A DNA stretch of 64,000 nt from Octopus bimaculoides (taxonomy: Eukaryota). Below the pieces are notes generated by a model. It was not told the DNA's origin, searched no databases, and saw nothing but the letters and a program-made list of their open reading frames with translations. Location: assembly GCF_001194135.2 (NCBI RefSeq), contig NC_068983.1, positions 37,016,807-37,080,806 of the forward strand, written 5' to 3'. A program made the translations under genes and the position numbers. Of the stretch, positions 1 through 64,000 are shown in pieces. Numbering within the stretch: the stretch's first letter is position 1; each line of letters opens with the position of its first letter.

Positions 1-247
1 CCCTGCTTCTCACATGGACAACTGTATGTTGGCTGCTCAAGAGTGGGCAGCAAAAAAAACCTATTTGCATATGCTCCACATGGGAAAACAAGGAACATTG
101 TTTACAACGAGGTGTTATAATCACAACAGCAAGAAAGTATGTACATGATTACCTTCTTTTACGAAACTTCATTGACTTTCATATATTTATATTGATATAC
201 ATATATATACGTGTGTTTGGGTGCGTGTGTGTGCGTGTATATATATA

Positions 248-938
248 TCTCTATATATAAAGATGAGAATGTGTGTCTGTCTGTCTATGTGTCTGTGTGA
301 ATCCCTAAAACTCGAGAACTACACAACTCTCTTTTACAAACCCAGTGAAAATACATATATTTCATATGTCAAAGAAATTCAAGCAATACATATAACACCA
401 AAGTTAAAAACATTCCCAACAATTCCACAATCCCCAACCTCCAGAGCTATTGAAGAAACTGTTATCATCAACTGACCAAGATTCCTAACATTTGCAAAAC
501 AAAATTAGACAATACGATGCTGTACTACAGATGACATCATTTAGAACCACAAGAGACTTAACTGAGGCAGCATTCATCCAAACTCTCAAGATCCAACCTC
601 AGATTTATCATCGCATTGTCTCTCTACTACCTCTGTCAAATGAATCACCAAAATTGGCCTTTCATTATTTATAATCTGTACCTGTTTGTTTCGTTACGAA
701 ATAAAATACACAAAACGTGTTTCTGAATTACGTGTATTTACTTTATATACATATGAGTTGAAAACTTTCTTCTAGCATTCCACTTAATATCTATGTTCCA
801 TGCTGGCATGGATTGGAGAGTTATTAATGTAGAAATATGGTATCGTAGCTACTAACAGTTGAGGGTTGCGTAGTCTAGACGGCGTTTTTAGAGTTCATTA
901 TTCTCTTTAACCCGGGCAACGCCAGGTATTTCTGCTAG
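248..938 (+). mobile_element. Non-autonomous Helitron-like element
   Basis: 5' A|TCTCTATATATAAAG at 247-262. 3' GC-rich hairpin CCCGGGCAACGCCAGG (911-926) followed by CTAG|T (935-939). These are canonical Helitron termini inserted between A and T. Confidence 0.65.
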
Positions 939-1139
939 TTTACAATAAAATGAAACAGATTTAAAGACCGTAGATGACAGTAAATGAGAGATTTATGAAT
1001 CGACTGGGAAGACAGTAAAAGATGCCTTTAAAACAGAGTGGCATCAAAGCTGCATTTTTATTAAACTGTAAAAGAACTGGGATTTTTTAAGATTGTAATA
1101 TTCATTTTAGACTGGACAGAAAGGTTGCTGATGTAAATG

Positions 1140-1780
1140 TTCGATATATATGTGTATCTTCGTCTTGGTCTTAATTCTTCTCACTTCCCATGGTGCACTG
1201 GGCATCAAGAGTTCTCACAAACGATGTCGGTTTCCTCCTGCCAGGGCAGGCTTTTATCTTCAAGGCCCTCACAGTGGTCAATCAGGTCTTGACAATACTA
1301 CCTCGTCTCCTACGTCCCTTTTCCAGCTTCCATTCGAGGTACTCTCTCGCTGGTCTTTTCAAGAGCAGGCGTGACGCATGGCCGAACATCTGCCGTCTGA
1401 CGGTGATGTTACCGCGTAGGTTACTCACTTCGGCCCCTCATGAGTTCTTCACACACTCACATACATTACTCGATTTCGAGTAATGCCATTGCTTTCTTAA
1501 GCACGAGCAGCATGGATGTGGCAGTGATAGGTATCTCTTGCATCAAATGTTCAGAGAGTAACCATCCACACTAACACATGCCTTCATTCCATCATGACTT
1601 AATCTAGAGTAAGAACACCACCACCCGGTCCTGGGGTGCCTTTAGCAGAGTCTCCTGAGTTGTAAGTATTTAGGCCACGTCTCCGAACTAAGAATAACTT
1701 CCTTTCCTCATGTCACCACTCTTGGAGGAAGTCTATCCTTGGACTTTACAAATATTCCAAAACAAAATGGTTGTCTTTTT
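1140..1780 (-). mobile_element. Decayed RTE-clade LINE, 3' part of ORF
   Basis: Minus-strand translation gives ILSSETW (cf. LLYGSETW) and RPAREYLEWKLEKGRRRRGSIVKT*LTTV (cf. the RTE C-terminal GKRPRGRP..RW motif), with stops and frameshifts. Confidence 0.65.
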
Positions 1781-2139
1781 TTTTTTTTTAAAGATGGAAA
1801 GATGTTGCTCAAAGAGGAGGGACAGGTAAGACTTGTTATTTAAATGGTGTTTAGTCGCAAGTCAACCCTGGCTGAGCAGACCTATGATCAAATATTTTTC
1901 CAGCTGTCTTGTACATTTATGACTACAATGTGTCCTTTTTTTCAAGAGTGACGTAAAATTTGAGGTAATACTGCTGCTGTTTCTAGCAGGTTGAAGGAGA
2001 ATCAAAAAGACATCTTGTTGCTTCTTATTATAGACTGTTGTTTTCTAGTTCCAGGACTGTCCTACTCCAGCGAGCGTACATATGATCAAAGACATTCCAT
2101 TTGTGATCATCTAGTCTTATTTTCTAGTGTATCTAGAAC

Positions 2140-2344
2140 TATTGGGTTGTCCCGAAAGTTCGTGCCGATTTTTAAAGGGAAGAAAAAGGTCAATAAATAC
2201 TTGCCATTACATTTTTAATCAACCAAATGTAAACCATTTTGTTGCACAAAATACCCTCTTCTCAGAATTGAGGTGGTTTCATGGCAAATAAGTCGAAAGG
2301 TAAGCTACTATAAATCGGGCACGAACTTTCCGGACAACCCAATA
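2140..2344. mobile_element. Tc1/mariner-type MITE
   Basis: About 30-bp TIRs TTGGGTTGTCCCGAAAGTTCGTGCCGATTT / AAATCGGGCACGAACTTTCCGGACAACCCAA, flanked by TA at 2140-2141 and 2343-2344. No coding capacity. Confidence 0.85.
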
Positions 2345-2900
2345 CATTATCCAATGCATTCAGTCTTATTTACGACGATAGAGTGTAATTTGAAAGAGAG
2401 CTGGCTGCTATTTCTAGCAGGTCATGCGACCACTCAGAAACCTTCTTTAGTTCTTAACTCTTTACCAGTTCAAAGCATTTCCATAAATTTGTCCTGAACA
2501 TTAGACATTAAATCTATTATTTATGAATATTAAATCTAATATCAAACTTGGGTGGATACATTATTTGGGCGGATGAAAGAGTAATTCTGTTTTACTGTTT
2601 TAACGTGAAGACATATTCCGGGAGTTGGAATGGAACGCTGAGATTATGTTTGAAACGCTGATATTTTACTGTTTGTCTTTGGTTTTAGTTATGTATTCTT
2701 CTTATGTGGATATTTACATGAAAGAACCAGTGAACACAAGAAGCCAGTGAAAATATGTATTTGAATGTCTTAAGAAAACGCTATGATTACTAGGAAATTC
2801 CAATAATAACATTAAGAAATTGGTATACAATTTTAACCAAAAGAAAGAGAAAATGTATTTTAGAAACTGAACATTCTGAAATCGCGATATTATTTGTAAG

Positions 2901-3782
2901 ATGGTATTGTTCAAAAGTTCTTTCTTGCCGATAATCCTTTGTGCATTTGCTGCTGTAAGCTTCGGTTTCGCCAAAGTTTTAATCTTAATCTTTTCGATAC
3001 TTTTTTTGAAAGATGCCACACAGACATTTAAGAAATATTTCAAAGCAACTGAACCAGTCAGAGGCATGATACGTCATATGTTATTTAGAATTATTTGGTA
3101 TTGCCAGGCTAAGATTAACGGGGAAGTGTTCAAACACAAAGCTCTCCAATGTGCTCAGATTGAATGTTCGCCTATATTAACTATAGATAATAATCTGAGG
3201 AAGAGTGGCTTTGACGATAATATAATAGATACATACATGGACATTTTAATTAATACTTACGGTGAAGGAAATGAAAAAATGAAGTTAATACCGACCCGAA
3301 CCATAACTGATATTGCTAAAGGTAATTATTGTCCCGAATTTAATGAAAACTTAGCGATTTATAATATGCTGTTTGGTATCATCCAAATGAGACAGCATTC
3401 CGCTTTGATAGTCATCTCGATCGAAGAGAAATATATTGTTTACTTTGATCCATGTATTCACGAGATGGATAAATGCAGCAAAAGATACATCAACAAATGT
3501 TTGGAATTTTTGAAGAATGACCGTAAGTTGAAAAAAATTCATTGGAAGATTTACAAATTGGAAAATGGCCCTGAAAAGTTTTCTCGTGAAATTGAATGCG
3601 ATGTTGCTGTGATGGCTTTTGCAGAATGCTTACTACGGAACACAGGTCCTTTCATTATTAGTCCACCTTTTCTAAGAAATGAAAAAAATAAAATTCTAAA
3701 CGCTGTCTCGGCACATGTCCTCTGTGCCAATAATCAATCAGCGGAAACATATCCAAAGAGATTATCTTTTAAACTAGTGTGA
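2901..3782 (+). CDS. Divergent SENP/Ulp1-family (peptidase C48, CE clan) protease-like protein, 293 aa, hydrophobic N-terminus
   Basis: Uninterrupted 882-nt ORF with an in-frame stop upstream at 2877-2879. [13 protein letters not shown] ~ [33 protein letters not shown] ~ [33 protein letters not shown] ~ DCGMFACKYADCI. Triad H166/D183/C233 with the SENP His-Asp spacing of 17. The true 5' end is uncertain (acceptor-like sites at 2900, 3012, 3023). Confidence 0.75.
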   Translation: [293 protein letters not shown]

Positions 3783-4586
3783 AACTAGATTAAGACTTCA
3801 GCAACTGCATGTTTTATTAATTGCTAATGAGAGAAGGAAAGCATAATATTATTAACAGGTTGTGTTGTGGGGTCTTGACTCTCGCAATAATGAGTGAAAT
3901 GAATAATTGTGGAACTTTAAGAAACTTCTTTTTTCTTTAATACTTACCGAATCTGGACGAAAGGACAGTGGTCATGATTTTTGAGATCAGTGAGTTTGAT
4001 GCGTTAATGTAATGTTTGAACTTTTTTCAAGTTAATACCTGTAGGAAAGGCATAAGCAGTACTGTGGGGACGGGGAGATTCTCGAAGGCCGATGTTCTAG
4101 GGCAGTCAAACTGGTCTTAGGGGGTTTGTGTGGAATTGCACACAATAAAAATGACTGGAGATGGGGTGATGGAAGGTGGAGACGAGTAGGTCGGGGGCAC
4201 AAGAAAAGTCAGTTTGAAAGAATAGAGACCATTATAGTAATGCTAAAAAGACGGGAATGATAGTATACGAGTGGACCAGAGGCTGGAGCGAATCTGTGAG
4301 TGGTTTGACGTCACAGCAGTTAAGTGGCTCTTTTGTGGAAGCGGTTCAGAATGTCTATGTGCGTAGCAGAAACACTGTTCCTGATGTGGAAATATAATCT
4401 TAGATATGGCCCTCACTTGTATTTGGCAAGGGCCAGTAATTGTCGGGAGTTGAAGAGTTGCAGTTTAGTAAATTATAAGAATGTGAGGTGAGGAGTGAAG
4501 GTCATTTTTACTACTTTGTCCCAGGTCAGACCAATGAGCAAAGATGTTCCAACCACCTCCATCGTGTCTTTTTGTTATATCTGGGA

Positions 4587-4840
4587 CTACGGTTCTCAAC
4601 CATTTTTTTTTGCCTATGGACCCTTTGATTTCAATTGAACGTGGATGGACCCTCGTAACCATTTGATATTTAAAAATCTTCTTATATATTCATAATTAGA
4701 TATTATTAGGAATTGTATAAAAAATTTGTTAAAATATTTTGTGTATTGTAGAAGTATAACCAATTTATTGCACATAATTTTTAACAACAAAATATTATAC
4801 GAACCCCACGGGCCATATGGACCTCGGTTGAGAACCATTG
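4587..4840. mobile_element. hAT (Charlie-like) MITE, old
   Basis: TIR-like ends CTACGGTTCTCAACC (4587-4601) and GGTTGAGAACCATTG (4826-4840), resembling CAGTGGTTCTCAACC. No 8-bp TSD is retained. Confidence 0.55.
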
Positions 4841-6399
4841 CTCAATATGTAAGACAACTGTGTGATTTAAGGAAGACGNNNNNNNNNNTTTCTTCTGGTC
4901 GCACGGCTTTGTAAAGGCTCCTTTGTTGGTTCGTGGGAGTGTGAATGAAGTTAGTACCCATGGTAGAAGTTTCAAGTGTGAAGAAATATTCAGTTGTAAG
5001 GTTTTGAGGAAAGCAGTAATGGACAGAAGTTGAGAGGCAGGCGGCACATGTTGGTTAGAGCAATGGTTTATGTTTTTGTGCTGTTTCATAAGCGTGGTGG
5101 ATGACAGCATTTATAAAGTGACGAACAAAATGTATTGAGATATTCAGTTACATGTCTTCAATTCAGTTCTGTGCGTTTTGAGTTCACATCCTGCCGTGGA
5201 CAACTTTGATTTCATCCTTCTGGAGTTGATGCAAAAGTGTCAATCCAGAATGGTGGATTAGCGGAACAGTAAGAACGTCTGACCAGGTGCCGTGTGGTAT
5301 TTATGCGGAAGTTGGCGTCCTGAGTTCAAACCCGTCATGGCTCACCTGGAAAGTAAACCCAATCCATCTCCCTGTTTAACAACAACAGCTGGCACTTTGG
5401 ATGCATTCAGAGGAATTTACTCTGTTGCAGACATTCGGTTCAGGCTTCTGGTTTAAGGATACCATCTTCCACCAAACCCCTCTCCTAAAAGTCTCAGAGG
5501 CTGTTTAAAGGGTCATGGGTATTGTCCTTCCCGTAAATTTATAGAACACCCTTCTTGATTTCAATGGCTAGTAATTATTTTTCCTGGTTTTTTTTTTCCC
5601 CTTCAGTATCAACTAACCTAATCTCTCAACATGTCGCAAAGGACTTTTCTCCTGGAAAATGGAGGGAAGCAGCAATTACCCCTTCACGGAATTTTCTATA
5701 CCATTTTTTTCCATGTGTTATCAACGAATATGACCTCCGAATATCAGTCCTTTGTTCAGAAGTCAGATTAGTTGATAGCACACGACAAAACCGTGGAAAA
5801 ATAATTATTTCCCACTGAAATCGAGAATGGTGTTTTTTCTATAAATTAACCCCCTTTCTCTCCAAACTAAAAGATTAAAAAAGAATTAAAAAACGAAAAA
5901 GAAAATGGGATGAACATATCTATCGAGATATTTCGACATGTAGATGGGAAATATATATACTCTGACCTTGTATTTCCCAAACAGAAAAATGACCGTATTT
6001 TCTAGCAAACAAGTCTACTTAATATCTAGTGTAAACATCTTTGGTATCTTTACAAATTCTGCTGCATTTCACTTGGAAATTTTTGGTTCTCCAAATTCGT
6101 GTTAGTGTATAAGTCGACCTACCTTTTCTTTTTGGCAGTAAATTTTAGTCTGAAAAATTCGACTTGTATCCCGGAAAATACGCTATCCGATTTATGCATT
6201 TTTCTTTTTCAATGTTTTATTACTGTGTTGTGGCGCTACTATTTTTGTGTCCATTTATTTTTATACCTATCTGCTTATTTTTGTTGACACCATTGTAAGA
6301 ACGTGTATGTGCGCACGCGCGAGCGTTTTGTTGATGTGTATTTGTGGTTTGTGCGAGCGGGATTAACTTTAGTTGCAGTTAGTCTTCATTCTTATATCG

Positions 6400-6800
6400 C
6401 TGTATTATTGCGATGGCGGTGGTGATGTAGTTTTTGTAAGTCCGTTGTTGCTCCAACCATTCTTGCTACTGTGTGAGGATCAGTATATGTTTCCAGCACG
6501 TACGCCATCCTTGCAACTTGCTGTTATGTAAGATCTTGTAGACGAGTAGAATTTTTTTTAATTTCAACATTGTTCATTGATCCAATGTGTTCCTGTATGG
6601 CATGCTGAAAGAGTGGGGATACATGTTTCTTTTCACCGTATTCATACCAATGATCTCGATCTTTTCACCTACACTGCAAATCGTTTCTCCTATATACATT
6701 ACGGTATTGTTCTTATACTGTCCTTCCATGCATTTCATGTGGTACAGAGCATAATTCTGCAGCTTATCTGTGGATTAGTTGTCCACACTCTGAAGTTGTT
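6400..6800 (-). mobile_element. Penelope-like GIY-YIG endonuclease remnant
   Basis: Frameshifted minus-strand translation NYALYHMKCMEGQYKNNTVMYIGET...RDHW...SPLFQHAIQEH...ARMAYVLETYTDP follows the GIY-YIG layout (Y..YIGET..R..EH..H..EA.I..P). Confidence 0.6.
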
Positions 6801-7819
6801 GTCATTAGGTTGGGTTTTTTTTTCTAAATGGGTTTGATTAACATCATAATGACTTGAAAGATTTACTTGATAGATCTTCCTGTTTCTCTATATCGGATAA
6901 TGCTCTTTTAAATTTGTGAATCAGCCCATTTCTAGATTTCAAACATTACACTTTGGGATTTGCTGTTGTTGTTGTTGTTGCCTTATCACGAATCTTCCTT
7001 GCTTAGTTTCCCCACCCACATTTTTTAGATAAATACGAAAACTGCAAAAACAACACAGTAACATGACACACTCACATGCTTGACACTATAACATACAGAG
7101 AAAATAAAATGGAGAATTTGAAATTGTTGAAAAGGTCACAGAAGCGTGATGAAAATTTTATGACAATTTAATTAATATAACTAAAAGTGAAGTGAAATAC
7201 AATCAGTGTCTCTGTTTATTGGTAGTATGACCCTCCCAAAATACAACAATATGTTACATCACACGATTTCAAGCCAAACTTCTTACAAAACAAATTCAAG
7301 TATAAGAGGTGAAGCTGCATGGCGACTGAACTTGTTTTATCTTCTGAACAATCCCCCACTTATGTTTTCCAGTCAGCTACAGCAACTCTCTCGCTTACAT
7401 TGGTTTCTCTTCATAACTACTACAACTTGTATAACATTTTACCAACAGAATGAAACAACAACAATGGTGTACAACCAATGCATTAGAACCATGATAGACA
7501 ATGTCAATCCCACCTGTCATTCTTAGAATGACATGATAGGGTAGGTGTGAAAGGTTAGATCCGGTCGGTTTTAACATAAAACAGGTAGCATATTTAGGCC
7601 AGATTAAGTGCTAAACTAATATTAGTTTGCAGTTCCATGTCATATACTGAAGTTTAAGTTGACCAAGGGACACAACTCCACTGTAATCTCTTACAGGTAA
7701 TGATCATACATAAACTAAATGTTAGAAAATAAGCATTTTTTAAAAATATTTACTTTTTTCTTTAATACAAGTCAAAAATTGTTGCAAATTCTGTATTTTT
7801 AATGTCAACACCTTACCTC

Positions 7820-8035
7820 TCTTTTACTTGTTTCAGTCATTTGACTGTGGCCATGCTGGAGCACCGGCTTTAGTCGAGCAAATCGACTCCAGGACTTATT
7901 TTTTGTAAGCCTAGTACTTATTCTATCAGTCTCTTTTGCCAAACTGCAAAGTTATGGGGACGTAAACACACCAATATCCGTTGTTGAGTGATGTTGGGGG
8001 GACAAACACAGACACACAAACATATACATATATAT
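7820..8035 (-). mobile_element. SINE family A (tRNA head, central microsatellite), 3' half
   Basis: Reverse complement of the 3' half of the full copy at 28104-28530 (TTTTACTTGTTTCAGTCATTTGACTGTGGCCATGCTGGAGCACC...). Confidence 0.85.
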
Positions 8036-8734
8036 AGTTAAAAAAAACACAAAAAACAATAACAAAAAAACAACAATAAGATCAATGGGGGATACTGAAG
8101 CAAACTTTTTAACCCCACATCCTGCACCATTTTATTTTATTTCTTTTAATCATAAAAATTTGATTCCTATATCTAAAAAATTTAATCTTGCTGTGTACTG
8201 AATCATAAAACCATGAACAAATATTCCATATTTCTCCACAGCAGGAGAAAGGCCTGAAATCTGGGACGAGAGGAGTTAGTCATTAAAATAACCCCCTCAT
8301 TACTTAACTGCTATTTTATTTAATGGCCCCAAAAGAATGAAAGGCACAGATGAACTTTGATGGTTTTGAACCCAGAATGTGAAAATCTGCAACAAAATAC
8401 TGCAAGGCATTTTGTCCAAAGCTATGTTTCTACTTACTGCCTTAATGGCCTCAAATTTTGGCGCACGGCCAGCAATTTTGAGGGGAAAAGGGCTAGCAAC
8501 TTACATTGAACCCAGTACTTCACTAGTACTTATTTTACTGATAAAAAGCAAAGTTGACCTCAGCAGGATCTGGATTCAGAATATGAAGAACTGGAAGAAA
8601 TACCACTAAATAATTTGTAAGATGCCACCCAGTCCCGTCTGTAAAGTGGTTGGTGTTAGGAGCAGCATCCAGTTGTATAAACCATGCCAAAACAGACCTC
8701 ACTAGTGCTGGTGTCACATGCTAAGCACCTAGTC

Positions 8735-8903
8735 CAATCTGTAAAGTGGCTGGCATTAGGAAGGGCATCCAGTTGTAAAAACCATGCCAAAATACAGAGA
8801 AGCCTAATGCAGTCCTCTGGCTTGCCAGCTCCCGTTAAACTATCCAACCCAGGCCAACAGGGAAAACGGATGTTAAATGATGATCATGGTGATGATGATT
8901 CAT
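8735..8903 (+). mobile_element. RTE 3'-tail repeat, (GAT)n end
   Basis: GTGGCTGGCATTAGGAAGGGCATCCAG...GGATGTTAAATGATGAT, the same family as 51490-52100. A partial extra copy lies at about 8640-8700. Confidence 0.85.
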
Positions 8904-8931
8904 GATTCTGCTAGGGTGCCACCTCAATATT

Positions 8932-9215
8932 CATCATCATTGTTTAACGTCTGTTTTCCATGCTGGCATGGGTTGGATGGTTTGACTGAGGTCTAGAGAG
9001 CCAGCGGCTGCACCAGGCTCCTATCTGATCAGGCAATGTTTCTACAGCTGGATGCCCTTCCTAACACCAACCACTCCAAGAGTATAGTGAGTGCTTTTTA
9101 TGTGCCACCAGCATAGGAGCCAGTCAGGCGGGCCCGACATTGATCATGTTCAGATAGTGCTTTTTACATGCCACCAGCACAGGAGCCAAGTCAGCGGGCA
9201 CGGGCATCGGCCACA
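8932..9215 (-). mobile_element. RTE 3'-tail repeat
   Basis: TCATCATCATTGTTTAACGTCTGTTTTCCATGCTGGCATGGGTTGG...; inverted relative to 8735-8903. Confidence 0.85.
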
Positions 9216-9370
9216 ATCAAGTAAAATTCCTGAAGTAAGTGCCCAACCATAACCAGAGTTAAAACAAATGAAACTAATAAAAGAATATAAAAGAAAAAAA
9301 AAGTACGAAGTCAAAAATTTTGAAAGCAACTACATCAACCCCAGTATTACAATGATATTTATTATGTTGA

Positions 9371-9580
9371 AGGCAGCAAGCTGGCAGAGACAGCACACCG
9401 GGTGAAATGCTTAGCAGTATTTTGTTTGTCTTTACATTCTGTGTCCAAATTCCACCGAGGTTAACTTTGCCTTTCATCCTTTGGGGATCAATAAATTAAG
9501 TACCAGTTGCATACTGGGGTTGATCTAATCGACTGGATCCCTCCCCAAAAATTTTGGGCCTTGTGCCTAGAGTAGGAAAA
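9371..9580 (+). mobile_element. SINE family C (tRNA head, CORE-like CCTTTCATCCTTT..TAAATTAAGTACC segment)
   Basis: Head AGGCAGCAAGCTGGCAG...GTGTCCAAATTCC. Related copies at about 8240-8610(-), 9600-9690(-), 15135-15255(-), 26110-26240(-), 29251-29464(-), 48693-48980(+), 49660-49790(-). Confidence 0.75.
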
Positions 9581-10297
9581 ATATTTATTATGTTGAGCAT
9601 AGCAGATTTTTAACTCAGAACGTAAAGAGTTGGAAGAGTTGTCACTAAGCATTTTAGCCAGCATGCTAACATTACTGCCACCTCACCAGCTTTGCAAGGC
9701 ATACAGTAATAAGATTACATTAAGAACAGAATACTGATTGATGAAATATGATTTATTAAAATTTTTATTTAAATAAACTAGATTCCATGTACAAAGATCT
9801 TTTTTTTTTGTGTGTCTGTGTGTGTAACATGTAATCAGCTAATTTATATATTTTGAAATTTTGAAAAGTTTCTTACAAACTTTTCACTCAACTAATTAAA
9901 CACAGAAGATGCATATGAAAAATCCCAAAGTTTAAAATCACCATTCTGATATATATATATATATATATATATGCTGAACCCACTCACCAGAAGATATGCA
10001 GGTATACAGTAACTGTTGGATCATATTAATGCAATAATGTGAAAAATATGTGAAACACTCAGCAATTATCAACTGATACTAATACACAGAAACAATTGTA
10101 GCGATTTGGGTTAAAGCCTGTTCGTTTCATCTTCTTGTGTTATAATTGTTTTTGTATGAATTTTACAGATATTAACGGATTTTCACATGTGTGTTCAGTA
10201 CAAGAATTCCTGCTCTATATGATAGCATATGGTAGCCAATACCTATAGAGGAGCTTTGTAAAGTACACTATAAGGTTATTACCCAAATGATATTTTT

Positions 10298-10332
<35 letters not shown>

Positions 10333-10679
10333 CAGTGTTCCCCTGAAGAACTGCCATAGATCTGTATCCAAATGCATTGTGAAACCCACTGTAGAAGATG
10401 CAAATAGCCACAAAGGTGAAACATGCTACGGGAACAAAAGGGGTGTGTGTGTATTTTACAATCGTAATGAGATTTAGAAACACAGTCAATTTTTAGCTTT
10501 TGTATATTTTTATGTTAACACTTACAAAAAGAAGGGATAGTTCTCAAAATCCTTTTCTAAGGTCTCACAGATTGGTGAGTAACTTAACCTTAGACTGGGC
10601 CTAAATGCTTGCAACAAAGTCAGTCAAGAACCAAGCAGTGATATTAAACTGGGTGAGGGACTGAGTCTACCCCCAGAAA

Positions 10680-11130
10680 CAGCATGGGTTGAACGGTTTG
10701 ACTGGGGGACTGACAAGCCAGTAGGCTGCGCCAGGCTCCGATCTGATCTGGCAATGTTTCTACAGCTGGATGCTCTTCCTAACACCAACCATTCCGAGAG
10801 TGTAGTGGGTGCTTTTTACATGCCACCGGCACAGGAGCCAGTCAGGTGGCACTGGCATCGACCACATTCAGATGGTGCTTTTTGGCATAGGCAGCCAGTC
10901 AGGAGGCACTGACAACAACCCACGCTTGAATGATGCTCGTTACGTACCACTGGCATGGGTGCTAGTCATGCGGTACTGGCATTGGCCACAACTACAATTT
11001 CCGTTTTGATTTCAATCTGGATTTGCTTTTATATATATCATCATCATTTAACATCCGTTGTCCATGCTGGCATGGGTTGGACGGTTTGACTGGGCTGGCA
11101 TGCTGGAAGGCTGCACCAGACTCCAGGGTA
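10680..11130 (-). mobile_element. Two RTE 3'-tail repeat copies (10680-10990, 11039-11130)
   Basis: Shared CATGGGTTG(A/G)ACGGTTTGACTGG core and GTGGGTGCTTTTTACATGCCAC motif. Confidence 0.8.
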
Positions 11131-13749
11131 AAAATATGATAAACATAAGATTATCTACATATAATTCACCATTGTGGCAATTTGCATCTTCTGCATGTTC
11201 CAAGTGTAATTGGATTCTGAACTACAACAGCAGAATGGCGCATATATGTGCATATACATGTACAGCGACACACATTTGATAGGCTTCTCTAGTTTCTGCC
11301 TGCCAAATTTCACTTTCAAGGCTTGGAGTAATGAAACAATATATTTCTTCCACTATACAAAAAGAGTTGTAAAACTTTGAGGATTAAGGTAGTGATATGG
11401 ATGCTCAACACTAACATGTGTGTATGTGAATGTTAAACTACAGCACTTGAAGATGACCGGAGAAGATACTGATTACAAGTGTATGGTCATGAAATTAATG
11501 CATAATATTCTAGTAATAATTCCTCTAAGAAATATAGATATGTAAATAGATTTTATATGTTGTCAACTATTTTTAGGAAGGCTCGATAGCCTTAGCTGCC
11601 ATTGTGAAAAAAAGCATTTAAAAAAATTGACAACACGTAAATCACAATAAATGGTAAGGCAATAAAAATCAGGACTTTATATAGTTTGGGGGTATAAATA
11701 ACATAAGGCAAAGTATATATATATATACTGAATTATGAAGCTAAGGGCTATTGAAAAGCTGAAAAGAGCTATCATCAATTATCAATTGTCACTGGATGTT
11801 GGTCAGTTTTACACAAGAGGGCAATGATATTGACTCTGCAAAAGAAAATCCTAACCTAATGAATTGCAAACAACCCAAATCAAAATGACTTTACATATAG
11901 AGAATTACATTCATCAAACCAATCATGCACTGACACAGTTGTTTCAAGAGGCAGCGCTGAGCTACCAAATCCCATCAGACACTGACTAATTGCACCATGT
12001 CCATCACAGCCTTGGGTCATATATATATATAAACCAGGTAGAGTTGTAATAATCAGTCACGCACACACAAACACCCAAAGCTGCTTGGACATCAGCAACA
12101 GAAACAACACAAGTTAATCCCAGATTACAGAGTTGAAGCTGGTACTGCTTGTGTTAAGATTTAGATAGTGAATGAAAGACTCAATCACAGATCAAGTTAC
12201 CTGTTCATTTATAAAAGCAGGAAGCCACACTTTGATTTTCACAATAAGTCTTGTTTTGGTTGTCCATTCTATGCAGTTTTTTACAGTGTACATTGCTTCA
12301 ACTCAAACTGAGATTGATAAACTCAGTAGACCTAATGAGATTACTAATTGAGTTCTGTCAATGTTTACACAACATTAGAGAAGCAAATAAAGCAAATATG
12401 ACAAACACCTCATCTTGTATATGAAGGCAAAATCAGAGTTGAAATCAGTAAATATTTAACTGTAGAGAAATAGTGATTGCCCTCACACTGTATCAACTAT
12501 TNNNNNNNNNNGCTACAGTAAAATATTTTAATGTTTCAAGATAATGAAAGGCTTTCCTAAGAAAGTGAACTGCAAAATGAAATATATATTTATTTATACA
12601 AAGAGAAAATAGATATTTTATGTAATACAACTAGAAATGATTTCAGTTGGTTGGTTAATTCACAAAAAAGGGGAAAAAAATTTCTAAGATATCTGTTGTT
12701 GGATATGAGATTTTTGAAAATAATTTGTTTTACTCTATCAATCTTGTTAAAAGTGGTACATTTTTGTTGAAGACTACAAACAACTGTTGCTTCATGTATC
12801 AGTAACTGGGGTGGTTTTTAAGAAATTTTTTTTTAAAGTTAATATAAAAATTAGGTCTTTTTGTAACAGTGATGTCATTAGATAGCAATATTCTCCTAAT
12901 AAAAATTAAATTATTAACCAGTAACATATTCAAAACCTCGACTAGATAATACATAGCTACAAAATTAAAATACCATACCAACATAAAATTTTACTTTATA
13001 CTTCAGTTCTATAGTACCAAGTCTAGAACTTAGAGGTTATGTTTACCAAAAATGGAATCAGTCTCAAGTATATGACAAACAGAACTCTAGATATGAAAAA
13101 ATTAATTTAGAGATAAATATCTTTGAAATAAGAATCTACACAAATATGCTGTGTAATATTTGTATAAACAGAAACAATTATATAAAAGAAACAATATTAT
13201 ATAAACAGATAATAAAAATGAAATATTTTTTGAAGAAAGTCATTTTCAAATGGTAAGATGAGATTTTAAGATAACAACTAAAGTTTTGGTTCTTGTTACT
13301 TACAAATGCAGCACCGTGTTAAACAATGTGCAAGGAGTAATTTACTATTGTTTAATGAAGAAGAAGGAAAAAACCTTCTATTACATGTGATCTCAATTTC
13401 TTGAATTACCTTGATAGAGAATTTCAAATCAAATGATTCAAGGTTAGTTGAAACAAACATTTGTATAAAAATATTTTTGTTACATCTAAGCCTTTTTTCT
13501 CTAACTGATTTTTCTTTTCATCTAATATTATCAAAACAAGTCTTTAAAAGGGGGAAAAAAAAAACTAAAATATCCAACTCAAATATATTCACAAAAAGTA
13601 GTATAAAAAATAAAATATAAAATTTATAATAACTGTACACCAGTTATAACAGGTAGTAACCTACCCACTTGTGCAGTTATTATTAACACAAATAAATTTT
13701 AAAAAGAAAGAAAAAGCCATAGCTGTCAAAGCAAACAGATATATTAAAC

Positions 13750-13750
<1 letters not shown>

Positions 13751-13790
<40 letters not shown>
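13751..13790. repeat. (AAT)n microsatellite
   Basis: Direct reading of about 13 AAT units. Confidence 0.95.
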
Positions 13791-13792
<2 letters not shown>

Positions 13793-15899
13793 CTAAAACA
13801 ATTCCTGAAAACAGTAATGTTTGTTTCAGTATACCTGCAATGTCACTTGTCAACATTAAAACTAATATGAGGTAGAAAGCAAACCTTAAGAAAGCCATTT
13901 TCTATCTCTCTTTTTCTTTGAGAAGAGATTATAAGAAGATGGTGGAGAAGGTAATGAAATAAAATACTTAGAACAGGGAAGTTAGTCAAATTAACTGAAA
14001 TATTCAAAAACCTAATTTTTCTTCTGCAATATACAAATTACATACAAAAACTGTACACATACACACTATTTATTGGTGTTCTCACAAGCAAAGCAGCATT
14101 CCACATTGTATTAATGGTTTAAAATGCTGCTTTATTAATGGGACATGTGTGTTATATAGTTAATTAAATTTGACTACTTTCCAATTGCTTTAAGTTTCTT
14201 GTTCAAATGGTTAGAGAAAGCAAAATACTCAACAGATGTAAGATATATCAGAAGCTCTCAAGATACATTTGGATATGGTCTCTTGTGACATCAAGTCTTT
14301 AACTGGCAGAGCATAGAGTATAAAAATTAAAGGGTAAAAAAAAAATTTTTTTAAATAAATTTTTCTTCTGCAAAAACAGAAAGAAAAAGAATCATTGAAT
14401 TAAGAAACTGAGAAAAGTAGATATCTAGTTACTGATCCACAACCACAAAGAAATATGCCAGAGTATCACAACTATATAAATACAAGTTGAAAGGTGTTTT
14501 GAGACAGGTATTTGTTGTGAGAGCTTATTGTGTAACTTAAGTGAATGTTGTATATATATTAGTATGGAAATAATGGTTTTCAGAGTCGGGTGTTCATCTT
14601 TTAGACAAGAACCCAAATATGAAGTGAGACTACCAACATACAGGCAGAAAAGAAATAAAAGAAAAACAAAACATATTTGTAAGTTTGGTCAATAATAAAT
14701 TGAGGATTATTCACAGGTAGACATACAGGTATAACACACATTCTTGTTAAATGAACACATTTCTACACAAGAGTATAAAAACTACACATAAATGAATGTT
14801 TTATATAGTTTCAAATTTTAACAAACTTGGTATAAAAAAACAAATATGAAAATTAATTTATTTTGGAAGTATATAATCAGGACATTTGGGTGGATGTAAT
14901 TGTTTCAAGTAATAAATAGAAGTATCTTAATATGAAAATCAAAATGTATGTATGTGTGCAGAGTTCTCTAAATAAATGTACACACACATCAGGAAAGGAA
15001 AAAATATATTTATATTTATATATTTATACAGAACTTACAGTTATACCATCCTGTTACTCACTGTATATTTTCATGAGTAGTCACAGTAACAGATTTCCAG
15101 GTTCTGAATAAATTCTTTCTACAATAGGCATAACTGATACTTATTTCATCAACCCCAAAAGGATGAAAAGTAAAGTCGACCTCAACAGAATTTGAACTCA
15201 GAACATAGAACATTTTGTCCAGTGCAGTAACAATCCTGCCTGCTCACTGCCTTCAAGTTCTGAATGAATAGCAACAAATTCTACTACTTGCAACAACAAC
15301 AAAAAAGTAACAATATATATTATGCTCCTATGACCACTTCATACTGAATCCAGAATAAGAAAATGTATGTAGTGTATATATGTAGTATATAAATTATATG
15401 AAGTGATGTATGAAGGTAAGCAAATGAAACGATAATCTATGAGCAGCTGATTAATGAAAGAGTCTCTTTTATTAGATCTTTAATAGATATTCTTTCAAAG
15501 CTTATCTGTAAATAAATATCAGGTGTATCCGATTAAGCTGTTTATTTTCGTAATTAAATTTAACTACATCTGCTTAATGCCAGCTGCACAAGTATATACA
15601 AACATATATGTAAAAGGCATCAAAATGGATAAATAATATTCTTGTTTCTATTTGGTTTTAAATTTGGCAAAAGTTGGTTGTAACAACGTATGGATAAGTA
15701 TAACTTATACACTCAAAATGAGATTCTAGTTTCAATGGAAAAAAAAACAACAAAAAACAAAAACTACAGTAACATCAATGCTTGTCATAATTAGCTTTCA
15801 AAGGATCTTCATGAACTGGCAAATCACAGTAATAGAAACATTTTAGGCTTGCTCTTATATATATATATATAATATATGTTACATGTGCAGGATACACAT

Positions 15900-16312
15900 A
15901 CATAGGCCATTCCTGAGGTTTTTAGACTTTTTTCAAGAGATACAGTGATAACTGTTCTAAATTACTGTAATTTTAGTGTATCATTACTATACATCTAATA
16001 AGCTGACATCAAAACTGCCCCTCAGCCTCCTTACAGTCCAAACCTTGTTCCCTGTAACTTTTGGTTGTTCCCCAAGTTGAAAGAGAACCTCGGGGATAGT
16101 CATGTTGAAGACACTGAGAAGATGGATTCTGTGACGTGGGTCCTGGACACCTTCACTTTCAGGACTTCCATGAGACCTTCAACAAAGTAGCTGGAGTGCT
16201 ACAACATGTGCATTAAAATTAGAGGATCCTACTTTCAAGGAGTTTTGTATTTCTTTGAAATTAATGAATGTCTTTCCTGAAAAAGTCTCAAAGCTTCTGG
16301 ATTGCACCTCAT
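15900..16312 (+). mobile_element. Internally deleted mariner element (transposase C-terminal remnant)
   Basis: Translates PQPPYSPNLVPCNFWLFPKLKENL (mariner HPPYSPDLAPCDF.LF motif). Degenerate inverted ends ...GAGGTTTTTAGACTTTTTTCAAG / CCTGAAAAAGTCTCAAAGCTTCTGGATTGCACCTCATA. Confidence 0.8.
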
Positions 16313-16711
16313 ATATACAAACAGCAGAGCAGAAAACATTTCCCTTTGGTTCTCTACGTTTAAGAAACTAAAATATATGTTACAGAATGAAAAGCATGGC
16401 TTAATTAGTTACGTACAAAATGTACAGAAATCCATCTCTCCGTGAAGGAACAATATCTTAGCTTATATAAAAAGGAGAAATGCTTTACCAAAAAGATATT
16501 GGTTTCTCTTCAATTTTAATGCATGAGAATGGGAATGATGTAACTTAGAATCTATGACAAGAAAGGAAGATATTTTGGAGAGACAGATTTGTCAGTCTTC
16601 TTCAGGTTCTTTTAGCAAAAGCAGTATTATTAAACACAAGACAAAAAAAGAATACATAAATGTTAGTTACATGGTACACTAAGCATGGAAACTGCTAATA
16701 GAAAATCTTGG

Positions 16712-16783
16712 TCAAAGCTTTGAGCAAATTTCCCTTGTGTATTCTGAACATTTAGCATTTCCTCCAAGATCTTTGGTGAGATA
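16712..16783 (-). CDS. IDH3A: IDH3 alpha subunit, exon 11 (last): YLTKDLGGNAKCSEYTREICSKL*
   Basis: Acceptor TTGTTGCAG|TAT, stop TGA at 16714-16712; conserved LTKDLGGNAKCS. Confidence 0.95.
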   Translation of the reverse strand, partial: YLTKDLGGNAKCSEYTREICSKL

Positions 16784-17107
16784 CTGCAACAAATAAAATA
16801 TTTAAATAAATAAAATGTTTTTAATATAAATTTAAATTAAATGCAAAGTTACTGATAGTATTGATGAAGGCTAATGCATATAAATACTTTAATTACTGAT
16901 AATAATTTTAAACAAAGAGAACACACATGGTTTATAAAGAATTAAAGGTTTAGATTATAAAATTGTTGTTTTACTGTAGAAGTAATGTTGGCTCCTACAA
17001 GCTGCTATGAACTTTCACAAATAGCTTATATTGATAGGAAGCCTGTTAAATTTGCATGGTTAATTAGGAACTTCAAAAATGAACAGACTAATAGTCTTTC
17101 TCAAACC

Positions 17108-17350
17108 TATAATTCTTCCCAACTCATATAGACTCATGGGACTGGTTTCCTTGTTTCTGAGGTGCACATTTCCACTCCACTGGACAGGACATTGGTCCAT
17201 CACAGGATTATTCATTTTCGCCAGCTAAATGGACTGGAGCAGCATGAAATGAAGTGTTTTGCTCAAGAACACAACATATCACCCAGTACAGGAATTGAAA
17301 CCACAACCTTATGATCATGAGTACAACACCCTAATCACTAAACCATGTGC
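17108..17350 (-). mobile_element. SINE family D (tRNA head)
   Basis: Minus strand GCACATGGTTTAGTGATTAGGGTG...GGTTTCAATTCC (A/B boxes); sister copy at 55645-55880. Confidence 0.7.
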
Positions 17351-17529
17351 TTATATTGCTTACATATTTCATGTTTTCTAACACTATTTCTATGTCTACA
17401 ATTTGTTTAATACAGTATGTGTTACTCCTTCGCAAAGAACTAAAATGTCATGAATTTGATTATCTAAAACTCTGGGAACTTCTATCCAACTTGTGTTGAT
17501 CAAATATATACTGATTTTTTACTAGCCAC

Positions 17530-17705
17530 ATCATAATCAACATTGAATGTCCATTTTCCATGCTGGCATGGGTTGGGTGGCTTGCCAGGAAATTGGCAAG
17601 GCCAGGGGTCACACCAGGTTCCATAGTTTGTTTTGGTTTGGTTTCTATGGCTGGATGCCCTTCCTAACACCAACCACTTTATAGAGTGTACACAGGACCA
17701 TGTCA
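17530..17705 (-). mobile_element. RTE 3'-tail repeat
   Basis: TTTTCCATGCTGGCATGGGTTGG...GCTGGATGCCCTTCCTAACACCAACCAC. Confidence 0.8.
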
Positions 17706-18581
17706 TTGCAGAAGAGCAGAAATATTTAATCACATCAGAGAAATTAAAAACACAGGCAACTTTGATAAAATTAGAGCTCAGAGCATACAGAGAAGGACCT
17801 AAATATTATAAGCCATTCAATCAGCCAAACCTTTTCATAAAGCGCTTCCATACTACTCCAGATTTTGGTTTTATTGAAAGAAACATTAAGACAACAAAAT
17901 TCAAACAGAATCAGTTGATGTCTGTTCAGATATTTAAGCAATTCTGGAGTGAAATGATAATGAACACCACAAAATCAAAGACAACAATATTGGGAGTGAA
18001 GGAGTGAGTGATATACATAGAACATTAGTAAACCTAGGTTGTTCTTGCTTAGCTCCAGGTCTGACTGATTAAGAGAAACTACATCTGACAGTGTTCCAGC
18101 TATGACTACCCAATTTTTTTGAGACATAACATATCTAGGTTTGCACTGTCAAATGTGTTCTCTCTTTTTTTTAAGACAACAGAAAGATTTGGTTGCAATT
18201 CTTAGCAAGTCAAGCATCTATACAGAGCTCTCTCACTGACTCAAGATGGAAAATAAGATGCAATATTTTAGAGACTAAAGGTGAAAGCATGCACTGTTTG
18301 ACTAAATCACTGGAGTGGTGGGTAGAGAATAAAAAAGTAAAATTATATCTCCAAAAGTGAATTTTTTTTTTTTTACCAAGATTTCTTAATTTAACACAAA
18401 CATTCTCTAGTTACCACGTTGGGGCAATTTAAAAGTTAAAAGATATACTATATATTCTGGCATATGTGTTGAAATGTTCAGGCCAAAATTTACAGCCAAG
18501 ATGACTTTGGAGGACCAAAAATTCAAGTGAAATGCAGCACAACTTGGAAAGATTGTGATGATGTTAGAATGTTTACACTAC

Positions 18582-18812
18582 GTCATCATCATCATCATCA
18601 TCGTTTAACGTCTGCTTTCCATGCTAGCATGGGTTGGACGATTTGACTGAGGACTGGTGAAACCAGATGGCTACACCAGGCTCCAATCTGATTTGGCAGA
18701 GTTTCTACAGCTGGGTGCCCTTCTTAATGCCAACCACTCAGAGAGTGTAGTGGGTGCTTTTATGTGCCACCAGCACGAAGGCCAGTCAGGCGGTACTGGC
18801 AACGGCCACGCT
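18582..18812 (-). mobile_element. RTE 3'-tail repeat, well preserved
   Basis: (CAT)7 CGTTTAACGTCTGCTTTCCATGCTAGCATGGG ... GGCAACGGCCACG; ends about 55 bp from the IDH3A exon 10 donor. Confidence 0.9.
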
Positions 18813-18866
18813 CTACATGTTCACAAATTATCAACACTACTGTCAACAAAGTATCTAAGTACTTAC

Positions 18867-19019
18867 TTTGCCTTCTCTTATTACAGATAACACACTATTT
18901 TCAATGTTGGCAGCAAAATCCATGAGACCCATGTGACGTAGCATCATAACAGCACTAAGCAAGAGTGCAGTTGGATTAGCCATATCTAAACCTGCAATGT
19001 CGGGAGCTGTGCCATGTAC
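18867..19019 (-). CDS. IDH3A: IDH3A exon 10: [51 protein letters not shown]
   Basis: TTTTTCAG|GTA ... AAA|GTAAGT; 153 nt; family signature [18 protein letters not shown]. Confidence 0.97.
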
Positions 19020-19164
19020 CTGAAAAAAATATCAAGTTTATTACATTAAAGGCAATAATTAAACTCTTTCCACTTGTAAAAAACAATTCAGGTAAAAAAA
19101 AAACCGCATTCATTGAAGCTAATGAATCAATGATGTTACAGGCAATAAAAATGATAAAATAATT

Positions 19165-20660
19165 CTTTTATTTGTTTCAGTCATTTGACTGTGGCCATGC
19201 TGGAGCACTGCTTTTAGTTGAACAAATCGACCCCAGGACTTTTTCTTTGTAAGCCTAGTACTTATTCTATCGGTCTCTTTTGCCAAACCGCCAAGTTACA
19301 GGGACGTAAAAACACCAGCATTGGTTGTCAAGCGATGGTGGTGGGAAAAACACAGACACACACACACACATANNNNNNNNNNNNNNNNNNNNNNNNNNNN
19401 NNNNNNNNNNNNNNNNNNNNNNNNNNNNNNNNNNNNNNNNNNNNNNNNNNNNNNNNNNNNNNNNNNNNNNNNNNNNNNNNNNNNNNNNNNNNNNNNNNNN
19501 NNNNNNNNNNNNNNNNNNNNNNNNNNNNNNNNNNNNNNNNNNNNNNNNNNNNNNNNNNNNNNNNNNNNNNNNNNNNNNNNNNNNNNNNNNNNNNNNNNNN
19601 NNNNNNNNNNNNNNNNNNNNNNNNNNNNNNNNNNNNNNNNNNNNNNNNNNNNNNNNNNNNNNNNNNNNNNNNNNNNNNNNNNNNNNNNNNNNNNNNNNNN
19701 NNNNNNNNNNNNNNNNNNNNNNNNNNNNNNNNNNNNNNNNNNNNNNNNNNNNNNNNNNNNNNNNNNNNNNNNNNNNNNNNNNNNNNNNNNNNNNNNNNNN
19801 NNNNNNNNNNNNNNNNNNNNNNNNNNNNNNNNNNNNNNNNNNNNNNNNNNNNNNNNNNNNNNNNNNNNNNNNNNNNNNNNNNNNNNNNNNNNNNNNNNNN
19901 NNNNNNNNNNNNNNNNNNNNNNNNNNNNNNNNNNNNNNNNNNNNNNNNNNNNNNNNNNNNNNNNNNNNNNNNNNNNNNNNNNNNNNNNNNNNNNNNNNNN
20001 NNNNNNNNNNNNNNNNNNNNNNNNNNNNNNNNNNNNNNNNNNNNNNNNNNNNNNNNNNNNNNNNNNNNNNNNNNNNNNNNNNNNNNNNNNNNNNNNNNNN
20101 NNNNNNNNNNNNNNNNNNNNNNNNNNNNNNNNNNNNNNNNNNNNNNNNNNNNNNNNNNNNNNNNNNNNNNNNNNNNNNNNNNNNNNNNNNNNNNNNNNNN
20201 NNNNNNNNNNNNNNNNNNNNNNNNNNNNNNNNNNNNNNNNNNNNNNNNNNNNNNNNNNNNNNNNNNNNNNNNNNNNNNNNNNNNNNNNNNNNNNNNNNNN
20301 NNNNNNNNNNGGGTGACACGTAACGTGCGGGTGACACGTAAAAGCACCCACTACACTCTCTGAGTGGTTGGCGTTAGGAAGGGCATCCAGCTGTAGAAAC
20401 TCTGCCAAATCAGACTGGAGCCTGGTGTTGCCATCCGGTTTCACCAGTCCTCAGTCAAATCGTCCAACCCATGCTAGCATGGAAAGCGGACGTTAAACGA
20501 TGATGATGATGATGATGATGATGACAATGGGCTTTTTTCAGTTTCCGTCTACCAAATCCACTCACAAGGCTTTTGTTGGCCCAAGGCTATAGTAGAAGAC
20601 ACCTGCCCAAACTGCCACGCAGTGGGACTAAGCCCGGAACCATGTGGTTGGTAAGTTCAT
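19165..20660 (-). mobile_element. SINE family A split by a gap and an RTE-tail insertion
   Basis: 3' half at 19165-19372, N-gap 19373-20310, RTE tail (+) 20311-20522, SINE 5' half resumes 20523-20660. Confidence 0.75.
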
Positions 20661-20784
20661 TTTTCTAACAAAAATCCAAGAAGATCAACCCAGTAATTAC
20701 ACATTTTCAGTTACCTTAATTATGCTCAATTCTGAAAATGACTTATCTATTACTTCAGAACAATAAATAATAAAAACAAACATT

Positions 20785-21341
<557 letters not shown>

Positions 21342-21389
21342 CTATATAAATATAGTTGTTTTCTTTCTATTTCCTACTGCTAATGCCAG

Positions 21390-21777
21390 AGCAGCTCTCT
21401 GGCTTCTGTGCTAGTGGCCCGTAAATAGCACCATTTGAACGTAATCATTACCAGCGTTGCCTTCTAACACTTGTGCTGGTGGCACGTTAGAAAATCATTC
21501 GTGCGAGGTCATTGCCAGTGCCACTGGACTGGCTCCCATGCAGGTGGCATGTAAAAAACACCTTTTTGAGCATGGCCGTTGCCAGTACCGTGTGACTGGC
21601 CCTTGTGGTGGTGGCACGTAAAAGCACCCACTACACTCTCGGAGTGGTTGGCGTTAGGAAGGGCATCCAGCTGTAGAAACTCTGCCAGATCAGATTGGAG
21701 TCTGGTGCAGCCTTCTGGCTTGCCAGTCCTCAGTCAAATCATCCAACCCATGCTAGCATGGAAAGCAAACATTAAAC

Positions 21778-21805
<28 letters not shown>
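21390..21805 (+). mobile_element. Long RTE 3'-tail repeat with internal subrepeats and (GAT)9 tail
   Basis: Three GTGGCA(C/T)GT(A/T)A..A units, then the conserved terminal block and GATGATGAT tail. Confidence 0.9.
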
Positions 21806-21808
<3 letters not shown>

Positions 21809-21959
21809 CATTTCATGCTTTGCTAGTATTAGTATGGGTTAGACAGATCTGCAAATTCAGATATATTCAGAAACATTTTGAGAAAAAACTATATGGCAGC
21901 TCCTTTTACACTTCTGGTTGTTGACACAACACTGATATTCTGTGTAAATCACTTAGTAC

Positions 21960-22561
21960 TTGTTTCTTTCGAGTAGATGTAAGACCATGTTGGATTATAT
22001 TGAACACTCTTTAGATACATAACAATAATTACATCCAACTTCTTTCAGATATAATAGATAGCTATGATAGTTCTTTAAATTGTTCCACTGTTTTACATCA
22101 AACTTCTCTGCTAGTTCCTCAACAGATACGATGGAGTTCTGTTCCACCAGGGTTTGCAAGGCATCCTCAACAAGCTCTACAAATCTTCCAGAACTAGGCT
22201 TGTCTTCCAGGCTGTAGCTTCTAGCTCAGAATTTCTGGAACCACCATTGACAATGGCTTATGCTTATTGTCTGATCCTCGTATACTGCATTAATATTCCT
22301 TGCACTTTCCTTTGCATTGTTGCCTTTATTGAACTCATAAAACAAAATGTGCCGAATATGCTCCTTTGTCACTTCCATTGTAGCTTTGGAAAAATAGCTG
22401 TTAAAATTGAACTGCACTCTTCAAAACTTGCACTAAGAATAAGTATAAGTTAAAATTACAACCTGCTTTTATAACAAGTTGATGCAGGTAGTTTATCCCA
22501 TCCAACTCTGACTTCTAGTTCATGCAATTGTAAAAGAACCACATTATGGGATAACCCAATA
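21960..22561 (-). mobile_element. Mariner transposase 5' remnant with left TIR
   Basis: MEVTKEHIRHILFYEFNKGNNAKESARNINAVYEDQTISISHCQWWFQKF...SLEDKPSSGR resembles the Hsmar1/Mos1 N-terminal HTH; terminus TA-TTGGGTTATCCC at 22561-22548. Confidence 0.85.
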
Positions 22562-22700
22562 CAACCATATACATTTTTCCATACCTTAGGTTTGGAAACA
22601 AAATATATCTAACAAGCGAAGTGAGAACTCACTAGAAATATTTTTAATAAAATTCCAGGTTTTTATAAACAACAAGAAAGTCTTAAAATCTGAAACTTAC

Positions 22701-22765
22701 CTTAAGATGTCACCATAAAGGTTTGGCATGACCAAGACATCAAATTGAGAAGGATCTTGTACCAT
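22701..22765 (-). CDS. IDH3A: IDH3A exon 8: [22 protein letters not shown]
   Basis: CTTTCAG|ATG ... AG|GTAAGT; 65 nt; family signature [11 protein letters not shown]. Confidence 0.97.
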
Positions 22766-23088
22766 CTGAAAGAGAAAATATTAATGTGGTTTCTACACTT
22801 AAAAAGGAATTAAACATATTTAAGAAAAGAAGAGTTTACAGTTAATAAAAGGAACAAAACAACCATTTCTATCAATTATTGGTTTCATACCGAGACAAAA
22901 GACCTGAAATTTTATAAGTGAAAGGAGTGGGAATTTATGCCTGTTCATGTTTTTCTGACAAACTCTAGTAGCAAAAATGAACTATAAAATTAAAACATGG
23001 CAACAGTTTAGAATAATAATGCAACAATGAAGTCAATAGGAACAATTCCAATATGTTTGCAACACTCCAGAAAAGTTATGTAACTTAC

Positions 23089-23191
23089 ATTAAGACAAAC
23101 AGTATCTAAATATGACTCTTTAAATTTGATGTCTTTGTTTCGTTCGGCAACTTCTCGACAACATCTGAGAAATAAACCATCAGACATCTTC
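23089..23191 (-). CDS. IDH3A: IDH3A exon 7: (M)[34 protein letters not shown]
   Basis: TTTGCAG|G AAG ... AAT|GTAAGT; 103 nt. Confidence 0.97.
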
Positions 23192-23408
23192 CTGCAAATA
23201 AAAACATTTCAAAATTATCAGAGAGAAAAATATTTTTAACAGGTATTTCTTCATCTGTAATTGAATGTGAATACAACTGAACAAGCTAATTTTAAACAAG
23301 CATTTAATGGCAGCTCAATGTACATAAGCTTGGATGATAAAATGAGGCTGAATGAATTCTATATGAAGACTAAATTTATCAAAATGTTAGTGTTTAATAC
23401 AAAATGTG

Positions 23409-23797
23409 GAGGCGCAATGGCCCAGTGGTTAGGGCAGCAGACTCGCAGTCATAGGATCGCGGTTTCAATTCCCAGACCGGGCGTTGTGAGTGTTTATTGA
23501 GCGAAAACACCTAAAGCTCCACGAGGCTCCGGCAGGGGGTGGTGGCGAACCCTGCTGTACTCTTCCACCACAACTTTCTCTCACTCTTACTTCCTGTTTC
23601 TGTTGTGCCTGTAATTCAAAGGGTCAGCCTTGTCACACTGTGTCACGCTGAATATCCCTGAGAACTATGTTAAGGGTACACGTGTCTGTGGAGTGCTCAG
23701 CCACTTGCACGTTAATTTCACGAGCAGGCTGTTCCGTTGATCGGATCAACTGGAACCCTCGACGTCGTAAGCGACGGAGTGCCAACAACAAAAAAAA
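23409..23797 (+). mobile_element. Young tRNA-derived SINE family B with 13-bp TSD
   Basis: Head GAGGCGCAATGGCCCAGTGGTTAGGGC...GGTTTCAATTCCC; (AAC)n-A tail; TSD AATACAAAATGTG at 23396-23408 and 23798-23810. Confidence 0.92.
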
Positions 23798-23820
23798 AAT
23801 ACAAAATGTGTTTAGCTTAC

Positions 23821-23954
23821 ATGATATTAGCCTTGTGAACAGCAGTAACAGTAGATCTGTTGTTGTTGCGAGCATATTCAAAGGCATACTCTGCGACACG
23901 AAGGGATGCTGCTTCTGTGATGAGTTTAATACTTTGGACAACTCCATCCACAAT
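23821..23954 (-). CDS. IDH3A: IDH3A exon 6: [44 protein letters not shown](M)
   Basis: TATTTAG|ATT ... AT|GTAAGC; 134 nt; [10 protein letters not shown] motif. Confidence 0.97.
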
Positions 23955-24102
23955 CTAAATAACAAAAATATAGCTAACGTATATAAGAAAGTAAAAACAT
24001 TTACAAATGTATTATCATTAATGGTAGAGAGGCAGAACAAACAGTGCCAGACTAAATATCCCAAGTGTTTAATTTCATTCTTCTAAGAATTCTGCCAGGT
24101 CA

Positions 24103-24305
24103 TCATCATCATCATCATTGTTTAACGTCTGCTTTCCATGCTAGCATGGGTTGGACGATTTGACTGAGGACTGGTGAACCAGATGGCTACACCAGACTCC
24201 AATCTGATTTGGCAGAATTTCTATAGCTGGATGCCCTTCCTAACGCCAACCACTCCGAGAGTGTAGTGGGTGCTTTTACATGCCACTGGCACTAAGGCCA
24301 GTCCT
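24103..24305 (-). mobile_element. RTE 3'-tail repeat
   Basis: (CAT)6 TGTTTAACGTCTGCTTTCC...GGCCAGTC. Confidence 0.88.
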
Positions 24306-24938
24306 TCAGAAAGGTGATAAATAAGATCTGTTAATGTAGTTGAATTAACTCAGTCTATTATATCCTCTTCTCTACAGAAGATGGTCAAGCGGCTGGTCAA
24401 AAGAAATGATTAACATATCTTTTGACTAAACACAACAAAGGTTTACAGAAGACAGTGTTTAGTTGAGCAAATTCACTCTCTTATTTGTTTACAAAACACT
24501 TGGCAGATGAAACTGAAAACTGGATATGATGCATACAGAGGATGACAGACGGGCAAAAAAGTGTCCAAGCAATTCAAATGGAAGGGACCTGCAAAGACAT
24601 AGGAAGAAGTAGTGGAAGCTACTTCAGATTAAGTCACCTGCTATGCAAGTACATCTCCATAATTTATTATTATTATTGTTATTTATAATAACATCAATCA
24701 ACTCAAAGTTAAGAGTTATTAAGTTCAAAGACTGACAGCAGGTAGAAATATACTGGTAGGGAAGAATTTCCTGAGATACATTTTTAAGCAAAATGTAATG
24801 TATATAAATGTATATACTTATAATTAGTTTCCAAATCCTGATATATATTATTTAATATGTATTCTCATTTAGAAATAATTTAACAAAAGAGCAAACAAAA
24901 AAACTAGAAAAATAAAACAAACAAACAAGAGAACTTAC

Positions 24939-25068
24939 AATATGTTCAATTCCACTGTATTCTCCTTCAGTGTTCTCCCGAATTGTGACCAAGTTAACAT
25001 CTTCATAGGGTGTTTCATAACCAACTATAGATTTACATGGGCGAACATTAGCATACAAACTGAAAGCT
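24939..25068 (-). CDS. IDH3A: IDH3A exon 5: (K)[43 protein letters not shown]
   Basis: TTTTGTAG|A GCT ... ATT|GTAAGT; 130 nt; LYANVRP and IRENTEGEY motifs. Confidence 0.97.
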
Positions 25069-25598
25069 CTACAAAACAAATGTTGAGAATGGTAAAAATT
25101 AAAATTTCAAAAATTAAAATTAAGTAATCAGAATACGTATATATATATATATATATATACCTCCCTTAATACACAGACTGCTTTCTAAAATTTTTGTCCA
25201 ATCTTTCTTTACCCAACATTGCATTTTTATGGAACTCCACCAATATCGCATAATTTCCTTTCAAACCCCTTACCTGAAACAATTCACTGATCATTAATCT
25301 CACCCAATTACCCTTATCCCTAAGGATAATGGTAACCTCCTCAATCTAAAATTAAATGAGAGGATAAAAGTTGTAGTATGAGAGGAGTAAACAATAATAA
25401 CTGTAGAGTAGAATCCAGTCTTCTTTACTTCTGTTTCATGTTAAACTACATATAGGACCACCCATCAGCAGTTCCAGTAACATATTAAGTTTTCTAAAAG
25501 AAATAGTAACAAACTCCTTGCTCAAACTGTCACCATTCCTGGAAAATTGTCAGTAGTCTCCCTCCAATGTTTCCTCAATACTAGTTGTAATATGAGTG

Positions 25599-25959
25599 GA
25601 GGCGCAATGGCCCAGTGGTTAGGGCAGCGGACTCGTGGTCATAAGATCGCGGTTTCAATTCCCAGACCAGGCGTTGTGAGTGTTTATTGAGCGAAAACGC
25701 CTAAAGCTCCACGAGGCTCCGGCAGGGGATGGTGGCAAACCCTGCTGTACCCTTTCACCACAACTTTCTCTCACTCTTACTTCCCGTTTCTGTTGTGCCT
25801 GTAATTCAAAGGGTCAGCCTTGTCACACTGTGTCACGCTGAATATCCCCGAGAACTACATTAAGGGTACACGTTTCTGTGGAGTGCTCAGCCACTTGCAC
25901 GTTAATTTCACGAGCAGGCTGGAACCCTCGACGTCGTAAGCGACAGAGTGCTAACAACA
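25599..25959 (+). mobile_element. Young SINE family B copy with 16-bp TSD
   Basis: Near-identical to 23409-23797; TSD AGTTGTAATATGAGTG at 25583-25598 and 25960-25975. An older 5'-truncated copy lies at about 49480-49640. Confidence 0.92.
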
Positions 25960-26799
25960 AGTTGTAATATGAGTGTAAACAGATACACATTTTACAATTA
26001 GAAAAAGAAAGTGAGTGTACAAAGTTTTCAAGATGAAAAGGGAGTCAGATAGGGGCATAGAGGAAGCGAGAGAGAGAGAGGAAGAGGGCAGAGGAAGAGA
26101 GAGAGAGAGAAGAATCAAGCTCAGTATTTGACTGGTACTTTATTTAATGACCCCAAAATCTGAATGGGATTCGAACTCAGAGCATAATAACCCCTCAAAA
26201 TACCACAAGGCATTCTACCCGACACTCTCACAACTTGTTCAATTTGCCATCTTAAGAAATCAATGCAAACATATAATTAAATAAACAAACTTTACTACAA
26301 TTAATCCAAATTACAAACTGTAACTAATTTAATTCTCATTAACTCTTCCTAACTTAATTGCTTTTATGCTTGTAGCAGACCTCCAGATTATAAGTGTGTG
26401 TATATATATATATATATATATAACTATCAATACAATTTTTTATAAGGTGTTTTCCTAGGAGAAAGAGGTAAGTGTATGGGAATGATAACTGTTTTCAATC
26501 CAGATTGATTGGAACAACATAGTTTAGTAATGTACCACAGAAGTACAGCTGCACAGGTTATTGTCCATGGCATTTGAATCAATAGCTTTGCTAATTGCAA
26601 ACTTAGCCATTACACACTTCTGAGAAAGTAAGCATTGTATCATTTCTTGTAGGAAGCATTGTAACAATGTTTTTTTTTAACAGAATGAGATACAAAGATA
26701 GCTAATTAATAGGAAAAAAGATATGTGGTGAGTGTTAAATGGGCAGAGATCATTGCAATAGCATCCTATAATTGAGTGATTGATCAATCAAGCAACAGA

Positions 26800-27000
26800 T
26801 AAACAGACAGAAAAACAGACAGACAGATAGACAGATAGACAGGCAGGCAGGCAGATAAAGACAAGTAGTTAGATAGACAGACAGACAGATAGATAGCAAA
26901 ATAGGTGGACAGATTGTTAGATAGATAGAAAGACAGATATATAAATAGCTAGACAGACAGACAGGCAAACAGATGGATAGATAGGCAGATATATATATAT
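26800..27000. repeat. Compound (GACA/GATA/GGCA)n tetranucleotide tract
   Basis: Direct reading. Confidence 0.9.
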
Positions 27001-27854
27001 ACAGCTGTGTGGTTAAGAAGTTTGCTTTTAAATCATGTGATTTTAGGTTCAATCCCAATGCAAAGCAGCTTCAGCAAGTGTCTTCAACTAGAGCCTGAAG
27101 CCAATCAAAGCCTTGTGATTTGAATTGGTAGCCAGAAACTGAAAGAAGCTCTTCATATGTGTGTGTGTGCATCTGTCTGTGTGCACTTATCTACATTAGT
27201 GGTTCTTTAAAAAAATCACTGAGCTACAAGCTGTGATGATGTCATTTCCCTTCAACAAATTGTTTGCTGACTTTGTGCCTTCAAAAACATGCAGAATAAG
27301 AGATCCCTTACTTGAAAAACAGGTGAGAAATAGCCACAAGAAGGGCATCTGGCTGTAAAACAATGCCTCAATAATATATTTATCTAATCCATTGCCAGCA
27401 AAGAAAAAAACAGACGTAAATCAAATATATATCTATATATGTGTGTGTGTGCACATGTGATATATCTTTTAATGCTAAATGAAATAATCCATTTTCTTTT
27501 AATTAATTACAAACATGTGCTCATAAATGAGTACAAACAATTTTATGATTATCATTAAACTAAAAGGTAGTAAATGATAGAATCAGTAGAGCATCCAACA
27601 AAACGCCTTGTAAGTATTAAAGATTTGATTTTTTTACATTCTGAATCCAAATTCTACCAGAGTTGACTTAGCCTTCATCCTTCAGTCAAGTTCTCAAATT
27701 AATTTAATTAACTGCCCCCTCTCCTACAAAATGTGTGCCCAACCCCCTACCTATGTTAGAAATCCTCATTATTAATAACATAACAAGTTAATCAGTATAA
27801 AATAAGGTTATCAATTTTAGATAAATTACACAACAATTAATTAAATAAACCTAC

Positions 27855-28027
27855 TTTCTCAATGCTAAGTTGAGGGATTGATGTCCTTTACCGACTGGAG
27901 TAGCAAGAGGTCCTTTCAGGCCACATTTAGTTTCAGCCATTGATTCAAATACTTTCTGTGGAAGACGGAATTTTCCATCTGGACCCTTCACTGGAGTGAC
28001 ATCAACAGTATCCCATTCTACGGGCAC
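27855..28027 (-). CDS. IDH3A: IDH3A exon 4: VPVEWDTVDVTPVKGPDGKFRLPQKVFESMAETKCGLKGPLATPVGKGHQSLNLALR(K)
   Basis: TTCTTGCAG|GTG ... AA|GTAGGT; 173 nt; GLKGPL.TP and SLNL.LRK motifs. Confidence 0.97.
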
Positions 28028-28103
28028 CTGCAAGAATAAAGGATTACTGATTATTTTAGAGAAAGCAAAATTTGAATGATTAAAATTATTAAAAAAATTA
28101 GAA

Positions 28104-28287
28104 GTGGCTGTGTGGTAAGTAGCTTGCTTACGAACCACATGGTTCTGGGTTCAGTCCCACTGCATAGCACCTTGGCAAGTGTCTTCTACTATAGGCTCGG
28201 CCCGACCAAAGCCTTGTGAGTGGATTTGGTAGACGGAAACTGAAAGAAGCCCGTCGTATATATTTATATATATATGTGTGTGTGTGT

Positions 28288-28331
<44 letters not shown>

Positions 28332-28530
28332 TTGTGTGTCTGTGTTTGTCCCCCCAACATCGCTTGACAACCGATGCTGGTGTGTTTACGTCCCCGTAAC
28401 TTAATGGTTTGGCAAAAGAGACCGATAGAATAAGTACTAGGCTTACAAAGAAGTCCTGGGGTCGATTTGCTCGACTAAACGCGGTGCTCCAGCATGGCCA
28501 CAGTCAAATGATTGAAACAAGTAAAAGAGT
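28104..28530 (+). mobile_element. SINE family A, full-length reference copy
   Basis: tRNA-like head GTGGCTGTGTGGTAAGTAGC...GGGTTCAGTCCC, central (TA)/(TG)n microsatellite, tail GAAACAAGTAAAAGAG. Further copies at about 27000-27180(+), 36620-36800(-), 39010-39370(-), 39610-39770(+), 42310-42670(-), 49895-50080(-). Confidence 0.9.
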
Positions 28531-28732
28531 AACTTTTCTACAACACTTCATATGTGATTTGGATAATAATTTCCATAAAAATATTTAATTAATTAGCCTA
28601 AAGTAACATCAGGATTATCAGGAATTTCAAACATAATCAATACATTGTTCAGTTTGCATTATTTTTCTTTTCAATATGATCAATATCAATACTTTATGCA
28701 GGTTATATTAACAATGTAGAACTCATAAATAC

Positions 28733-28816
28733 CTTAGCAGCAGCAAATATCTCTTGGACAGCTGCAGAGATTTCAGGACCAATACCATCTCCAGGAATTA
28801 AAGTAATTTTTCTTAC
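28733..28816 (-). CDS. IDH3A: IDH3A exon 3: [28 protein letters not shown]
   Basis: CTTTTAG|GTA ... AAG|GTATTT; 84 nt; [12 protein letters not shown] motif. Confidence 0.97.
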
Positions 28817-29895
28817 CTAAAAGTATACACATTGCATATAGACATGTGTAAACGCTAAGAACAAGACTGATACATATATTTTGATATAACAACATGAAAA
28901 TAATAACATTTTCGATAAATATGTATTTGAAATGATATTTTAAACTAAAAGTAGTCAAAAATAATGAAAATAAGCTTAGTCTAAAGGATGCCTTGAAAGT
29001 ATAATAATTAACTTTTTGAAAATAATTAGAAAAAAAATCTGAATCAAATGAAGAGACTGGACAGTCAGGATTAATTCATAAGTTGCTTCATTTAACATCA
29101 CCACCCAACCCTTGTGTATATTTAGCAGAGATCACTCTATTGCATGCATTAAGGCTAGGTCTGCAATCCTACAATCCGAGTAAGAAGGGCAGTACCCACA
29201 CCCCTGAAACAGGTCATGAGGACTGTCACAGAGCCAATAATAATAATAATCCTTTCTACTATGGGCACAAGGCCTGAAATTTGTGGGAGAGGGCTAGCAA
29301 TTACATTGACCCTAGTATTTCATTGGTACTTAATCTATCAATCTCCCAAAAGGATGAAAGGCAAAGTTGACCCCGGTGGAATTTGAACTCAGAACATAAG
29401 GGCAGACGAAATACCGCTAAGCATTTCAACCAGCATGCTAACAATTCTGCCAGTTCGCCACCTTAAAAATAATAGATGCAGTCCCAGGCAGTGGCTCTCA
29501 TGGCTTCTGATCTTAACTGATTGGAAGTGTTATCATGTACATGTTTTGTTTTGGTATAAAAGATTGGCTACAGCAAATATTCTACTCAATACCACAGATT
29601 TGCTTGTCAGTTGTTTGACCGTAACCAGTTGAGCATGTCCCTTGGTGGCTGATGATATGTGCATCTCTGATCACGAGCAGAAGTAGTGGGGGAAACATTA
29701 AAGCCATGTGTTGAGAGGAATTCTTTGGGGTTTGGATAATTCACCTCTGGAAACATGGGTGAATATTCTTAAACAACCTTTATTCAAGGACCTTTTGAGC
29801 AAGATGGGCAACGCAACCTGAAGAAAATTCTAACTGGGCCCCACCTGCAAGGTCATGTGCACAACATGGTGACCTTATATCAAAATAAACAGAGC

Positions 29896-30053
29896 ATTAT
29901 TATTATTATTATTGAATGAGAGAGCAGTGCATGCCATCAAAGTGACACTGGGGTAAAATATATGAAGCCTAGTATATCCATCATGACTACTCGTCTGATA
30001 AGGGTACTTTGATGGCATGCACTGCTCTCTCATTCAATAATAATAATAATAAT
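29896..30053. repeat. Perfect 48-bp inverted repeat with 62-nt spacer
   Basis: 29896-29943 (ATT)6GAATGAGAGAGCAGTGCATGCCATCAAAGT is the exact reverse complement of 30006-30053. Confidence 0.95.
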
Positions 30054-32060
30054 AAATAAATTAGAAATTAGGTAATAGCTTTTCATTATCAACACCACCA
30101 TCATTTTATTTATATTCTCTATGGGTTGGATAAGTTGACACAGTCAAAGTCAGTTCTTATTTGAGATCACTGCATGCTTTGACAGGTCAAAGTGGATCAG
30201 ATCTTGTTTGTGTGTTCCATGTTAGCAAGGTGTCTTTGGCTGGATGCCCTTCCTGTCACCAACCACTTAACAGAAGGTGTGGCACAAGCAATATGGCAAA
30301 TTTTATGAAAAGGGAAAAATGGGAATCATTAGTCTATATTAAAACCCTAGACTAATGATTAATCAACAAGAGATTCGAGTATTTAAGTACTTCCAATTGA
30401 TTGGTAATAAATTAGCAATTATTGAAGACTATACTGGAACAGGCTAATGAGAAGAACAACTGAATGGTAATGAATGGGGAAAATATTACTTTAACAGATA
30501 ATAAGAGCATATGAAAGTTCTTTGTAATACTATAATCCAGCATTTTATTGTACAGTCTCAGCCATAAATATCTCCTATTCTGTTATTTTCTTCAAAATCC
30601 TTTGATTAATTTCTAGGAAATCTTTGTTTATTCTCATTAGTTACGTTTTCTCTTCTAGTTTGCTTTCTCATTCTGGCTTGTGCAAAATATTCTTGCCTGT
30701 CATCATCGTTCATATTTTAACTTCTTTCTTAATTAACAATACTCATTTTTTTCTCTTATCTACTTCAACTTTGTTGTTTGTCATACAACACCTCACACAG
30801 CTGTCATCTGTATATGTATGGGTGCCAAAAAAAAAATTAGTATATTTGTACGTGTATGTGTGCATGAGCTGATAGTGTTCATTTTAATCTCTGTCCATCT
30901 GTCTCTCTCTCTACTGCATACACTCTTTTATTATCCCCTTTCTGCTGCGTGACAGGGTTTTTACACCATAGGAATTTATCATTAACTCTTTAATATAATA
31001 GATTTTTTTTATTATAATCAGCTTTGGGGGACCTCCAAATCTGATGAGACTGACATCAACTTTGCTTTTCATCTCTCCTCTATCTTTGAAATAAATAAGG
31101 ACCAACAATAGACTGCAGTCTATTCAATTAATTAGATTTGTTGTTACCAATGAAAATCAATACTTTCTACAGAAAAATATATTCTAATCTAGCCATTTTG
31201 ACTAAAAAAAGGCAAAGGAATAAAAAAAAGCCTCCAAAATATAAAATTTGTATTTGCTGGAGCAATCACTACCATGGAACCTATTTGTCAGCTAGGCACA
31301 CTGAGACAAACAGAATTATGTACTTGGACTAAAAGCATAACACAACAGCTGAAGATATAGTAAACTTTTATAGCCATAACAATGTGATATAGTCAGTCTT
31401 GCAGCACCTTAATGTTTCAACAACTGTACCTTCCCTGAAATCAGAGAGAGGTTTGAACCTTGAACCTTGTTTTTTCTGGTAATTTATATAAATGTTACAT
31501 GGCTGGCCCAGTCCTGTGATACAAGTAACCATCCAGCCTCGCTTTATTTTTTTCAAAGACTATAAGACTACCCATCTTAGAGTATATTCTCCTTACAGAT
31601 GGTAACATGTGATTTGAGAGAGATGTGGCTGCTAATTTTAACATAGTTGAGTGACTACAAGAAGGTTTTTTTGTTGTCAATTTTATCACTGTTGTTTAGC
31701 ACCAGGATGAGCCTGATCAAATATACCTAGGATAAAAGGTGCTCAGTCACAACTAACCTGATTTTTTTTTTCTTTAAGTATAATGTATATCTAGGACTAG
31801 ATATAGTGTATATCCAATGTATACACCTTCATTAGCTCAAATTTTCATGAATTGTATTAATAGGTAGACCCTTTTCTAATATATGAGAGACAGCACTATC
31901 TTCCAATTCAGCAGACTGAGAAAAGTATTGTATCTTTCTTAAGGATACAATCTCAGTAGTAGACTTTGAATACATAACATTGGGTTGCAATCCTTTAAAG
32001 ATAACGCCTCAAATCCCTTCATCTCAAAATGATATAAATACTTTACATTATTATACGAAC

Positions 32061-32099
32061 CTCACTGGACAGGTGCTGAACTGGAGTCTTGAAAATATT
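32061..32099 (-). CDS. IDH3A: IDH3A probable exon 2: NIFKTPVQHLSSE (end of transit peptide)
   Basis: TTTTTCCTTTCTAG|AAT ... GAG|GTTCGT; 39 nt, phase 0/0. It brings the protein to 362 aa. No conserved motif, so less certain than the other exons. Confidence 0.6.
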
Positions 32100-33149
32100 C
32101 TAGAAAGGAAAAATGAAAAGCACTTAAATTAGAAAAAGGATAGATGTGATAGTTACGTTACCAGAAATGCAATACAATAATAAAAGATCGTTTTTATATC
32201 ATGTCAGCAAGAACTACATTAAAATTGATTTCAAAAAGTTTTCAGTTGAGAAACAATGTATTTTGAAAACATGACTTCAGGATTTATCACTGTCAACATT
32301 TTACAAGATTTTTTCTATGCTTGCATGGGTTGGATGTGTCTCAACTAGCACAGTATCTCAACATTTGTGATTCTTAATCATTTTCTTTCTGAGGATCAGC
32401 TTTCACCACATTTCCCTGTTTTCCTTTTCTCCAGGCTCATTTTACTTGGATCTTTTAGCACTTCTTTATCCAACTGTCATCTTCCATATGCATCACACAT
32501 CCACATCAGTATAGTCTCCCCCCTTGCACACTACATTTGATCCCCCTTAAATCCATTTTTTCTCTCAGCTTATTTAAACTCCATTGTTCACACACACAAA
32601 CATTAAGCAGCCAGCATAATAGGCCCATCTCATTTCTTACTCACCATTTCAAGGCCCTACTCAAAGCCCATGTCTGGTTACCATGCGATATTATGCTTTG
32701 TACACAAACATACAGTCTGCCATTCACTTGGAAAGACAATCCCTTTGTTACCAGCTGTAGTAATAGATCCTCAACCTTTTTCTGGTTACTATATTTCCAG
32801 AACATCCACCTGCACTATTAATTAGGTCACCTAAGTAACAGAAGCTATCAACAACATTTTGGGAGCCTTTCGAGCATTTGAAAAAATTTAATGGATGCTC
32901 CCAATGCTAAGAAATCCTGTGTTAATTGTGAAGTCCCTGTTCTCAGTCAGCCCTTATGTGATCCCATAGTGCACACTGAACATACATTATTGATAACCTA
33001 AAGTATCAATACAATTCTTGTACTCTATTTCTGACAAGTAATGACAGCACACACTAAACTGCCTAGATATGTTTGCAAAAGATTTGAATTGACAACTGAT
33101 GTTGTAACAAACTTCTACTTCTAAATGTAAACAATACTGACAGATCTTT

Positions 33150-33890
33150 TAGATCTTTCCTGTAATTGGACCTGGACACAATGCAGCAATGGATCATGGA
33201 CTGGAAACTCAAGCTGGTTGTGGACAAGTGTACCACCATGCATTTTGTGAGTTAAAACCTAGCATCCACATACTCCCTCCACAACACTAGTATCAAAAAA
33301 TCTTGTGAGGGTGACCTGGCCATTACTATCAGCAGTGATTTGTACTGGACAAAGCACATCTCTAAAATTGTCAAGAAGGTCAAGGGTGTCTTGGCATCAC
33401 TCAGCAAGATCTTTGTCAGCTGCTCTCCAGCTGTCTATTTAAGGTTGTATATGGCTATGGTGCAGCCACACTGCATTACCAGTCTGGAACCCCTATCTTA
33501 CTCAGAACATTGACCTCCTGGAAACTATTCAAAGATGTACAACCAAGCAAATACCCTCCATCAGGCATCTACCATACTCTGAATGCCGTGCTTCCCTGGG
33601 AATGGATACATTGAAGCTCCAATGTCTGACAACTGACTTGGTAAACACTCACAAAATTATTAACCATCGTACTAACAACCACCTTGAGCACCTTTTTGAG
33701 CTCTGTAGCATATGTGGGTATGCCTACAAAGTCAGAAAACAGCACAGTACCCATGACTTTCAGAAACATTTTTTGCACACTCAGAGTTGCTGAAGCTTGG
33801 AACAAACTACCTGCATCAGTTGTTAGTTGCAGAGACATTGCATCCTTTAAAACCTCCATGCTTCCTGAAATTCACCAACACTACACCTGA
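33150..33890 (+). mobile_element. Decayed CR1-group LINE, RT C-terminal part
   Basis: DLDTMQQWIMDWKLKL..DKCTTMHF and LRVAEAWNKLPASVVSCRDIASFKTSM (cf. RVV..WN.LP..VV....V..FK), with frameshifts. Confidence 0.8.
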
Positions 33891-35131
33891 TATCTCACCC
33901 CACTCCATATGCATGCACACACATATATTATGACTCTTTCCTTCTTTTGAACATAATTCTATTTACTGTACATACACCTTTGATAAGTTGTAGTGCACCT
34001 GAGCACTATACACAATAATTTCATTATTATTATTATTAATATTATTATGTCTTATCTCTTACCTGACTAATCTACTGCTTTACAGAATTACAGAACAGGG
34101 AAGATACATATCACTTAACACAAACATAACATGTCATCAATTACAAATATATAATACCTATCAAAATTTGCCATATAAAATGTGCACAACAAGGCTGAAG
34201 GAAAATGCTTAGGGGAACATTCATCATCATCATCATCATTATCATTTAATGTCCTCTTTTCTATACTAGCATGAGTAGGACAGTTTGAGAGAGGAACCAA
34301 TGAGCCAGAGGGCTGCACCAAGTCCCAATGTCTTCTTAGGCATGGTTTCTAGTAAATACAACATGAATGTGTCTCACACATGTAATGCAGTGAGTTGAAA
34401 ACTATGACTAACTGAAATAATCTGTCATTTGTAGAGAGAAATAGGACTGAGCTGGAGTAAACAATACAAATTATATTAGGTGTGAATAAGAGACTAACTT
34501 TACTGAAACTAGATTTCAACTTTTGACTGTTTGATAATATTTTGACTTTCACACACACAAATATAACATTATAATTAAATAATAGATAAATATGTTTCAA
34601 TAGCAACATTATTTTCAGCTCATACTATGACATTTTTATTGTATCAAGTTTTTATTATGCTAAAAGCAGTTGGGAATTTAAGGGATGTGATAACTCAACC
34701 AGCCCATAACTCTGAACTTATGGCTGATTTACAACAACAAACTAGCCATCTTAATCACTTACAACTGGTTTTTGAAATGAGATGAACAATTTATCTCTAG
34801 TTTTATATCAGCAGCAAGTCCTCTCAAATTATTAGAGAAAACATTGCCAATTTTTCAATGTTGTCAAAATTAGTCATATTTACAGAATGGTCATGGCTGG
34901 AATGTCATTGATCATATGCTTGCTCACTTAAGTTTCAGTAAGAGATAAAAAAAAAAACATCATTTTTACATTTGTTTTGTCCATGATGGTATGGGTTGGA
35001 CAAGACTTATTGATGTAGTATTCTGCAGCAAAATGTCTTCCTGTCACTAACCCTTGCCTATTTTGAAAGCAAAATAGTTTTATTCCAATAGTCTTCATAC
35101 ATTGAAACTGCCAGGCTATAGGACATATTGT

Positions 35132-35340
35132 TTAACCCTTTCGGTACTGTATTTATTTTGAGATGCTCAGTGTTTCTTTCGATTAATTTAAAATATAACA
35201 AAGAATTTAGTAAAATAACTAAGTCGTCATTAAGCTAGTGTTAGGAACATAAATTGTAGCTAATGTTTGGTGGAAGATTTTAATTCAAAACTTATGAAAA
35301 CAAGAGGCAGTTTCAGCTGGGTTGGTATCAAAAGGGTTAA
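35132..35340. mobile_element. piggyBac-like MITE
   Basis: TTAA|CCCTTT ... AAAGGG|TTAA (TTAA at 35132-35135 and 35337-35340). Confidence 0.75.
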
Positions 35341-37670
35341 AGATGATGTAAACCTATTACCACTGAAATAAACATTCATGCACACTCATACACAGTTTCC
35401 TTCTACTAAATTCACTCACAAAGCAGGAGACCAATGCTCTAGAAGACACTTGCTAGAAGGTACTGACAGCACAGTAGGATAGAACCTGAAACCACATGGT
35501 TACAAAGTGAACTTTGTTACTACAAAACCATGTCTGTTTCTATTAATTCATACATCTATACCAAAGCTGACTTCTTTCTTGTATGCCATTGCCACCAGTT
35601 CTATAATTATTTCAACCATTTTCACATAGGCTTGCTTTCTCACATATAAGTAAGCATGTTTATGTTCATTATTTTAGGGTAGCATGTGTCATAAACATTG
35701 AGAAACCACTTAGAATGTTAATTATAGGATGATGTTAGGCATCAAAACCATGTGCTAAACATTTTATGTCTTCATACTCAAGATGATGTAACTGTGAGCT
35801 GCTTCTCTTTCTTTTATTAGCTTGATAGCATAAGTGTGTTAAGGTAAGCTAACTAGGACAACTTAATAACATATGTTAAACTGATAATAAAAATGTCTAA
35901 TGCTAAGATAAAATATATTTTTTCAACTATTAATCTTAATCTTTAAAGTGTAAATTTATAATATTTACATTTACACTACTTTTCAATTAGTTTAATCACT
36001 ATTCATCATCAAGTTAGTTACTCCTGAATATGTACATTGAACAGATAGGGATATGAATTTGGAATCTTTATTTCTAACACAAGGGTAGTAACATCTTTAT
36101 TTGCAAACTACATGCACCAGTATAAGCTACAGATATGTACTGTACAGATAAGGCTAATAGTTAAAAAAAAATTATCTTGCTAACAATTATGAGTGCCAGG
36201 TCTTAAAAACAAAAGCCATAAGAAACATTATACAAAATAATACTAAGTCATCTGTAAGATGTTTGACATTGATGCAAATAATAAATGCAATGTTCAGGGG
36301 ATATTTCTGTTATTTCACTTAAAAAAAAAAATTATACTGCATTTAAAATAAAAGATAAATTTGTCCATGAAATAGTAAAGTGAAGCAGAAAATATATGAA
36401 TTCATCATGAACCTGATCATTTAATGTATTCTTTTCCATGCTTGCATGAGTCATATGGAATTCATTGAGGTGATTTTCTATAGCTTGACACCCATCATGT
36501 TGCCAACCTTCACCTGTTTCCAAGCAAAGTAATATTTCCCCATGGCTAGACATATTTTTCACAGAAGACTGAAAACAAACCACATTGTTCATTTACAACC
36601 ATCATGTGATAGCAAAACAAGGGTACACACACACACACACATGTATGTAGCAGGCTTCTTCTAGTTTCTATCTACCAAATCCACTCAGAAGGCTTTAGTC
36701 GGTCCAATACTAAAATAGAAGACACTTTGCCTGAGGTACCATACAGTGGGACTGAACTGAAAACCAGATGACTGGCAAGTAAGCTTCTCAACCACACATT
36801 ATTTACTTTGAAGCAAATTTCACATTGCGGCATCTATTGACACTGAGAGAAACAAAGAAGTTGTTTCATACAAAGTGTGTTGATCTAAATAAAACAGGAA
36901 TGTGAATTTATGAGAACAGAGATGTATTATAATCACTAAATATCACCAATGTCATTGCTTTCATTACCACTACTGCTACCTCCATAATAATCATCATTAT
37001 CATTTACTATATGTACATATCTTTCTTACAAGCAGGTATTAGAATAATCTCTGATATTTCTACAGTCAGAATTAGATTTCAAAGATATATTCTAACTGCT
37101 TCCCATCTAGATGTTGTTGCCCTGATTACCATCAACAATAGCAGATGATATTCAATGCTGAGATACACACAGCAAAGAAACCATCTGGTACTTCATCTAC
37201 TCCAGTCATGAACAGCACACAAAACCTTCAAAGTTACTATAAATGTTAGTCCTAACAATCTGATGATTGAACCACAAATATATCTTGTCTTGGGAGGGGT
37301 TTATTACACCAATAATAAACACACACACACTAATTGAACATTTGTTTAATGAGTTGATTGAACAATCAACCACAAGCAAGTCATTGAAGAGGTTCGAACA
37401 GCAGCAAAAGGACTTTGACTAACAAACAACTGATTGTTTAACCAGCACATTAAACAAAGGATTGATTAGTTAGGTTAGATATTTAACCATTTGACAAACA
37501 ATAAAGAAGTGATATTGAACCAGTGTGTGTGTGTTGCTATTATTGGTGTAATGACCTTCCCAGGACACAACAAAATTTATTTCAACACATGAATTCACAT
37601 TAAGAATCTTGCAAACCAAATACAAAAACGAAACCAAACATACATATATCATCATCATCGCTGTTTAACG

Positions 37671-37708
<38 letters not shown>

Positions 37709-39856
37709 AACATTGGTAAAGTTGCATCCCCAAAACTAGGATTCTGTTTTAGGGCTAGAAAATATGTCCTTGAACAGTCACTAAACCTCTTCAAATTTCA
37801 ACTAAACCTATCCTATACTACTAACACATTTCATATTGTACTGTTGCTACACACAAAATACTAGACCACATCCAAAGTGAGAGGCATTTTGACAAATGAT
37901 AGACAAAGATTTACTCCAACAACAAGCTCACAGCTACACCATTTATTCATGCCCTTTCTATTAAGTACTACAATGGCCTCTAATCTCCTGAATTGGTTAG
38001 TTGCATATCTTTTCCATCCAAGTCCACCTATCTTTCTTTCTTGTCCTCAAACATTTAATATGTAGCCTCAAGAAAACCTTCTTAGCCCACATTTTTCCTG
38101 CAGGTCTTCAAACCCCAACCAACCAAGAAGGCCTTACAAAGAGTGAACAATGTTAGTTGTTATCTGAAAAATATTTATCAAGCTTTCTAAATAGAGGAAA
38201 TGGAAAGTATTAATTTTATCCACTTTTCAAACTGACTTGGGATGAGTCCCCATCATCAGTGTCAACACATTCAAAGGAACCCCTTACATAGATGGTTTGG
38301 AGGACATCTTGCTTTTTTGGAATGATTTCTATGACTGGATGCCCTTCCTGACATCAATCAATTGGTGTAAGGAATATTGTTTTTTTTTTTTAATGGTACC
38401 AACATTTGAGAGGTAGCCATGTCCTTGACGAGACTTGATGTGTCCTTGACAAGAGGTCAAATCTCACTCGCCTAACACTTTATAGAGTGAAAGTCATGAA
38501 TGATAGCAGTATGAACAATACAGACGAGTGATAAGTGATGAGAAGAGTGTGATAGATGGATGAGTGATAGGGGTACTCTGTATTCCAAGACATACATACA
38601 TTGTGTGTAGTGTGACTCAGAGAATAGAGCAATGACAGAGGAAGAGCCAAGATACATGCATATAAAAGAGCAAGAGGAAGACGGTAAGTAAATGAGTGGG
38701 GTGATGACAAGCAGTGAGGAGGGTGAAGATAGAGTGTACTCGACACAATATGTCTAATGTGGTCTCTTATACAAGAAGGATAGGAGAGGTTGAGTGATGA
38801 GGGTGATGGTAGGGAAATAGAAAGTAAAATGGTCCCATATCAACAGATAGCATGACTGACGGTTAAGATATATATAATATATAGAGAGTCATTGATTGCA
38901 TTCACTTGTTTTATGTCCATTTTTCTATATTAGCATGGGTTAGATGAATGTACTATTGAAGTATCGTTTTACAGCACACACCCCTCCTGATGCTAATCTT
39001 TTGTTTTTCACTTCTTTCAGTCATTAGACTGTGGCCATGCTGGGGCAGCACCTTAAAGAATTTTAGTCAAACAAATCAACGCCAGTACTTACTTCTTTTT
39101 GTTTATTTTTAAGCCTTGTACTTGTTCCATCAGACTCATTTGCTGAACTGCTAAGTTATGTGTATGTAAACACACCCACATCAGTTGTCAAGCAATAGTA
39201 GGGGACAAACACAGATGCAAATACACACACACATATATATACGATAGGTTTCTTTCAGTTTCCGTTTAGCAAATCCATTCACAAAGTTATGGTCAGCTCA
39301 AGATTATAATACAAGACACTTGCCCAAGGTACCACACAGTGGAATTGAACCTGAAACCACATATTTAAAAAGTCCGGAAATTGCTCCTTACAGCTAAACC
39401 CACCCACCCCCAAGAAAAAACAGCCAATTCAATATTTATTGTTCAGAATAATGTAGAGGAGTAACAGAAACAGCTAAAAATTAGACCTTTAGCATTTAGT
39501 TCAATTCCTCTAACCTTTTGTCTTCCAATCTTCCTTACATTCTTGCAGAATGGATAGAATATTTTTTTACATATATGCACAGACATAAGTGTGGCAACAG
39601 GTGCAGGTTTGGCTTTGTGGTTGAGAAGTTTACTTCCCAGCCATGTGGTCTTGAGTTTAGTTCTGCTATTGCCTTGTACTGACCACAGCTTTGTGGATAG
39701 ATTTAGTGACTGGAGGTTGAAGGAGTTCTGTCATGTACATATGTGTGTGTTTTTGTCTTCACATCATGTGATGTTGTTCATTGCCTGTCTTCCAGGGTGA
39801 AAAATTACAAGCAACAAAATGATGATGAGAGTTGGTAATGAATTTTGTTTGATGAA

Positions 39857-40074
39857 TCATCATCATCATCATTTGACGTCCGTTTTTCCATGCTGGCATG
39901 GGTTGAACAGTTTGACTGAAAACTGGGGAGCTGCACCAGGTATCAATCTGATTTGCTATATACAGTAGTAGAAACCATACCAAATCAAATTGAAACATGA
40001 TGCAGCTCCCCAGCTTACCAGTCAAACCATCCAACCCATGGAAAACAGATGTTAAATGATGATGATGATGATGA
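39857..40074. repeat. Head-to-head pair of RTE-tail fragments forming a foldback
   Basis: (CAT)n TTGACGTCCGTTTTTCCATG...GGGGAGCTGCA...ATCTGATTTG, about 25-nt spacer, then CAAATCAAAT...TGCAGCTCCCC...CCATGGAAAACAGATGTTAAA(TGA)n. Confidence 0.85.
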
Positions 40075-41099
40075 ATTTTGATGAATTTCACAAGCATGGA
40101 AAAGTGGATGTTAAATGATGACAATATCATATAATACTGGGACCAATTTTGAGTGATAGATCTAACACGCAACCTAGTTTAACACAACCACATAGTCATT
40201 GAGTGCCTTTAGTTTTTCTTGTGAGTCTTCAGGGCTAAATCTTGGATGATTAGTAAAGATCATAGGCACTCCCTATCTACACTATTTATCATCATTATCA
40301 TTTAACATCCTGGCATGGACTGTATTGTGCCCTACAATCTATTTTGACAGGGTTTCTACAGCTGGATTATTTTCCTAATGTCAACCACTTTACAACATGT
40401 ATTGAGTACTTTATTTATGCTACCAGTAGTGGTGAGATCACCATGCATCTTGCAAAATTACAAACACCAAGAGAGACAGCTTTATGCAAGTATATGAAGG
40501 ATTAAAGTGTGAGAAGGGGCCAGAGTAGAAGAGCTCTTGTTGTAGAAGGGCCACATGACTACTCACATTTTAGAAGAGGTGTGAAGGTGATTAGGATGGA
40601 GTGGGGAAAAGATAAAAAATAATAGATGAGGCATCACCCTCAAGGTAGGAGATGGGTAAAACAAAAAGCGACAAAAGAATCAGGATTATTGGTGGGTGGA
40701 GGTTGCAGGGGTGTACAGGAGAGTGAAATGGGGAATGGGTGAGCATAATGAATGAGGAACAGGTGTTTAGTGGATGGAAGGTAGGGAAGAGTTGGAGTAG
40801 GTAACAACTGTAAAGATTGGGTAGGGTTGAGGAGTGACTGCAATAAATGATGAATGAAGGATGGGGTTGAGGTGACCAATAATGATGGAGGGGGGGGGGT
40901 CATCATTTTAGAAACATACAAAAAGTTTTTCAAAAATCAACAAAACTACTTCACCAAATCTGTGGTCTTATGTTAATGTAGAAAATGAAGTTATAATTTA
41001 AAATACATATAAATCAATGATGAAACTAACACCAATCATGAAAACTTTTAAACAAAGCAGCCAGTCTTGCTCTGTTTTTAGATCAGTTATTTTTGCTTT

Positions 41100-41630
41100 T
41101 GAAATTCGACAACTGGCACCCATGCCAACATCGTCTCCTTCATTGGACATGAAACTCGGCTTGTGAAGACCTGTTGGGGCAAGCGAAAACAAAATCGTGA
41201 TGGATGGCACCTGTGCCCAGCGTCACCTTCCTGACACTTGTGCTGGTGGCATGTGTAAAGACATTCGAGCGAGATTGCGCCAGTGCCACTGGACTGGCTC
41301 CTGTGCAGGTGGCACGTAAAATACACCATTTTGAGCGTGGCCGTTGCCAGTACCACCTGACTGGCCTTTGTGCCGGTGGCACGTAAAAGCACCCACTACA
41401 CTCTCGAAGTGGTTGGCATTAGGAAGGGCATCCGGCTGNNNNNNNNNNGCCGGTGGCACGTAAAAGCACCCACTACACTCTCGAAGTGGTTGGCATTAGG
41501 AAGGGCATCCGGCTGTAGAAACTCTGCCAAATCAGATTGGAGCCTGGTGCAGCCATCTGGTTCACCAGTCCTCAGTCAAATTGTCCAACCCATGCTAGCA
41601 TGGAAGGTGAACGTTAAATGATGATGATGA
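41100..41630 (+). mobile_element. Long RTE 3'-tail repeat (contains a 10-N gap)
   Basis: Reverse complement of much of 50083-50600; ends in GATGATGATGA. Confidence 0.88.
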
Positions 41631-42082
41631 AGTGGGGAATGAAAATTGAATTAAATCACAAAAAGAGATCTATACAATTTATTTATATACAAATTCTATC
41701 GTGTTGTTGGTCCCCTCAAATAGCAACTAATGCCATTGTGCTTAAGGACATTGTCAGAATATAAATGACCTTGCATGTTCTAAAAGCAACAATCTTTCAT
41801 GGAATTTCAGATAGCTTATTTGTGCAATCAGTCAAGTTAGACTGAGAAAGAATGAAGAAGAGGAAAAATCAGATGATTGCTGTTACTGTACCATGAGTGA
41901 GTTGTATGAATGAGTAAGGGGTGCAAATAGTCAGTCAGTCAGTTCAAACAAGTACAGAGATTGTTGCTACATCAGCAAAAGAAACAAAATAAGGATGCAG
42001 CTCGGCAGTGTGCCAATAATTGGTATGTGTTGATATCTGAAGTGTGTTGTTGTTATTGCTTAGCTCCAGATCAGCTGTGTAT

Positions 42083-42310
42083 GAGCAAATCATCATCATC
42101 ATCGTTTAACGTCCGCTTTCCATGCTAGCATGGGTTGGACAATTTGACTGAGGACTGGTGAACCAGATGGCTGCACCAGGCTCCAATCTGATTTGGCAGA
42201 GTTTCTACAACTGGATGCCCTTCCTAATGCCAACCACTCCGAGAGTGTAGTGGGTGCTTTTACGTGCCACCGGCACGAAGGCCAGTCAGGCGGTACTGGC
42301 AATGGCCACA
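42083..42310 (-). mobile_element. RTE 3'-tail repeat
   Basis: (CAT)n CGTTTAACGTCCGCTTTCC...GGCAATGGCCACA. Additional copies at about 34200-34345, 40290-40460, 47910-48100, 50860-51030 (all -). Confidence 0.9.
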
Positions 42311-42860
42311 TCAGGTTTTACTTTTTCAGACATTGGACTGCAGCCATGTTGGAGCAGCTCCTTGAAGAGTTTAGTTGAACAAACTTGAACTTATTTTCCA
42401 GTCTAGTACTTGTTCTGTTGGACTCTTCAACCAAAACCACAAAATTACAAGGGCTTAAACAAACCAACACCAGTTGTCAAGTGGAGGCAGTGGACAAACA
42501 CACACACACACACATATGACAGGCATCTTTCACTTCCTATGTAGCAAATTCACTCACAAGGCTTTGGTCGGCTTGTAGCTATAGTAGAAAACACTTGTCC
42601 AACATGCTACAGAGTGGGACTGAACCTGGAACCATGTGGTTGGGAAGCAAGCTTCTTACCACACTGTCACATGTTTATTAATTTACATTCATTTAAAATT
42701 CAATGCTTCTTAGGATGAGAGAAAGAAGGAGAAAGAGAAAATGTTTTGTATGTTGCTTTCTGAAGATGAGACGAGCAAAAAGTATTATATCAAATGTTAG
42801 AAAATTATATTTTTACTTAGTTAAACTGAAATATATATCCCCCCACCCCTACATATATAA

Positions 42861-43744
42861 GGCATACCTACACAAGTGTGACCCCCACTGACTTTCAGAA
42901 AAATGGATATTTTTTCATCAAATTTCCTACTAATACACATCAGATGGTGTAGATTCTGATTATAACGGAATTTAAAATGGTAAAAAAAAATGNNNNNNNN
43001 NNNNNNNNNNNNNNNNNNNNNNNNNNNNNNNNNNNNNNNNNNNNNNNNNNNNNNNNNNNNNNNNNNNNNNNNNNNNNNNNNNNNNNNNNNNNNNNNNNNN
43101 NNNNNNNNNNNNNNNNNNNNNNNNNNNNNNNNNNNNNNNNNNNNNNNNNNNNNNNNNNNNNNNNNNNNNNNNNNNNNNNNNNNNNNNNNNNNNNNNNNNN
43201 NNNNNNNNNNNNNNNNNNNNNNNNNNNNNNNNNNNNNNNNNNNNNNNNNNNNNNNNNNNNNNNNNNNNNNNNAACTGTCAGATTATATCGGAATCTAATA
43301 TGGTTAAAAAAATTTTTTAAATAGTGGCTGCGCACACATACATACCAATATACATCACAAGTTTTTCAAAATTTCAGATTTCATTTTGTAGGTGTATGTG
43401 GTGTGATGTTAGTATGTACGTATGTGCGCCCACCAATTTTTTTTTTTTTTTTCCATATTAAATTCCGATATAATTGTAATCTACATATTCTGAAAAGTAT
43501 TTGTACAGAATTTCATTGGAAAATACCCAGTTTTTTAAAGTTATGAGGAAACAAAGCCGACTCGTGTGAATTATTTGAAACTCCTCTCCCCATCCTCGAA
43601 AAACTTTTTCACAGCAAATTCCAATATAATCGGTATCTTCATAATCTGAAGTGCATTTGTAGAAAATTTCGTCAAAAAAATATCATATTTCGGAAAGTTA
43701 TGAGGCTACAAAGTCGGGTGGGGGCACAAATGTGAAGGTATGCC
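42861..43744. mobile_element. Foldback-type DNA element with long modular inverted repeats (spans a 280-N gap)
   Basis: Ends GGCATACCT / AGGTATGCC. About 130 bp of imperfect terminal inversion, an inner inverted pair (43280-43345 vs 43410-43480) and direct subrepeats ending AAAGTTATGAGG (43548, 43705). Confidence 0.7.
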
Positions 43745-44175
43745 ATATCTATCTCGCTATCTAAATATATTCACTCTTGGCCCCTTTTCTGGGAGTGTAT
43801 TTATGTTAGGTTATCATTGAGTCGACGACCTTCAAGACATGATATAAGGTGACTATAGATTGGCGTCTGTCAAAACATTTCGGATAAACACCTGCTTTTA
43901 GTTGTGGTTTAGCTCCCGGTGAATCAAACGCATTCCAGTCGAGACCATTCCATATTTTCCCCATGAGTAGGATCCCAGGACCAAATAATCTAACGTCTTT
44001 TTTCTTTTTGTTCTCCAAGAAATGTTTGGAGACCGGGTAGGAGATTTTTTAGAATTTACAGCGGCAAGGAAGTAAATAAATATCAAAAGATATATATTAA
44101 ATTTGTAATGTTATATGTTAATATTTTATACATTAATTTTATACATTAATAAAAGGAAATATGAAATCCCAACTA

Positions 44176-44181
44176 TCTCTA

Positions 44182-44215
<34 letters not shown>

Positions 44216-44257
44216 ATTCTGTTTACATCGTGAATATGCGGGTTCGTATCCTGCTAG
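44176..44257 (+). mobile_element. Possible mini-Helitron (about 82 bp)
   Basis: A|TCTCTATC..TATATATAA start; GCGGG-TTCGTAT-CCTGC hairpin then CTAG|T end. Confidence 0.4.
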
Positions 44258-45188
44258 TAGCCTTCGCTCTTTTATCTGTCCAAGTGATGTTTTTTTTAAA
44301 TCCAGTATATTAGTATATTACACGCAGTTATTCATAGGATAATACCCATTTCTCACTTCGAGATTCACCCTTCAAACATATTTCATGTAATTTCTTTTCC
44401 TTCACCACATGGAACATTTTTTTTTTTTTAATTTCCGAAAGATAGTAAAAGGAAGCTAATTTATTTGAATAAATTATATATATGTGTGTGTGTTTGTATG
44501 TATTCAATGTTGTTTTATTACTTGATGTATCTCATCGTTTTATAAAGTTTGGCAAGTCGCTGTTTTAATTAAAATAAAAACAACTACAATTTACGAAAGT
44601 GATTGAACGGAGCGAAAACTCAAAAGGGAAAAAGAATCTGAAGAGATCCGTTCCTATCAACACTTTCACTAACGATAGTAATAGATTTCTCATATAGTAT
44701 TTATAATACAAATCAAATTAATTAATAGATGCGCTCGAGATATCTTAGGCAAAGTGAATGTATTGAGAGTGACTTGAAGCAGAAAAAACATTTAAACTAT
44801 TCCGGCCGCTTCACCACCATCAACAGCAACTGACCGGAATGAAAGAGATATCACACGCACCTGATATATTCCAGTAAAAAAAAAGTTGGTTTTCATCAAA
44901 ATATATATTATATTTATCTAAAATTTTCAATTTACATACTAGGTTATATTTCTTCTCTATTTTCCCTTGATTTTTGTTTAATAAGACTTTAAATAGAATA
45001 ATGATTAGGAACGGCGTTGTGAAATAACAAGATATGATACATGCATAAGGTCAGAAGCTGTTGCAAGATACGAATGAAAAAGGGAAATTATTTTCAATGA
45101 CAAAGCTAAAACTTGATCTTAGATTAATTTACGACTATTCTAAATGCAATCATCTCACTAATCGAAACAGAAAATGTGAACTTATTAC

Positions 45189-45242
45189 CTGCGATAAAGC
45201 AAAAGCGAGTCGGTTGACTTTGAGAAACAGGCGAGAAGCCAT
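45189..45242 (-). CDS. IDH3A: IDH3A exon 1: MASRLFLKVNRLAFALSQ (mitochondrial presequence)
   Basis: AGAAAG ATG G Kozak-like context in a CpG-enriched patch; Arg/Leu/Ser-rich with no acidic residues; donor CAG|GTAATA, phase 0. Confidence 0.8.
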
Positions 45243-45246
45243 CTTT
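45238..45246 (-). promoter_or_regulatory. YY1-type motif (AAAGATGGC) overlapping the IDH3A start codon
   Basis: Plus-strand GCCATCTTT matches the YY1 core CCATNTT; function is inferred. Confidence 0.4.
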
Positions 45247-45292
45247 CTGGTATAATGACCTTGCACTGAAGTCGACGAGATTGACTCCACGC

Positions 45293-45303
45293 TGCGCATG
45301 CGC
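45293..45303. promoter_or_regulatory. NRF-1/Ewg/P3A2-type palindrome TGCGCATGCGC
   Basis: Match to the YGCGCAYGCGC core of the NRF-1 consensus, 51 bp upstream of the IDH3A ATG. Confidence 0.65.
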
Positions 45304-46289
45304 TTATGTCTTTTCTCATTTCCCCGCAAACCCGGCTCCTCAGAACCCTGTTTAACCACAGGTGTCATGACAGAAGCCTCTACATGGTCGCTTGATCTGT
45401 AAGAAATAGCAGCCAAATCTTCCACTAATCAAACTCTATTGTCTTTCATGATAATAATTTTAAAAAAAACAGAATGGATGCAAGGCTAATATAGTTCTAG
45501 GTTTCCTACATCCTTGCACACAGAAAAAGGATGGTCACGGCTGGAATGTCTTTGATCATACGTTTGCTTGATTAGGACTGACCTGGAGTTAAAGGATTAA
45601 ATAACACCTGAATAGTCACAGTCAACGAGGATGCGTCTGCCTCTACGTGGTCACTCAATTTGCAAAAAACATAGCAGCCAGATTTTCCACAAATCACAAT
45701 TATCGTCTTAAAAGAGATATCCTGGATAATGTAGTTGTAGGTTTATTGCTCATAAGAAAAATTCGGGATGATCACGGTTGGGGTGTCTTTGATGATAAGG
45801 TTGATCAACGAGGGCTCACCTGTAGTTAAACAGTAGCATCAACTCAACAATCAATATGCTTTTATGTGGCCACTCTATCTGCTAGAAATAGCGACGAAAT
45901 CTCCCACATTGCAATCTATTGTATTGAAAATAGTGGTATGGATAACATGATTTGGGGTTCCCTGCATACAGAAAATATGGGATGGCCACGGTTGGAATAC
46001 CCTTGATTATAAGTTTGCTGATCTAGGGGTAAAAACAATAGCAACAACTGCTCAATGGTCATAGAAATAATAATGGGCTTATTACATAGTGTGCCCAAGT
46101 GTACAACAATTATCATTTCTCCTATATGCTCAGGAGTTGTAGCACTCAGGTGCACTACAACTCATTGGAAAAGTGTAAAAGAGGGCACGGAACTCAGCAA
46201 CAATTCAAGTAAAGAAAGGCAGCAATGATAACTGAAAGATCTAGTCACTATAAGTATCGAAGAAACACACCTATACCAATACAGAATAT

Positions 46290-46640
46290 TATAACTAAAA
46301 GTTTTCACAAACCTAATAAATGCCAGGCCTCAGTGTCTGATCACCTTTCCAAGAGAACATGGCAATCAACAATAGTCACAACTGCATCTCATAAACTAGA
46401 CTTCCTATTCAGGGCTAGAAATACTTCAACCATAAGCAGTTGCTCACTTTGCAATATACAAATATGATCCTTACTGGAGTACTGCTCACATATCTAAGAC
46501 GGAGTAGCTACAATACACTCCAATATTCTAGATCAAACTCTAAAATGTCATAAAAGTCCTTGAACTCATTAACATATTACAGCCTCTAACACATAGTGTT
46601 TTAGCAGGGATACCACCAAAACATGAGGTAAACACTGCAT
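46290..46640 (+). mobile_element. Decayed Jockey/CR1-group LINE RT C-terminal remnant
   Basis: ASHKLDFLFRARN...LLEYCSHI*...ILDQ resembles A..KLGFLFRAR..F...RP.LEYCSHIW. Confidence 0.6.
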
Positions 46641-47501
46641 CTCCTGGAAAAATTCAAAAGCAAAAAATTCTTCAGACGAAAGGAGAAAGTTCTAGAGACG
46701 GGGTCACCAATAAACTCAGTGTTTATGGAACAAGAGAAGTGCAAAATTTAAGAAGCAACTTGTTAGAATATACATGTCTGTGAGGAGACATAAACAAGAA
46801 TAGCTAAAATCTACTATACCAAAAGAACTGGTAAGACATACATTAAAAGTGTTCTATGAAGAGAACATAAGATTGCTGCATAATTCAACATGAATGTGAA
46901 ATGACATTAAACATTGTATAAGGTAAATGAAGGTTTCTGCAGGAATACTAAAAGTCATATTCACTTTGTGAGTTTACGTATGTGAAGGTGAATTATGATG
47001 TTGTTGTCAGCATTAGATGCAGTAAGAGCTAGTAGCAGCAATATTGGCAGTGATGAATTTCATTGTGTCGTAACATGGAGAAAGCAAGCAATAACTTCCT
47101 GGTGGCAAGCTAGACTCCCTAAGCGGAGAAAAACTGATCTATTTAAGGAAATTGCAAGGCTCCACAAAGATGTAGAAGGTTTTTCTGCCAAGAGAACACG
47201 TGATCCATTTGAGGGCATCTGATTGATTGACCAGGTAGTTTGGCATAATTGTTTCAAGGACAAATTGTGCCTAAAAACTAACTAATCAGAGCAAATGGTT
47301 AAAACACGATCTTTATAGCTAAGTGTTCTCTGCTATGTCCAAACAACAACTATAAATAAAAGGGAGAGAGAATAGTTTGTCATTTATGCTTTTGTCAATC
47401 CATTCTGCTACAGTGTCTTTCAATCTCTTCTGCTACTACAAAAACTCCATCTCCTTTAAATAACAGTGTATCACTTCTGCTCCCAGCACTCCTCTCATCC
47501 A

Positions 47502-47726
47502 TTAACCCTATAGCATTTAAACCAGCCATATCCAGCCAAAATATTCTAATTGTTTTATGTTCAGGCCAGCCAGATTTGGCTTCTCATACATTACCTTACC
47601 ATGTCATTCTAAAAATACTCTATCACACCATCAAAATCTTAAAGCTATGAGATAATGAATGATAAGTTTAAAACAGTGTGAATAAGCGTTATATTTGACT
47701 GAATAATCTGAAAGCTAAAAGGTTAA
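47502..47726. mobile_element. piggyBac-like MITE
   Basis: TTAA|CCCTATAGC ... GCTAAAAGG|TTAA; a related partial copy lies at about 7520-7615(-). Confidence 0.75.
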
Positions 47727-50082
47727 ATTCCATGTGAACAGAGACCTTAAAAATATCTTCCAGTGCCAACATAACAATCCATTCACATCTAACAAAATCA
47801 AAAGAAACACATCTACAACAATGCAATATAGGACTAAAATCTTCATAAACTTTATAAATGCTAGGCTTCACTCTTTGATCATCTTTTCTAGGGACCTTGT
47901 AACAATGTAACCATCATCATCATTTTACATCTGCTTTCCATGCTGGCATAGGTTGTATAGTTTGACTGAAACCTGGTAAGCTGGTGGGGGCTGCCACAGG
48001 TTCCAATCTGATTTGGCAAGGTTTCTATAGCTGGATGCCCTTCTTAATGCCAACCACTCCGAGAGTGTAGTGGAGGTTTTTTTACATGCCACCGGCACCA
48101 TTTAAGGTAAACTCTTCCATACTAAGGATGCTGCTGTACTTCATTTCTGGATGCAGGAATCAGTGTTTCATCAGGCAGTGCAGCAGCTCTGTAAGTGTTT
48201 TGGCCCCTTCCACTGTAACACCAGGGCTGCCCGAGGCCACCCATTGTTGTAGGTGACAAAACTCTCACACAACAGCCCAACCGTTGTAGAGTCAGATATT
48301 TCAACTCTGGGTCAGATGTCTCCATCATTTCCAATGCTCAAACTTACTGCACCACTCATCCTCTCTCTTGAGCCAAAGCTTCCCATTTATGTGACACAAA
48401 AACACAGCAAAATATTATTATTGTTATTAATAAGAGGAAAAAAGCATAACTTTATTTAGTTCTTCATTTATTGACATGTTTAGTTCAATTTTACTTCATC
48501 AGAAGAGTAACTCTTTCAATGTCCATATTTGTTATTGCTGTTTAGTGTCAGTTCAGTCTTGATTTGGCAGGTGTTCCTGTTGTAATCATCCAGACAACTA
48601 CAGGGTCTGATTTATCCTTCTTTATTTATGGTTTTATTTATGGAGTTGTTAAAACATTGGATAGAATGCTTCATGATATTTTCTCCAATTCTAAGGTGGT
48701 GAGCTGGCAGAATTGCTAGCATGCCAAGCAAAATGCTTGACAGCATTTTGTCTATCTTTATGTTCTGAGTTCAAATTCCACAGAGGTCAACTTTGCCTTT
48801 CATCTTTTTGGGGTCGATTAAATAAGTACTAGTTGAGCAATAGGGTCAATGAAATCAACTGACCCCCTTCCCACCAATCGCTTGCTTTATATCAAGATTT
48901 GAAACTGATATTTGCTCTAACTCTCTATTCTGAATTCAAACCTTACTGAGGTCAACTTTGCCTCTCATCCTTTTGAGGAGTTATAAACTGTACCAAACCA
49001 AAGAGGTCACTGATTTTTAAAAAATACACCTGTCCTTGTTTATCACAGGGTTTGTTATGTTTATTTTTAATAAAAATGATGATAAAGAAATCAACTCCAT
49101 GCACTTCATAATTGAAACAAATGATAGATTCATTGGCATCAAACTTGCAGCCCATAGCAGTGAAGCTTCTATTGTTACATATTTCCTTGATCGTTTTTAC
49201 CTTTTCCTGTAGAGAATACCTTCATGTACTTTGTTTGTTAAGATCAGTCAATTTCATATTTTTCTGTTCACTGCTCTCATGTTGATGGGAGGAAGTACAT
49301 GAATCCATATAAAAAATACGCAGCCTTGCAGCACAGTCATGTGAATGCAAGCTTACCACATTGGCAGTTGATTGAGCCTATTTTCTGTACATTTTCGGTG
49401 TTTATTGCATTCTGGGTAGCTGAGCATTCTGATTGGTTCCTGAGGTGTATTTTTGAAGTACAAACAAAAATGGGTTGTACCTGTAATTCAAAGGGCCAGT
49501 CTTGTCACATTCTGTGTCACATTGAATCTCTCTGAGAACTACGTTAAAGGTACATGTGTCTGTGGAGTGCTCAGACACTTGCACATTAATTTCATAAGCT
49601 GGCTGTTCCATTGATCGAATCAACTGGAACCTTTGTCATTGTCAGAACCAATTGAGTACCAGTCTGCCAATGTATCACACTGTACTGGTACAGTTTTTTC
49701 TTCGTCCCCGAAAAAATAAAAGGCAAAGTTGGCCTCAGCAAGATCTGAACTTAGAGAGTTGGAATAAATGCCATGAGACATTCCATTTAATTGATTAAAA
49801 ATTCTGATAATTCACCACTTTGTGTGTATAATTAGTTAAACATAGTCTGATGATGCAAACAGGAAAAATAGAACTCAAAACATATCTTTTAGCTTTTACT
49901 TGTTTCAGTCATTAGACTGTAGCCATGCTGGGGCATGACCTTGAAGAATTTTTAGTCAAATGAATCACCCTCAGAACTTCTTAAAGCCTGGTACTTATTC
50001 TATTGGTTTCTTTTACTGAACTGCTAAGTTACAGAGATATCTAACACACAAACATACATGTATGTGTGTATATATATATATA

Positions 50083-50830
50083 TCATCATCATCAGCGTTT
50101 AACGTTCATTTTCCATGCTAGCATGGGTTGGACGATTTGACTGAGGACTGGCGAACCAGATGGCTACACCAGGCTCCAATCTGATTTGGCAGAGTTTCTA
50201 CAGCTGGATGCCCTTCCTAATGCCAACCACTCCGAGAGTGTAATGGATGCTTTTATGTGCCACCGGCATGAAGGCCAGTCAGGAGGTACTGGCAACGGCC
50301 ACGCTCGAAATGGTGTATTTTACGTGCCACTTGCACAGGAGCCAATCCAGCGGTACTGGCAATGAACTTGCTCAAATGTCTTTTCACGTGCCACTGGCAC
50401 AAGTGCCAAGAGGGTGACGTTGGTAATGATCATGCTCAAATGGTGCTATTTATGTGCTCCCGGCACGGAAGCCAGACAGCTGGCGCTCTGGCAACGATCA
50501 CGCTTGGACAGTGCTTTTAGTGATCTACTGGTACAGGTGCCATCACGATTTCGCTTTCGCTTGCCCCAACAGGTCTTCGCAAGCTGAGTTTAGTGTTGAA
50601 TGAAGAGACGTTGGCATGTGTGCCAGTCTACAGATTTAGTTCGATTTCGATTTCACTTGCCTCAACAGGTCTTTGTAAGCGGAGTTTAGTGTCTAAAGAA
50701 GGAATGTTACGCGTAAGTGGGCTGGCTACATCCCAGACAGAGGCCTTGGATTTTGGTCTCACATGGCTTGCTGAGTCTTCACACACACAACATATTTCCA
50801 AAGGTCTCGGTCAGAAGTCATTGCCTCGGT
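50083..50830 (-). mobile_element. 5'-truncated RTE copy (ORF end plus full 3'UTR)
   Basis: Minus strand LGLTEAMTSDRDLWKYVVCVKTQQAM*, followed by the subrepeat-containing 3'UTR and (GAT)n tail. Confidence 0.85.
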
Positions 50831-51489
50831 GAGGCCTAATATATATATATTATATATAATCATCATCAATTCATTTAACATCCATTGGCATGAGTTGGAT
50901 GGTTTGACAGGAGCTGGCAAACTGGAGAGCTGCTCTGGCTCCAATTGTCTGTTTTGGCATGGTTTCTATGACATGATGCCCTTCCTAATGCCAACCACTT
51001 TACAAAGTGTACGGGTGCTTTCTACGTGGAACCAGCAAAAGCAAGAGAGTGACGCGAGTATTGACTGTTTTGAGCATCACCACTTTCTCAGCCTATGAGT
51101 TACTCTGTTGCTTCTGCCAAATATTAATATAAAAATAAATGTAAGCATATAGTAATCTGCTTTTATGGATCTGATTGTCTCAATGAAGACTGCTTCATTA
51201 AGGAGATCTAATACTATAGAAACATACTCACTAAATGTCTAGTTACTCTACAGGAAAAGATAAAAACAATCAAGGAAATATGTAACAATAGAAGCTTTAC
51301 TGCTGTGGGCCGCAAGTTTGATGCCAGTGAATCTACCATGTGTTTCAATTATGAAGTGCATGGAGTTGATTTCTTTATCATCATTTTTATTAAAAATAAA
51401 CAAAACAAACCCTGTGATAAACAAGGACAGATGTATTTAAAAAATCAGTGACCTCCATTAGTAAATGAAATAAAATAAATTAAAATCTA

Positions 51490-54400
51490 TTCATTATCGT
51501 TATTTAATGTTTGTCCATGCTGGCATGGGTCGGATGGTTTGACTAGGGCTGGCAAGCTAGAAGGCTGCACCAGTCTGATTTGGCATGGTTTCTATGGCTG
51601 GATGTTTTTCCTAACACCAACCACTACAAGAGTGTAAAGGGTGCTTTTACATGCCACTGGCATGGGTGCCATTTGCATGACACCAGTATCTGCCATGGCT
51701 GCAATTTTACTTGGCTTGATGGGTCTTCTTCTCAAGCACAGCATAATGCCAAAGGTCTCAGTCAGTCGTCATTGTCTCCTTGTGGCCCAACACTTGTTTT
51801 TCATGTGCAACCAGCATCAGCTACCTTGCTTCTNNNNNNNNNNCAGCATAATGCCAAAGGTCTCAGTCAGTCGTCATTGTCTCCTTGTGGCCCAACACTT
51901 GTTTTTCATGTGCAACCAGCATCAGCTACCTTGCTTCTGTGAAGCTCAATGCACAAAAGGTACTTTTTACATGCCACCAGCACAGGTACCAGTTACATGA
52001 CAAAAGCATGATTTCACTGGTCTTGATGGGTCTTTTCAAGCACAGCATATTACCAAAGATATCAGTCACTATTCATTGCCTCCTTGAGGCCTAAAGTTTG
52101 ATGATCATGTTTCACTACCTAGTCCTGTGTCTTCCTAGGTCTACCTCTACCACAGTTAAAGATCGGCACCTCTTTACACAGCTGTCCTCATCCATATGCA
52201 TCACATGACCATACCAGCACAGTCGTCTCTCTTGCACACCACATTTGATGCCTCTTATACCCAACATTTCTCTCAAGATGTACATGTACACTGACATTGC
52301 ACATCCAGCAAAGCATGCTAGCTTCATTTCTTTCAAGCCTACGCATCTCCTAAGCTGTCAGCCCATGTTTCACTGTTGTGCAGCATAACTGTTTGCATAC
52401 AGGCATCATACAATCTGCCTTTCATTCTGAAGGAGAGGCTCTTTGTTGCCAGCAGAGGTAGGAACTTTCTGAACTTTGCCCAGCCTAATCTTATTCTCAC
52501 AGCTATGTTTGCGGTGCATGTAAAAGCACCCTTTACACTCTTGTAGTAGTTGGCGTTAGGAAGAGCACCCAGCTGTAGAAACCATGCCAAATCAGACTGG
52601 TGCAGCCTTCCAGCTTGCCAGCCCTGGTCAAACCATCCAATCCATACCAGCATGGACAAACATTAAATAATGATAATGAATAGATTTTAACTCTGCTACT
52701 AACTTGGTCACCTAGATAATGGAAGCTATCTACTACCTCTTGCTTACCCCACTGGCAGTTGATGGAGTCTATTTGCTGTATATTTTCGGTGTTTATTGTA
52801 CCTGTGCAGCTTCCATACACAAAATCTATTTTCCCTGTTAACCTTCTTCTGATATTGCTGCACCTCTTATATGTCCATAGCTTACACCAGGCACATCTTA
52901 CGGAGTTTCTACTTACGCCATTTCTACAGATCGAGCAGAGATATCTACCTGAAGTGATTTGTGATTTGTCTGCTTTCCTACTTACTAAGACTTACCAGAA
53001 ATATAGCATCAGTGTTGCTTCTCTCTGGCACAAAACGAAACTATATCTCATCTAGACTAACTCTCTCCCTAATTAGTTGCACTATGACCCTCTCAATAAC
53101 TTTCATCACCCGATCCAACAATTTGATACTTCTGTAATTATTTCTATCAAAGGCATCACCTTTACCTTTGTAGCAGTTGACTATGGTGCTGCTACATCAG
53201 TCATTGAGTATGACTCCTTTGTGAACAACCAGATTTACAATACGTGTGACTAGTCCATAACCCACACCGCCAGATATTTTAAGCATCTCAGCAGTGGTTC
53301 CTGATGTGTCGGAGGCTTTCCCTGTCTTCATATCCTTAATTGCTTTATTTCCCAAGATACTGTCGATTTGGATAGCTGGTCCCTCAGTTGGATCAACATT
53401 CGGCAGACTCTCCTCCTCCCATTCATTCTCTATATTCAGCAGTCTTTCATAATGGCATTTCCAAGCCTCTTTCTTTGCAGAATCATTAAATGCAATTTCT
53501 CTCTTGTGGCATCACAGTTTTCTCTTACACCCTGTCTTGCAATCTGAAACACTTCAAGTCTTTGGTCCTCATGTCGCTGAACATAGACAAACTTCTTTTC
53601 TGCTTCTCCTTTGGCTAGATATACCTGTCTTTTAGTTTCTCTCCTGATTATCTGATACACTTCCTTGCTACCCCCACTTTCCAAGGCCTGTTTCTTCACT
53701 CTAATGGCCTTGTCTACAGCATCGTTCCACCACCATGCCACCCTAGGTCTGAATGGGACTTTGCACCAGCCACTGATTTGGTCTGTGGCACTCAGCAGGC
53801 AGTCCCACAGGAATTCCCAGTTGCCCTCTATGTTACAAATCTGTAGTTCTTCCTCCCTCTCATCAAATTTCTTAATTAAGATGTCCCTAAATCTCTGACC
53901 ACATGAAAGGTCCTTAAGCATTCAAATTCTTTTCAAGATTGGTCTGCTTCTTGGCATCCTTCTGGCCTGGAGTCTAAAGTCACTAATGACTAGTCTATGC
54001 TGGGGAGGGGGGTACATTCTTCGCCAGGGAAGATCTTATTTAAGAGCCACCAAGCATCCCACTGTCTGGTGAAAATATAATAGATCTGGTTGAGTGGTAG
54101 GTTATCAGGTGGCTGGCTGGCTTCCTGAAGTTGGTGTTGCAGATCAATAGGTTATTCGCATCACAGAACTCCAGGAGCCTTGTTCCCTCTTCATGTTGGG
54201 ACCCTATTTCATGGGATACATGTACACCATGGAAGATACTGGGCTGCTACCTGACATGCTCATTGAAATCCCAGCCATGAAGAGGAGATTAATGTCACTT
54301 GTCTTTGAGGTAGCCTACAGAAGAATATCATAAAAGTGGTCCTTTTGTTCATTTGGTAGGCCCACTTGTGAGACATAGTGTAACAACAATTATCTCTGCC

Positions 54401-54750
54401 TATTTTGCAAGACTAGCCTGAACTTAAGTACTCTATCACACACTGATTACCTCTATGACTTTATCCACCAATTTCTCTGCAAGAAGTATGCCCACACCAC
54501 CTATGCTGTCACTGTTACCTTCCCAGAAGATTTTATACCTATGTGTCTTGCCTGTAAGGAACCTGGCTGAAGTTCCTCTCCAACTTACCTCTTGAATGCA
54601 ACATACATCAACATGCCTCCTTTCAAGCATCTCAACCATCTCGGTAGACCTACCTTTCAATGTGCTTACATTGACAGTGCCAACTCTGAAAACTGGAAAA
54701 GGGACAATGGAAGGAACATGGAAAGGAGAGATGATATTCAACATCTGAAA
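51490..54750 (-). mobile_element. Decayed RTE-clade LINE (APE endonuclease, internally deleted RT, 3'UTR)
   Basis: APE: VGTVNVSTLKGR..DVCCIQEV.WRG..GGVGILL (54436-54750). RT N-part GKASDTSGTTAEML..NYRSIKLL. C-part ACMQTVMLHNSETW, RRLCWYGHVMHM. Tail at 51490-51560. A second tail copy is inserted at 52510-52680(+). Confidence 0.9.
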
Positions 54751-55644
54751 AGGTTTTAACGATTGTTTGACAACAGACATATCACATCAGCTGTTCTCAC
54801 TTTAACCTACCATCATTCAAACCTGTTAAAATTGTTGCCCCTATTGGGAGTGAAAGCATTGTCAATGTTGAAATTAAGTAAATAAGCTGCTATTGGTTAG
54901 TCCATTATATAGAGAAAAAGGGTAGGTGGTTTGTTAATTTACTAAGTAACACATCTCCTTTTGGTGCATGCAGTAGTGTGGATGATTGCTGGTGATGGTA
55001 GTGGGGAGGAGGGAGTTATGCACATCTTCTGGAACAGAAGCAAGGCAGAGCCTGGTAGGGGTTTCCAGTATAAGAGATTTCTGGTACAGGTGGTGGGAGC
55101 AGGAATGAGCAGGCACAACATGGATAAGTAAAGGCCAGCTTCATCTCAGGAAATAGTAGCCAAGATAGAAAGACACTAGAGAGAGAGAGAGCGAGAGAGG
55201 GAGAGCAAGAGAGAGAGAGAGGCAGACAGACAGAAACTCAAAAGACTTTATCACTGAAGAAATCATGGCAAGTATGAGAAGACATGAGTTATAGAACAAG
55301 GAGAGAATGTTTTCAAATTTTAGAGAGAGAGAGAGGGAGAGATTGCAGGGGAAATCATGGCAAAGTATGGAAACACATGGGTTATGAAAGAGGGAGAGAA
55401 TATTGAAAAAAATTTAAAGAATTAAAGAATTATGAGTTTTGCAAGTTATTTTAAATGAAATTACAGCATGTTAGTATTATGAGTTACATGAATGAATGAA
55501 TGAAGAGTGATTAAAACTAGAGAAATACTCTTGGCTTAGTTGGTCATTTCATGTGGAATAATAGTGTTAGCAGCAGAGCAAGCAATGTGAAATTTTTTTT
55601 TTTTATTGTTTGTAAAAATTAAATAAAGGATACAAATCCTTCCT

Positions 55645-55880
55645 GTGTCATATCGACTCATAGGGATGGTTTCCCAGATTCTTTGGCATATACACTCACT
55701 CAGCCCTGGATGGGATGGCAGTCCATCACAGGAAACTTACTTTTGCCAACTGAGTGGACTGGAGCAACATGAAATGAAGTGTTTTGCTCAAGAACACAAC
55801 ACATTTCCCAGTCCAGGCACTGAAACCACAATCTCATGATCGGGAGTCCAATACCTTAACCACTAAGCCGTGTGCCACAA
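55645..55880 (-). mobile_element. SINE family D
   Basis: Shares GGACTGGAGCA.CATGAAATGAAGTGTTTTGCTCAAGAACACAAC with 17108-17350. Confidence 0.75.
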
Positions 55881-56924
55881 CTTGTAAAACTTGGAAACAA
55901 AAATAAAGACAAAGAGGCAACAGAAGGTTTCAACTTAATTTTATGTTTATTTTGTAATTTACATAATGATATTTAACAAAACAACTGTGAAACAAAGGAG
56001 GAAAGTGGCTTGCAGAGATGCACATTACCATACTTTATATACAACTTTTCAACCACNNNNNNNNNNNNNNNNNNNNNNNNNNNNNNNNNNNNNNNNNNNN
56101 NNNNNNNNNNNNNNNNNNNNNNNNNNNNNNNNNNNNNNNNNNNNNNNNNNNNNNNNNNNNNNNNNNNNNNNNNNNNNNNNNNNNNNNNNNNNNNNNNNNN
56201 NNNNNNNNNNNNNNNNNNNNNNNNNNNNNNNNNNNNNNNNNNNNNNNNNNNNNNNNNNNNNNNNNNNNNNNNNNNNNNNNNNNNNNNNNNNNNNNNNNNN
56301 NNNNNNNNNNNNNNNNNNNNNNNNNNNNNNNNNNNNNNNNNNNNNNNNNNNNNNNNNNNNNNNNNNNNNNNNNNNNNNNNNNNNNNNNNNNNNNNNNNNN
56401 NNNNNNNNNNNNNNNNNNNNNNNNNNNNNNNNNNNNNNNNNNNNNNNNNNNNNNNNNNNNNNNNNNNNNNNNNNNNNNNNNNNNNNNNNNNNNNNNNNNN
56501 NNNNNNNNNNNNNNNNNNNNNNNNNNNNNNNNNNNNNNNNNNNNNNNNNNNNNNNNNNNNNNNNNNNNNNNNNNNNNNNNNNNNNNNNNNNNNNNNNNNN
56601 NNNNNNNNNNNNTGTGAAAGACGAAAGAGTGCAACATTTCTGGGTAAGGAATAGAAATACAATTCTTACTCTTTATGTTTCTGTTTTAGAGTTAAATAAA
56701 TAGAACAAAGAAATGCTATTTACATAAATACTTCAATAAACTCTTATATTCAGAGACGTTGAAATTTAAAGGAATTTATTTTACAAAAGTAAGTCTTTCA
56801 TTTTATAAAAAGATTTCATACCTCATCCAAGTTTATAAATTCATAACACATATTACAGATATGTGTATGTGTATCTGCATGTGTGGGTGTGTGTGTTTAT
56901 GGAGATAAATATATATATAAGTAA

Positions 56925-57078
56925 TTTTATTTTGGTAAAGTCAGTCTCCTTGCTACTCTGAGTTTCACCTATGGTGCACAATGTTTTCAGGCAAATTATG
57001 ACTTGCAACTTACCTGAAGACGGTGTACTCGAAGGCAAAACTTAGAATAGCAAGGAGACTGACTTGACCAAAATAAAA
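56925..57078. mobile_element. Palindromic (foldback) about 155-bp element, copy 1
   Basis: Arms TTATTTTGGTAAAGTCAGTCTCCTTGCTACTCTGAG / TTAGAATAGCAAGGAGACTGACTTGACCAAAATAA around an AAATTATGACTTGCAACTT loop. Confidence 0.75.
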
Positions 57079-57240
57079 AAAAATACTTGACTATGGTATC
57101 GAGTACTCTTTTTTCCCTGACATTTTGTGAGTGTGTGTGTGTATATATATATACACACACACATATACACCCCAAATGATCTATAAGATTTGAACTTTTC
57201 AAAATATATATGTTTATATACTTTACAGCTCTTACATCAT

Positions 57241-57275
<35 letters not shown>

Positions 57276-57312
57276 ATTTAGTGTAGACTATTGGAATACA
57301 ATAGTAGAGAAA

Positions 57313-57472
57313 TTTATTTTGGTTGTGTCAGTCTCTTACTACTCTCCTGCAGGTGCACAGGGTCTACAGGTAAGTTACAAGTCATAATTTGCCTGAAAAC
57401 ATTGTACACTCACAAGTGAAACTCAGAGTAGCAAGAAACTAGCTTGAGCAAAATAAAAATACACATGTACTC
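57313..57472. mobile_element. Palindromic element, copy 2 (inverted relative to copy 1)
   Basis: Loop reads AAGTTACAAGTCATAATTT (reverse complement of the copy 1 loop); arms are diverged. Confidence 0.75.
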
Positions 57473-58210
57473 ATCTACATATAAACACACACACACACAT
57501 ATACATATTTAGTATCACAAGTAAATCAATACCATTGTAAAATTATTTTCATGATGAATACATAACGTGTAACAAATAATGAGAAATGGTAACTGTATGA
57601 AAATGATAATCCTTTCATTCTTGATAAATATGTTATTCTATGAAGAAATGAAGAATACAAACAAGCAGCAAGAAAGGAGAGCTTTCATATATATATGTAT
57701 GTAGTGATAGAAGCAAGCAATTCCATGCTTCTTAGATGGAGAAGTGAACAATGATGTCAAACTGAAGAGAGCTGAATTATTAAATACACAACACAAATTG
57801 AGGTTTCCTGTCTCTATGACATTTCATAAGTCGATTCAAAAGTAGTCAACAAACATGAAATTATCAAAGATTTAATACTAACACCTAACACATCTATTAA
57901 TGTGATTGCCAAGATGTATAACCTAGCTTAGAAACCTAGTAACATAAAACTGGTAATCACAAGCAGGAAAGAAAGTAATAAGGATACATTATTTAAATAA
58001 CTCCTAATAGAAGTTTACAGATTCCAAAGTACAAGATTTTTCATGTGCTTACTTGAATATCTTACAAAATTCAACAGTTTATCAAACAGAAGTGCTTCAC
58101 TTCAAACAGATAAAATTTCTGAACGAATTAAAAGCTTTAAGAGTACATGTGTATTTTTATTTTGCTCAAGCTAGTTTCTTGCTACTCTGAGTTTCACTTG
58201 TGAGTGTACA
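57403..58210. repeat. Perfect 70-bp inverted repeat, arms 57403-57472 and 58141-58210
   Basis: Base-by-base exact reverse complement; 668-nt spacer. Confidence 0.95.
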
Positions 58211-59434
58211 TGCCCAACCAAAACATGGACAATAAATAATGAAAGTTTGATATAATTTCTATAAGTAAAGTAATTTTTACTTTTTTCAATGAAATACCAG
58301 CAAATGTGTGGAATGTTTAGACATTATGATCCAGCTGCCAATACGGTTCTTACAATAAGTTAATAACATATATAATAAAGTTTAATGGATTTATGATAAA
58401 TTCAAATTTACATATTTATAATAATTACAAAGATAAAGAATAGATGTAATTATTTTAAATAAATTAAAATCAATAAATAAGAGTCTGTATAGATATAGTT
58501 AGTGAAATCACAATAGAGACTTTAAGAAATTTAGGAGTTTCTCAAGTTCTACAAGATGAAAACTAAACATAGCTGAGTAAAGAGTTATCCCTATTAAAAA
58601 GTTAACTCAGATTAACTCTTAAAAATTAAAACATTTAGGACTATTGTTGGATTAATGCCCATTTTTCCCTGCTGGTTGGTTCTGTAATAGACACATAACT
58701 GAAACCTCGTTAAACATTCTCAACAGAACAAGCTTAAGTCTCACACAAACACATGTAGTGTACATTTTGTCCAAATAAAAAGTAGACAGTTGCAAATTAC
58801 TTGTATTCATTATCAGACAATTATAGTAAGCAATAAAATATTTCAGATAATGAATCACACAGCTGAAAATTAAATATTAAACATATATTTATATTTTCTT
58901 TTTGAGTCAGTATGTTTCTTTTTTTTAGCTTACTGATGGAAACAATAACAAAAAAGAAATAATAATAACAAAGACAAATGGAATAAAACTAAAGAGAAAC
59001 AATGTCATTTCATTTTGTTGTCAGTTCAACTATAACAGAATCATTGTTGTTGTTATAAAATATTTTCAAATGTTCAATAAATAACAACTACGACAGATAT
59101 ATTTTTTTTTCTTTTTGTGATAATAATGATTTTAAAATATTTCTTTTTTTTTTAGCGTGTCTAATTAATAGCATAAACCAAACATATTTACACCAGTAAA
59201 TGCTATTGATATATATGGAACGCAAACCACTGTTTACAAAAAATAAAATCAATAATACAACATGATTGAATTCAAGAAAGATGGAAGAGAACAACTGCAT
59301 CATCAGCCTCAATTTCTTCTTTTGGAAAGGCCAGACTGGTGAAATTGTTTACAAATAATGAGCACTTTGACCATGGATTTCATGTGCTTGTATAATTTTC
59401 AATGGAGACTGGTCATAACTGAATTAGGAAAATC

Positions 59435-60841
59435 TTATATAAAATCATCTTCCTCTGTCACTGTCGAAAGGAAAAGTTTATCAAAAACGTCTACATTTTG
59501 GCAATTATTTGCTGCCTTTTGTTCTAGCTGAGAAACAAATTTATCATCTGCTGATGGCATTTCTGAAGAGTTCACTATCATGGGTATAGGGTATGATGAT
59601 GACACTCGTGAATTTACAATATTGGATGGTGAAAGAAATGAATAAGATGAAGACGACGACGGCGAAGAAGCTAGTGGCATGAGAACATCTGTAGTCTCAT
59701 CACTTTGAGATTCAGAGTTATTGTCTTTGTTAGTGGTTATATTCTCAGTGGAAGAACTATTAGCATTCAAGTCATTTTGGTCCTCTGGGGACATTGTTAC
59801 ATCATCAGTCTTAGTTGGCTCAGGAGATAAAGTAACAGGTGATAATGATTCTGAGGGGGAACACACCATTTCTTGATTCTCTGTTAAACAATTTGTAGTT
59901 GAAGTAGTAGAGGTGATGCCAGCTGAGGTGGTTGCAGTTGAGGTAATGACAGTAGAGGTGGTGGTAGCAGAGGTGGTGGAAGTTGAGGCGGTAGAAGAAG
60001 TGATGGCAGTAGTAGAGGTGGGAGTAGAAGGAACAGTGTCCATTAATTTCTCACTCTCACTATAATCATACGTAGCAGCAGTAGTTTCAGCATCAAGTGA
60101 GTTAGAGTCTTCAATTTCTCCCAACAATGTTTGCAATTGTTCATGTACCATGCTTGATTGTGTCAGATTTACCATTCTTCGGTTATCTGACTCTAGAATG
60201 CTGTCCAGCTCTTTCGACGTAATATGGTAGCCCATCTTAATATTTTCATTGAAATCTGCCTTCATGAGCCAATGTGGCTGTTTTGAGGGCCGATTATCAG
60301 ACTCCCTCTTTGGTACCCGGAGTGATAATGGAACAAATAATTCAGAGAAACTATTATAATCAACTTTCTCCATCAAAGTAGGCTTACTTTCTTCTCCGCT
60401 ACCATTGTCAGATTCCTTAGAACCCGAATCTGATTCTTTTGATGCACCATCAGACTCTTTCAAAGAACTGCCAGCCTCCTCATTGCTTCGTTGGTCACTT
60501 GTAGTGAGATAACTTGAATTTTTTGAAGAACTTTCAGAATTATCATCATCATTATCACTGGATTCAGTTTTTTCAGAGTTCTGCTGTTCTTTATCTTTAC
60601 CACTCTCTGCAAAGATTTTCTTGCTTTTCTCCTCACTCTTTTCATTTGGTATGTTCTCATCTTTTACTTCTCTCGCTTGAAAGACAATTATTTCAGTTTC
60701 CTCTTCTGCACTAGCTGAGTTTGAAGATTGAGGAGAACCAGCAGCTGCTGACTCATCACATTCCTGATCTTTTTCTGACTTGTTGTCTTCATTTAATTGG
60801 GTGGAATTTTCAAAGAACACTAAAAAGTCTTCCTCTTCATT
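59435..60841 (-). CDS. Uncharacterised gene, terminal coding exon (acidic, Ser/Thr-rich, disordered; 468 aa)
   Basis: Acceptor TTTTTTTTTCAG|AAT GAA GAG in frame with the 1386-nt ORF; ends VTEEDDFI*. Confidence 0.85.
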   Translation of the reverse strand, partial: NEEEDFLVFFENSTQLNEDNKSEKDQECDESAAAGSPQSSNSASAEEETEIIVFQAREVKDENIPNEKSEEKSKKIFAESGKDKEQQNSEKTESSDNDDDNSESSSKNSSYLTTSDQRSNEEAGSSLKESDGASKESDSGSKESDNGSGEESKPTLMEKVDYNSFSELFVPLSLRVPKRESDNRPSKQPHWLMKADFNENIKMGYHITSKELDSILESDNRRMVNLTQSSMVHEQLQTLLGEIEDSNSLDAETTAATYDYSESEKLMDTVPSTPTSTTAITSSTASTSTTSATTTSTVITSTATTSAGITSTTSTTNCLTENQEMVCSPSESLSPVTLSPEPTKTDDVTMSPEDQNDLNANSSSTENITTNKDNNSESQSDETTDVLMPLASSPSSSSSYSFLSPSNIVNSRVSSSYPIPMIVNSSEMPSADDKFVSQLEQKAANNCQNVDVFDKLFLSTVTEEDDFI

Positions 60842-61206
60842 CTGAAAAAAAAAAATTTTTTTTTAGAAAATAATAATAATAATAATCAAAAGCAGGAAAC
60901 AAGGAAACATTTTATTAGAATAAAGAAGTGAAAAGAAGTATATATAATATATATATATAGATATATGTTCAACACGTTCTAGTAAAATCTCAAAACAACT
61001 CCATGAGACCCGAGAAGTAACTAATGAATTGTTTTTGTCTTTTTTTTTTTAGTTAAAGAACACAAAATATTTGTCATTAACTCAATAATGTAATTAAAGC
61101 TTCAATAGAAAGTTCTGTGCTAATTTCCAATAATATGTGGAATAAGTGAGATCGTTAAAATTGCAATTATTAATTAAATACAGTGGGAATAATAAAAGAA
61201 ACTTAC

Positions 61207-61443
61207 AATAACTGGTATTTTACTACTGATAGTGACTTTGAGATCTTTCAGTTGTTCTTGAACAACTTCTGATTGGCGCAAAGAGTTCAAGCGTTCATTG
61301 TCTTCTTTTAAAAGATGTTTCAAAGATTTATGTGGTACAACGTACTTCATTCGAATATTTGTAGACCAGTTAGTATTCTGCAGCCAAAATGGGTCACGAG
61401 GTAAACGTTTATTTTTCCTTACACTTCCAGGATCACTAAAAAT
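61207..61443 (-). CDS. Uncharacterised gene, internal exon: IFSDPGSVRKNKRLPRDPFWLQNTNW...KIPVI
   Basis: TTTTTCCAG|ATT ... ATT|GTAAGT; 237 nt, phase 0/0, open. Confidence 0.85.
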
Positions 61444-61678
61444 CTGGAAAAAAACCCAAGAAAAAAACAAGTCAATATTTATCTTAACACTTAACAACAG
61501 AAAAAAAGAAATTTTGAAAATTTTGCTATGTTACTTTGTCATGTCAGAAAGTTAAGATGTTTGGCAATCACAAGCTGTCTGTATTTGAAAATTATCTAGA
61601 TATCCTAAAATAATTTTTAGAAATAAATAGAATATCTTTTATTTAATGCAGGAAATATTACAAAAATAGTCAACGTAC

Positions 61679-61819
61679 ATCTGGGCAAGGCGAACTAGTG
61701 TTGCAGCTGCCAGTTTCAAGGAGGTACATGAGGGATGAACTAGTTTCCTCTTGAGATGTTGTACTACAGGAGCTTTCAGAAATTTTGAGGTTATGTTTAC
61801 TTAGAGCTCCTTGTAAATT
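61679..61819 (-). CDS. Uncharacterised gene, internal exon: NLQGALSKHNLKISESSCSTTSQEETSSSLMYLLETGSCNTSSPCPD
   Basis: TTTTTCTTACTAG|AAT ... GAT|GTACGT; 141 nt, phase 0/0; only this frame is open from the acceptor. Not in the ORF track. Confidence 0.7.
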
Positions 61820-62507
61820 CTAGTAAGAAAAATAAAAATAAAAGGTTCAATACAGGTTGTTGCTATTTTTCACAATTAATTCAAAAATACAGGTGAAAAC
61901 TTTGCAACGACTTTTTCAACAATAGTACAATATCTATTGTTGTAAGTAAAATTGTTGAATAATTTATTCAACTTTAACTGATACAGACTGTTCAATACAC
62001 AACTCTAACTCTTGAGCATACTCCCCAACACAACCTAATTTTCAGTAAGAGATTAGACTAGATTACTTAATACCTTAATTCCCTGATGAACCTCTAACAA
62101 TTCCCAATTGTTACAAAAATGGAATTCTTCTAAGTAGAACACAATCATAGAAATTTACTTAACTCAATTTATCCATTAATTTTTTAATTTAATATTTGTT
62201 TTCCCATGCTAGCTTGCCTAAAATGAGAGTAAGTTTTGAAGCAGGATTTTTATGGTCAGAAGCACTTATCACTAACCCATGCCTATTTTCAAGTAAGAGA
62301 TTTTTATTCCAATGCAATTCGAAAGTGCAGAGCTAGCAGACAATTTTGTAGACGAGAAATGTCAGTGAACTTCACTGTTTACAGCTCAACCAGAAATAAT
62401 GAGATCATTGTAACTGAGCTACAAATCAAATATTCAAATAGAAGGAAATGATTTAACATTAACTAATAATATAAAATCAATTAAGAAAAAGAAAAGGAAA
62501 TATTTAC

Positions 62508-62701
62508 CCTTGATGTCATCATTAACTCTTTTCTATTTGTATTTGGACCACTACTAGATGTAATCTTGGTTTCTTGAGATTTGCTTTTGGGCAGATTAGC
62601 AGTATTATGTGAATATGGAACAGGAGTATTGAAAGCATGGAACAAACCAGGGACTGATTGATAGAATCTTCCAACAAGTTGTGTTGCTACAAATGGCATA
62701 C
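62508..62701 (-). CDS. Uncharacterised gene, exon: MPFVATQLVGRFYQSVPGLFHAFNTP...MMTSR
   Basis: TTTATTTAAG|GT ATG ... AGG|GTAAAT; 194 nt. The ATG at 62699 could be the start codon or an internal Met. No upstream exon is identified within the window. Confidence 0.75.
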
Positions 62702-64000
62702 CTTAAATAAACATTTAAATAAGATGTATTTTCAAAAACAGTATTTTTAAAAAGAATAAAACATTGCTAGGGAAGAAATTTAAATTCATATTGTTGCTAT
62801 TATGTTAAACTGTTTTATGTCCAAATTTGGCCAAATGCATTTTTTGCAATATTTTTGCTTGCAATAGCTGGTTCTTTTGGTTAAGCTATTATATCTCCAG
62901 CTGCTTTTGATGCCAAGATATCAAAAATTGTCAAAGTGTAGTACAATGGTTTTGCTATGGAACGGTGAAGCTATTTTTTCATTTTCTGAAAAAGCAACGT
63001 TTTGGACTGATGACACTTTTGCATAATAGAAACAATATGAATATTCATGTATGTATAATGTTACTGAGCATGAGTGATGGTGTACACTAAAGCACTGAAA
63101 GAAAGATTGGCAATAAAGTATGTAGATTGTAAATAAAAAAAAACTAAGCTGGTACAAGCATGTGACACATCTCGAGGATTCTAGTTCAGAGTTTCAAATA
63201 GATGGAACCTATGAAAAAGGGAGGCACAACCCAACCTATGCAAATATAGAAAAATGTGTGTAAAATGAAGTTAGTGGTGGCAATGGAAAATGAAATGCAA
63301 GATATCTATACTGGAGATTGTCTTGACCATTCTGTTGAAATTAAGTTTCCATGTAACTACTCTCCCCAATTTTTCATAACACTTTTATATATCGCTTACC
63401 TCCTCACTGTCACTATCTCACTCTTATCATAATGCCTTTGCAACAAGGGATGGCATTGCATTGAATCCATAGATATTCAATGCTCTACTTACCATCTCAC
63501 TCTTTCCACTCACTCCTATCACTCATTACTGATATCCATCACATCCACTCTTACCATTAAGTGTCTTCATTCCTATCCTCCCACCAATTCTATCATCCTG
63601 TCTCCCTCATATCACTGTTTGCCCATCATACTGCACATACTGCTTCTATTCCATCACATTACCAACAATCCTTATGCAGCTGTCTCTCACTATAGCTTCA
63701 CTCTCTTCTATAAACCTCTTGATCCTGTAACTCTTATTTCACTTCCATTACTCTCTTCTCTTTCAGCCTCTTTCTTTGGTCCTCTTCTCTTTAACTGCTG
63801 GGATAAGACAACAGAGGGAAGGGAAGGTTCGTTCAGTTTTGCCAGAGACAAAGTAACTTCTCTGAAGGGCTGGTGCCACTATAAAATGCACCATGTAGCA
63901 CTCAATAGTTTGGCAATAGGAAAGCATATAGCCATAGAAACTGTGTCACAAATGGAATATAGGATTGGGGAATGGTCCCTGACATGTCTAGGAGGGTAGT

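What the first reader, a model, noticed from the sequence alone, without database searches (positions are those of the whole stretch)
3190..3700. SENP/Ulp1-fold protein with intact His-Asp-Cys triad but a rebuilt active site
Seen: H166, D183 and C233 align with SENP1 H533/D550/C603 (same 17-residue His-Asp spacing). Known: SENP/Ulp enzymes clamp the SUMO Gly-Gly between two Trp (WLNDE and HW motifs) and use the Gln of Q-x-N-x-x-D-C-G as the oxyanion hole. Here WLNDE is GFDDN, HW is HS, and QxNxxDCG is KFSREIECD. All specificity and oxyanion residues are replaced while the triad survives. Inference: this is either a pseudo-protease acting as a SUMO/Ub/NEDD8-conjugate binder or decoy, or a CE-clan enzyme with new chemistry. 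YopJ-type acetyltransferases are a precedent for repurposed CE folds. I do not recognise an orthologue.
Basis: partly seen in the sequence, partly recalled or inferred. Interest (0 to 1): 0.8.

Follow-up and report, generated by a model that had tools for sequence, protein, structure and literature searches.

The report
Divergent membrane-anchored Ulp1-like octopus gene
An unannotated, intron-free octopus gene encodes a membrane-anchored protein whose domain is a very divergent relative of SUMO proteases; it keeps the catalytic His-Asp-Cys under purifying selection but lacks the residues that normally grip SUMO, so what it acts on is unknown.

Summary
Window 2901..3782 (+) is a single 293-codon ORF. 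Residues 103-270 align in one piece with SENP/Ulp1 (peptidase C48, clan CE). H166, D183 and C233 fall on the catalytic His, Asp and Cys. The lid Trp, the Trp after His, the oxyanion Gln and the Gly after Cys are all replaced.

The homology is weak but consistent:
- Pfam's best hit is C48 (E=0.002), below the curated cut-off.
- A small SENP/Ulp1 HMM scores 24.4 bits; none of 5000 shuffles exceeds 9.7.
- A low-confidence AlphaFold model draws CE-clan proteases to the top of Foldseek lists, none significant.

It is a real gene, not a relic. An intact 293-aa orthologue gives dN/dS 0.16, and 0.07 in the domain, with no indels. Two more distant intron-free lineages (about 436-440 aa) keep H, D and C, with dN/dS 0.29.

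All members have a conserved N-terminal transmembrane segment. The distant lineages seem to keep the lid Trp.

There are no dispersed copies or transposon features. Function is untested. My best guess is a membrane-tethered thiol hydrolase with altered specificity; a pseudoenzyme is the main rival. It is a new variant of a known kind, of moderate interest.

The parts
2901..3782 (+). Complete single-exon coding sequence, 293 codons plus stop. The ATG has A at -3 and G at +4.
   Evidence: ORF list. An intact 293-aa orthologue, P0004, has 50 substitutions, 0 indels and dN/dS 0.16. It is the only ORF of at least 80 aa kept in the orthologous contig.
2922..3008 (+). N-terminal hydrophobic segment (residues about 8-36), predicted to be a transmembrane or signal anchor.
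   Evidence: It is the only stretch with Kyte-Doolittle 19-residue mean above 1.6 (maximum 2.44), and the same holds in P0002 and P0009. It is similar to P0002 residues 16-47 (BLASTP E=0.003; HMM i-E=3.7e-4). dN/dS for codons 1-55 is 0.18.
3207..3710 (+). Divergent Ulp1/SENP-like (peptidase C48, clan CE) domain, residues 103-270.
   Evidence: Pfam C48 E=0.0022 for residues 155-248. The SENP/Ulp1 HMM covers residues 103-245 at 24.4 bits, reached by 0 of 5000 shuffles. The order of secondary-structure elements in the AlphaFold model matches the SENP core. CE-clan proteases are enriched at the top of the Foldseek lists.
3207..3248 (+). [14 protein letters not shown], the counterpart of the SENP1 [14 protein letters not shown] lid helix. 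The lid Trp is replaced by G103 (or by F104 if the register is one residue over).
   Evidence: HMM alignment. The N-lobe alone gives shuffle P of about 0.0016. The role of Trp465 as lid is from PMC5030089.
3396..3401 (+). H166-S167: the catalytic His position, followed by Ser where CE proteases have Trp.
   Evidence: Aligned to HW of SENP/Ulp1. HS is invariant in all family members.
3447..3455 (+). D183-P184-C185: the triad Asp position, within the invariant FDPC motif.
   Evidence: Aligned to the Asp of YYDS and invariant in the family.
3576..3602 (+). KFSREIECD (residues 226-234). K226 sits at the oxyanion-Gln position, C233 at the catalytic Cys position and D234 in place of the conserved Gly.
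   Evidence: HMM and hhalign alignments. E-C-[DE] is invariant in the family. The C233 codon differs synonymously between species, TGC against TGT.

Best explanation
Window 2901..3782 (+) is a real, intron-free, lineage-restricted protein-coding gene of an Octopus genome. The protein has an N-terminal membrane anchor (residues about 8-36), a short linker, and a highly divergent Ulp1/SENP-like clan-CE domain (residues about 103-270).

Shown here:
- The ORF is kept intact and under purifying selection.
- The domain is colinear with C48 from the lid helix to the helix after the catalytic Cys.
- His, Asp and Cys are invariant in three lineages.
- The oxyanion Gln, the Trp after His and the Gly after Cys are absent in all of them.

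Inferred: the domain still works as a thiol enzyme, because a triad preserved across deep divergence is what one expects of an active enzyme. It is tethered to a membrane. In Octopus the C-terminal flank of the anchor is the more positive one, which suggests the domain faces the cytosol. Without the Trp-Trp clamp it probably does not thread a SUMO Gly-Gly tail in the canonical way. I therefore propose a changed substrate: another ubiquitin-like modifier, or a non-UBL acyl or peptide linkage at a membrane.

Sub-probabilities: real selected gene 0.9; CE/C48-derived fold 0.85; membrane anchored 0.7; catalytically active hydrolase 0.45.
For: Gene reality:
- dN/dS is 0.16 overall and 0.07 for codons 155-275. 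31 of 50 differences are at third codon positions.
- The ORF has 0 indels, against 9 gap openings in about 500 nt of flank.
- The distant lineages P0002 and P0009 give dN/dS 0.29, and 0.15 in the domain.
- The P0009 ORF is uninterrupted in a 49-kb genomic contig.

Fold:
- Pfam's top hit is C48, E=0.002.
- The SENP/Ulp1 HMM scores 24.4 bits, reached by 0 of 5000 shuffles, and both lobes are individually supported.
- hhalign puts H/H, D/D and C/C in register.
- The AlphaFold secondary-structure order is strand(His)-strand(Asp)-helix-strand-helix(Cys).
- About 20 of the top 50 Foldseek PDB hits are CE-clan proteases, and giant-virus Ulp1-like proteins appear in the BFVD list.

Triad conservation: H166, D183 and C233 are among 28 invariant columns out of about 97, so the chance that all three are invariant is about 0.02.

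Anchor.

Single copy: and one contig per sequencing run.
Against: - The Pfam score is below the gathering cut-off.
- The family profile finds no SENP among PDB sequences, and hhalign probability is only 2.8%.
- P0002 and P0005 alone give no Pfam C48 hit.
- Both AlphaFold models are low confidence (pLDDT 32 and 39), and no Foldseek PDB hit is below E=0.05.
- Loss of the oxyanion Gln and of the Gly after Cys, with acidic residues on both sides of Cys (E-C-D/E), is unusual for an active CE protease and fits a pseudoenzyme equally well.
- There is no evidence of transcription. The public short contigs end at microsatellites and look genomic.
- There is no biochemical evidence.
Confidence: 0.45

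Rival explanations
1. Pseudoenzyme: a CE-fold protein that no longer hydrolyses anything. It would act as a membrane-tethered binder, decoy or scaffold for a ubiquitin-like protein or another ligand, with the former triad retained for structural or binding reasons.
For: The oxyanion Gln, the Trp after His and the Gly after Cys are lost in all lineages, and the Cys is flanked by acidic residues. Purifying selection is equally compatible with a binding role.
Against: All three triad residues are invariant across lineages that share only about 30-38% identity in the domain. Pseudoenzymes usually lose at least one catalytic residue. The SUMO-gripping residues are also gone in Octopus, so canonical UBL binding is not obviously preserved either.
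Confidence: 0.3
2. A CE-fold enzyme with different chemistry, for example an acyl or acetyl transferase or a deacylase acting at a membrane. The precedent is the YopJ-type acetyltransferases and CE enzymes with dual deubiquitinase and acetyltransferase activity.
For: The triad is kept while the protease-specific oxyanion and Gly-Gly clamp residues are gone. The membrane anchor would place it next to lipid or lipidated substrates.
Against: There is no sequence hit to the YopJ family (C55) or any transferase family in Pfam at E up to 10. The third triad residue is Asp as in C48. There are no data on cofactor binding. This rests purely on analogy.
Confidence: 0.1
3. The C48 resemblance is a chance or convergent motif match, and the gene encodes a lineage-specific membrane protein of an unrelated fold.
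For: The match is below the Pfam gathering cut-off. hhalign probability is 2.8%. There is no PDB sequence hit with the family profile. The AlphaFold models are low confidence.
Against: The match is colinear over about 145 residues, with both lobes individually better than shuffles. C48 is the top hit among 24,736 Pfam families. CE-clan proteins are enriched at the top of two independent Foldseek libraries. The P0002 lineage also matches weakly in register.
Confidence: 0.1
4. A decaying or recently captured transposon-borne Ulp1 protease fragment that is a neutral relic. Several DNA transposon superfamilies carry C48 domains.
For: The window is repeat-rich. It has a LINE endonuclease fragment, and MITE-like inverted repeats at 2140-2344 and 5545-5834. 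Transposon-borne Ulp1 domains are known (from memory).
Against: dN/dS is 0.16 and the orthologue is intact. No second copy exists in 64 kb. No inverted terminal repeats flank the ORF and no transposase ORF is adjacent. Each sequencing run yields one contig. An exhaustive phmmer search of 1.8 billion representatives finds only two related clusters. An ancient domestication from such an element is not excluded and would be compatible with the best explanation.
Confidence: 0.05

Closest known systems
SENP1/SENP2/Ulp1 SUMO proteases (MEROPS C48, clan CE; Pfam PF02902)
   Same: The secondary-structure elements are in the same order from the lid helix to the helix after the catalytic Cys. His-Asp spacing is 17 residues. 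The hairpin motif [19 protein letters not shown] matches [19 protein letters not shown]. The helix [13 protein letters not shown] matches CGMFACKYADCIT. C48 is the best Pfam hit.
   Different: There is no lid Trp in Octopus, no Trp after His, no oxyanion Gln (K226, or Thr in relatives), and Asp/Glu instead of Gly after Cys. The score is below the Pfam cut-off. The protein has an N-terminal transmembrane anchor instead of a nuclear or nuclear-pore targeting region. It is found only in this octopus and a few relatives of unidentified source.
SENP8/NEDP1 (NEDD8-specific C48 protease)
   Same: It is a small protein that is essentially only the catalytic domain, with the same triad order. It was included in the HMM that matches the ORF.
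   Different: SENP8 keeps WLND, HW and QQ-N-x-x-DCG, and it is soluble.
Bacterial membrane-anchored CE-clan deubiquitinases of the ChlaDUB type (named only; no sequence fetched)
   Same: The architecture is an N-terminal transmembrane segment followed by a CE-clan domain. PDB entries of this type rank 1, 2, 7 and 10 in the Foldseek list.
   Different: Those hits are not significant (E at least 0.05) and come from a low-confidence model. They are bacterial effectors with demonstrated deubiquitinase or deneddylase activity. No sequence-level comparison was made here.
YopJ-type acetyltransferases (MEROPS C55, clan CE; named only)
   Same: They are the precedent for a CE fold whose triad is used for chemistry other than proteolysis.
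   Different: There is no Pfam hit to that family at E up to 10. This protein has a His-Asp-Cys triad with C48-like motifs around His and Asp. No cofactor-binding features were identified.

Membership tests
Peptidase C48 (Ulp1/SENP), Pfam PF02902 | Sequence score at or above the curated Pfam gathering cut-off (20.7 bits) | tested here: not met
   The window ORF scores 18.3 bits (E=0.0022) and P0004 scores 17.1 bits. P0002 and P0005 give no hit. C48 is nonetheless the top family.
Peptidase C48 / clan CE | Catalytic residues in the order His, Asp (or Glu/Asn), Cys, with His and Asp on adjacent strands and Cys at a helix N-terminus | tested here: met
   H166, D183 and C233 align to the SENP/Ulp1 triad and are invariant in the family. 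The secondary structure of the model places them on strand, strand end and helix start (low confidence).
Peptidase C48 / clan CE | Oxyanion-hole Gln six residues before the catalytic Cys (Q-x-N-x-x-D-C-G) | tested here: not met
   The aligned position is K226 in Octopus (with a one-residue insertion) and Thr in P0002/P0009. Gly after Cys is replaced by Asp or Glu. The role of the Gln is from PMC6759571.
Peptidase C48 (SUMO/NEDD8-specific) | Two Trp residues clamping the Gly-Gly tail (WLND lid, and HW after the catalytic His) | tested here: not met
   Octopus has GFDDN and HS. HS is invariant in all members. A lid Trp appears to survive in P0002/P0009, but on a weak alignment (1.9 bits). The role of the two Trp is from PMC5030089.
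Clan CE fold | Three-dimensional Ulp1-like two-subdomain fold | tested here: inconclusive
   AlphaFold gives pLDDT 39 and pTM 0.36 with a 6-sequence alignment. The best Foldseek E-value is 0.05, but CE-clan entries dominate the top ranks.
Peptidase C48 | SUMO, NEDD8 or ubiquitin isopeptidase or processing activity | not testable with these tools
   This needs recombinant protein and activity-based probes.
YopJ-type acetyltransferases (C55) | Sequence membership (Pfam YopJ family) and a His-Glu-Cys triad | tested here: not met
   There is no Pfam hit at E up to 10, and the third triad residue is Asp. No effector sequence was fetched for direct comparison (operator rule 6).
Transposon-borne Ulp1 domains | Multiple dispersed copies, with linkage to a transposase and terminal repeats | tested here: not met
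   The ORF is single copy in the window. No flanking inverted repeats were found and no neighbouring transposase ORF. Each run yields one contig. Whole-genome copy number was not testable.

The most novel reading that the evidence does not exclude
A gene family, so far seen only in this octopus and a few relatives of unidentified source, has repurposed the Ulp1/CE fold. It keeps the Cys-His-Asp machinery but has discarded the oxyanion Gln and the Gly-Gly clamp. It would be a membrane-tethered enzyme with a substrate or chemistry not seen in any characterised CE-clan member, for example removal or transfer of a non-UBL acyl group at a membrane.
Probability: 0.12. Interest if true: 0.75.

Novelty: new variant of a known kind. 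Interest (0 to 1): 0.45.

Why it matters
Clan CE is a well-known example of one fold serving several chemistries and substrates: SUMO, NEDD8 and ubiquitin proteases, viral maturation proteases and bacterial acetyltransferases. This animal lineage keeps the triad under clear purifying selection, yet it has lost every residue that defines SUMO/NEDD8 recognition and the oxyanion hole, and it has gained a membrane anchor. That makes it a natural experiment on what the bare CE triad can do.

It is also an example of a conserved gene that is essentially missing from annotation. The only public model is a truncated 105-aa 'hypothetical protein' in O. vulgaris, which cuts off the C-terminal end of the domain. 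The practical consequences are modest until expression and activity are shown.

Tried and rejected
Searches and models that added little:
- The word-indexed protein search with the ORF alone found nothing. With family profiles it added only P0009.
- phmmer against PDB, and the family profile against PDB sequences, gave no SENP hit.
- NCBIfam, PHROGs, PADLOC, the phage tblastn and the viral-contig scan gave nothing meaningful.
- Single-sequence AlphaFold was useless (pLDDT 32). The 6-sequence alignment improved it only to 39.
- P0003 (621 aa) is a tandem-repeat protein and a spurious hit.

Ideas rejected:
- The antisense ORF 2714..3067 is a chance ORF. It is broken by stops in the orthologous contig.
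- I asked whether the public short contigs are transcripts. Their shared ends coincide with microsatellites ((TG)n/(TA)n upstream; (TAG)n and poly-T downstream), so they are probably genomic and say nothing about expression.
- The contig L002 diverges from the window outside 2559..3934, but there are no canonical splice sites at those points on either strand. Its 3' end resembles a dispersed repeat also seen at window 47701-47725. I do not read this as an element boundary or an exon junction.
- There is no synteny or nucleotide similarity between the window and L004 outside the ORF.
- Literature searches for the run accessions and for cephalopod Ulp1 found nothing.

Full report
**What is there**

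The window is eukaryotic: 34-40% G+C, assembly gaps, and LINE and MITE debris. One close relative of the ORF's product is annotated in Octopus vulgaris, so the window comes from an Octopus genome.

The finding sits inside a single ORF, 2901..3782 on the + strand, 293 codons. The start codon has a good context (A at -3, G at +4). No second copy exists in the 64 kb by blastn or tblastn. No inverted or direct terminal repeats bracket the ORF.

**Check of the observation**

The residue numbers are correct. H166 is at 3396-3398, D183 at 3447-3449 and C233 at 3597-3599. GFDDN is residues 103-107, HS is 166-167 and KFSREIECD is 226-234.

- Pfam's best family for the ORF is Peptidase_C48 (residues 155-248 against profile positions 84-186). 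E=0.0022 and 18.3 bits, just below the 20.7-bit gathering score. The next family scores E=0.13.
- An HMM of those four aligns the ORF in one piece, residues 103-245 to HMM positions 47-194, at 24.4 bits.
- None of 5000 shuffles of the protein reached 24.4 bits (maximum 9.7). The N-lobe alone (residues 60-160) was reached by 8 of 5000 shuffles. The C-lobe alone (155-255) was reached by none.
- hhalign of the family profile against the SENP profile also puts H/H, D/D and C/C in register, but only at P=0.016 and probability 2.8%.
- The family profile finds no SENP among PDB sequences.

**Structure**

AlphaFold on the single sequence failed (pLDDT 32). With the only alignment obtainable (6 sequences, 3 lineages) it reached pLDDT 39 and pTM 0.36.

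The predicted secondary-structure order is still informative. In ORF numbering it runs: helix 104-120, strand 160-163, strand 166-173 (starts at His), strand 178-182 (ends at Asp), helix 191-206, strand 214-220, helix 230-246 (Cys near its start), helix 255-270. This matches the SENP core element by element.

Foldseek with this weak model gave no significant PDB hit (best E=0.05). However, about 20 of the top 50 out of 350,542 chains are CE-clan proteases: ChlaDUB-type, SENP1, SENP2, SENP5 and Ulp1. The viral library likewise lists giant-virus Ulp1-like proteases and an adintovirus adenain among its top hits.

Taken together, I rate a CE/C48-derived fold at about 0.85.

**Is it a gene?**

An exhaustive phmmer search of 1.84 billion representatives found only two related clusters.

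- Cluster 1 holds P0001 and P0004. P0001 is O. vulgaris CAI9720314.1, a 105-aa 'hypothetical predicted protein'. P0004 is an intact 293-aa orthologue recovered from five sequencing runs.
- The P0004 contig aligns to window 2559..3934 at 91.8% identity. Inside the ORF there are 50 substitutions and no indel. The roughly 500 nt of flank have 42 mismatches and 9 gap openings.
- Nei-Gojobori dN/dS is 0.16 overall (29 synonymous against 21 non-synonymous changes; 31 of 50 differences at third positions). It is 0.07 for codons 155-275 and 0.18 for codons 1-55. The two other frames give 0.72 and 1.67.
- The C233 codon itself differs synonymously between the two species (TGC against TGT).
- Cluster 2 (P0002, P0005-P0008; about 435 aa; seen in at least 10 runs, one contig each) and P0009 form two more lineages. 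P0009 comes from a 49-kb genomic contig. They share 38% and 31% identity with the Octopus protein over residues 160-270.
- P0009 was called with TGA read as a sense codon. In the standard code its ORF is 440 aa.
- P0002 against P0009 gives dN/dS 0.29, and 0.15 in the C-terminal domain. The ORF is uninterrupted in genomic DNA.
- The antisense ORF 2714..3067 is broken in the orthologue.

So this is a conserved, intron-free gene under purifying selection.

**What the family alignment adds**

Columns invariant in all lineages include Q162, H166, S167, K177, F182-D183-P184-C185, W215, P224, F227, E232-C233, A239-F240, E242, F251, I253 and P255. The triad therefore lies within the most conserved blocks. 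With 28 of about 97 columns invariant, the chance that all three triad positions are invariant is about 0.02.

No member has the oxyanion Gln, the Trp after His or the Gly after Cys. The Cys is always flanked by acidic residues (E-C-D/E).

The GFDDN region is not conserved between lineages. Instead, the P0002 and P0009 lineages carry RKWLMETIMFYFMTL / QRWVTETIMF about 170 residues before the His. The SENP HMM aligns this to the WLNDE lid helix, but only at 1.9 bits. Whole-protein shuffle P is about 0.001-0.03.

If that alignment is right, these relatives keep the lid Trp and carry an insertion of about 100 residues in the domain. The complete loss of the clamp would then be specific to Octopus.

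Every member has exactly one strongly hydrophobic stretch, at the N-terminus. The Kyte-Doolittle 19-residue maximum is 2.2-2.4, and no other segment exceeds 1.6. This stretch is itself recognisably conserved between Octopus and P0002 (BLASTP E=0.003; HMM i-E=3.7e-4).

The protein is therefore most likely membrane-anchored. In Octopus the flank after the segment is the more positively charged ([12 protein letters not shown]), which by the positive-inside rule suggests a cytosolic domain. That step is inference.

**Mechanism**

From established knowledge, SENP1 uses His533, Asp550 and Cys603. Trp534 floors the Gly-Gly of SUMO and Trp465 lids it (PMC5030089). [quoted passage not shown]

Here the nucleophile machinery is kept and everything else in the active-site rim is changed.

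- My best-supported reading (0.45) is a membrane-tethered thiol hydrolase whose substrate is no longer a canonical SUMO/NEDD8 Gly-Gly tail.
- The main rival (0.3) is a pseudoenzyme or binder.
- New chemistry of the YopJ kind (0.1) rests on analogy only.
- A chance resemblance (0.1) and a neutral transposon relic (0.05) are disfavoured by the data above.
- An ancient origin from a transposon-borne or viral Ulp1 domain cannot be tested here and is compatible with any of the functional readings.

**Annotation state and expression**

The exact 293-aa protein is not in the 15-billion-protein collection.

The O. vulgaris model starts at M163, follows the ORF to L245, and then jumps to a second exon at about window 5607. 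That exon lies inside a MITE-like inverted repeat (arms 5545-5592 and 5787-5834). The window has GG, not GT, at the implied donor. I regard that model as unreliable.

The public short contigs end at microsatellites and are probably genomic. Transcription is therefore unproven.

**Verdict**

This is a new, highly divergent, membrane-anchored variant of the C48/CE family, found in Octopus and a few relatives whose organisms I could not identify. It is real and under selection, but its function is unknown. Interest is moderate (0.45). It would rise sharply if activity or new chemistry were shown.

Noticed in passing
window 59435-60820 (-): A 461-aa Ser/Thr-rich ORF matches Pfam Period_C (PF12114; E=4e-6, 27.3 bits, above the 25-bit cut-off). 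It is probably the last large exon of the octopus period circadian-clock gene, about 56 kb from the finding.
   Followed up: partly
window 53436-54780 (-): ORFs of a degraded LINE-type retroelement. Residues at 54436-54780 match the Exo_endo_phos endonuclease family (E=2.8e-5).
   Followed up: partly
window 2140-2344 and 5545-5834: Two MITE-like inverted-repeat elements: 27-nt arms 96% complementary, and 48-nt arms 81% complementary. The second exon of the O. vulgaris gene model P0001 (STNLISQHVAKDF) lies inside the second element, which suggests a mis-annotation or an exonised repeat.
   Followed up: partly
window 17633-18007 (+), about 20380-20444 (-), 51580-51942 (+): The peptide-like motif WFLWLDALPNTNH recurs in chance ORFs at three places. 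It is probably copies of a dispersed SINE-like repeat.
   Followed up: no
L004 10001-11512: P0009 (503 aa) exists only if two in-frame TGA codons (codons 46 and 487) are read as sense. The metagenome gene caller evidently used a TGA=Trp code on what looks like eukaryotic host DNA. The standard-code ORF is 440 aa.
   Followed up: yes
L001 about 215-245 and L004 about 10090-10120: A block of about 29 nt just upstream of the start codon (TGTTTAAATGCTTTTTCAAATGAACGCAAT) is identical between two lineages whose coding regions are only about 75% identical. It may be a regulatory element. It is absent from the Octopus window.
   Followed up: partly
window 2714-3067 (-): A 117-aa antisense ORF overlaps the start of the gene. 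It is interrupted by stops in the orthologous contig, so it is a chance ORF.
   Followed up: yes
window 4879-4888, 12502-12511, 19373-20310, 41439-41448, 42993-43272, 51834-51843, 56057-56612: Runs of N (scaffold gaps), which produce long artefactual 'ORFs' of X in ORF lists.
   Followed up: yes
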